Source: Eledone cirrhosa (lineage: Eukaryota). From it: a stretch of 64,000 nt of DNA. The stretch spans positions 91,326,001-91,390,000 of the forward strand of contig OZ024747.1 in the NCBI GenBank assembly GCA_964016885.1. The letters run 5' to 3'. The translations under genes and the position numbers were made by a program. Positions 1 through 64,000 of this stretch are shown here, one piece after another (within the stretch, counting starts at the first letter, position 1; every line of letters begins with the position of its first letter). Under the pieces are notes generated by a model. That model had not been told where the DNA came from. It saw only the letters and a list, made by a program, of their open reading frames with translations, and made no database searches.

Positions 1-3000
1 TTAAATGTTCAATGTAATGTTTCAGTTATACAATAATAGATTATAGTATCTTAAAATGTATTGTTCGATTACACATGCACAATAAGTCAATGATGTAGAC
101 ATAGTTGTAACAGTAGTAGTTGCTAATCTAAATATTCAGTAATGTGCTTGTAAATTTCTAAGATATAACACTTGCATCAACCTTTGATGTTTTTATCTCA
201 ATAAACAAATAATAAGACGTAACTTGTGATGGGGGTAAAAATATAAAAAAATCAATAACCAAAAAATATTATAAACTCTATCTAGTATATTTAGTTAACA
301 GCACAACCTTTCCTGAAACTAACACCTCTTTAAGAAAACTGATTGTGCATAGCTTAAAGATTTATACGTACTTGGTGTACTGTAAGTAGAAAAAATGCAT
401 CTGTGGTATGTTTTCCTAACACATATACTTAGATATGGCATACTATGTTGTAATTCTCTTCTAAAGTCTTTTTGACTCGCAGCTATGTTACCAAGTTCAA
501 GATTAATATTTCGATAGATAAAATTTATGAAAATTACACATTGCCTCTGGTCTTATGTGATAGATAGTCTCTCTCCACCAAAGAGAAGAAAAAAAAATCT
601 CTTCGCTAAAATTAATAATAAATACATACACACTTATTATTTACACAGATCTCCATTTATTTGCAGAAGCACATAACCTGAGATTCAGCCAACAAAATGA
701 CAGTTCACTAAATAATATTTATGACTCCTTTTTAATATACTCTTCGGCATCCAATTATGTAGGTTGTTCAGTGATTACAGTGCGTTGACTAAGTCAACGT
801 CACGATATGCTTGCCTCATCTTAATTGAGATGTCTAAAAGAGATGAATATATATATATATTACATTAACAAACAATGTTTATTGGGTTATTTCACTTATC
901 ACTTTCGATCAAATAAACTGTCTTAATTGTTCTTCTTCAATACGTTTTCCTTTCGATGAATGCTGTTAATTGAGTTCTTTAAAGAAATCAAAGTGTTAAG
1001 ATATGTATTCAAGCAAGCTTCTTTAATGGTTATATGGTTATTGTTTTTAATATGTTAATTTTATCGATTAATGTACAGTCTTGGAATTGTTCCATGTTGT
1101 GTTACTTTACAATAGTAACATATTCGTAAAGCACCGAAACAATGTAATATATTTTCATAGGAGACAATTAATATTTCGTAGAAGAGTAGCATTTTTGATT
1201 GAATTTATAATATTATAAAACTTTTATCGATCTATGAAAATTAAGTTCAAAACTGATAGAATTTAAATTTAGAATCTTGGGGCATTGTGTTTCATAAACA
1301 GGGGATAGGATTAATGTAAGTGCCTGCAACTTTAGAACCTTCCAGGTGACATTTCATAAAGTTTAACATTGGGGATATTCGTTAAAGAATTTCAGGGAAA
1401 CTATGTTCTAATTTCCTAAGCGATATTTTGTTTTATGCTTGTTTACATTCAAAACGATCCTGGGTCTATTTTGTTAGTAATCCTTTTGGGCGATCGATAA
1501 AATAGCCCTGGCAATATAATGAAGTGAATTAAGTAGACACTAAGCCCTATCCTTCAAATATTGCCATTGTACCAGTTACACCGTAGTCATATTAATCGTA
1601 CTCCTCTTCTTTGAATTTTCTATCTTAGAGATCCTTATTTTGGAGAGTGAATTGATTATTTGCAAAAATCAATAGACGATGACTGCAGAATTTACTCTGA
1701 AACAACATTGATCCTTTCATCTTGTCTTACAATTATACTACAAACAGTAGACAACGAAAGTAGAATCTACATTGATCCTTTCATCTTGTCTTAGAATGAG
1801 GTTAAAAGGAATCTACTTATATTATATCTGTTGGTAGAAATAAAGGCATTGAGTACCAGGCTAACTGAAATTATCAATTATAGCAACAACCTGGTGACTG
1901 CCTTTAAGAATCTTTAATATATGTGATTATATCAATATTGGTGCTATTGAGGGTAGTACTGAAGCATGACGTCTTATGTTTAGTAAAATAGTACCAGAGA
2001 TATCTCACAAACAAATGGAAACTTGTATCGAGAACATAGCCTAGAAATAAGAACCATTAATATACAATGTATATTGATAGTCAATATCTGTTAAGTGTTT
2101 TGAAATGATGCAGTATCTTTTACAAAGTTTTCTCGTCATTGACAGCATTTTGCTGTTTTAACAGCTTTCTTGCGTTGAGTTCTTATCATTAATATGGATG
2201 CAGTATGTGTTACATTTTTACAGACAGTCTAATTTCTAACAACCTAAACCATTTCTTACAACCTAAACCAATACTATTGGATTCGATTTTTGGCAACTTG
2301 ATCTCACATTTTACCGAACTTGAACCAAAGAGTTGCATAAGAAATGTAGGATATCAGTCAACAGTTCTTGCATCAAAATATACATCTGTCAGGAATAATT
2401 CCACTCTATAACGACATCTGTTTGTGTGTCTTCATAAAAATTGCCCCCTGGCTGAAAAGTAATTATAACTGTTCCCTCGGCGTTCGATACTACTCAATTC
2501 GGATAGATAACCAATCAACCAAATATGGAACACTAAACAAAATTGAAACAACACTTGAGAGAAAAAGTTCAAGCGGAAACAAGAGGGAGAAGAGAACAAT
2601 GAGTTAGTCAACGTGTCCACAGGTCACTTGTCTAAAGTTGATTACCAAGCTAAGTTTTCTTTTTTACGCCCCGGTTATCATGAAAAGAAATTGTTTCGTT
2701 TGTTTATCTGTTTTGTCCTGTTTTTAGTATATCAAATGTTCCGCTTGAGCATCAAAGCGTGTCTGAAAATGTGTCTGTCTTCTTCGCTACTTCAAGGAAT
2801 ATGTAAATATGTTTGTTAGACGAGAGCAAAGAGTAGCCTAGCAAGGCCAAAAGGAATTAAATAACGGGAACAAAGTATGAAAATGAACGATAACCTTGCT
2901 GTTAAAGATTAATAATAAAAACGTGAGCAAGAAAAAGAAGGGGAAGAGTTATAACAAAGAAAATGGCCTTGTTAAAAGAGAGGGAAAAAGTTAAAAAGAA

Positions 3001-3077
3001 AGAAGGAAATGATAAATAACTTTGGAAGTTGAGAAGTGTAAGATCTGTGAAGAAACAAAATGGTTGATTGAATACGT

Positions 3078-3319
3078 ATATATATATATATATATGCACG
3101 CACGCACACACACACATATATACACACATATATATACACACATACACACATATATACACACACACATATACACACACACACACATATATACACACATATA
3201 TACACACACATATATACACACACATATACACACACATATACACACATATATACAGGCACATATATATATATACACACACATATATATAACATACATTTAC
3301 ATATATATATATAGATCCA

Positions 3320-3412
<93 letters not shown>

Positions 3413-3415
3413 AAA
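3078..3415. repeat. Compound (TA)n/(CA)n microsatellite
   Basis: Directly visible dinucleotide runs. Confidence 0.95.
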
Positions 3416-3591
3416 ATATATAAGCTGGGATGAATGGAAGCATCATATTACATTAAATTGTAAACCTACTTAAAGCGATTAATAGTCCGAGCTTCTTGTT
3501 TTTGCTACTAGGTTTTCAATTTGTTATCAATGTATTTTTAACCCAAGGTCAGTCCTTGATTGAGCAAACATATGATCAGAAACATTCCAGC

Positions 3592-3748
3592 TAGTGCCGG
3601 ATTTACCATTATGCTTAGGTGTGCTTAAGCACTGGGACCCGTTGGGCAGGGAGGGGCGGCTTATTTTCTTGTGTAAGCCTACTGGGTACAAGTAAGGGTC
3701 TCATAACGTAACTAGCACAGAGCCTCATTTGTCCTAAATACGGTACTG
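3592..3748. mobile_element. hAT-type MITE (157 bp)
   Basis: Imperfect 14-bp TIRs TAGTGCCGGATTTA / TAAATACGGTACTG. Exact 8-bp TSD ATTCCAGC at 3584-3591 and 3749-3756; an 8-bp TSD is typical of hAT elements. Confidence 0.8.
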
Positions 3749-3880
3749 ATTCCAGCTGTGACAATGTCGTCTGTCTCATATATGCAGAGAAACCTTACAC
3801 CACTTTAATCTTCCGGGGCTTTTTCTAAAATGGTAGGGTGAGATTTCAGAGAGATGTGCCTCCTATTTCTCACAGAACGA

Positions 3881-3976
3881 ATGACCACCTGTATGCAACC
3901 TTGCTGCCTCGAGTCCTGCCAACAGATACTTTTGATCATTACTGTAACCTTTTTGCAGCCGTTGCTGTTCTGTTGA
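3881..3976 (+). other. Short ORF MTTCMQPCCLESCQQILLIITVTFLQPLLFC*, signal-peptide-like, one base out of frame with the repeat ORF
   Basis: ATG 3881 follows acceptor-like TCCTATTTCTCACAG (3861-3875). Hydrophobic core is ILLIITVTF. T5 run at 3950-3954; TGA at 3974-3976. Confidence 0.4.
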
Positions 3977-6900
3977 GATCACTACTACAACTGCTAATGC
4001 TACTACAACTGCTAATGCTACTACAACTACTAATGCTACTACAACTACTAATGCTACTACAACTGCTAATGCTACTACAGCTGCTAATGCTACTACAACT
4101 GTTAATGCTACTACAACTACTAATGCTGCTACAACTGCTAATGCTACTACAGCTGCTAATGCTACTACAACTGCTAATGCTACTACAACTGCTAATGCTA
4201 CTACAACTGCTAATGCTACTACAACTGCTAATGCTGCTACAGCTGCTAATGCTACTACAACTGCTAATGCTACTACAACTGCTAATGCTAATACAGCTGC
4301 TAATGCTACTGCAACTGCTAATGCTACTACAACTGATAATGCTGCTATAACTGCTAATGCTGCTACAACTGCTAATGCTGCTATAACTGCTAATGCTACT
4401 ACAACTGCTAATGCTGCTATAACTGCTAATGCTACTACAACTACTAATGATACTACAACTGCTAATGCTACTACAACCGCTAATGCTGCTACAACTGCTA
4501 ATGCTACTACAGCTGCTAATGCTACTACAACTGCTAATGCTACTACAACTGCTAATGCTGCTACAGCTGCTAATGCTACTACAACTGCTAATGCTACTAC
4601 AGCTACTAATGCTACTACAACTGCTAACGCTGCTACAACTGCTAATGCTACTGCAACTGCTAATGCTACTATAAATGCTAATGCTGCTACAACTGCTAAT
4701 GCTACTACAACTGCTAATGCTACTACAACTGCTAATGCTGCTACAACTGCTAATGCTACTACAACTGCTAATGCTACTATAACTGCTAATGCTACTACAA
4801 CTGCTAATGCTACTACAACTGCTAATGCTACTATAACTGCTAATGCTGCTGCAACTGCTAATGCTACTACAACTGCTAATGCTACTACAACTGCTAATGC
4901 TGCTACAGCTGCTAATGCTGCTACAGATGCTAATGCTACTACAGATGCTAATGCTACTACAACTGCTAATGCTGCTACAACTACTAATGCTACTACAACT
5001 ACTAATGCTACTACAACTGCTAATGCTACTATAACTGCTAATGCTGCTGCAACTGCTAATGCTGCTACAACTGCTAATGCTACTACAACTGCTAATGCTA
5101 CTACAACTGCTAATGCTGCTACAGCTGCTAATGCTACTACAACTGCTAATGCTACTACAACTGCTAATGCTACTATAACAGCTAATGCTGCTGCAACTGC
5201 TAATGCTACTACAACTGCTAATGCTACTATAACTGCTAATGCTGCTACAACTGCTAATGCTACTACAACTGCTAATGCTACTATAACTGCTAATGCTGCT
5301 ACAACTGCTAATGCTACTACAACTGCTAATGCTACTACAACTGCTAATGCTACTACAGCTGCTAATGCTACTACAACTGCTAATGCTACTACAACTGCTA
5401 ATGCTACTACAACTGCTAATGCTACTACAGTTGCTAATGCTACTACAACTGCTAATGCTACTACAACTGCTAATGCTACTACAGCTGCTAATGCTACTAC
5501 AACTACTAATGCTACTACAACTGCTAATGCTACTATAACTGCTAATGCTGCTACAACTGCTAATGCTACTACAACTGCTAATGCTACTACAACTGCTAAT
5601 GCTACTACAGCTGCTAATGCTACTACAACTGCTAATGCTACTACAACTGCTAATGCTACTACAACTACTAATGCTACTACAACTGCTAATGCTACTATAA
5701 CTGCTAATGCTGCTACAACTGCTAATGCTACTACAACTGCTAATGCTACTACAACTGCTAATGCTACTACAGCTGCTAATGCTACTACAACTGCTAATGC
5801 TACTACAACTGCTAATGCTACTACAGCTGCTAATGCTACTACAACTGCTAATGCTACTACAGCTACTAATGCTACTACAACTGCTAACGCTGCTACAACT
5901 GCTAATGCTACTACAACTGCTAATGCTACTATAACTGCTAATGCTGCTACAACTGCTAATGCTACTACAACTGCTAATGCTACTACAACTGCTAATGCTG
6001 CTACAACTGCTAATGCTACTACAACTGCTAATGCTACTATAACTGCTAATGCTACTACAACTGCTAATGCTACTACAACTGCTAATGCTACTATAACTGC
6101 TAATGCTGCTGCAACTGCTAATGCTACTACAACTGCTAATGCTACTACAACTGCTAATGCTGCTACAGCTGCTAATGCTGCTACAGCTGCTAATGCTACT
6201 ACAGATGCTAATGATACTACAACTACTAATGCTACTACAACTGCTAATGCTACTATAACTGCTAATGCTGCTGCAACTGCTAATGCTGCTACAACTGCTA
6301 ATGCTACTACAACTGCTAATGCTACTACAACTGCTAATGCTGCTACAGCTGCTAATGCTACTACAACTGCTAATGCTACTACAACTGCTAATGCTACTAT
6401 AACTGCTAATGCTGCTGCAACTGCTAATGCTACTACAACTGCTAATGCTACTATAACTGCTAATGCTGCTACAACTGCTAATGCTACTACAGCTACTAAT
6501 GCTACTACAACTGCTAACGCTGCTACAACTGCTAATGCTACTGCAACTGCTAATGCTACTATAAATGCTAATGCTGCTACAACTGCTAATGCTACTACAA
6601 CTGCTAATGCTACTACAACTGCTAATGCTGCTACAACTGCTAATGCTACTACAACTGCTAATGCTACTATAACTGCTAATGCTACTACAACTGCTAATGC
6701 TACTACAACTGCTAATGCTACTATAACTGCTAATGCTGCTGCAACTGCTAATGCTACTACAACTGCTAATGCTACTACAACTGCTAATGCTGCTACAGCT
6801 GCTAATGCTGCTACAGCTGCTAATGCTACTACAGATGCTAATGCTACTACAACTGCTAATGCTGCTACAACTACTAATGCTACTACAACTACTAATGCTA

Positions 6901-9900
6901 CTACAACTGCTAATGCTACTATAACTGCTAATGCTGCTGCAACTGCTAATGCTGCTACAACTGCTAATGCTACTACAACTGCTAATGCTACTACAACTGC
7001 TAATGCTGCTACAGCTGCTAATGCTACTACAACTGCTAATGCTACTACAACTGCTAATGCTACTATAACAGCTAATGCTGCTGCAACTGCTAATGCTACT
7101 ACAACTGCTAATGCTACTATAACTGCTAATGCTGCTACAACTGCTAATGCTACTACAACTGCTAATGCTACTATAACTGCTAATGCTGCTACAACTGCTA
7201 ATGCTACTACAACTGCTAATGCTACTACAACTGCTAATGCTACTACAGCTGCTAATGCTACTACAACTGCTAATGCTACTACAACTGCTAATGCTACTAC
7301 AACTGCTAATGCTACTACAGTTGCTAATGCTACTACAACTGCTAATGCTACTACAACTGCTAATGCTACTACAGCTGCTAATGCTACTACAACTACTAAT
7401 GCTACTACAACTGCTAATGCTACTATAACTGCTAATGCTGCTACAACTGCTAATGCTACTACAACTGCTAATGCTACTACAACTGCTAATGCTACTACAG
7501 CTGCTAATGCTACTACAACTGCTAATGCTACTACAACTGCTAATGCTACTACAACTACTAATGCTACTACAACTGCTAATGCTACTATAACTGCTAATGC
7601 TGCTACAACTGCTAATGCTACTACAACTGCTAATGCTACTACAACTGCTAATGCTACTACAGCTGCTAATGCTACTACAACTGCTAATGCTACTACAACT
7701 GCTAATGCTACTACAGCTGCTAATGCTACTACAACTGCTAATGCTACTACAGCTACTAATGCTACTACAACTGCTAACGCTGCTACAACTGCTAATGCTA
7801 CTGCAACTGCTAATGCTACTATAACTGCTAATGCTGCTACAACTGCTAATGCTACTACAACTGCTAATGCTACTACAACTGCTAATGCTGCTACAACTGC
7901 TAATGCTACTACAACTGCTAATGCTACTATAACTGCTAATGCTACTACAACTGCTAATGCTACTACAACTGCTAATGCTACTATAACTGCTAATGCTGCT
8001 GCAACTGCTAATGCTACTACAACTGCTAATGCTACTACAACTGCTAATGCTGCTACAGCTGCTAATGCTGCTACAGCTGCTAATGCTACTACAGATGCTA
8101 ATGATACTACAACTACTAATGCTACTACAACTGCTAATGCTACTATAACTGCTAATGCTGCTGCAACTGCTAATGCTGCTACAACTGCTAATGCTACTAC
8201 AACTGCTAATGCTACTACAACTGCTAATGCTGCTACAGCTGCTAATGCTACTACAACTGCTAATGCTACTACAACTGCTAATGCTACTATAACTGCTAAT
8301 GCTGCTGCAACTGCTAATGCTACTACAACTGCTAATGCTACTATAACTGCTAATGCTGCTACAACTGCTAATGCTACTACAACTGCTAATGCTACTATAA
8401 CTGCTAATGCTGCTACAACTGCTAATGCTACTACAACTGCTAATGCTACTACAACTGCTAATGCTACTACAGCTGCTAATGCTACTACAACTGCTAATGC
8501 TACTACAACTGCTAATGCTACTACAACTGCTAATGCTACTACAGTTGCTAATGCTACTACAACTGCTAATGCTACTACAACTGCTAATGCTACTACAGCT
8601 GCTAATGCTACTACAACTACTAATGCTACTACAACTGCTAATGCTACTATAACTGCTAATGCTGCTACAATTGCTAATGCTACTACAACTGCTAATGCTA
8701 CTACAACTGCTAATGCTACTACAGCTGCTAATGCTACTACAACTGCTAATGCTACTACAACTGCTAATGCTACTACAACTACTAATGCTACTACAACTGC
8801 TAATGCTACTATAACTGCTAATGCTGCTACAACTGCTAATGCTACTACAACTGCTAATGCTACTACAACTGCTAATGCTACTACAGCTGCTAATGCTACT
8901 ACAACTGCTAATGCTACTACAACTGCTAATGCTACTACAGCTGCTAATGCTACTACAATTGCTAATGCTACTACAGCTACTAATGCTACTACAACTGCTA
9001 ACGCTGCTACAACTGCTAATGCTACTGCAACTGCTAATGCTACTATAACTGCTAATGCTGCTACAACTGCTAATGCTACTACAACTGCTAATGCTACTAC
9101 AACTGCTAATGCTGCTACAACTGCTAATGCTACTACAACTGCTAATGCTACTATAACTGCTAATGCTACTACAACTGCTAATGCTACTACAACTGCTAAT
9201 GCTACTATAACTGCTAATGCTGCTGCAACTGCTAATGCTACTACAACTGCTAATGCTACTACAACTGCTAATGCTGCTACAGCTGCTAATGCTGCTACAG
9301 CTGCTAATGCTACTACAGATGCTAATGCTACTACAACTACTAATGCTACTACAACTGCTAATGCTACTATAACTGCTAATGCTGCTGCAACTGCTAATGC
9401 TGCTACAACTGCTAATGCTACTACAACTGCTAATGCTACTACAACTGCTAATGCTGCTACAGCTGCTAATGCTACTACAACTGCTAATGTTACTACAACT
9501 GCTAATGCTACTATAACTGCTAATGCTGCTGCAACTGCTAATGCTACTACAACTGCTAATGCTACTATAACTGCTAATGCTGCTACAACTGCTAATGCTA
9601 CTACAACTGCTAATGCTACTATAACTGCTAATGCTACTACAACTGCTAATGCTACTACAACTGCTAATGCTACTACAGCTGCTAATGCTACTACAACTGC
9701 TAATGCTACTACAACTGCTAATGCTACTACAACTGCTAATGCTACTACAGCTGCTAATGCTACTACAACTGCTAATGCTACTACAACTGCTAATGCTACT
9801 ACAGCTGCTAATGCTACTACAACTACTAATGCTACTACAACTGCTAATGCTACTATAACTGCTAATGCTGCTACAACTGCTAATGCTACTACAACTGATA

Positions 9901-12900
9901 ATGCTACTACAACTGCTAATGCTACTACAGCTGCTAATGCTACTACAACTGCTAATGCTACTACAACTGCTAATGCTACTACAACTACTAATGCTACTAC
10001 AACTGCTAATGCTACTATAACTGCTAATGCTGCTACAACTGCTAATGCTACTACAACTGCTAATGCTACTACAACTGCTAATGCTACTACAGCTGCTAAT
10101 GCTACTACAACTGCTAATGCTACTACAACTGCTAATGCTACTACAGCTGCTAATGCTACTACAACTACTAATGCTACTACAACTGCTAATGCTACTACAA
10201 CTGCTAATGCTACTACAACTGCTAATGCTACTACAACTGCTAATGCTGCTACAACTGCTAATGCTACTACAGCTGCTAATGCTACTACAACTGCTAATGC
10301 TGCTACAACTGCTAATGCTACTACAGCTGCTAATGCTACTACAACTGCTAATGCTACTACAGCTGCTAATGCTACTACAGCTGCTAATGCTACTACAACT
10401 GCTAATGCTACTACAACTACTAATGCTACTACAACTGCTAATGCTACTACAACTGCTAATGCTACTACAACTGCTAATGCTACTACAACTGCTAATGCTG
10501 CTACAACTGCTAATGCTACTACAGCTGCTAATGCTACTACAACTGCTAATGCTGCTACAACTGCTAATGCTACTACAGCTGCTAATGCTACTACAACTGC
10601 TAATGCTACTACAGCTGCTAATGCTACTACAACTGCTAATGCTGCTACAACTGCTAATGCTACTACAGCTGCTAATGCTACTACAACTACTAATGCTACT
10701 ACAGCTGCTAGTGCTACTACAGCTGCTAATGCTACTACAACTACTAATGCTACTACAACTGCTAATGCTACTACAGCTGCTAATGCTACTACAGCTGCTA
10801 ATGCTACTACAACTACTAATGCTACTACAACTGCTAATGCTACTACAACTGCTAATGCTACTACAACTGCTAATGCTACTACAACTGCTAATGCTGCTAC
10901 AACTGCTAATGCTACTACAGCTGCTAATGCTACTACAACTGCTAATGCTGCTACAACTGCTAATGCTACTACAGCTGCTAATGCTACTACAGCTGCTAAT
11001 GCTACTACAACTACTAATGCTACTACAGCTGCTAATGCTACTACAGCTGCTAATCCTACTACAACTGCTAATGCTACTACAGCTGCTAATGCTACTACAA
11101 CTGCTAATGCTACTACAGCTGCTCATGCTACTACAACTACTAATGCTAGTACAACTGCTAATGCTACTACAACTGCTAATGCTACTACAGCTGCTAATGC
11201 TACTACAACTGCTAATGTTACTACAGCTGCTAATGATACTACAGCTGCTAATGCTACTACAACTACTAATGCTACTACAGCTGCTAATGCTACTACAGCT
11301 GCTAATGCTACTACAACTACTAATGCTACTACAACTACTAATGCTACTACAGCTGCTAATGCTACTACAACTGCTAATGCTACTACAACTGCTAATGCTA
11401 CTACAGCTGCTAATGCTACTACAACTACTAATGCTACTACAACTGCTAATGCTACTACAACTACTAATGCTACTACAACTACTAATGCTACTACAACTAC
11501 TAATGCTACTACAACTACTAATGCTACTACAACTGCTAATGCTACTACAACTACTAATGCTACTACAACTACTAATGCTACTACAACTACTAATGCTACT
11601 ACAACTGCTAATGCTACTACAACTACTAATGCTACTACAACTACTAATGCTACTACAACTACTAATGCTACTACAGCTGCTAATGCTACTACAACTGCTA
11701 ATGCTACTACAACTGCTAATGCTACTACAGCTGCTAATGCTACTACAACTACTAATGCTACTACAACTGCTAATGCTACTACAGCTGCTAATGCTACTAC
11801 AACTACTAATGCTACTACAACTACTAATGCTACTACAGCTGCTAATGCTACTACAACTGCTAATGCTACTACAACTGCTAATGCTACTACAGCTGCTAAT
11901 GCTACTACAACTGCTAATGCTACTAAAACTACTAATGCTACTACAACTGCTAATGCTACTACAGCTGCTAATGCTACTACAGCTGCTAATGCTACTACAA
12001 CTACTAATGCTACTACAGCTGCTAATGCTACTACAGCTGCTAATGCTACTACAACTGCTAATGCTACTACAACTACTAATGCTACTACAGCTGCTAATGC
12101 TACTACAACTGCTAATGCTACTACAACTGCTAATGCTACTAAAACTACTAATGCTACTACAACTGCTAATGTTACTACAGCTGCTAATGCTACTACAGCT
12201 GCTAATGCTACTACAACTGCTAATGCTACTACAACTACTAATGCTACTACAGCTGCTAATGCTACTACAACTGCTAATGCTACTACAACTGCTAATGCTA
12301 CTACAACTACTAATGCTACTACAACTGCTAATGCTACTAAAACTACTAATGCTACTACAACTGCTCATGCTACTACAACTACTAATGCTACTAAAACTAC
12401 TAATGCTACTACAGCTGCTCATTCTGCTACAACTGCTAATGCTACTACAACTGCTAATGCTACTACAACTGCTAATGCTACTACAACTGCTAATGCTACT
12501 ACAACTACTAATGCTACTACAACTGCTAATGCTACTATAACTGCTAATGCTGCTACAACTGCTAATGCTACTACAACTGCTAATGCTACTACAACTGCTA
12601 ATGCTACTACAGCTGCTAATGCTACTACAACTGCTAATGCTACTACAACTGCTAATGCTACTACAGCTGCTAATGCTACTACAACTGCTAATGCTACTAC
12701 AGCTACTAATGCTACTACAACTGCTAACGCTGCTACAACTGCTAATGCTACTGCAACTGCTAATGCTACTATAACTGCTAATGCTGCTACAACTGCTAAT
12801 GCTACTACAACTGCTAATGCTACTACAACTGCTAATGCTGCTACAACTGCTAATGCTACTACAACTGCTAATGCTACTATAACTGCTAATGCTACTACAA

Positions 12901-15900
12901 CTGCTAATGCTACTACAACTGCTAATGCTACTATAACTGCTAATGCTGCTGCAACTGCTAATGCTACTACAACTGCTAATGCTACTACAACTGCTAATGC
13001 TGCTACAGCTGCTAATGCTGCTACAGCTGCTAATGCTACTACAGATGCTAATGATACTACAACTACTAATGCTACTACAACTGCTAATGCTACTATAACT
13101 GCTAATGCTGCTGCAACTGCTAATGCTGCTACAACTGCTAATGCTACTACAACTGCTAATGCTACTACAACTGCTAATGCTGCTACAGCTGCTAATGCTA
13201 CTACAACTGCTAATGCTACTACAACTGCTAATGCTACTATAACTGCTAATGCTGCTGCAACTGCTAATGCTACTACAACTGCTAATGCTACTATAACTGC
13301 TAATGCTGCTACAACTGCTAATGCTACTACAACTGCTAATGCTACTATAACTGCTAATGCTGCTACAACTGCTAATGCTACTACAACTGCTAATGCTACT
13401 ACAACTGCTAATGCTACTACAGCTGCTAATGCTACTACAACTGCTAATGCTACTACAACTGCTAATGCTACTACAACTGCTAATGCTACTACAGTTGCTA
13501 ATGCTACTACAACTGCTAATGCTACTACAACTGCTAATGCTACTACAGCTGCTAATGCTACTACAACTACTAATGCTACTACAACTGCTAATGCTACTAT
13601 AACTGCTAATGCTGCTACAATTGCTAATGCTACTACAACTGCTAATGCTACTACAACTGCTAATGCTACTACAGCTGCTAATGCTACTACAACTGCTAAT
13701 GCTACTACAACTGCTAATGCTACTACAACTACTAATGCTACTACAACTGCTAATGCTACTATAACTGCTAATGCTGCTACAACTGCTAATGCTACTACAA
13801 CTGCTAATGCTACTACAACTGCTAATGCTACTACAGCTGCTAATGCTACTACAACTGCTAATGCTACTACAACTGCTAATGCTACTACAGCTGCTAATGC
13901 TACTACAACTGCTAATGCTACTACAGCTACTAATGCTACTACAACTGCTAACGCTGCTACAACTGCTAATGCTACTGCAACTGCTAATGCTACTATAACT
14001 GCTAATGCTGCTACAACTGCTAATGCTACTACAACTGCTAATGCTACTACAACTGCTAATGCTGCTACAACTGCTAATGCTACTACAACTGCTAATGCTA
14101 CTATAACTGCTAATGCTACTACAACTGCTAATGCTACTACAACTGCTAATGCTACTATAACTGCTAATGCTGCTGCAACTGCTAATGCTACTACAACTGC
14201 TAATGCTACTACAACTGCTAATGCTGCTACAGCTGCTAATGCTGCTACAGCTGCTAATGCTACTACAGATGCTAATGCTACTACAACTACTAATGCTACT
14301 ACAACTGCTAATGCTACTATAACTGCTAATGCTGCTGCAACTGCTAATGCTGCTACAACTGCTAATGCTACTACAACTGCTAATGCTACTACAACTGCTA
14401 ATGCTGCTACAGCTGCTAATGCTACTACAACTGCTAATGTTACTACAACTGCTAATGCTACTATAACTGCTAATGCTGCTGCAACTGCTAATGCTACTAC
14501 AACTGCTAATGCTACTATAACTGCTAATGCTGCTACAACTGCTAATGCTACTACAACTGCTAATGCTACTACAACTGCTAATGCTACTACAACTGCTAAT
14601 GCTACTACAACTGCTAATGCTACTACAACTGCTAATGCTACTACAACTACTAATGCTACTACAGCTGCTAATGCTACTACAACTGCTAATGCTACTACAA
14701 CTGCTAATGCTACTAAAACTACTAATGCTACTACAACTGCTAATGCTACTACAACTGCTAATGCTACTAAAACTACTAATGCTACTACAACTGCTAATGC
14801 TACTACAGCTGCTAATGCTACTACAGCTGCTAATGCTACTACAACTGCTAATGCTACTACAACTACTAATGCTACTACAGCTGCTAATGCTACTACAACT
14901 GCTAATGCTACTACAACTGCTAATGCTACTACAACTACTAATGCTTCTACAACTGCTAATGCTACTAAAACTACTAATGCTACTACAACTGCTCATGCTA
15001 CTACAACTACTAATGCTACTAAAACTACTAATGCTACTACAGCTGCTCATTCTACTACAACTGCTAATGCTACTACAACTGCTAATGCTACTACAACTGC
15101 TAATGCTACTACAACTGCTAATGCTACTACAACTACTAATGCTACTACAACTGCTAATGCTACTATAACTGCTAATGCTGCTACAACTGCTAATGCTACT
15201 ACAACTGCTAATGCTACTACAACTGCTAATGCTACTACAGCTGCTAATGCTACTACAACTGCTAATGCTACTACAACTGCTAATGCTACTACAGCTGCTA
15301 ATGCTACTACAACTGCTAATGCTACTACAGCTACTAATGCTACTACAACTGCTAACGCTGCTACAACTGCTAATGCTACTGCAACTGCTAATGCTACTAT
15401 AACTGCTAATGCTGCTACAACTGCTAATGCTACTACAACTGCTAATGCTACTACAACTGCTAATGCTGCTACAATTGCTAATGCTACTACAACTGCTAAT
15501 GCTACTATAACTGCTAATGCTACTACAACTGCTAATGCTACTACAACTGCTAATGCTACTATAACTGCTAATGCTGCTGCAACTGCTAATGCTACTACAA
15601 CTGCTAATGCTACTACAACTGCTAATGCTGCTACAGCTGCTAATGCTGCTACAGCTGCTAATGCTACTACAGATGCTAATGATACTACAACTACTAATGC
15701 TACTACAACTGCTAATGCTACTATAACTGCTAATGCTGCTGCAACTGCTAATGCTGCTACAACTGCTAATGCTACTACAACTGCTAATGCTACTACAACT
15801 GCTAATGCTGCTACAGCTGCTAATGCTACTACAACTGCTAATGCTACTACAACTGCTAATGCTACTATAACTGCTAATGCTGCTGCAACTGCTAATGCTA

Positions 15901-18900
15901 CTACAACTGCTAATGCTACTATAACTGCTAATGCTGCTACAACTGCTAATGCTACTACAACTGCTAATGCTACTATAACTGCTAATGCTGCTACAACTGC
16001 TAATGCTACTACAACTGCTAATGCTACTACAACTGCTAATGCTACTACAACTGCTAATGCTACTACAGCTGCTAATGCTACTACAACTACTAATGCTACT
16101 ACAACTGCTAATGCTACTATAACTGCTAATGCTGCTACAATTGCTAATGCTACTACAACTGCTAATGCTACTACAACTGCTAATGCTACTACAGCTGCTA
16201 ATGCTACTACAACTGCTAATGCTACTACAACTGCTAATGCTACTACAACTACTAATGCTACTACAACTGCTAATGCTACTATAACTGCTAATGCTGCTAC
16301 AACTGCTAATGCTACTACAACTGCTAATGCTACTACAACTGCTAATGCTACTACAGCTGCTAATGCTACTACAACTGCTAATGCTACTACAACTGCTAAT
16401 GCTACTACAGCTGCTAATGCTACTACAACTGCTAATGCTACTACAGCTACTAATGCTACTACAACTGCTAACGCTGCTACAACTGCTAATGCTACTGCAA
16501 CTGCTAATGCTACTATAACTGCTAATGCTGCTACAACTGCTAATGCTACTACAACTGCTAATGCTACTACAACTGCTAATGCTGCTACAACTGCTAATGC
16601 TACTACAACTGCTAATGCTACTATAACTGCTAATGCTACTACAACTGCTAATGCTACTACAACTGCTAATGCTACTATAACTGCTAATGCTGCTGCAACT
16701 GCTAATGCTACTACAACTGCTAATGCTACTACAACTGCTAATGCTGCTACAGCTGCTAATGCTGCTACAGCTGCTAATGCTACTACAGATGCTAATGCTA
16801 CTACAACTACTAATGCTACTACAACTGCTAATGCTACTATAACTGCTAATGCTGCTGCAACTGCTAATGCTGCTACAACTGCTAATGCTACTACAACTGC
16901 TAATGCTACTACAACTGCTAATGCTGCTACAGCTGCTAATGCTACTACAACTGCTAATGTTACTACAACTGCTAATGCTACTATAACTGCTAATGCTGCT
17001 GCAACTGCTAATGCTACTACAACTGCTAATGCTACTACAACTGCTAATGCTACTATAACTGCTAACGCTGCTACAACTGCTAATGCTACTGCAACTGCTA
17101 ATGCTACTATAACTGCTAATGCTGCTACAACTGCTAATGCTACTACAACTGCTAATGCTACTACAACTGCTAATGCTGCTACAACTGCTAATGCTACTAC
17201 AACTGCTAATGCTACTATAACTGCTAATGCTACTACAACTGCTAATGCTACTACAACTGCTAATGCTACTATAACTGCTAATGCTGCTGCAACTGCTAAT
17301 GCTACTACAACTGCTAATGCTACTACAACTGCTAATGCTGCTACAGCTGCTAATGCTGCTACAGCTGCTAATGCTACTACAGATGCTAATGCTACTACAA
17401 CTACTAATGCTACTACAACTGCTAATGCTACTATAACTGCTAATGCTGCTGCAACTGCTAATGCTGCTACAACTGCTAATGCTACTACAACTGCTAATGC
17501 TACTACAACTGCTAATGCTGCTACAGCTGCTAATGCTACTACAACTGCTAATGTTACTACAACTGCTAATGCTACTATAACTGCTAATGCTGCTGCAACT
17601 GCTAATGCTACTACAGCTGCTAATGCTACTACAGCTGCTAATGCTACTACAACTGCTAATGCTACTACAACTACTAATGCTACTACAGCTGCTAATGCTA
17701 CTACAACTGCTAATGCTACTACAACTGCTAATGCTACTACAACTACTAATGCTACTACAACTGCTAATGCTACTAAAACTACTAATGCTACTACAACTGC
17801 TCATGCTACTACAACTACTAATGCTACTAAAACTACTAATGCTACTACAGCTGCTCATTCTACTACAACTGCTAATGCTACTACAACTGCTAATGCTACT
17901 ACAACTGCTAATGCTACTACAACTGCTAATCCTACTACAACTACTAATGCTACTACAACTGCTAATGCTACTATAACTGCTAATGCTGCTACAACTGCTA
18001 ATGCTACTACAACTGCTAATGCTACTACAACTGCTAATGCTACTACAGCTGCTAATGCTACTACAACTGCTAATGCTACTACAACTGCTAATGCTACTAC
18101 AGCTGCTAATGCTACTACAACTGCTAATGCTACTACAGCTACTAATGCTACTACAACTGCTAACGCTGCTACAACTGCTAATGCTACTGCAACTGCTAAT
18201 GCTACTATAACTGCTAATGCTGCTACAACTGCTAATGCTACTACAACTGCTAATGCTACTACAACTGCTAATGCTGCTACAACTGCTAATGCTACTACAA
18301 CTGCTAATGCTACTATAACTGCTAATGCTACTACAACTGCTAATGCTACTACAACTGCTAATGCTACTATAACTGCTAATGCTGCTGCAACTGCTAATGC
18401 TACTACAACTGCTAATGCTACTACAACTGCTAATGCTGCTACAGCTGCTAATGCTGCTACAGCTGCTAATGCTACTACAGATGCTAATGATACTACAACT
18501 ACTAATGCTACTACAACTGCTAATGCTACTATAACTGCTAATGCTGCTGCAACTGCTAATGCTGCTACAACTGCTAATGCTACTACAACTGCTAATGCTA
18601 CTACAACTGCTAATGCTGCTACAGCTGCTAATGCTACTACAACTGCTAATGCTACTACAACTGCTAATGCTACTATAACTGCTAATGCTGCTGCAACTGC
18701 TAATGCTACTACAACTGCTAATGCTACTATAACTGCTAATGCTGCTACAACTGCTAATGCTACTACAACTGCTAATGCTACTATAACTGCTAATGCTGCT
18801 ACAACTGCTAATGCTACTACAACTGCTAATGCTACTACAACTGCTAATGCTACTACAGCTGCTAATGCTACTACAACTGCTAATGCTACTACAACTGCTA

Positions 18901-21900
18901 ATGCTACTACAACTGCTAATGCTACTACAGTTGCTAATGCTACTACAACTGCTAATGCTACTACAACTGCTAATGCTACTACAGCTGCTAATGCTACTAC
19001 AACTACTAATGCTACTACAACTGCTAATGCTACTATAACTGCTAATGCTGCTACAATTGCTAATGCTACTACAACTGCTAATGCTACTACAACTGCTAAT
19101 GCTACTACAGCTGCTAATGCTACTACAACTGCTAATGCTACTACAACTGCTAATGCTACTACAACTACTAATGCTACTACAACTGCTAATGCTACTATAA
19201 CTGCTAATGCTGCTACAACTGCTAATGCTACTACAACTGCTAATGCTACTACAACTGCTAATGCTACTACAGCTGCTAATGCTACTACAACTGCTAATGC
19301 TACTACAACTGCTAATGCTACTACAGCTGCTAATGCTACTACAACTGCTAATGCTACTACAGCTACTAATGCTACTACAACTGCTAACGCTGCTACAACT
19401 GCTAATGCTACTGCAACTGCTAATGCTACTATAACTGCTAATGCTGCTACAACTGCTAATGCTACTACAACTGCTAATGCTACTACAACTGCTAATGCTG
19501 CTACAACTGCTAATGCTACTACAACTGCTAATGCTACTATAACTGCTAATGCTACTACAACTGCTAATGCTACTACAACTGCTAATGCTACTATAACTGC
19601 TAATGCTGCTGCAACTGCTAATGCTACTACAAATGCTAATGCTACTACAACTGCTAATGCTGCTACAGCTGCTAATGCTGCTACAGCTGCTAATGCTACT
19701 ACAGATGCTAATGCTACTACAACTACTAATGCTACTACAACTGCTAATGCTACTATAACTGCTAATGCTGCTGCAACTGCTAATGCTGCTACAACTGCTA
19801 ATGCTACTACAACTGCTAATGCTACTACAACTGCTAATGCTGCTACAGCTGCTAATGCTACTACAACTGCTAATGTTACTACAACTGCTAATGCTACTAT
19901 AACTGCTAATGCTGCTGCAACTGCTAATGCTACTACAACTGCTAATGCTACTATAACTGCTAATGCTGCTACAACTGCTAATGCTACTACGACTGCTAAT
20001 GCTACTACAACTGCTAATGCTACTACAACTGCTAATGCTACTACAACTGCTAATGCTACTACAACTGCTAATGCTACTACAACTACTAATGCTACTACAG
20101 CTGCTAATGCTACTACAACTGCTAATGCTACTACAACTGCTAATGCTACTAAAACTACTAATGCTACTACAACTGCTAATGCTACTACAACTGCTAATGC
20201 TACTAAAACTACTAATGCTACTACAACTGCTAATGCTACTACAGCTGCTAATGCTACTACAGCTGCTAATGCTACTACAACTGCTAATGCTACTACAACT
20301 ACTAATGCTACTACAGCTGCTAATGCTACTACAACTGCTAATGCTACTACAACTGCTAATGCTACTACAACTACTAATGCTACTACAACTGCTAATGCTA
20401 CTAAAACTACTAATGCTACTACAACTGCTCATGCTACTACAACTACTAATGCTACTAAAACTACTAATGCTACTACAGCTGCTCATTCTACTACAACTGC
20501 TAATGCTACTACAACTGCTAATGCTACTACAACTGCTAATGCTACTACAACTGCTAATGCTACTACAACTACTAATGCTACTACAACTGCTAATGCTACT
20601 ATAACTGCTAATGCTGCTACAACTGCTAATGCTACTACAACTGCTAATGCTACTACAACTGCTAATGCTACTACAGCTGCTAATGCTACTACAACTGCTA
20701 ATGCTACTACAACTGCTAATGCTACTACAGCTGCTAATGCTACTACAACTGCTAATGCTACTACAGCTACTAATGCTACTACAACTGCTAACGCTGCTAC
20801 AACTGCTAATGCTACTGCAACTGCTAATGCTACTATAACTGCTAATGCTGCTACAACTGCTAATGCTACTACAACTGCTAATGCTACTACAACTGCTAAT
20901 GCTGCTACAACTGCTAATGCTACTACAACTGCTAATGCTACTATAACTGCTAATGCTACTACAACTGCTAATGCTACTACAACTGCTAATGCTACTATAA
21001 CTGCTAATGCTGCTGCAACTGCTAATGCTACTACAACTGCTAATGCTACTACAACTGCTAATGCTGCTACAGCTGCTAATGCTGCTACAGCTGCTAATGC
21101 TACTACAGATGCTAATGATACTACAACTACTAATGCTACTACAACTGCTAATGCTACTATAACTGCTAATGCTGCTGCAACTGCTAATGCTGCTACAACT
21201 GCTAATGCTACTACAACTGCTAATGCTACTACAACTGCTAATGCTGCTACAGCTGCTAATGCTACTACAACTGCTAATGCTACTACAACTGCTAATGCTA
21301 CTATAACTGCTAATGCTGCTGCAACTGCTAATGCTACTACAACTGCTAATGCTACTATAACTGCTAATGCTGCTACAACTGCTAATGCTACTACAACTGC
21401 TAATGCTACTATAACTGCTAATGCTGCTACAACTGCTAATGCTACTACAACTGCTAATGCTACTACAACTGCTAATGCTACTACAACTGCTAATGCTACT
21501 ACAGCTGCTAATGCTACTACAACTACTAATGCTACTACAACTGCTAATGCTACTATAACTGCTAATGCTGCTACAATTGCTAATGCTACTACAACTGCTA
21601 ATGCTACTACAACTGCTAATGCTACTACAGCTGCTAATGCTACTACAACTGCTAATGCTACTACAACTGCTAATGCTACTACAACTACTAATGCTACTAC
21701 AACTGCTAATGCTACTATAACTGCTAATGCTGCTACAACTGCTAATGCTACTACAACTGCTAATGCTACTACAACTGCTAATGCTACTACAGCTGCTAAT
21801 GCTACTACAACTGCTAATGCTACTACAACTGCTAATGCTACTACAGCTGCTAATGCTACTACAACTGCTAATGCTACTACAGCTACTAATGCTACTACAA

Positions 21901-24900
21901 CTGCTAACGCTGCTACAACTGCTAATGCTACTGCAACTGCTAATGCTACTATAACTGCTAATGCTGCTACAACTGCTAATGCTACTACAACTGCTAATGC
22001 TACTACAACTGCTAATGCTGCTACAACTGCTAATGCTACTACAACTGCTAATGCTACTATAACTGCTAATGCTACTACAACTGCTAATGCTACTACAACT
22101 GCTAATGCTACTATAACTGCTAATGCTGCTGCAACTGCTAATGCTACTACAACTGCTAATGCTACTACAACTGCTAATGCTGCTACAGCTGCTAATGCTG
22201 CTACAGCTGCTAATGCTACTACAGATGCTAATGCTACTACAACTACTAATGCTACTACAACTGCTAATGCTACTATAACTGCTAATGCTGCTGCAACTGC
22301 TAATGCTGCTACAACTGCTAATGCTACTACAACTGCTAATGCTACTACAACTGCTAATGCTGCTACAGCTGCTAATGCTACTACAACTGCTAATGTTACT
22401 ACAACTGCTAATGCTACTATAACTGCTAATGCTGCTGCAACTGCTAATGCTACTACAACTGCTAATGCTACTATAACTGCTAATGCTGCTACAACTGCTA
22501 ATGCTACTACAACTGCTAATGCTACTATAACTGCTAATGCTACTACAACTGCTAATGCTACTACAACTGCTAATGCTACTACAGCTGCTAATGCTACTAC
22601 AACTGCTAATGCTACTACAACTGCTAATGCTACTACAACTGCTAATGCTACTACAGCTGCTAATGCTACTACAACTGCTAATGCTACTACAACTGCTAAT
22701 GCTACTACAGCTGCTAATGCTACTACAACTACTAATGCTACTACAACTGCTAATGCTACTATAACTGCTAATGCTGCTACAACTGCTAATGCTACTACAA
22801 CTGATAATGCTACTACAACTGCTAATGCTACTACAGCTGCTAATGCTACTACAACTGCTAATGCTACTACAACTGCTAATGCTACTACAACTACTAATGC
22901 TACTACAACTGCTAATGCTACTATAACTGCTAATGCTGCTACAACTGCTAATGCTACTACAACTGCTAATGCTACTACAACTGCTAATGCTACTACAGCT
23001 GCTAATGCTACTACAACTGCTAATGCTACTACAAATGCTAATGCTACTACAGCTGCTAATGCTACTACAACTACTAATGCTACTACAACTGCTAATGCTA
23101 CTACAACTGCTAATGCTACTACAACTGCTAATGCTACTACAACTGCTAATGCTGCTACAACTGCTAATGCTACTACAGCTGCTAATGCTACTACAACTGC
23201 TAATGCTGCTACAACTGCTAATGCTACTACAGCTGCTAATGCTACTACAACTGCTAATGCTACTACAGCTGCTAATGCTACTACAACTGCTAATGCTACT
23301 ACAGCTGCTAATGCTACTACAGCTGCTAATGCTACTACAACTACTAATGCTACTACAACTGCTAATGCTACTACAACTGCTAATGCTACTACAACTGCTA
23401 ATGCTACTACAACTGCTAATGCTGCTACAACTGCTAATGCTACTACAGCTGCTAATGCTACTACAACTGCTAATGCTGCTACAACTGCTAATGCTACTAC
23501 AGCTGCTAATGCTACTACAACTGCTAATGCTACTACAACTGCTAATGCTACTACAGCTGCTCATGCTACTACAACTACTAATGCTAGTACAACTGCTAAT
23601 GCTACTACAACTGCTAATGCTACTACAGCTGCTAATGCTACTACAACTGCTAATGCTACTACAGCTGCTAATGCTACTACAGCTGCTAATGCTACTACAA
23701 CTACTAATGCTACTACAGCTGCTAATGCTACTACAGCTGCTAATGCTACTACAACTACTAATGCTACTACAACTACTAATGCTACTACAGCTGCTAATGC
23801 TACTACAACTGCTAATGCAACTACAGCTGCTAATGCTACTACAACTACTAATGCTACTACAACTACTAATGCTACTACAGCTGCTAATGCTACTACAACT
23901 GATAATGCTACTACAACTGCTAATGCTACTAAATCTACTAATGCTACTACAACTGCTAATGCTACTACAGCTGCTAATGCTACTACAGCTGCTAATGCTA
24001 CTACAACTACTAATGCTACTACAGCTGCTAATGCTACTACAGCTGCTAATGCTACTACAACTGCTAATGCTACTACAACTACTAATGCTACTACAGCTGC
24101 TAATGCTACTACAACTGCTAATGCTACTACAACTGCTAATGCTACTAAAACTACTAATGCTACTACAACTGCTAATGCTACTACAGCTGCTAATGCTACT
24201 ACAGCTGCTAATGCTACTACAACTGCTAATGCTACTACAACTACTAATGCTACTACAGCTGCTAATGCTACTACAACTGCTAATGCTACTACAACTGCTA
24301 ATGCTACTACAACTACTAATGCTACTACAACTGCTAATGCTACTAAAACTACTAATGCTACTACAACTGCTCATGCTACTACAACTACTAATGCTACTAA
24401 AACTACTAATGCTACTACAGCTGCTCATTCTACTACAACTGCTAATGCTACTACAACTGCTAATGCTACTACAACTGCTAATGCTACTACAACTGCTAAT
24501 GCTACTACAACTACTAATGCTACTACAACTGCTAATGCTACTATAACTGCTAATGCTGCTACAACTGCTAATGCTACTACAACTGCTAATGCTACTACAA
24601 CTGCTAATGCTACTACAGCTGCTAATGCTACTACAACTGCTAATGCTACTACAACTGCTAATGCTACTACAGCTGCTAATGCTACTACAACTACTAATGC
24701 TACTACAACTGCTAATGCTACTACAACTGCTAATGCTACTACAACTGCTAATGCTACTACAACTGCTAACGCTGCTATAACTGCTAATGCTACTACAACT
24801 GCTAATGCTACTACAGCTGCTAATGCTACTACAACTGCTAATGCTACTACAGCTGCTAATGCTGCTACAGCTGCTAATGCTACTACAACTGCTAATGCTA

Positions 24901-25388
24901 CTACAGCTGCTAATGCTACTATAACTGCTAATGCTGCTACAACTGCTCATGCTATTACAGCTGCTCATGCTACTACAACTGCTCATGCTACTACAACTGC
25001 TAATGCTACTACAACTGCTAATGCTACTACAACTGCTAATGCTACTACAACTACTAATGCTACTACAACTGCTAATGCTACTACAGCTGCTAATGCTACT
25101 ACAACTACTAATGCTACTACAACTACTAATGCTACTACAGCTGCTAATGCTACTACAACTGCTAATGCTACTACAACTGCTAATGCTACTACAGCTGCTA
25201 ATGCTACTACAACTGCTAATGCTACTACAACTGCTAATGCTGCTATAACTGCTAATGCTACTACAACTGCTAATGCTACTACAGCTGCTAATGCTACTAC
25301 AGCTGCTAATGCTACTACAACTACTAATGCTGCTACTGCTGTTGCGGCTGCTACCACCACCACTACCATCACTCCTACTACCACTTAG
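3959..25388 (+). CDS. Candidate giant Thr/Ala/Asn hexapeptide-repeat glycoprotein exon, (ANATTT)n, ~7,140 aa; not in the ORF track
   Basis: Frame 3 reads CGT TGC TGT TCT GTT GAG ATC ACT ACT ACA ACT GCT AAT (RCCSVEITTTTAN) from 3960. I saw no stop among the unit variants. It ends in the non-repetitive TNAATAVAAATTTTTITPTTT with mixed Thr codons, then TAG 25386-25388. It is preceded by acceptor TTTTGCAG (3951-3958) and an out-of-frame signal-peptide-like ORF. No expression evidence is available. Confidence 0.6.
3981..25337. repeat. 18-bp tandem array (consensus GCTAATGCTACTACAACT), 1,186 units, with higher-order duplications
   Basis: First Asn codon at 3996 and last at 25326 differ by 21330 = 1185 x 18. 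Interior markers (e.g. 9000, 12420, 24768) stay in register. Confidence 0.99.
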
Positions 25389-25461
25389 ACATGCCAATCA
25401 ATTTTTTGTTTAATCTACCTCTCAAGTATGTTGAGACACTGAACCGAAACCTACATTGAAA

Positions 25462-25690
25462 TTTCTTCCTTTCTTTCTTTCTTTCCTTCCTTCCGTTTTT
25501 CCTTCCTTTCTTTTTCTTCCTTCATTTCATTCCTTCCTTGCTTTCTTCTTTCTTTCTTTCCTTCCTTTCTTTTCTTTCTTTCCTTCCTTTCTTCTTTCCT
25601 TCCTTCCTTTTTTTCCTTTCCTTTCTTTCGTTCTTCTCTTCATATTCTTTACTTTTCCCCTTCATATTCTTTCCTTTTCTTCTACTCTCA
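25462..25690. repeat. Polypyrimidine (CTTT/CCTT)n low-complexity tract
   Basis: Visible TTCC/TTTC runs about 75 bp after the candidate stop. Confidence 0.9.
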
Positions 25691-25744
25691 CTTTAACAGT
25701 ATTACTCGATGACTTTCCTTCTACCTCACCTTTTGTGGAGAGGA

Positions 25745-25905
25745 ATGGATCTCCAGTGGTGTCGACGATAAGTGTTCCGGGTGTTCGAACAACGCAGCAG
25801 CCTACTCGTTAATTTTAGGCACAAGTGGGTGGCTGAGAATTCTACACAAATGTGTACACTTAATGTAATTCTCAGGAAGCTTGAGCCGGTGTCACAAAGC
25901 TTGAG
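25745..25905. mobile_element. Degenerate SINE body fragment
   Basis: Similar to the AACGGAACAGCCTGCTC...TTAACGTAGTTCTCAGG...TGTGACAAG segment at 28975-29100 and, in reverse, 28360-28510. Confidence 0.55.
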
Positions 25906-25965
25906 CCGACCCGAAGTTATATAAATGACTATGTCCCATATTCCACCTAGTAGAATCAAACCCTC

Positions 25966-26586
25966 GATACTATAATTGCTAAGTGAGAATCTTAAACATT
26001 CGGCCAGGCTACATCTACCTAGTCTGTTTACATTGATATAATTGATACTATGATTGCTATGTGAGAATCTTAAACATTCGGCCAGGCTACATCTACCTAG
26101 TCTGTTTACATTGATATAATTGATACTATGATTTCTAAGTGAGAATCTTAAACATTCGGCCAGGCTACATCTACCTAGTCTGTTTACATTGATGCAATTG
26201 ATATTATCATTGCTATGTGAGAATCTTAAACATTCGGCCAGGCTACATCTACCTAGTCTGTTTACATTGATGCAATTGATATTATGATTGCTAAGTGAGA
26301 ATCTTAAACATTCGGCCAGGCTACATCTACCTAATCTGTTTACATTGATGCAATCGATACTATGATTGCTAAGTGAGAATCTTAAACATTCGGCCAGGCT
26401 ACATCTACCTAATCTGTTTACATTGATGCAATCGATACTATGATTGCTAAGTGAGAATCTTAAACATTCGGCCAGGCTATATCTACCTAGTCTGTTTACA
26501 TTGATGCAATTGATACTATGATTGCGATGTGAGAATCTTAGATTCTGCCAGGCTACATCTACCAAGTCTGTTTACATTGATATAAT
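25966..26586. repeat. 78-bp minisatellite, ~8 copies
   Basis: TGAGAATCTTA recurs at 25984, 26062, 26140, 26218, 26296, 26374, 26452 and 26530. The units are near-identical. Confidence 0.97.
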
Positions 26587-27894
26587 CAATAGAGCGACAA
26601 ATAGATATAAAATGATAAAGGGATGAGGAAGTGGGAAATATAGGATCATAGAAAAATAGAGAGAGAGAGAGTGTGAAAGAGAGAATGAAAGCGGTGGGGG
26701 AGATTAATAAATAAATAAAAGAAAATCAAGATATAGATATTGAAATACATAAAGTATCAGATAAAGTGATGAATGTGATAACAGAAGGAAAATGAGACAA
26801 AGAAGATAAGGTCTGCAAGAAATAGGAGGAAAATATGGAGTGGGGGTGAGTGGAGTGGGATCTAGAAAGCCATAAACAGAGAAAGAATGATAAACTAGAA
26901 ACAAAAGGAAAAAGGCAAAGTCATCAAAATATGCATCTATGACACTGAAATTTATGATCAGTAGAAGACCTCTGGCCTGGAGGTTAAGAAGGAGAACATC
27001 AGCTTTCATTCAAGCAAACTGGGAAAATCTATATCTAGTCCAATTACTTTAATCTTCGAGTGGTTTTTACTTAATGTTATCATATTATATCTGTTTGATT
27101 TGGATAGTGGGAACGGAGCAGTCGGTAGAGAGCCAATTCATTGTAATCCAAAGTATAATACTTCAGAATTTAGTGTTGAAATTACTTCATTGATCTAAGA
27201 TCAAATGTCTAGGGCCACAAAGATTATTCAAAATTATTTATTAGATCTAACTATTTTAACCTTTAGTTTTCTATAAGATATAATAAGTATTCAATGGAAA
27301 GATCTTTACTTTATGTTCTAAAGTTGAACAGTGAGAAATCATTGTCAGATTGTTTCATAAGGAGTCGGATCGTATAGTAACGTTGTGTAGTTAGTCCAAA
27401 GTGGTTTTGAGCCTGATCATTGTAGAAACGTGCGTCACGCAATAAACATATGTAAAACTGATCTCTTTATTCTGTTATATATATATATATATATAAATTT
27501 AGCGAGAATCGCATTTCGGCGAGTAGAAATTAGCGAAACGCAACTTCCGAATTGTGTAGGCAAGCGCTCAATGGATATGAAGATACCAGAGCTATAAACA
27601 TAAGTTAAAAAGGCCATACAAAACTGAGACGATGGTTAAGAAGCCATTAACCACCTAAGCCAAAAAAGCGAGCAAGCTAAGCGGGTCAAACAAAATAAGA
27701 TATGATTGAAATATTTACCCGGACCTTCGGGAATGATGGTAAAATCCGATATAGGGTTTTCTGCGACACCTAAATCAATAATACTGTCTGCTTATAAAAA
27801 ATAAGCTTTTGGTATAATGATCGAACAAGGATATCACTTTCTCAACAGGCATTTTGTTCTGCGTGCGCCAGGATCTCATATATATATATTTATA

Positions 27895-27941
<47 letters not shown>

Positions 27942-27961
27942 TATACTTAATTCTCTCTCTC

Positions 27962-28009
<48 letters not shown>

Positions 28010-28207
28010 TATATACACCTATTTATCTACGTATCTATGTACCTATCTATCTACATGCCTACCTACCTGCCTGTCATCAGTTGTTGTAGGTATTGAACAT
28101 ATTACTACCGAATATCCAACTACACTTTATAAATATATAAATATCTTACAATTAAGCCATCTGATAAACCAATCATTTCTTACATTGGTACAAAGCCAAA
28201 TGTTGAT

Positions 28208-28525
28208 GCAGCATGGCTGAATGGTTTTGCAATCATTAGATCGTTGGTTCGATCCCACTATAGGGTATCTTGTGCAGGTGTCATTTTCCTTGCTTTGTGA
28301 GTGAAACTGGATAGGCAGAAACTGTTTGAAAGCCCTTCAGGTGGAATGTGTCTATAATTCAAAGGGGCTAGCTTTGTCATACACTCTGTCATGCTAAATC
28401 TCCCTGAGAATTCCGTTACAGATACACGTGCCTGAGGAATGTTCTGCTACTTACACAGTAATTTCAAGAACAGACTGTTCCATTTATCGAACAACTGGAA
28501 CACTAATTGTCAAAACCAACAGAGG
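28208..28525 (+). mobile_element. tRNA-derived SINE, family B (degenerate)
   Basis: A-box-like TGGCTGAATGG and B-box GGTTCGATCCC, followed by a body shared in reverse with 28960-29260. Confidence 0.65.
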
Positions 28526-28959
28526 TACATTCTTTCCTTCGCTTCTGCTTGGCCAAATATTTGTGGAGGATTATTGTAATTTAAACTTCAGTATTAATTT
28601 TGCTAATTAATTACTTATGTAATTGAGTCTGTGGTCGCGGAAAATATCAGATTCAAACTTTGTTTGTGTTAGACTACACTAAAGAACTAATATTGGACTA
28701 GGTGTTGTTATTTAACCCAAGTTCAGTTCTGATACAAATCCATTTGCTTTTACAAATACCATTAACCATTAACACACATCTAGATATTTAAATAAACGAA
28801 ATGCTTACATAGCAGCTTTTATTGTTTCCTTTCTTTAAGGAATCGATACGGTTTATTGACCCAGTTATTTTTTTCAAACATATTAATCTTTCAAGATTTA
28901 ATTTCCTGTTGACGGGAGAATTCAATGGAACGAACTTCCGTCAATTTCAACGATGATTA

Positions 28960-29260
28960 TTCCTGTTGTTCTATCAACGGAACAGCCTGCTCATGAAATT
29001 AACGTGTGAATGCCTGGGTTTTCCACAGACACGTGTATCTTTAACGTAGTTCTCAGGTAAATTCAATGTGATCCACGGTGTGACAAGACTGACCGTTTGA
29101 AGTACATCACAGTACATTCATTTGACGAGTTTAAAAACAATTCCCAATATACACAATTTCCCTGACAAGGGCTAAGTCCGCCTGAGGCTAGGGTAAATGA
29201 CACTTGCACAAAATGCAACATAGCAGGATCGAAACCGAGGTTTCGAATGGAGTAACTGGC
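28960..29260 (-). mobile_element. tRNA-derived SINE, family B (degenerate)
   Basis: Reverse B-box GGATCGAAACC at ~29226; body homologous to the 28360-28510 segment. Confidence 0.6.
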
Positions 29261-29757
29261 TCTTATATTTTTAAAATATACATTAATATAAATTAACCCA
29301 TTAATTAACTCTTGCATAGTCAACTAATTGTTTTAATTTAATATATACAGTTCTCTACTTGTGCATTAAATAGACTACACTAAATCTGTAGTGAAATATT
29401 CTTTATTTCGCATTCTATCATTAAAATGGAAATACATCCTTAAACTACGGAATGTTCACAGCTGTAGAACCTTTTCATCGTGTTTTACTCAATCAGCTGA
29501 AACGAGGCTGACAACAACAACAAAAACAAAACACAACCAACTGGATATTTTATAATATAAATAGTTTGACTAACGTCAATTGAAAGTATTACTCAACCAC
29601 ACAATCACACGATATATATACATTGAAATATTACTTTCTGATTATTTAACTTTTGAAAATATAAAGCAATACTGGGATACAAGAATGCTAAAACTATTTA
29701 AATTCCAGGACCAATACAGGATACAGAGCAAGAAAATTTTACCTTACATAGCTAATA

Positions 29758-30000
29758 CTAATCTATATAAATCTTCTTCTGCAATTTTCCTGGGAGGGCC
29801 GTGGGTGCAGTCCTCAAACACTCCCTCCAGCGGGTCCTATCAGAAGCGACCGTCTCCAACTGATTCGGCTGGATCTCCAAGCGTGACCAGCCAAGCTCGT
29901 GGATGTTATCCAACCACCTTGCTCGGGGTTTACCCCTGTGTCTCTTACCTGTTGATTTCGCCCCTAAAATCTGTCCAGCGATTCCTTCCTGAGACATTTT
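29758..30000 (-). mobile_element. RTE-clade LINE 3' fragment
   Basis: GKRHRGKPRARWLDNI...ASDRTRWRECL matches the GxRxRGRPxxRWxD...AxDRxxWR C-terminus typical of RTE LINEs. Confidence 0.8.
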
Positions 30001-30231
30001 AACCATATACCCATAGTATTGTAGACAGTCGAAAATATGTGGTGCACAGATGATGCCGAAAATAAAACATACCTAAATAATAAACAACGACAAAAATTAA
30101 CACATTCGTTGATATTGTGTGAAAATTCGGAATCCATTTATAATCCAATAGAAACGTAGCTATGAGACATGGTTGACTCTGGTTGCAATGATGATGATGG
30201 TGATGAGACATACAAGGCCATCCATTTTAGG

Positions 30232-30380
30232 GGAGGCGAAAATCAATTAAATCGCCCCGAATGTATTACTTCTGCTTTATTTTATCGACTCCGTAAGGAT
30301 GAAAGGCAAAGTTAACTTCGGCGGGATTTGAACTCAGGTCATAAAAGGGCCGACGCTCTAACGATACTGCCAATCTACCG
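30232..30380 (-). mobile_element. tRNA-derived SINE, family A (MetaSINE-like core)
   Basis: TTTTATCGAC..GTAAGGATGAAAGGCAAAGTTAAC..GGATTTGAACTCAG is the reverse of B-box plus core. Confidence 0.85.
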
Positions 30381-30429
30381 GCTTCGGCTCATATAATATG
30401 TCTTTAATCTTCACAATGTATCTTTCATT

Positions 30430-31320
30430 ACCACGCCCAAATGTGTATTGTAGAAATATCTCTTATCTATCCTCGATGGAAGGATCTATCGTTGGAAACA
30501 TTCCCGAGTACATCATTTCCTACATCTCTGGTGACGGATGTAAAAAAAATATTTTCTCGATAACTCAGTTGAATCTCCAGAGCTATGTCTTCCATACAAT
30601 TGCTTTATTTTTTAAATCACACACCAGTGGTCGGTTACCCTTGAGAAATTCAATGGAGGAAATGTTGTCGACTTCCGACCGTATCTAGCATAAGAATCGT
30701 GTTTGACGTGAGAATCGTCCTGCTACATGTCCCATCTATAGATTCCACTCATACCTCATCGCTTGGCTTACGATGTTTCCTATCAGAATGCACCATCTAC
30801 CGACAGTCAATAATTCTAGCGTCAGTCAAGCCCGTCCTCTATGAACAAAGACATCGAAAACTCTTCCGATGAGGAAATAAGCCAATTTGCCTCAACAGCG
30901 CAGGCATACAATTGCTACACATAACTAGCAAAAATGTCTGCTAATATACCCTCCCTAAGCATGAACGGGATTTAATCGTCCTTGAAAGTCTCCAGAAATA
31001 TTAGGAGTTAAATCTCTGGTCATCTCTCATGACACACTTACTTATATATATATATAACATTACTAAATATAGATTCCAAAATACTGTAAATCCATCTTTA
31101 ATGACTAGAGAATGCTTCGATCCAGATCTGATGTTTACTCTCCTCAAATTTCAAGAAACATCTAGAATATAATGCAACATCGCTGCTGCTGCTGCTATGC
31201 ACAAAAACATAGAAGACTATACCCAATCTATTGCCAAGTGTTCTTTCTGAAGCACCCACTGGATCATGAATAGGTTTCTTTTCTTCTATTCTATTGGTTT
31301 AAAATACTTCAAAGCCGCTT
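30430..31320 (+). mobile_element. Probable decayed LINE reverse-transcriptase region
   Basis: Higher-complexity segment with broken frames that resembles the 3' half of a LINE pol. No intact motif; recognition only. Confidence 0.35.
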
Positions 31321-31391
31321 GTTTCTATCCATCAACTTCATTAATATCACTGTCTCTGGAAAGAAACGAACTTTAACTATTATAGACACTA

Positions 31392-31490
31392 GGTTAACTT
31401 TGCCTTTCATCCTTACGGGGTCGATAAAATAAAGTACCAGTAATGCATTGGGATAATTGCTGGCCTTGTGCCAAAAGTAGAATCAATTAC
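31392..31490 (+). mobile_element. SINE family A, 5'-truncated
   Basis: GTTAACTTTGCCTTTCATCCTTACGGGGTCGATAAAATAAAGTACCAG...GCTGGCCTTGTGCC. Confidence 0.85.
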
Positions 31491-32299
31491 AGACACTAGC
31501 ACAAAAATAACCCTTCGGGTGGTTTTCTGCTACCATTTGTAGTGTGCATATTGATATTATACGCAAACATAGATATATGTAGATATATGTCAAATAAAAT
31601 CGTAATTGACAATATCCACAGAAATTGAAGAGTCTGTGTTACACTCTCATTGTGTAATCAGTAAAGTAATTCATGATACATTTAAAAAGCTTCATTAGGA
31701 GAAAATTAGCGACGGAAATACATGCGATGTTTTTATAAGTGTTATAATATAACGGGCGCTATCCGGAAGTGTTGATATTTGACAATTTTAAAGAAGTGAA
31801 TCTTTAAATAAGCAATAAAATTATTTATATTTAATCAAGAGTTACGAAATTTAGTACATAAATTATATAATATTCATTCATTATTCATTCATTATTTATT
31901 CAAAGTAATTCCCGCACTCCATTCTTGTAGTTAAGATTGGGCGTTCCAAGAAACAAACCAATAAAAGACGGCTAGTTTTGGATAGAAATATGTTAACAAA
32001 GGGCAGTTGATAATCAACAAATGTCATATCACCTATTGTTTCCCCGAAACTAGTGTTATGTAAATATATTGCTTGCATATGACCAATATTAGATACAGTT
32101 TTTATATCAACAACTATTCTAACTCTCAACTGGTTATTAAATTCTTGTCATACTGTCGATGCAGAAGTCACTGCCAATGTCATTCGAAAAATGATGTCTC
32201 ATCTGGCACTAAAATATATTGAAAGTAATTAGAATATTCCAATATAAAATTCACTTCACCCGATTCCAACACCACCTAGTTGATGGAATTTCTAGTTAA

Positions 32300-32512
32300 C
32301 CCTTTAGCATTTACATTACTCTATATATACTATTGTATTTTCACGGTAAAAAGCTTTACCTCACATAGTTCTTTCACATAATGTTGAATCTATGAGAATT
32401 TGAAATTATTTATTTTGAGCACAGTACCTTATGAACGGCCGGTTACAGCCGGTTTGAACAGAAAGAGTTGAGAGAATTGTGGCCGGATATGGCCGGTTTA
32501 AATGCTAAAAGG
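32300..32512. mobile_element. piggyBac-type MITE
   Basis: TTAA|CCCTTTAGCATTT ... AAATGCTAAAAGG|TTAA: 13-bp TIR (12/13 match) and TTAA target sites at 32296-32299 and 32513-32516. Confidence 0.8.
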
Positions 32513-33174
32513 TTAAACAGTTTCACTCTAAAAAAAGTGCAAATCATTCGCAACAAAATATCTTGTGGTATTCAGTTGTTTGAAGTTCTGATTTGAAGTT
32601 CCCACTAATATCGACTATACTTTACATTCTTCCGATCTGCTAATATAAATACCAGTTAAATGATATTCTTAGAAAAAATACTAGATGTGAATGGAATTAT
32701 GCTAGAAAAGTAAGAATAAATATATAACTATGAAATTGTAGGTTTCCATATGAATGAACAAGCAAACGTATACAAGGTCGTGGGACTGAATATAAATAAC
32801 AATAAAATAATTATATCTTATTATCTAAAAGAAAGTATGTAATAAACAATAGCTATGGACCTATAACTCTTGCTGAGGTTGTAGGGGCGCCTTCATCGTT
32901 ACATACGGCGTCTCTTAGTCATTTATTCCTAGTGGAGCCGATATCTCTCCAGGTCTAAACATATCCGATCTTTTCAAGAGGAAGTTGTGACAGAGATAGA
33001 AATCAAGTAATAAATATAGTAGATTCAACCCCAGCACATTTTATCGACCTCGAAATGAGAAAAGGCAAAGTTGATCTTGGGGATTTGAACGAAGAAAATC
33101 AGAATTAATACCGCAAAGAAATATATCCGACTCAAGACTCTCCCAAACAGCTGCCTGTTAAATAATATAATCCT

Positions 33175-33361
33175 GGGTGGTGGATTAGCAGTATCAGTAG
33201 AGGGTCGGGCGCCATGCTTTCTAGCATAGTTACGCCTCTTTACGGTCTGAGTTCAAAGCCCGCTGAGGTTAACTTTGCCTTTCATCCTTACGAGGTCGAT
33301 AAAATAAAGTACCAGTAATGCATTGGGGTAATTGCTGGCCTTGTGCCAAGAGCAGAAACAA
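33175..33361 (+). mobile_element. Full-length SINE family A with TSD
   Basis: A-box region, B-box GAGTTCAAAGCC and core. 17-bp TSD TTAAATAAT(A/G)TAATCCT at 33158-33174 and 33362-33378. Confidence 0.9.
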
Positions 33362-33511
33362 TTAAATAATGTAATCCTAGATAGATAAGATTGCATGACA
33401 TAGGCTGGAACATCATTAATCATAGTTCTGTGTGATCAGTTCTGTTACATAAGGCTTTGCAGAATGAAAATATAAACACATAATAAATGCAATTAATTAT
33501 TGCTAGGAACC

Positions 33512-34050
33512 TCACAAATGGTGAGAAAATGAAGTCCCACGTGCTGGTCTGCCCACAGCTCCGGCGGACAGGATGGAGAAGGCGTTTCCTCGGCGGATGG
33601 TAAGGGAGATGCGCTGGAAGAGCCGCTCCAACTCGCGAGGCTCACACCTGCGGCTGGCCAGCCCAGCGCCTACGGTGGTGAATGGGGAGGTAGACCTAGG
33701 GCCAAGGACACCAGAAGTCTCCACTGCCAAGGGCACGACCGCGAACCTGTCGGAGAGCGACCGGTACTTGGACAGTTTGGCCCCCTCAGCCCGACGTGCA
33801 GCAGTATCTGGGTTAGTCGCAGACTGCACCAGGTTGCGGCAGGAGAAAGTGTCGCTGCAAGTGGCATCCCAGACGAGGGGTTCGCCACCGCGGAACGGGA
33901 AGATGGTCATACCATCTGGCCTTTTGCCATTCCCTCGATCCAGCCCCACCGGCTCGAGCTGGGAGGGGAATCCTGCTTAATGACCTCGTTGAGCTCAACA
34001 TGGCGTGGAAGGCGGTGGCATTGTGGCGACAGGAAAACGGGTGGAGTCTG
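33512..34050 (-). mobile_element. CRE-like non-LTR retrotransposon 3' fragment (restriction-like endonuclease domain)
   Basis: RHVELNEVIK, RPDG, WDAT, E..K..KY, PLAVETSG and LFQRISLTIRRGNA motifs. Frameshifted; GC-rich island. Confidence 0.8.
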
Positions 34051-34299
34051 AAAGAGTTCATGGCAAACAAAATCATAGAAACCCAAGAACCGAACATTAC
34101 ATGAAGTCAAGGGAAAGCAACTTGTTAAGGATTGAGTCATATTTTATTTTAAAACTGGCTGAGTCCGATATATTGCTTTGCGGTATTAATTCTGATTTTC
34201 TTAGTTCAAATCCCCAAGATCAACTTTAATAAATATTAAATCTCTCTCTCCCCACCCCATCTCTCTCTCTCCCCCCACTATCTCTCTCTCGCTACATAC

Positions 34300-34725
<426 letters not shown>

Positions 34726-35689
34726 ACACCTAAGGCACATACATATTATTACACTGCGGTCACCGACAATCGTTATGTAAATTTACCTATGCAATGAAAG
34801 CTTCTCTGAAACAATGCACAGTATTTGGATCATTAACACTTGAGTGATATTATATAGAAGCGTTTCTAAAACAAAATGGAAGTTAGCAAAATATATTCGA
34901 CATTTGACTTTTCATATCAAGTCAGTTAAAATCATAACTAAAAAAAGTATACAATCAAATAGTCTGTAAGTGAATGTAGATATTCACAAATGCATATTTG
35001 CATACATACACACAGGTACGCACACATAAAAACCACAAACACATACATGGAAATAATATCTATGTATATTGTAAATAGAACTGTTAGTGTATTCTTGTAT
35101 CTGACGTAAACTTACATAAATATATGCGTATGTATATGAGGAAATATGAAATATACATTATTATAAAAATATAAGCACATATATAATAAACATACACACA
35201 TATTTATATATATATATATATGTAAAGAGAGAGAGAGAGAATATATTCAAGTATATGTAAACGTATGTATAAATATAAACACACTCACACCTAATCCCAC
35301 ATACAAATGTATGGAGTACGCACTTGAAGGTATACAGCGATAATTTCTTTTTATTTTTTAATCTGTGGGAAAGTTCTATCGAAATGTTTGTTTTCACCTT
35401 TCATATTTTCGTTGTTAGAATTGATCATGTTTACCTGAATTTCCATTTGCCTTGTGACTCATTTATAAAATGAAAGAAATATTTAAAAAATAACAAACAG
35501 CTACAAATCTGTATATCATATAAAAATGGTTACGTTTGATCTCAAACACTGAGCTTTTTTGCACTAATAACTTTCAATTTTGTTTCATATTTTTCCTCTC
35601 TTGCATGTGAATTTTCCTTAAATTCAAACATTATATCTCCTTCTTTCACTCTTCACATATGTATTTATGTGTGTATGTGTGTGTGTGTA

Positions 35690-35749
<60 letters not shown>

Positions 35750-36069
35750 TAAATAAAGAGAGAGAGAGAGGGAGATGTATATACTTAAGTATATACACAT
35801 ATGTGTCTTGTGTATGTGCGCATACGCATGTGCTTATGTTGTGTATATATATTTTCTAACAATCCGGAAAATCAGTCCTCCATTATCATAGAACCGAAAA
35901 ACTACTCCATTTTACTGTCACATTACTATCAAGAAGAAATGATTTTTCTATTTCAAATATATAAATATATATCTATGTTGCACTGCATACAAGTCACGCA
36001 CTTATACATACATACACAAATAAACACAGACCCGCATAAACATACTCTATTCATGCGAATGCTGATATA

Positions 36070-36165
36070 CATGCACACACACACACACACACACGCACAC
36101 AATATACATGTGTGTATATATATATATATATAAATATTTATATACATATATATATATGTATATAA

Positions 36166-36231
<66 letters not shown>

Positions 36232-36233
36232 CA

Positions 36234-36265
<32 letters not shown>

Positions 36266-36470
36266 AATATATATATACATATATATATATATGTATATAT
36301 GTATATATATATATATATAATATACATATATGTGTATATATATATAATATACATATATGTGTATATATATAATAAACATATGTGTATATATATATAATAT
36401 ACATATATATATATATGCATACACACACACCCCTCACCACAACCATATATGTATATATATTTATATACAT
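36070..36470. repeat. (CA)n/(TA)n microsatellite
   Basis: Visible. Confidence 0.95.
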
Positions 36471-36682
36471 ATTGCTGAAGTGGAACCATACTCCCTCTGT
36501 AATGAAACACCACAATTGTTCTCCTGTAAACCTTCATTACGAAATTCCGAACATGCATTGGAGAAACATGATTTCCTTACTATTTATCACATTTGTATCT
36601 GTGTGGATGACGGTTACACTTAAAACAATTACCAATTTTATGGAAGGACTACCGCACGCCTTCAACACAATTTTTTGTAGAT

Positions 36683-36920
36683 CTCAATACTTATCTATTA
36701 AATAGTATCAAATTACTTAACTCATGTTTTTGACTTGATTCTAAAATACTTACATTATGGAAGAGTCATTTTAGCCATTGAAAACACAAAAACTGTTGAC
36801 TCAATATTTATCTATTAAATAGTATCAAATTACTTGACCCGAGTTTGTGTGTTGATTCTAAAATACTTAAATCGTGGAAGAGTCATCATTCTAGCCATTG
36901 AAAACACAAACACTGTTGGC
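36683..36920. repeat. ~118-bp tandem duplication (2 copies)
   Basis: TCAATA.TTATCTATTAAATAGTATCAAATTACTT...GCCATTGAAAACACAAA.ACTGTTG occurs twice, starting at ~36683 and ~36801. Confidence 0.9.
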
Positions 36921-39124
36921 CTCCCTTTGCAGTAAAAGTGTTTCAGTTACTGTTATAAATAGCACGACGAACTCTTTGACAGATTACCGTGCCTTTTTGG
37001 TGACTAACATGACTCGTTGACAATGTAATTAATTGCTAAATAGATATTGTGAGTTGAATTTTTGCTATCATATTTAGTTTTTAGGTTGCCCTGATTAGAT
37101 TGTTGTGGTTTGTAATGGCTAGACGATTAAAAATCGAAAGCTTCGATTCATTCATTAATTTTTGTATACATTATTATGAAAAACCTCTTAGCTGAACATG
37201 TGTATTTTACAGAGAAACATCCCTCAGCCGTTCGGTGGGAATTTTGTTTTTCCAAGTAAGGAAGTAAACATATTTAGAGGGTGAGTTTCTTCTCTGAAGA
37301 CTTACTGCTGTCCAACTCTTCTGAGATTTTCTTACCACAGACATATACGTTATTTTGGATCGGTGTGTAAATTTTAGCTTCTCGAAAAGTAGACTAAAAA
37401 TGATAACCTTTATATATTGTATATCAGAGAAAAGTTAACATATCAGAAAAAAGCATATTTATTTTATGGATTATTTACGAGTCACAAATTTCTAGAATGA
37501 ATTAAAAAACATATACAAGAAAATAGCATATGCGTTTTTCTTTGTCTCACTATAAGGTGGAATATATTGCTTAGTACAACTAGAAATTAATATTACATCG
37601 ACATTTGCTCTGATAGTATTAAGACACAGATATATTCACGGTATTCTTAAATAAATTACGTATGTTGATTACACAAAGATTACGCAAGCAACGATGCTTT
37701 TACCTTTTCCCAAAGAGGCGAATAAATTAAAGAATTGTAACGAAATAACTCATAAATAAAGTGTAATATTAAATAGTATAATTCAATTCAATAAACTGGC
37801 AAATAAACTTAGTCTTTCTTATTCATTTACCTACATTTAAATACATGAAAACTGCTAAGTAAATGTTGAATGAACATGCTAACCCTATATATGCCATAGA
37901 TGCATTTAAAACATCTGACGTACTCTTTGAGATAAACAATGTATTTAATATAAACGGATGCTGTTAATGAATCATTGTGAAACTTAAAATTATTCAGATG
38001 AAATAATCTTTACTCATTTATGTAGATTTTTATATATTTTTAGCATTAGCACTTTATATTAATTGCAAGTTCAATGCATACGAATATAATTGCTGTCTTT
38101 AAAGAAATATAGTTTATATGGTGAGGTTAAAATGGTATGGGAAAGATGGTATTCGATATGGCTATATAAACTTTAATATACATGTAAAAATATAACTTAA
38201 ACAGAAAAGAAAAGCATGTTTAACATCTTGCTATTTAAAAACGTTCTTTTCTCTTAGATCAACGGGGTTTAATTCTTGAACTGGTCTTTCCGGTATGACT
38301 CTATTAGAGTCGAATCGAGAAAAGCTCACATTGTTGGTGAAAGGTTAATTCTATCAGCCCGAAAATAAATTGTATTAACAATGTTAAATCAAGAAGCCAT
38401 AAAATAAATGATGATTTCCATTGCCAGACAATACAGTATTTTGACATGCGGTATATTATATCTATTGTTGTTAAAAAAAACTTCAACTGCGTAAAGCTTT
38501 TGAATCACAGTTAGATGGGAATTCATGTTATCGTTGAAAAAACGTATTTACGTCGTTTATGCGATATGTAGATGGAGACAAAATTATTTTACATTTTTAA
38601 AAATTGTTGTTACTTATTGGAAAGTACAATAATGTGTGAATATTTTCAACCGTGCCGGTAGCTTGTTGTAGTAGCAAGTTTGTGATGCAATGTACATCGA
38701 TGACATACAGTACATTGTATATCGATGACAGACATTTTAAACTTTTATATTGCATTTATACTCACTGATTTGTGCGTGCATTGTGATGTATTAATGTAGT
38801 GCTCAATACTTATCTATTCGATCAATACTTATCTATATAAGAGCTTTAAAACTTTTCTACACTTTCCTGGAATTTTAATTAATAAAGATAAAAAAAAATT
38901 AAAAGAAGCAATCTCGCCTTATGTCATTGAAAGGAGAAGCAGTTTGACAAATATTCCACCGCGACTAAATAAAATGTATGAATGGAATTTATATATGTGT
39001 TCTTAAATTGATATATATTTGTTCTTCTTTTAATGCATGCCTGTCATTTTCCAAGCATTGCTCATTGACTTTAGATAGTTTAATAGATTTCTAAAGTCTG
39101 TCTTAAGCCAGACGACTGAAAGTA

Positions 39125-39328
39125 CAAGACTATCCTGGACAGGATGCCAGTCCATCGCAGGGTTAAACCCTCAGCTATTGCTGGTACTCATTGTTCAGCT
39201 GAGTATACTAGAACAACGTCAAATGAAGTGTTTTCCTCAAGAACACAACAGGCAACGCAGCCGAGGTATGGAACCCACGACATTATGACTCTAAGTTCAA
39301 CACCCTTACCACTAAGCCACGCATCTCC
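39125..39328 (-). mobile_element. tRNA-derived SINE (CORE-like, degenerate)
   Basis: GATGCCAGTCCATCGCAGG...GGTACTCA...TCAAGAACACAAC...GGAACCCACGAC...ACCACTAAGCCAC is a reverse tRNA head plus body. Confidence 0.65.
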
Positions 39329-40099
39329 TTAAAAGATTTTGGAATATTAAAATAATTTCGCAGGACATTTGAACCTTAGTTATCAGTATATCAATATGTG
39401 TACCGCGTTTTGGGAAAAATTGAAAACCAAAATGACAAGATCTTAACAATTCTATATGAAGTATAAAACCAAGAAATGTTGAAAATATGTCTCATTCATT
39501 TGAACCGTCAAGACAAGTAAAATACTGTATATTATTTCGATGTAATCTATGGAAGAATTTGAAATTTCATTTTATAGGCTGAAAAAGTATTTAGAAAAAG
39601 ATAAATCAAATTAATGTATTAATATTTTTAACATCACATACTTGAAAAGCTAGCTGCACTATATTTACACATGCACGCATAGAAACTTTCCAGTTCTCTC
39701 TCTCTCTCTTTCTCTTTCTCCTTCTCTCACTCTCTTTTTCTCTCTCTTTCATTCGCTTTCTCTCTTTCTCTTCTCTCTTTCTCTCTCCTTCTCTCCTTCT
39801 TTCTCTCTTTCCTCTCTCTCTCCTCTCTATGCTTTTTTTAATTTTTATTAAGGCTAAATAATGAGTCATATTAACCTGATGTTTCAACTGTGCAGTGAAA
39901 GGATCACGAGGCACAATTTGAGTCTTGTTCCATAATCCTATGGAGCAAACCGTTGAAATTCCTGAGTAACAAATCTCGTCGCTTAGCCTTAATAGCGAAT
40001 ATTGATAGCTCTCAACATCACATGCACATATATATGTACATCAACATCACATGCACATATATACGTACATATATATGAACATATATGTATGTATATATA

Positions 40100-40605
<506 letters not shown>

Positions 40606-41599
40606 GTGTGTCTGTACATTTATTTTCAGAGATATTATGTAGGAGTTGAATATAAGAGGAAAATATTTTCCATTAACCAATATAACAAATACATCTTTTA
40701 TAAACGTTTAGAAGTTTGAATGATTTAGTACTTGATACTTAGCAAAACATATTTTACTTTTATTTCCTGCCAAAGTACTTGATATAACAGACATGTCAGA
40801 TAGGTATTTTTTTCTTCTTCACCAAAGAATCTGTTTCAGTATTCGATTTGATTTCTTTGTTGATGGATTAAATATTTTCATGTATTTTCTTTTGATAATG
40901 CCTTTTTTTTTTTCCAGTTTGTGATCATTGCAGAATATAAGTTATTATACGCAATAGCGTGTCACCACTCTATTTCGAAATAAAGTCCTCACTTGGAGTA
41001 GTATATATTATATATATATGTATATATATATACACACATACATAAATATATATATATATATATATATTTCAAGGCCACAAATCAATGTCAAACGAAGAAG
41101 GGAAGTGTATATATATTGTATTGTTAATTTTAAGCTTCCAATAAACTACGTTTCAGTTCCGCTTTCGATTCCCACTTACTATGATTTTATATCTTTTATG
41201 CTCATGGCACGAAAGTCATAACATCAATTTCTTTCTCTAAATAAACTCTGTCGTTACAAATACCTATTAAGATGCACACATGAATAACATGTAATTGACT
41301 AACTCTTTTTCTTTCTTCTATAATCTTAAAATACATAAATGTTTGTGTTTATAATTGGTGATACATATTCCCACGTAGTTTTTTTTTCCTTTTACTCAGT
41401 CGCATGACAATATTAACTGGCACTCCGTTGGTTACCACGAAGAGTGTTCTGGTTGCTACGATGAACGGAACAGCCTGTTCATTAAATATTGATGGAAAGT
41501 TATTTTAGGCTATATACAATAGTAAATAGTAACCTAAGTAAACATGAAAGAACAGCCGAAATCCCACTGTCATCGCCTCCATCTCGCTCACCCTCCCCA

Positions 41600-41856
41600 A
41601 TTCTCTGTATGGTGAGCAAATGGGGTCTCACGTGCTGGCCTCTCCACAGCCCCAGCAGACAGAATGGAAAAGGCGTTTCCCTGGAGTATGGTAAGGGAGA
41701 TGCACTGGAAGAGCCATTCCATCTCGCGAGACTTACACCTGCGGCTGGCCAGCTCTGCGTCTATGGTGGTGAGTAGTGGGGTAGCCCTAGGGCTAAGAAC
41801 ACCAGAAGTCTCCACTGCCAAGGGCACGACCGTGAACCTGTCGGAGAGCGACCGTA
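41600..41856 (-). mobile_element. CRE-like LINE 3' fragment, copy 2
   Basis: RSLSDRFTVVPLAVETSG...WLFQCISLTILQGNAF, homologous to 33512-33775. Confidence 0.8.
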
Positions 41857-43157
41857 ATGTGTAAGGGACCGAGAATTCCACAGAGGGAGAAATAGAGCCA
41901 AAGAAAGAGTGAGAAGGGGTATCGGTGCGTGTCTGAATGTGTAACTGGTCTCCACTGAACATTTCTTTAGTTATATAGTTGGTAAAAAAATAGGTCCAAA
42001 AAGAACAAATTCATTTATGTAAATAACACACACATAATATATTTCATTCTATTATGAATAAAAGTAAATGGTACAGCTAATTCAACTGTTTTCATAATCT
42101 GATAGAATATAAACCACAATTGTTAACCTAAGTCTTAGCAACTGCGCAAAAGAAAATACTCAATTACTTAGTGAAGAAAGTTTATCTAGCAATGATGTTA
42201 AAAACTTTTTATTCAGGGTTGTTATTTTATACTGGTAGATACGACATTGAACTCCGGAAATAGTTTCCCTGCAAGGTAGTAGCAGGAATTTCGCTTTACT
42301 GATCATTTTTGAACTACGATACCATAAAACTACCCGACTGTGTATAGCATTGAACATTTTCATCAATAACACGAGGTTAACAGCTGAATGGAATCACTGA
42401 AGGTTTTACACACGTAAATTATTAAGTTAAACTCTATATTCATAAATCTAAACTGCAGTACATACATACTTACGACATTACAGAAGCTCTAAGAATGTAA
42501 TGTGTTGGTTGTATAGGTAAGTTGCTAGTGAGTTAAGACAGCAACTAGGTTTCGATTATGGATAGATGCAAGTTTACTTCATCTACGCTGATAATGTTTC
42601 AGAATGAAATATCAATGTTATATTATTCTGCTTTGCAGCAAAGAGTTACACCCTTTTACGTTCTGAGTTAAAATCCTGCCGAGGTTAGCTTCGCCTTTCA
42701 TCCTGACATGGTATCAATAGTCACTAGATTTTTCTACGTTACCTATTTTCAGTAAATGTAAAATGGCTACAGAGATTTATTCACTTTCTCGTCATCCCTA
42801 TTAGATGCATTTAGTTGTACCAAACGTGTTTAGAAACGTTTCAATTCCTCTGAATTTCACGCTCAATTATTTTGTGGAAATTGTTAAAATATCTTCGACT
42901 CTGCATCATTCCTATTATTTTGCTAAATATTATTCACATCTATTTTCCTCTTGAACAATATGGCTACATATCTACTTGTAACAAAATATTCATACTAACG
43001 AAATGCAACTTTCCACATATTTTGCTATCTGTTTAAGAGAGAGACCTAACTCAGCATAGATAAGGTAGACCTAACAAAAGGTATATATTTTATAACACAG
43101 CCCTATCCCAACCTATATAATTAATGAAGCAGTAATGTCTAGCTTACATAATCTATA

Positions 43158-43338
43158 ATTGTTTCTATTTTTGGCACAAGGCCAGCAATTATCCCAGTTT
43201 ATTACTGGTACTTTATTTTATCGACCCCGTAAGGATGAAATGCAAAGTTAACCTCGGCGGGATTTGAACTCAGACCATGAAAGGCCGTAACTCTTTGCTG
43301 CAAAGCATGGCGTCCAACCCTCTACCGATACTGCCAAT
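43158..43338 (-). mobile_element. SINE family A
   Basis: Reverse complement of the family A consensus. Confidence 0.9.
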
Positions 43339-43747
43339 AATGCGGTTTAAAAGTAGCCTATATCATGTATAAATCATGCTAACTCAACTTATATAAACTA
43401 TTTAAAAAATATTGACCCAGCCCATATATATATATATGACATATCTAACAGCTAATATCATTCACAAGTCAGTGCCAACCTAGCCTGTATCATTCATAAC
43501 GCAGTTCTAATCCAACCCAATATATGACAACGAAATATTTAAAGAAGAATAACAAATTTATAACCATATTTAATTTACGTATGTTATATAATTGTAGTGG
43601 AAATGTGTGAAGTTCATTCAATTTTCTAGAATATTATAGAAGGAATTTCTTCTCTACAATACTCTTGTTTACATCCAGAAATATATTCAGTTTATGTATT
43701 GACACTTTTATTTTCTAATGAATGAATTTTCGAACCATTTAACAAGT

Positions 43748-44168
43748 AATTGTTTCTACTCTTGACACAAGGCCAGCAATTATCCCAGTGTAATACTGGT
43801 ACTTTATTTTATCGACCCTGTAAGGATGAAAGGCAAAGTTAACCTCGGCGGGATTTGAACTCAGATCATAAAGGGAGGTAACTCTATGCTTCAAAGCATG
43901 GCGTCCGATCCTCTACCGATACTGCCAATCCCCATTTAACAAATAATGGATTCTGATTTAGACACAAAACAGACGTAACTATAGGCCTCAAAGCATGCTG
44001 TCCGACTTAGGGGAAAGTCAATATAATCGACCCCAGTGCCGGACTGGTACTTTATTTTATCGACCCTGTACGGATGAAAGGCAAAACTAACCTCAGAACG
44101 TAAAGGGAAGTAACTATATGCTTCAAAGAATGCTATCCGACGTTCTACTGATACTGCCAATCTACCAC
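43748..44168 (-). mobile_element. Two tandem SINE family A copies (43748-43933, ~44010-44168)
   Basis: Two reverse cores ACTTTATTTTATCGACCC..GGATGAAAGGCAAA. Confidence 0.85.
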
Positions 44169-44417
44169 ACTTATAACAATTCAACTAAAATTAAAATAGA
44201 TTAAGAAATGTTATATATGGGAACGCCTGTCCGCTAAACTCTATATTGATTACTGTTTCTCTATTTCTCGGCATATTTCATTTTCTCGATTTCACTCTTT
44301 CTTCGTGTAATACTCTTTATAAAGCGATTACTCATTCGATGATTTTTTTTAACAGACACAAGATATATACGACATGTCTGACATGGTGATTAGTGATACA
44401 TTTATGATAATGGCGCT

Positions 44418-44572
44418 TCTCTCTCTCTCTCTGTCTTTCTCTTTCTCTCTGTCTTTCTCTTTTTCTCTGTCTTTCTCTTTCTCTCTTTCTCTCTGTCTCT
44501 CTTTCTCTCTGTCTTTCTCTCTATCTGTCTCTCTCTCTCTCTCTGTCTCTGTCTCTCTTTCTCTCTCTCTCT
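44418..44572. repeat. (CT)n/(CTGT)n microsatellite
   Basis: Visible. Confidence 0.95.
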
Positions 44573-46852
44573 CATAGACACCCACCCACAGATATATCTA
44601 TATACCATATCTGTCTATCTGTCTGTCTGTCGACATATCTATTTATTTCTCTAGCAAAAATAAATCGAAATACAAACATCTTAATTTCGTTATACTGTAA
44701 AAATCTCAATGGAAATAAGATGTGTAAACATCCTATACCAGAGTAACATGAGTTATATATTGTAGGGCATATGACAAGGTATATATACACACACACGGTG
44801 GATAAAAAGAAAATCCCTATTGAAAATTATAACATTTGACCTACTTGAGATAACAGCAATGAACTCATTTTCATGCAGCATGACGTCCTCTCATTATATT
44901 GCACGCATTGTCTGTGAGTGGCTTAATATCTGATTTCCAGGACTTTGGTGGGGTTGAGGTACTAAGGAATAGCCAGCAAGAAACTCTGACTTATCGATAT
45001 GCTATCTTTCTTGTTGGGTGGACAAAGAAAGAATGTTTATAGCTCAAACCAACCAAAACCTCTGACTCAATTGTAGGAACACATTCATCATGTACTGATC
45101 AACATACTATCTGAGTTCCTGAAAAGTCAAACGATTGTATACCTAGACGATTACAAACATTGGTTGACAACACTGGTGTTTATGCAGAATTGTAAAACTA
45201 TACTGTACTTCTACCATTATATTGTTCAAAATAAAATGTTTTATGAAAATCGACCAATAATTAATAAAGTTCTTAACCTTAAATAGGGAATTTCTTTCAC
45301 CCTACCAATATATAACCGAAACGTTCGTAATCCTTTTTTTTTTTTCTCACAAACCCCTATCACACCTCTTCAAAACAAATCAATAACTCAAACCGTTCAA
45401 TACAAGAACATCTGATTGTTTATACGGTATTAGGTGCATTTTCTGTGTTTCTAGAAGACACAATTATGTTTTCTTGTCATAACTTAACTAGTTACAGAAT
45501 AGGTACCAGAGTCTTCTAGAAAATGTTATATGCTACATGTCATTTAATGTCCAGGAATTATTTTTCTCTTGCTGCTATTTCAAGAGAAACATGAAACAAA
45601 ATTAACGCCCTATAAACATACTTATAATAATGGGATTTGCTACATATCTAATGAAACATTTCTTGTTATTTAGGAATATGAGAAGAATAAATTAACAAGT
45701 CATAGCCACCAGTGACTTTCAGGTTTATCGTTCGTCAGATATCTTTATTTGTCGTTCATATCACGTTTCATTTCATATTTGTGCTGAAGATACTCTTAAT
45801 GCCACTCTTCGTCTGAATTTAAATAAGACAGTTAGTTTCATTTTTTTCTTTTTTCTTTTTTTTTCCCCTGTAGGCAGTATGACAAGGATCTTCTTCTTTA
45901 TTTAAGTTGTCAATTCAAATTGTCTGATAACCTAAACATTCTGAGACAGGTATTCCTTCCCTTAAAGTGAAAGTAGCTAACCAGCGTAGTTGATTGAGAC
46001 ATAAGTTCCAATGAAGCAATTGGCTCCGTTTAACACACTGATCTAAAATAAATGGCATATTGATTTGTTGCCTCATAGCGATGACTAACTCGATTGATAG
46101 TGATATCTGTGTATATGTAGTGTATTATACATACATTTGCATTATAATACATTGTCTTGTGATATCATTGCTTATTGTATTAGATATATTATATGTTGAA
46201 GTATTGTGGAATACGTTTTATTATAAAACACTATTAGACATTGTTCCTAATGTCATTTTCATTTTCAATTGAACAATTTGCATAGCGGTTGCTTAAGTGA
46301 TCAATTTTAACATATGTATGAATGTTACAAGAATTCTCTGTTCTTTAAAGAAAGTAATTGTTTATTTAAGCAGCATGCCAATTTTATGTATGTATCAGAT
46401 AGGAAGCGATTTTATCTTTGCTGAAGGTATGGTTCACTATTTGAATTCAAAATACAGTTAACCACATAATGCATTTTAAGAAGCTAATATTTACTTTTTA
46501 ATATGTAGAGTTGATATCTCTGTATGTAACTAACGATAACTTCATTATTTAATTGTAATAGAAAACGTGAAGCGTGATTCTCCGCCTCTGATAGACAACG
46601 CCAGCAAGTGTAACGCTCTGAACCAGCACAGTACCAGTCAATTGGACAATGATAGAATAGCTTATATATATATATCTTCAGAGTTCCTTGTAAACATGAA
46701 TAGTAAACATACAATATTCCAAATTATTAATAATTACACAGGTCAACACACTTTAATCTGACTTAGGTTTTGTTGTTGTTTTCATCTAATTTTTAGATGC
46801 TGATTTCAAATATGAAATCCATGTTTTCCTAACACATCAGGGATTCATTCTA

Positions 46853-48052
46853 TAAATCGACCCCAGTGCGTGACTGGTACTTTATTTTATCGACCCCGTA
46901 AGGATGAAAGGCAAAGTTAATCTCGGCGAGATTTGAACTCAGCTCATAAAGGGCCGTAACTCTGTGCTGTAAAGCATAGCGTCTGACACCATGATTTACA
47001 GCACAGAGTTACGGCCCTTTACGTTTTAAGTTCAAATTCCGCCGTGGTTAACTTTGCCTTTCATCCTTACAGGGTCGTTTTAATCGACATTCCCCTCCTC
47101 CAAAATTGCTGGCCTTGCGCCTATATAAGAAACAATTCTACAGCACATCCCTATTTTATTCTGCACTGTATGAATAATTGTTTCTACTCTTGCCACAAAG
47201 CCAGCAATTATCCCAGTGCATTACTGGTACTTTATTCTATTGACCCCCTAAGGATGAAAGGCAAAGCTAACCTCGGCTGGATTTGAACCCAGAACGTAAA
47301 GGGACACAACTCTATGCTGCAAAGCTGGGTGTCTGACGCTTTACCGATACTGCCAATCCATCGCACTGTATGAATAATATAATACCTACGATGAATAATT
47401 AAGTCCTATAGCTTGAAAACATAAGTTATATCAATAGAATCTGATATGATAGATGAAATATAACATCACCTTTTATTAAATACCTGTTAATTCTCAAATA
47501 AAATGGATAAAGCATATCTGACTAATCGTAAACTAACCAACATATTCATGGGACAAATTTTCGCTTACGAGAGCGCCTGGAGTGATTCATGTCTACAGTC
47601 TCTTTCAATACTCCAAGACTAGTCTACCATCATGTGTGTGTTTAAAGAATGCCAAGGGATCTTTTCGCCTGTTCCGATAAAAAGTTACATTTGTTTCTTT
47701 CTGCAGCATATTCCACTCCTCAAGTCTAGAAGTTAACAGTTCAGCCTTGTTGAAGTTTTCACGTTCCTTGGTTGGTGTATCTACAAAGTCTGCTTCACTG
47801 TAAAGCAAATTCAAATTCAGCAACATTATTTAATAAATCGTTGGATTGGCAGTATCGGTAGAGGGCGCGGTGGATTGGCAGTATCGGTAGAGGGTCGGAC
47901 GCCATGCTTTCCAGCATAGTTACGTCCCTTTACGATCTGAGTTCAAATCCCGCCGAGGTTGACTTTGCCTTTCATCCTTACGGGGTCGATAAAATAAAGT
48001 ACCAGTAATGCACTGGGTAATTGCTGGCCTTGTGCCTAAAGCAGAAACAATT
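46853..48052. mobile_element. Cluster of four SINE family A copies in -, +, -, + orientation
   Basis: Copies at ~46853-46990(-), ~46994-47135(+), 47179-47362(-; TSD GCACTGTATGAATAAT) and 47843-48049(+; TSD ATTATTTAATAAATCGTT, duplicated 5' end). Confidence 0.9.
47600..47765 (-). mobile_element. DNA transposase remnant, Chapaev3-like (CMC)
   Basis: KAELLTSRLEEWNMLQKETNVTFYRNRRK resembles the KAELLxSRLxExNLL...YRxRE segment I recall from Chapaev3-type transposases. A possible terminus CACAGGTCAAC...TCTGACTTA...TGCTGATTTCAAATATG starts at 46737. Confidence 0.5.
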
Positions 48053-48151
48053 ATTTAATAAATCGTTACGGTAGATTAAGCAGTTGATATATATATTTGT
48101 GTATATATATTTGTATATATATATTTGTATATATATATTTGTATATATATT

Positions 48152-48197
<46 letters not shown>

Positions 48198-48205
<8 letters not shown>

Positions 48206-48607
48206 CAAGGGAAAGCAAATAAAGATAATTTTAAAATAAATTTCAAAACATTCACTATACTTACTATATTTGGCTTTACCGCGGTTTCAGATCCCCAAAC
48301 AAATAAATAATCCAAGCGGATTTACATTGAGAAAGAGATCCTCGTCAGAAGACTTTTCTCTCTCGGAGAATATAAGATTCCGGAGTTCAAAATACAAACT
48401 GGTGCCATATTTTGAACTCTGGAATCTTATATTCTCCGAGAGAGAAAAGCCTTCTGACGAGGATCTCTTTCTCAATGAACAATCCGCTTGGATTATCTAT
48501 TTGTTTTGGGATCTAAAACCGCGGTAAAGGCACATATAGTAAGTACAGTGAATGTTTTGAAATTTATTTTAAATTTTTTTCTTTATTTGCTTTCCCTTGA
48601 TTTTATA
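48198..48607. repeat. Long inverted repeat (~195-bp arms, 13-nt loop)
   Basis: 48198-48394 is the near-perfect reverse complement of 48408-48607; loop CAAACTGGTGCCA. Confidence 0.97.
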
Positions 48608-48769
48608 TGTTCTGGCTTGTTAATTTATTAACTTGCCATTAAACCACACTTGCATACGGTCGGACTATACTTGTATCCCTATGTGTATTATTTACATGTA
48701 AGAACACATACTTTTATTATATATATATATAAACGGAAAAAATGAAACGGAATTTCATTTCCCACTCTT

Positions 48770-48912
48770 AGCATATATATATGCATGTAAATATGTATAT
48801 ATATACATGTAAATATGTATATATATATATATATACATGTAAATATATATATATATTTATACATGTACATATGTATATATATATACATGTAAATATGTAT
48901 ATATATATATTA

Positions 48913-48956
<44 letters not shown>

Positions 48957-49535
48957 AATATGTATATATATATATTATATATGTAAATATATCTATATAT
49001 ATTATATATGTCTATATATATATGTATATATATATATTATATATGTATATATATATATATATATATGTAAATATATATATATAAAATATGTATATATATA
49101 TATACATGTAAATATGTATATATATTATATAATATATATATATGTATATATGTATATATGTATATATATGTATATATATATATATAAAATATGTATATAT
49201 ATATGTATATATATATATATATATATAAAATATGTATATATATATGTATATATATATAAAATATGTATATATATATAAAATATGTATATATCTATATAAA
49301 ATATGTGTATATATATATAAAATATGTATATATATAAAATATGTATATATATCAAATTTGTATATATATATATCAAATATGTATATATATAATATATGTA
49401 TATATAATATATGTATATATATATATATAATATATGTATATATATAATATATGTATATGTATATATATATAAAACATGTATATATATATAAAATATGTTT
49501 ATATATATATAATATATGTATATATATATATATAA

Positions 49536-49577
<42 letters not shown>

Positions 49578-50091
49578 GTACATATATATATGTATATATA
49601 TATGTATATATATATATATATATATAATATATGTATATATATATAATATATGTATATATGTATATGTATATGTATATATATAATATATGTATATATGCAT
49701 ATGTATATATAATATATGTATATATATATATATAATACATATATGTATATATGTATATATATATATATAATATATATTTATTAAAATAACAGATTAAAGT
49801 TTAAGCAAAGAATCGCAGCTTTCACCCTTACGTTTCAGAAGATCCCGTTAAGGGTGAAAGCAGCGATTCTTTGCTTAAACTTTAATCTGTTATTTTAATA
49901 ATTATTTGCTCTAAGGTTCTCATATATTTGATATATATTTATCCTTATCGAGTCCTCTTTGGATTTTACTCTTCAAATTTATTATTATTACTATAATATA
50001 TATATGTATATAGTGTAAATATGTATATATATATAATATATATATGTATATATATGTATGTATATATGTAAATATGTATATATATAATATA

Positions 50092-50134
<43 letters not shown>

Positions 50135-50252
50135 TATATATATATGTAATATATGAATATATGTAATATATATATATGTAAATATGTATATGTATGTAAT
50201 ATATATATATATATGTAAATATGTATATGTATGTAATATATATATATATATG

Positions 50253-50310
<58 letters not shown>

Positions 50311-50372
50311 GTAATATGTATATATGTATATATGTAAATATATATATATACATACACACACATACATACACA
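48770..50372. repeat. Long degenerate (TA)n field, interrupted at 49778-49992
   Basis: Visible. Confidence 0.95.
49778..49992 (+). mobile_element. Mini Penelope-like element: inverted pLTR stub plus pLTR end with tail
   Basis: 49832-49992 matches 54437-54595. 49778-49830 is its inverted copy, forming a ~53-bp hairpin. Confidence 0.85.
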
Positions 50373-50762
50373 TGTATTAGAATATTTCTTAATTTTATTT
50401 TCACTGATAGACTAACTTTATTACACATATTTTACCTCATTTTATTCTCTGTAATTTTATGCTTGTTTACAAAATGTCGAAATATAAACAAATTATACCA
50501 TCAATCAATTTATCAATTCGTATTTATTTCGTGCAAGAGCCACTAATGGTGTCAACTGATGCAATATTGCTGGTATTACTTATCCAACTAGGAGTTTCTT
50601 ACTCTATAAAAATGTAAAAGAGCGAATGAGTGATGTTGTTAATGCTTTCCCCAGCAGTATGAGTTGTAAACACACTGACGGCGTACTTTAAATGACTTTA
50701 TATATATATATATGCAGTAATGATATTTACAAAGACAAAAATCTGAAAGAGGACTCGATAAG

Positions 50763-50815
<53 letters not shown>

Positions 50816-51160
50816 ATTCACAAGAATCAAAGTTATGTTCAAAGCATTTATTCACTTACAATTGTTTCATCCAAACTCAGGCTTGGAGTCTTCGGAGTAT
50901 ATTAAAATATTTGTACACATAATTGACCTCCTTTCCAACGCAAGAGTCATACAGATGCATATATATATATATTGATGTAAAGTGGAGTGACATGTATTAT
51001 TGTATATTATTTCTGTATAGCAATTCAAATTCAAAATCAAAATCAAAATTAAAATTAAAACAAAATTAAAACAAAATTAAAATACATTCGGCAGGTAACA
51101 AGTTTAAAATATACATGACTATAAAAGGTTTTAGTATATACATAACCATAAATAGTATCC

Positions 51161-51236
<76 letters not shown>

Positions 51237-52455
51237 CCGTAGAAAGGGTAAAGGAAAGAAGAGTGTTCTATGTATAGTACAGAGGTATTTAATTATGTAA
51301 TAAACAAGACAGTATAATTATTCTATTACCAAAGGAAACTAGACGATCATAACAGAAACATCTAGTACGTTCATCAGACGAAATATTTCATGGAATAATT
51401 ATATTGTGTTGCCTAATATATACATATATAAATTTATATATATATATATATATTTATTGAAATAACAGATTAAAGTTTAAGCAAAGAATCGCTGCTTTCA
51501 CCCTTAACGGGATCTTCTGAAACTAACAATGTCAATCTGTAAACGCAGAACTGAATATTTCAAAAAACGTTGCAACCGGAGGAAGACAGGAAGACGATAC
51601 TTTGGTTCGTGGAAACGTTCGCTGGCTAAGAACGGGAAAAAACGAATATAATACGTCATTAATAGGAGCGGTGAAAAGCAATTACGCGCAAAGACAGAAC
51701 CACGTTTATGGTATAAAAGAGGTCGTAGACTAATGTTCTCTTAGGTGGTGCATAGAGACGTTCTCTGGCAAAGAACGAAAAAACGAAGATACTACGTCAT
51801 ATGTGGAGCGTGGAGAACAATAGCACGCAAAGACAAAACCACGTAAATGGTATAGCAGAAGTCGTAGACTAAATTCTAACTAGGAGACCGAATGAATCTC
51901 GGCTACAGAGTTAAGAACAAAGTAAATAAATACAATACAGAAGTAATAGAAATAAATAAATACAAACACGCAAACAAATACGTACATACACAAGCATACG
52001 CAAAAACTTACCATAGGTAAACAAAACCACGCACATATAAATATGTGTGTGTGTGTAAGTGTGTCTACAAATAAATAAATAATTATATAAACGTATATAA
52101 ATAAATAAATACGTATATAACAAGCGCACACACATACCTACATGTAAATACACGAATGTTCGGAGACGTAAGTCAACCAAAACATGAAGTACACATATAC
52201 ACACGCCCTACATACGTACGAACCTGCATACTCACACAGACGCAAAACTCCCGTATACACATAGCCAAACCATATGTACCAGAAATATAAAAAAAATGTA
52301 TACGCCATAACAATCAAATATACGTACGCGAAGGTATACGTACCTTCACAAAACATACGGATAATATATACTTACCTATGCAAATAAGTAAAGGTATAAA
52401 CAAACATATACTTAGCTCCCACATCGAGACGTAAAATATCCACGTATAGATCGAA

Positions 52456-53967
52456 CTATCCGTTAGGGTATAACGTGGGGCTGTAATACAGGAAAGTTTT
52501 GTGCAATTTATGTTTACAAGCCGAAATTGCCTCAGATTTTTTGTTTAAGATGTGGTCTGTGGCGTAGAGTATTTCCAGGGCCTCAGCGGCGCAGAGGTCA
52601 AATGGTCTTTTATTTCCGTTATACGATCTAGCCCCCGCTAGGATCTCCCAGTGTAACTTATATTGGGTGTGGTTGTCTTTTAGACTCCAGATATAAGCTG
52701 AAAGTGACGTCATATTCCTTCTAAGAGGGTAACGAAAAGAATGGGTATGCATGTAAAGACGCTGCTTGAATCTATTGGCGGTTAACCCTATGTAGGCCCT
52801 ACGGGACGTGGGTGATACAACCTTACATTTGTAGACAATGTTACTAGAGAGGCAATTCCCGGATAGGGGGCAATCAACCCGATTCCTACAATTACAGTTA
52901 GTACTAACTTCAGGGTTGCACGTGTTCCTACGGCTAGGTAGTTTAGCTAAATTTGAAGCTGTGATGTTATGTGCAAGGTTAGGAGTCGTAGAGTAAGACA
53001 TATTAATAGTATTTCTATTAAAAATTTTACTATATTTATGTGTACGGGGAAAATGCTTCGTAATAAGGGAAAGAAAGATCTTAGCTAATGGTGTGGCCAC
53101 CTCCATATTATATGGTGAGTTATACCAACAAATGCGACGGGATCTATTTCTTCTAGGTCTATTTTCGTACTCTGTATATGCTACCTTATCGACAAATCCA
53201 CTTCGAGCAAGAGGTTCATTGTAATAAGTGGAATGGTCGTTGAAAATACGCTTGTTGGTGGAAAGACGGGAAAGCCTCAACGAAACGTTTCTGACCAGGT
53301 TCTTGGTTATGCTGGCAGGATGGTTGGAATGCTTACTTATGTAATTAAGCGTATCATTCGGCTTTCTATACGGGTAATACAACCCATTCAATAAGTTGAG
53401 GGTAACGTCGAGGTAATTAACGACCGAGAGATTGGCCTCAACCTGTATAGAGAGGTTGAAGCCTTTAAAGAAGGCTGTGAGTTCTTCTCTGAACCTGTCG
53501 CAAGCACGAGGTCCGCACTTAGTCATGGTCAAAAGACCATCGTCACGGTACAAACCACCGCCCGCGTTGGGGAATTCGTCCTTGATAGAGAAAAGAAGGA
53601 AAAGGCCGATAAGATCAGTAACCTCCGCAGAATCGCTGGCGCCCATACTCACGTCGAATGGGGTACTATTGGATTTTTTAATCCAAATAGAGTCGTCGAA
53701 ATTAATCACCGACTTTCGAGCATTGAGGATGACATCAACCTTGAAATCCTTAACCACTGTGAGTGTTTTAGCGAAATTGATAGCTCTAAGGAGAAGTGGT
53801 AAAGTGATGGAGGAGTAGTAATTGTTGATGTCGAATTGGATAAAGCGGCAATGTTCTTTGTTACATATGCCGTTGAACCAATCAATCACCGCGAAGGAAT
53901 TGTTCCACAGTGTAAGAGGGGCCAAGCTTCTAATTTCAGGTATAATTCTATCAAGAATCGTCTTACT
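52456..53967 (-). CDS. Penelope-like reverse transcriptase (partial) plus GIY-YIG endonuclease
   Basis: FIQFDINNYYSSI, VSMGASDSAEVTDLIG, LYRDDGL, NYLDVTL, SNHP, CNCRNRVDCPLSGNC and NIVYKC...YIGLT...FKQRLYMH. The frame stays open upstream (SKTILDRIIPEIRS) to the inversion junction. The track start at 53925 is TTG, not a true start. Confidence 0.92.
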   Translation of the reverse strand, partial: SKTILDRIIPEIRSLAPLTLWNNSFAVIDWFNGICNKEHCRFIQFDINNYYSSITLPLLLRAINFAKTLTVVKDFKVDVILNARKSVINFDDSIWIKKSNSTPFDVSMGASDSAEVTDLIGLFLLFSIKDEFPNAGGGLYRDDGLLTMTKCGPRACDRFREELTAFFKGFNLSIQVEANLSVVNYLDVTLNLLNGLYYPYRKPNDTLNYISKHSNHPASITKNLVRNVSLRLSRLSTNKRIFNDHSTYYNEPLARSGFVDKVAYTEYENRPRRNRSRRICWYNSPYNMEVATPLAKIFLSLITKHFPRTHKYSKIFNRNTINMSYSTTPNLAHNITASNLAKLPSRRNTCNPEVSTNCNCRNRVDCPLSGNCLSSNIVYKCKVVSPTSRRAYIGLTANRFKQRLYMHTHSFRYPLRRNMTSLSAYIWSLKDNHTQYKLHWEILAGARSYNGNKRPFDLCAAEALEILYATDHILNKKSEAISACKHKLHKTFLYYSPTLYPNG

Positions 53968-54435
53968 TATTTATTTATTTCTATTTATTTATTTATTTAT
54001 TTATTTATTTCTATTACTTCTGTATTGTATTTATTTACTTTGTTCTTAACTCTGTAGCCGAGATTCATTCGGTCTCCTAGTTAGAATTTAGTCTACGACT
54101 TCTGCTATACCATTTACGTGATTTTGTCTTTGCGTGCTATTGTTCTCCACGCTCCACATATGACGTAGTATCTTCGTTTTTTCGTTCTTTGCCAGAGAAC
54201 GTCTCTATGCACCACCTAAGAGAACATTAGTCTACGACCTCTTTTATACCATAAACGTGGTTCTGTCTTTGCGCGTAATTGCTTTTCACCGCTCCTATTA
54301 ATGACGTATTATATTCGTTTTTTCCCGTTCTTAGCCAGCGAACGTTTCCACGAACCAAAGTATCGTCTTCCTGTCTTCCTCCGGTTGCAACGTTTTTTGA
54401 AATATCCAGTTCTGCGTTTACAGATTGACTTTGTT

Positions 54436-54486
54436 AGTTTCTGAAGATCCCGTTAAGGGTGAAAGCAGCGATTCTTTGCTTAAACT
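54436..54486 (+). ncRNA. Hammerhead-ribozyme-like motif (type I topology) in the pLTR
   Basis: AGTTT-CTGAAGA-T-CCC gttaa GGG-T-GAAA-GCA...TGCT-T-AAACT; stems I-III can be drawn. Non-canonical U-U at the base of stem II and a CUU cleavage triplet. Confidence 0.45.
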
Positions 54487-54590
54487 TTAATCTGTTATTT
54501 TAATAAATATTTGCTCTACGGTTCTTATATATTTGATATGTATTTATCCTTATCGAACCCTCTTTGGATTTTAGTCGTCAAATTTATTAT

Positions 54591-54666
<76 letters not shown>

Positions 54667-55838
54667 TATATAAAGCTATAAGGAATGAGAAATTCCGGTG
54701 ATCCGAAGTTATATTTAAATAGAAGTTCAGGTGGAGACCGAGTAAACTTCTAATGTAGGAATCCACATATATATATCATTTGTATACTCCCTCGCTCTCT
54801 ATATTGCTTTTATTCCTGACTCCATTGTCCTTGGGGCCTTGTAAATGTCTTGGTCGCTATTAATACCCACTTTGTTGACACGAATATCCAATTATACCAT
54901 TCGGCACTTATCTCCAACACCCATATATCTGTGCAATTTACTCTTCTCACCACCATCCTATTCCATTTACTTTCCTTTAGAAGAGCGTATTTTACCCCAG
55001 AAATATCAAAGTGTTATAATTGTTTTGTTTTATATTTTGTTTGTTATTTCTTTTGTTTCAGTTCTCTCTCACGTATTTGCTTGATTATCTATTAATGTTT
55101 GTCTATGATATGAGAGCCTTTTACATTACCAGTGAATTAATGATTAAAAAAAAAAAGACAAGTGTTATAGAACAAATTTTTAAATATCATTTAAATATAT
55201 AACATTTATAATATTCAAATATTATTAAAAAAAAGTACGTGGGTATGTGGTAATTCCACTCTCTTAACTAATCAATAAAATCAAATGAAATATGCAATCC
55301 TTCCAATTCAATATTCGAGCACTTAATTCACTGTAAGCAATCAATAATTTTGCTTGCATTCGATCAATACAATTATTAGGTGGTAAATATACTAAAGACT
55401 TCTGAAGAAATTCAACTACGTTTTGACGTCACGCAAAACAAATTCAGCTCTTACGTCAGAACAAGGCCTTCATCATGTCTAGTACAATTAACAGCTTCCA
55501 GGAAAGTACTTGTAAATCTCTGCTCTTATATATATACATATATATACACACACACACATCTACACATATGTGGGTATATATATATATATACAGGTGTGTG
55601 TGTATATATGTGTGTGTGTGTATATATAAATGTGTGTGTATATGTGAGTATATATATGTGTGTGTGTATATATATATGCGTGTGTGTATATATATATGCG
55701 TGTGTGTGTATATATATAAATATATGTGTGTGTATATGGTTTTCTATTTTCGTTTTTTATGCATAATCTACCTCCCATTGGCATTTAATATTTGAAATTA
55801 TCTTTTTTACTTAATTTATTTTTTTTCTGTTTTTTCCC

Positions 55839-55911
<73 letters not shown>

Positions 55912-56027
55912 GCTACTTGTCTCACTAGCTCTTTTTGATTACCAACTCTAGGAAATACTCGATATTCTCCCTAGTCTGCCATGTCTTACTAGCTCTATAC
56001 ACGCGTTTAAATTGATTAAATAAATAA

Positions 56028-56101
<74 letters not shown>

Positions 56102-56164
56102 GTAATAAACGAAAGATATATACTTTATATCATCTCTTTGTATTTCATTATATATATTTCGACG

Positions 56165-56550
56165 ATGTAAGGTCTCCAAAGCGATGGGGACGCAGAGAAA
56201 CTGTTCGTACGGCTGTTGGCAACACTGTTGTGATTGGTGCTTCCTTCACTCCCAAAGAAGCATGCGCGCGCTTCGCTGGGATGCTCAATCTTGGCTTGGC
56301 AGCCGTTGAGAATGGAGCTCCCGTTGAACGCTACCGCCAAGTGCGCAGTTATTATATAGAGGGTAATCCCAAAAGTAAGGTCTCCTTCCGAGGAAAACAT
56401 GCGTAAAGATCGGCGGATCACTCTGGATGCTCTCTGCATTTTGGTTCCTGAGGTTTCCCGAAGCACCATCCACAGGATTTTAACGGAAAAGTTGCAAAAT
56501 CGGAAGTTTCAATATCGGAAGGAGACCTTACTTTTGGGATTGCCCTCGTA
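56165..56550. mobile_element. Tc1/mariner-type MITE (56357-56550) plus adjacent mariner 5' fragment
   Basis: ~33-bp TIRs GAGGGTAATCCCAAAAGTAAGGTCTCCTTCCGA / TCGGAAGGAGACCTTACTTTTGGGATTGCCCTC(G), flanked by TA. TAAGGTCTCC also occurs at ~56168, followed by ATG-MELPLNATAKCAV. Confidence 0.7.
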
Positions 56551-58236
56551 TAACATAAAATAAAACATGTCCTCCTCAGACAAAATACATAGAAAATGTA
56601 TAATATTTTCCTGATATGCTGGTAGACAAATGAACTGGACAGATTGGTGACTACTAGGCATATGTGTGTGTGTACATATATATAGATACATACATACATA
56701 CGTAATATATGCATTATATTTTGTGTCGTATGTTTACAATACTTTAAGTTTGTTGTATTTTCTTTCCCTTTTGCTGTTGGCTACTTTTATGTTAAAAGGT
56801 CCCTGGTACGAAAGTTGGTGTCATATAAATATACTTACGGTATTGATTGGGATACAGGTAGAATATTGTTTTTGTTTTGTTTAGATTTTTAGATTATATT
56901 TTATGTGGTGTATTCTGTTGTTTTAGAGGTTATAATATTCTGTCTGCATTTTTTGTGTGTATTTTTTCTTCACCGTTTTATTTGTTAGTTTACGCATGAT
57001 ATAATGTTTAAAGGATTTTGCTTCAAAAGACAAAATACACGCGAAAAATGCAGACAAAATAATTTTGAATTTATTCCAATTTCTTTTGAGAGATAACTAT
57101 AGTGCTTTCTTTACTAACTCGTGTGTATATTTGATGTTATAAACCTTCTACATAAATGTTTAATGAATGTTCGGTTGGATGAATGATACGGGGGTGAATA
57201 AGGTTGGAGTCAAAGAAGTGCGTTAGTTCTCATTCTTTCGTTGGTTGAGGTAAATAAATCCTTCATTTTGAGGCAGAGAAGCTGTAGTATGAAAGCTACA
57301 AACTGCGCTGGTTTCAGGTAATAATTTCAAATATCAATATTGAGTACTATTTTGTAGAATTCAATTTCAACTTCTAATTTAATTAAGTCTGTTTTAAAAT
57401 CTTGTTGACTGATAAATTTTAACATATATTGAACAATGACTTCTCAGCTATAATTGAATATCTTCGCATTTTGGTTTAATATGTTTTTATGTGTGAACCC
57501 TGACCATGAAATCCTCTGTACTATTACGCCTAAAATAGACAGATTTCATAGCAAATTAATTCTGAAGTAGGAACTTATGTAGAGAATTGGAAGATACTCC
57601 CAGTCGTTTCAATCCAGGTGAGAATCTATGGACTGGAGAAGCATTAAGGAAATGTATATGTTATAAAGTGTTAAGGAATTTATAGATGACTTTAGGGTTT
57701 TTCCAATAGAGAAGGGGATCTGTTTTAGTATATTGGGTTATTTTGTTTTTCAATTTATTCTGAAGTATCCAATTATTTAGGTCTGGGTGTGTGTATGTTC
57801 AAAGCTAATTGTTTAACATGTGCGCACCATGCAAACTGGTGCATCTCCAATTTATGCACGTATCCAAACACATATCTATGTATGTATGCATGTGTATGTA
57901 TATATATATGGTCCTTCTAGTCTGTCTAATTCGGTGGTGAGACGATCTAATAGGATCGAAATTGTCCATTGCTTTCCTTAAGTTGGCGTATATTCAAGAT
58001 ACATTCCTGCTGCATGTTCATAAATTATTTCAAAAGATTCAGGTCAGCTCATTGTATATGTTTTCTTCTCTGCCCGTTGTTCATTATCTGAGAATTTCAG
58101 TCTTGAAATAGCGAGGACAGTCTCAGTTTATTGAAGTTATTCCCCATACACTATATGCAGAATACGAGACTTTTAAAAGGTTGCGTTGGCGTGCCTTTTA
58201 TTTCGATAATCCGCGAAAAGCAGACAACAAACAGGC

Positions 58237-58286
58237 GGGTGAAAGCAGCGATTCTTTGCTTAAACTTTAATCTGTTATTTTAATAA

Positions 58287-58290
<4 letters not shown>
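58237..58290 (+). mobile_element. Penelope pLTR end fragment
   Basis: GGGTGAAAGCAGCGATTCTTTGCTTAAACTTTAATCTGTTATTTTAATAAATAT matches 54457-54510, followed by (TA)n. Confidence 0.85.
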
Positions 58291-58318
<28 letters not shown>

Positions 58319-61036
58319 ACTGATAAATGGAAAGTATCACTATTGTATAAATTATAGTATGCTTTCATCAGATAAAATACAATATTTGATGTATAAGATA
58401 GTGACATATCCAAAATATAGACCTCCACGGTCTGCTTACAATGGATATGTGAAAATAAATCTCAATTTCGTAGGATATAACTTAATATCACACAGAGAAT
58501 CTCAATTGAAACTCCAGTCTATATCACATATCTACTCAGTTTGCCCTCTTTAGCTTTACGCTACAGATGTTACATATATATATGAATTATATCCTTGCTA
58601 TATTATAGTCTTAATAACCAATATCCTCTGAATCTTACCAAACATACAGTAATGCTGTCAATCCCAAATGCCACATTATAATCATAAGTTCTAATTCTCT
58701 TCATTCCTTGAGTTTTCTTCTTCAGTCAGAAAATATTTATAATTAATAACGTTTTATCTTTCTGATCTCTTTCAATCAAACATTTGTCCCAATGGAAATG
58801 ATATATTTTAAATGAAATATTTTGCTTCTCTTTATTTTCATATCTAACTTGTTTTTCCTTATCAGTATGATTCATAATAATTTTAGTAGAAAGGATATGC
58901 AACCCCTGCTTGTCGTACGAAGTGATAAAATAATTAGTATAGTAACATGAAGGGCATCGGATCTGCTTCAGAGAACTCGTCCAACCCTTGCCAACATAGA
59001 ATCGCGGATGTAAAATCATGTTGATGCTGATATAGGGTAATAGATCATATTTCTTATATAAGGATATAGGGTAATAGATCATATTTCGTATGTAAGTATA
59101 TAGGGTAATAGATCATATTCTTATATATTATTGAATATTAACCCAAGTTTAATCAACAATAGCTCAACAATTACGATTTCAATTTGTAATGAAATAAATG
59201 GACGTATTGTTTTATATAGAAAGTATTTCCTATATTGAAAGAAATTTCACCAGCCTCCGTACGCATATGAACTTTAATGAAAGTTAGTTCTTTGGAAAAT
59301 TCAGGGATCTGAGAAGAGGAAACAAGTCTTTCTTCTTAGTGACAATCTATAACTTTTTTAGTCACATATATTCATATGCATAAACAGACCCACCACACTC
59401 ATTTATATCAAAGTGTCCATTAGAAGATGTTCGTTTTCATCATCAGAATATGTTTGTGAATTGTTCCGGCAAAATTATTCCGTCATGTTTTGTTTATCTT
59501 TCTCTATTTGACAGAGATACGATTTAGGATTGAATTCGCTACTATTTCTAGCATGTCATGAAGCCATGTAGATGATCCTTTTTTGGTTTCATATTAATTT
59601 AACTTTGCCTTGGAGTCACATTGTAGTTGTATTTTATTGTTTTAATTATGAGATTGACATCAAGTAAAACGTAATAATGATGATACACTTTAATCACGAT
59701 GACCACATATTCAGTGATATTAGCGTAGCTTAATTTCTGCAGTGTCGCAAATTTAAGACGATCAACATTTAAGCATTAAATCTGTTCTGGACTAAGAAGA
59801 AATTAAACAAGGCAATCTTTTGATGGAAATTCTAAATATTAACAGGAACTAGGGTAATGCAATATCATGGAAGAAAGAATATCTGATATTTGAAGAGAAA
59901 TAACCAGTAAACATAAGAATAATAATCACAGGGGATAAAGCTATGGAAATATAATTAGAAAAACAGAATACGTCTTACATTTTAACCTCAAACTTCAAAT
60001 TGTCATATCATATGAATTGTTTTCTATTTCATCTACTAATGAACGGCAACTTTGTTTTGTATATTCAAAGTTTCTCTGCTCATTTGAGAGTTAACCATTA
60101 CCTACAGAAATCTTTATTAATGAAGCATACCCAAAGGTGAGTCAACACCTATTAATAACATAACTTTGAAATAGATAACCACGTCTCATATTTTTCTTCC
60201 AGCATTTTCTCCAATAATTCTCTAACACTAACTATGTTCCCTCTTATATTAGTAAGAGTTTAAAACTAAAATCAATAATTCACCTCGTTTCTAGACATTC
60301 TACTCTTGAATTCTTAAAGCAATGTCTCATTTCCTTTCCCCAGAGACCAAAGATTACAAATATTTACTTAGCTATATAACTACAGACAATGCTAGAAACT
60401 ATTTGTTACATATATAATATTACGTACATAATACACTAAATCTTTAAAAAGTATGAATTAGATTACTTAGCGATAGTATTAATCTAGCGGATTAAAAAAA
60501 AACAACAAAAAGGCGCATATAAACCCATATCCCATATTTGTACGTATGATAAACATACATTTAGTCCTTTGGGTGTATTTTAAGATGTGATCATGTCATA
60601 GTTACCCCAAAATCAGAATATACGTTTCATTATCGTTTCAGTTCGCCAATGAACACTTACATACGTCCAGATGATAAGGGATAAAAGACACTGTCTCATA
60701 ATATATTTTGAAAACAAACTATTGGCAAACTTATATTTACATACTAAGATATGCATTATAGGTTAGCTTTAATTATCGATAAAATTCTTACAGCGGGATT
60801 CAGAATAGATACGATTTGGGACCCATATGCAATTCGTCTTCTATACCTAAGTTTCTAGTATTTATTTATTTATTTATTTAATCAATCTAAACGTCCGTAT
60901 AGAGCTAGTAAGCCATTTCAGAATAGGGGAAATATCTAGTACTTCTAACAATTGAGAAACAAAAAAAAAATGAAAAGTGAATATAAAAACAAATTTAGCA
61001 TATTGTGTTTAAATGGAAAACAAGGGAAGCTGTAAA

Positions 61037-61185
61037 TCAGCTAGATGTTATGGTTGGTAGATCTTTTCCAGTATATTGTATCTCCAATCTTGGTAGCTTT
61101 TTAAGGATTGGTTTCAAGAGATCCTCTCCCTGTCTGGTAGTTTCTACATTGGAACAGATAGAACGAAAGAGTTTCTGGGAAGTCA
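61037..61185 (-). CDS. Candidate terminal coding exon of an unidentified minus-strand gene
   Basis: Acceptor ATCATTTATTTACTCTATGTAG| then (V)TSQKLFRSICSNVETTRQGEDLLKPILKKLPRLEIQYTGKDLPTITSS*. Protein-like composition; not repeated in the window. Confidence 0.35.
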
Positions 61186-61314
61186 CTACATAGAGTAAAT
61201 AAATGATGACGAACTGTAACGACAATGAAATACATTCATCATTTTAATCGTGTGGTAGCTGTAACAGAATCACAACTTAATATGTTCACAGTTAGAACAA
61301 ATGTTTAGACAGTC

Positions 61315-61531
61315 TATCGACCTTTCGTCAAATCGGACCGAGGAAACAAAGTTTCCGTTGGTTGGTCTTTTCAATTGCTAGTACTATCTATCGGTCTCAA
61401 CTCCAGGTAAAAGGAACAACGTGAATATTGTCTTGCTCAAGGACATAACGCATCGCCCGGTCCAGGAATCGAACTCACAACCTTACGAATGCAAATCCAA
61501 TTCTCTAACCACTCAGCCACGCGACTTCACT
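61315..61531 (-). mobile_element. CORE-like tRNA-derived SINE (uninterrupted version of the 40100-40508 host)
   Basis: TGTCTTGCTCAAGGACATAACGCATC..CCGGTCCAGGAATCGAACTC...CTAACCACTCAGCCAC. Confidence 0.8.
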
Positions 61532-62852
61532 ACCAAATATTTATAATACGTAAAAATATATATATATGGGTTCATATACAATATTATAAAGTAGATTATG
61601 TCTTGTAAATTTTCATTACTTGTTGCATTTGTTTTATCACAACAAATTTCCCGAACAAGATTTTATGCTTTCTTATGAACTAAAATTATATTTCTTTAGT
61701 ATCCATTTTTTATAAAGTCCAGCACTAAAATTGGAGGGACTTAGAAATGAACTGTGTTGTTCAACAAAGAAAATGTTAGTTTAAGATCAGAGGAAAATCG
61801 ATTGCTCTCAGATTATCTCTAGATGAGTCAATAGAATGTTCGTCATACACTAAACAAAATCTCATAAAACATTAATAATAGTGTATACAGCGCTAACATT
61901 CCTTAATATTATCCCATACAATATGTCATCCATTTTTGTTGATTTTAATAATTTATGTCATTATTTCATTTAAAATATAATGAAAAGCAGACACACAAAA
62001 TCTATAAAAAAATTTCCATTTATTTAGAAAAAAAAATAGAATCGATATTTAATGAAACGTGTAGCGGTCATATAGAGAATTAGGATGAAAGTTAAGTATT
62101 ACAGCTTAAAATAAATGTGGGTCACATCTCCGACTTTATTTAACTATATTATAGCCTTTGCAACTAGTAAAATATGCGCTAAAAATTTCAATCTTAGAAC
62201 ACGCTCATTATTTACATACTAACATTCTCACTGAAAGATATGAGCTTCAAATTAAGGGAAAGTAGTGGCTGGATTTCCCTTGGTGTAGTGGTAACATGGT
62301 TGTCTGGCGTACAGTAGTTGTGTGGTTAGGATTCACACAGGCGATTCTGTTTTTCCTCATCTTTAGGAGTTATATCCTCGATTTATCCAAACCTATTACC
62401 ATCTCTATATACCCATAGTTATGTGTCATTAAGATTGTATTCGAATATGGATAAAGGCTAGCGATGCCGACCTATTCTTGGCATCCAGGTAGAATGAATG
62501 AATATTGCGGTTAAAAGGATATTCTATGTACTATTAAAATGACAATGGTTATTATAAATGGCTGCAATCCAACGACTGAAACTAGTAGAAGACTAAGAGA
62601 ATAGTGAATATGGAGAAGGAGAGAGAGATAGATAGTTTATATATCGACCAAAGAATGTACGGAAATATTAACCTCGACATATATGCAAACATACACAAAG
62701 GTTAATGTTAGAGAATTAGTTTTTCCGAGTTACTAATAAACATATTAAACTAAGTATTTATAATCATATTAGGAAACTAAAATACGGTAGTTGTTACTGA
62801 AAATCAATCAAATGGATGTCCGAATGTCACCTGGCTTCATTATTCTGGAATT

Positions 62853-63075
62853 GTGGTGGGTTGGCAATATCGGTATTACTTCAGACATCCTACTCTGTAG
62901 CATAGGGTTGTGGCCCTTTACGTTCTGAGTTCAAATCTCGCCGAGGTGAGCTTTGCCTTTCATCCTTAGGGGGTCGATAAAATAAAGCATCAGTAATGCA
63001 CTTGGGTCGATTTAATCGACTTTTCCCTCCCCCTTCACATAGCTAGCCCTGTGCCTAAAGTAGAATTAATTATTC
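62853..63075 (+). mobile_element. SINE family A
   Basis: B-box GAGTTCAAATCTC and core CTTTGCCTTTCATCCTTAGGGGGTCGATAAAATAAAG. Confidence 0.88.
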
Positions 63076-63499
63076 TGTAATGCACCTATGAAAATTGACT
63101 AAAACTGCACGTTTGTCTTTTCTGACACATTCAATGCGGGTATAAAATGATAAATTCGAATTTCTTAAGGCATACATCCAGAGAGAGATCCTAAATATTT
63201 TAAAGCAATAAAGATCAAGAAATTCAATAAGAATTTACTAAGACTTATATAGAAACGAAACTACCTTGAGAAATCCGAGGGAGTGATATAAAACACTAGA
63301 AATATTTCAGTTCTTACATATTTACTGAAGACAGGAAACGTTACTAATGAAATATTGTTAATAAAATAAGAGTATCGCATGAATATACTATCAGAAAATA
63401 GTATTCGAAACACATTCTTTCTCTAACATAAAACTTCTGCTTTCCTTCAACATCATATACAAAGTGCACCACGAAACACACCATCAACATGCGCACGCA

Positions 63500-63775
63500 C
63501 GCACTTCGAGGAGGGTAAACTCTCAAAATATAGGTCGCTCTCCGACAGGTTTACGGTCGAGCCCGTAGCAGTGGAGACTTCTGGTGCTCTTGGCTCAAGG
63601 ACCACCTCCCTACTCACCACCATCGGCACGGTGTTGGCTACCCGCAGGTATGAACCTCGTGAGTTGGAATGGCTCTTCCAACGTGTCTCCCTCACCATCC
63701 TCCAGGGAAACAACTTCTCTATGCTCTCCGCCGGGGCCACGGGGCCGTCAGCTCATGGATCCCCGTTTCTGTATA
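63500..63775 (+). mobile_element. CRE-like LINE 3' fragment, copy 3
   Basis: KLSKYRSLSDRFTVEPVAVETSGALG...WLFQRVSLTILQGN. Confidence 0.8.
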
Positions 63776-64000
63776 ATAGTGAGAGATGGGGAAAGCGAGA
63801 GAGGCGGAGGCAGTGAGTGAAAGAGCGAGAAATATCAACACACGCAAGCACATATACAGGTCATACAATTGCTGTCAAAACTTTCGTCACCTAAAGATGA
63901 AGAGAAGAAATGTGGACATTGAAATTTACGTCTTTCTCGATTATAAGAATAAATTTGTCACAGCGATAATGTTTTGAAATATGTTTAGGATAAAAATCAT

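What the first reader, a model, noticed from the sequence alone, without database searches (positions are those of the whole stretch)
3861..3995. Signal-peptide-like leader exactly one T out of frame with the giant repeat ORF
Seen: acceptor-like TCCTATTTCTCACAG (3861-3875), then ATG 3881 reading MTTCMQPCCLESCQQILLIITVTF into a T5 run (3950-3954). Removing one T gives ...QQILLIITVTFCSRCCS/VEITTTTANATTT, a plausible n/h/c signal peptide fused to the whole repeat. The same T run also forms an acceptor (CTGTAACCTTTTTGCAG, exon from 3959, phase 2). Alternatives: a homopolymer assembly error, a polymorphic null allele, splicing from an upstream exon, or a +1 slip on ACC-UUU-UUG. Established analogy: the de novo codfish AFGP gene joined its signal peptide to the repeat through a 1-nt frameshift. 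The locus could be a proto-gene or an on/off allele (inference).
Basis: partly seen in the sequence, partly recalled or inferred. Interest (0 to 1): 0.75.

Follow-up and report, generated by a model that had tools for sequence, protein, structure and literature searches.

The report
Chance leader beside giant minisatellite
A signal-peptide-like stretch does sit one base out of step with a 21,000-base repeat, and the extra base is real, but the stretch starts in a decayed dispersed repeat and is likely a coincidence in non-coding DNA rather than a gene waiting to be switched on.

Summary
The coordinates and translations are right. T5 is not an assembly error: contigs from 3 of 3 runs of one sample cross it without a gap, on a haplotype that differs at 3885. 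The first acceptor, the ATG and the first ten codons are the tail of a decayed dispersed repeat. The hydrophobic core is a T-rich, AG-free tract that also looks like an intron end. The giant frame is open by construction: 0 of 54 single changes make a stop, and variants show no purifying selection. No RNA, SignalP or sister-species test was possible. Best reading: a young triplet-derived minisatellite with a chance leader (0.63). Rivals: a spliced terminal exon from 3959 (0.23) and a broken or T4 allele (0.08). The scan's earlier, unchecked notes describe giant coding repeat exons elsewhere in this genome, but none at this place or on like DNA.

The parts
3520..3591 (+). Left part of a decayed dispersed repeat (no ORF seen)
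   Evidence: nhmmer 22.8 bits, E 6.5e-9, profile positions 148-216, wholly outside the 25-mer used to collect the 30 copies; raised contig depth at 3545-3584
3592..3748 (.). 157-bp MITE inserted into that repeat, with an 8-bp target-site duplication at 3584-3591 and 3749-3756
   Evidence: 39 other matches at 73-79% identity among 40 scored of 1,479 candidates; loose ends at 3593 and 3748 in contigs; arms and duplication read
3749..3910 (+). Right part of the same decayed repeat; holds the 3861-3875 'acceptor', ATG 3881 and the first ten codons of the leader
   Evidence: nhmmer 22.9 bits, E 6.4e-9, profile positions 207-366; 203 exact genomic copies of a family 25-mer, 0 for the reversed control; ATG at the matching place in 1 of 30 copies
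3881..3976 (+). Short native ORF (31 residues; 40 from the in-frame ATG at 3854): the 'leader'
3926..3958 (+). T-rich, AG-free tract. It gives the 9-residue hydrophobic core in the leader frame and is also an acceptor-like end (branch-point-like motif 3932-3936, CAG 3956-3958)
3950..3954 (+). T5 run, the same length in the assembly and in sample S1
   Evidence: contigs over 3710/3713-3995 with 0 gaps in X1, X2 and X3
3982..25336 (.). Single-locus array of about 1,185 18-bp units, no indel of any size, with exact higher-order blocks of up to 93 units
   Evidence: 195 of 195 genomic matches of a 42-mer lie in the window
3948..25388 (+). Stop-free Thr/Ala/Asn frame (959 N-X-S/T sequons). A Ser-rich frame on the other strand (3939-25397) is equally open
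25325..25385 (.). Remnant of a generic degenerate triplet microsatellite at the 3' end of the array
   Evidence: 62 other matches in G000; the 4 loci fetched are triplet microsatellites with long open frames

Best explanation
The array is a single-locus 18-bp minisatellite, recently amplified inside a degenerate triplet microsatellite, and it is likely non-coding, so the out-of-frame leader is likely a chance product of a repeat remnant (which supplies the ATG) and a T-rich tract (which supplies the hydrophobic core). Shown: the array's structure and uniqueness, the repeat origin of the 3875 acceptor and the ATG, T5 on two haplotypes, and a frame that single substitutions cannot close. Inferred: growth by unequal exchange or slippage in whole units (from the exact higher-order blocks), and absence of translation.
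For: (1) The acceptor, ATG and codons 1-10 align to a dispersed-repeat profile; ATG is at that place in 1 of 30 copies. (2) 0 of 54 single changes from the commonest unit make a stop in the Thr frame, and 1 of 54 in the antisense Ser frame, so both open frames are built in. (3) 21 non-synonymous and 5 synonymous distinct changes, against 7.9 synonymous expected at random; third positions carry 20 of 860 variant bases. A nearby triplet array shows the same frozen third base, 669 of 679. (4) All 5 other triplet arrays examined in 264 kb have a frame open over 90% or more of their length. (5) 8 of 15 other minisatellites in 464 kb also show 0% indels, 6 of them with periods not divisible by 3. 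(6) No secreted-protein or mucin domain in 431 plus-strand stop-free stretches over 300 kb upstream; the hits at or above cut-off were retroelement domains, one C2H2 finger in a three-copy repeat and one RHS hit on a tandem repeat. (7) Signal-peptide-like first exons upstream number 8 on the plus strand against 28 on the control strand, none nearer than 40 kb. (8) T-rich non-genic DNA is reported to yield hydrophobic peptides readily (PMC7005711, abstract).
Against: The leader is rare at random sites (0.3-0.8% strict), and 0 of 15 open-frame ends of the 5 control arrays had one. The 3958 acceptor with branch motif and AG-free zone would fall in the 34 open bases by chance about 1-1.5% of the time. 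An acceptor-like site raises the chance of such a leader only to 8 of 836 (strict) or 47 of 836 (loose), so one feature does not fully explain the other. The local neutral indel:substitution ratio is 0.11 (101/891), so about 3 indels would be expected for 26 distinct substitutions; none is seen, and the control minisatellites are far shorter. The Pfam scan left out short, AT-rich and microsatellite-containing stretches, and it would miss an exon that encodes only a signal peptide. Unchecked scan notes describe real giant repeat exons in this genome.
Confidence: 0.63

Rival explanations
1. The array is the last coding exon of a secreted, heavily N- and O-glycosylated mucin-like protein. It would be spliced at 3958/3959 (phase 2) from upstream exons not yet found, and the 'signal peptide' would be intron sequence read by accident.
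For: CAG with 8 of 11 pyrimidines, a branch-point-like motif at -23 and a 31-base AG-free zone; about 1-1.5% by chance in the open stretch. No indel in 1,185 units and 959 sequons. Giant terminal repeat exons are noted elsewhere in this genome (unchecked).
Against: No domain exon in 431 upstream stretches and no excess of signal-peptide exons. No synonymous excess. The frame ends in a generic microsatellite remnant with no C-terminal domain. The first AATAAA is 1.3 kb past the stop. No homologue at E <= 0.001 (weak for low-complexity queries).
Confidence: 0.23
2. A real gene of signal peptide plus repeat existed, or exists in other individuals, and this haplotype carries a one-base insertion that silences it (null allele or young pseudogene).
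For: The leader is one slip from frame, which is rare at random sites. It has a 9-residue core of mean hydropathy 2.97 and a (-3,-1) site. Precedent: the gadid AFGP T indel.
Against: T5 on both haplotypes seen. The ATG lies in a repeat remnant with weak context, and there is no TATA motif in 3421-3880. The n-region is long and acidic. The frame can be restored at 26 places, so the T is not special. No purifying signal in the repeat.
Confidence: 0.08
3. Ribosomes slip +1 on the Phe codon in the T run and make small amounts of the fused protein.
For: P-site tRNA-Phe could re-pair perfectly one base on (sequence). +1 slips on a Phe codon are known at 1-2% (PMC5644247, passages).
Against: The E-site and A-site codons differ from the known UCC_UUU_CGU site, and that paper says both affect efficiency. 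The route needs a transcript and use of a weak ATG. No conservation data.
Confidence: 0.03
4. The fifth T is an assembly error and the true sequence is in frame.
For: Homopolymers are error-prone in long-read assemblies (general knowledge).
Against: One contig in each of X1, X2 and X3 (depth 3.4, 6.6, 2.1) crosses the run with 0 gaps and no indel row, and carries a different base at 3885. The three runs are one sample and their library is not on record.
Confidence: 0.01

Closest known systems
Gadid antifreeze glycoprotein gene and its non-coding homologues (Zhuang et al. 2019, PMC6410882; passages read)
   Same: A Thr/Ala-rich repeat amplified in the middle of triplet-rich, minisatellite-like DNA; latent hydrophobic sequence just upstream; a one-base offset; an in-frame TAG in the 3' flank.
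   Different: In cod the deleted-T form is found in functional genes, a promoter was gained and the product has a known function. Here only the out-of-frame state is seen, the ATG lies in a repeat remnant, the unit is a hexapeptide with Asn, and no transcript or function is known.
Non-coding minisatellites derived from degenerate triplet microsatellites (general knowledge; local examples)
   Same: Single locus, fixed unit length, higher-order blocks, open frames on both strands, frozen third base; 2.6 Mb from the end of a 94-Mb contig.
   Different: About ten times longer than the largest other array seen in 464 kb. Copy-number variation between individuals was not tested.
Giant PTS exons of mucins (recalled), and the giant repeat exons in this scan's notes on the same genome (e1-8668265, e1-8665157; unchecked)
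   Same: A 20-kb stop-free Thr-rich frame with an acceptor-like site at its start.
   Different: Those are tied to recognisable domain exons. None was found here in 300 kb upstream or after the repeat.
PA-X/ASXL1-type +1 frameshift site UCC_UUU_CGU (PMC5644247; passages)
   Same: A Phe codon that can re-pair in the +1 frame, followed by a long +1 ORF.
   Different: The flanking E-site and A-site codons differ, and no conservation is shown.

Membership tests
Gadid-type de novo signal-peptide plus repeat gene | Signal peptide and repeat joined in one reading frame in at least some genomes | tested here: not met
   T5 in the assembly and in sample S1; only two haplotypes seen; RAD runs gave no cover
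Gadid-type de novo signal-peptide plus repeat gene | Repeat amplified from a short element within triplet-rich non-coding DNA | tested here: met
   3' remnant is a generic triplet microsatellite
Gadid-type de novo signal-peptide plus repeat gene | Promoter and transcription | tested here: inconclusive
   No TATA motif in 3421-3880; no RNA run could be laid on the locus
Eukaryotic signal peptide | Hydrophobic core of 7-15 residues and small residues at -3 and -1 (recalled rule) | tested here: met
   9-residue core, mean Kyte-Doolittle 2.97, passes my (-3,-1) rule in the slipped reading
Eukaryotic signal peptide | Short, usually basic n-region and a good start context (recalled rule) | tested here: not met
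   15 residues, 0 K/R, 1 E; pyrimidine at -3 for ATG 3881 and ATG 3893
Eukaryotic signal peptide | Positive call by SignalP or a secretion assay | not testable with these tools
   No such predictor is offered
Mucin (PTS-domain) gene | Long Pro/Thr/Ser-rich tandem-repeat frame | tested here: met
   3,057 Thr of 7,146 codons
Mucin (PTS-domain) gene | Flanking domains (VWD, SEA, NIDO/AMOP, EGF, cystine knot or transmembrane; recalled) | tested here: not met
   None in 431 upstream plus-strand stretches; the frame stops right after the repeat. The scan was filtered and is not exhaustive
Mucin (PTS-domain) gene | Spliced transcript that includes the repeat exon | not testable with these tools
   No RNA run was available to lay
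PA-X/ASXL1-type +1 frameshift site | UCC_UUU_CGU or a close variant, conserved across species | tested here: not met
   Only the Phe codon matches; conservation could not be tested
Minisatellite/VNTR | Head-to-tail units of 10-100 bp at one locus | tested here: met
Minisatellite/VNTR | Copy number varies between individuals | not testable with these tools
   Needs long reads from several animals

The most novel reading that the evidence does not exclude
The locus is an invertebrate gene birth caught one base short of completion, or segregating as an on/off allele: a repeat-derived ATG plus a T-rich tract form a working signal peptide, and a one-base deletion allele in other individuals or a sister species secretes a 7,100-residue glycoprotein with about 960 N-glycan sites.
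Probability: 0.07. Interest if true: 0.75.

Novelty: not a real feature. Interest (0 to 1): 0.17.

Why it matters
On the best reading it is a caution. Triplet-derived minisatellites give giant open frames for free, and T-rich or repeat-derived flanks give signal-peptide look-alikes at a rate of about one in a hundred to one in twenty. If the spliced-exon rival holds, it is one more giant glycoprotein exon in this genome. If a T4 allele exists and is expressed, it would be a second, living case of the codfish route to a new secreted gene, testable by simple genotyping.

Tried and rejected
Expression: no RNA holder was listed among 20 runs for 3425-4100; this blank is no evidence either way. Other individuals: RAD runs X18-X20 and contig run X4 gave 1 partial read in all and no cover of the T run; X9 matched only the MITE. 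Protein searches: the slipped reading against longer proteins gave 0 of 7,988 candidates at E <= 0.001. The natural C-terminal stretch gave 4 of 7,987 at E 0.03-0.23, none informative. No language-model look-alike search is available for the slipped reading, so that question stays open. A genome-wide count of similar triplet arrays was not obtained, so only local controls are given. A host gene on the minus strand downstream: 0 of 150 stretches (of 179 selected) reached a Pfam cut-off. Minus-strand stretches upstream and plus-strand stretches downstream were not scanned. The antisense Ser/Cys frame as the true gene: the common variants are synonymous there (620 of 860 bases), but distinct changes are at chance (4 against 4.7 expected) and no in-frame ATG precedes the repeat; rejected. 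One search had an off-by-one bug in my script and was superseded. Literature searches (listings only, apart from the three papers opened) showed nothing on this locus or on an octopus analogue; subscription journals are not covered, and no supplements were read. Folding or complex prediction of a low-complexity repeat was judged uninformative and not run.

Full report
Setting. The window is G000:C7:91326001-91390000 in a 3.0-Gb animal genome, 2.6 Mb from the end of a 94-Mb contig. That the animal is an octopod comes from my recall of its SINEs and from unchecked scan notes, not from a test of my own.

Observation. Every coordinate in the finding is right. The leader from ATG 3881 stops after 31 residues as it stands. 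A one-base slip in T3950-3954 joins it to the 7,146-codon frame 3948-25388. CAG ends at 3958, which would give a phase-2 exon from 3959.

T4 or T5. Logan contigs of X1, X2 and X3 (one sample, library not on record) each cross 3710/3713-3995 in one piece with 0 gaps, and no indel is listed. They carry T where the window has C at 3885, so a second haplotype also has T5. Depth is low (3.4, 6.6, 2.1), and contigs drop rare variants. X9 matched only the MITE. RAD runs of three other samples and X4 did not cover the site. Assembly error is therefore very unlikely, and polymorphism is untested beyond two haplotypes.

Where the leader comes from. The stretch 3819-3875 matched two other loci. A 25-mer from one of them has 203 exact genomic copies and 0 for the reversed control. 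A profile of the first 30 copies aligns to 3520-3593 and 3749-3910, with contiguous profile positions 148-216 and 207-366. The left hit lies wholly outside the anchoring 25-mer; the right hit includes it and so is partly built in. Between them sits a 157-bp MITE with an 8-bp target-site duplication. The 3875 'acceptor', the ATG and codons 1-10 are thus the tail of an old dispersed repeat. ATG stands at the matching ungapped place in 1 of 30 copies. This does not forbid exaptation, but it removes the 3875 site as independent evidence, and that site also lacks a branch-point motif.

How good the signal peptide is. SignalP was not available. The core has 9 residues with mean hydropathy 2.97, and a (-3,-1) site follows in the slipped reading. 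The n-region has 15 residues, no K/R and one E, and both ATG 3881 and ATG 3893 have a pyrimidine at -3. The core is exactly the T-rich tract 3926-3952. T-rich non-genic DNA is reported to give hydrophobic peptides readily in yeast (PMC7005711, abstract only). In flanking DNA free of simple repeats, an equally good leader one homopolymer slip away occurs at 27 (runs of 5 or more) or 72 (runs of 4 or more) of 9,471 overlapping anchors. Looser cut-offs give 174 and 310 of 9,471, and any single indel gives 103 and 186 of 2,318 (one search gave like figures with another filter). None of 15 open-frame ends of 5 control arrays had one. The T is not unique, since 26 single deletions in 3946-3976 do the same.

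Is the repeat a gene? It is a single-locus array: 195 of 195 genomic matches of a 42-mer lie in the window. It has about 1,185 18-bp units of 44 kinds, 4% from the commonest unit, with exact blocks of up to 93 units repeated at multi-kilobase lags, which points to recent amplification. No single change from the commonest unit makes a stop in the Thr frame (0 of 54), and only 1 of 54 does in the antisense Ser frame, which is equally open. Distinct changes are 21 non-synonymous and 5 synonymous, against 7.9 expected (P of 5 or fewer = 0.06), so there is no purifying signal. The frozen third base recurs in a nearby triplet array, 669 of 679, though less so in three others. All 5 control triplet arrays have near-full open frames. 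The 3' end is a generic triplet microsatellite with 62 other matches. The lack of indels is mildly surprising, since about 3 would be expected at the local ratio of 101 gaps to 891 mismatches. However, 8 of 15 neighbouring minisatellites also show 0% by TRF, 6 with periods not divisible by three; all are much shorter.

The spliced-exon rival. The 3958 site has 8 of 11 pyrimidines, a branch-point-like motif at -23 and a 31-base AG-free zone. Such a site would fall in the 34 open bases before the array about 1-1.5% of the time, again scored after the fact. Given such a site, a leader one slip away appears at 8 or 47 of 836 anchors, so the two features are only partly linked; they cannot both be in use in one transcript. 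Scan notes on giant repeat exons in this genome (unchecked) made me extend the search upstream. Of 431 plus-strand stop-free stretches over 300 kb, chosen by length, GC and complexity, those at or above a Pfam cut-off were LINE endonuclease and RT, two zf-RVT, one C2H2 finger in a three-copy repeat and one RHS hit on a 30-bp tandem array. Signal-peptide-like first exons numbered 8 on the plus strand and 28 on the control strand; the 3 of phase 2 lie 40, 43 and 183 kb away. No partner exon was found, but the search is not exhaustive.

The +1 slip. The known site gives 1-2% and depends on its E-site and A-site codons (PMC5644247, passages). Only the Phe codon is shared here.

Comparison. The codfish analogy is accurately cited: latent signal-peptide DNA was joined to a microsatellite-like repeat by loss of a T (PMC6410882, passages). 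This locus resembles the non-coding ancestral state described there. It fails the defining test of a joined frame in the two haplotypes seen.

Verdict. Non-coding minisatellite with a chance leader 0.63, spliced terminal exon 0.23, broken or T4 allele 0.08, +1 slip 0.03, assembly error 0.01. These odds are my judgement. Interest 0.17; RNA reads and genotyping of 3946-3976 would settle it.

Noticed in passing
window 3592-3748: MITE with about 14-bp imperfect inverted ends and an 8-bp target-site duplication (hAT-like by recall), inserted into an older dispersed repeat; also abundant in organism B (run X9).
   Followed up: partly
window 3982-25336: The common variants of the unit are A/G changes at first positions of the plus-strand triplets. 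They are synonymous in the antisense Ser/Cys frame (620 of 860 variant bases) and are probably exchange between the unit's own ACT and GCT triplets.
   Followed up: partly
   Followed up: partly
window 25427-25432: Donor-like GTATGT about 40 bases after the stop codon of the long frame.
   Followed up: no
window 25966-26581: 78-bp tandem array, 7.9 copies, no indels, open for 281 codons on the minus strand; no Pfam match.
   Followed up: partly
L045:1-5063 (15-20 kb upstream of the window): LINE copy on the plus strand with zinc knuckle, endonuclease and RT, broken by stops.
   Followed up: no
L053:6184-6516, L110:6254-6559, L116:6694-6864: Three copies (84-92% alike) of a dispersed repeat that carries a single C2H2 finger.
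   Followed up: partly
L116:13-804 and L117:6439-9999, minus strand: Long ORFs that look like a Helitron Rep/helicase by eye (recalled likeness, not scanned).
   Followed up: no
window 52459-53970, minus strand: 504-codon ORF that looks like a Penelope-type RT by eye; no Pfam match at E 0.01.
   Followed up: no
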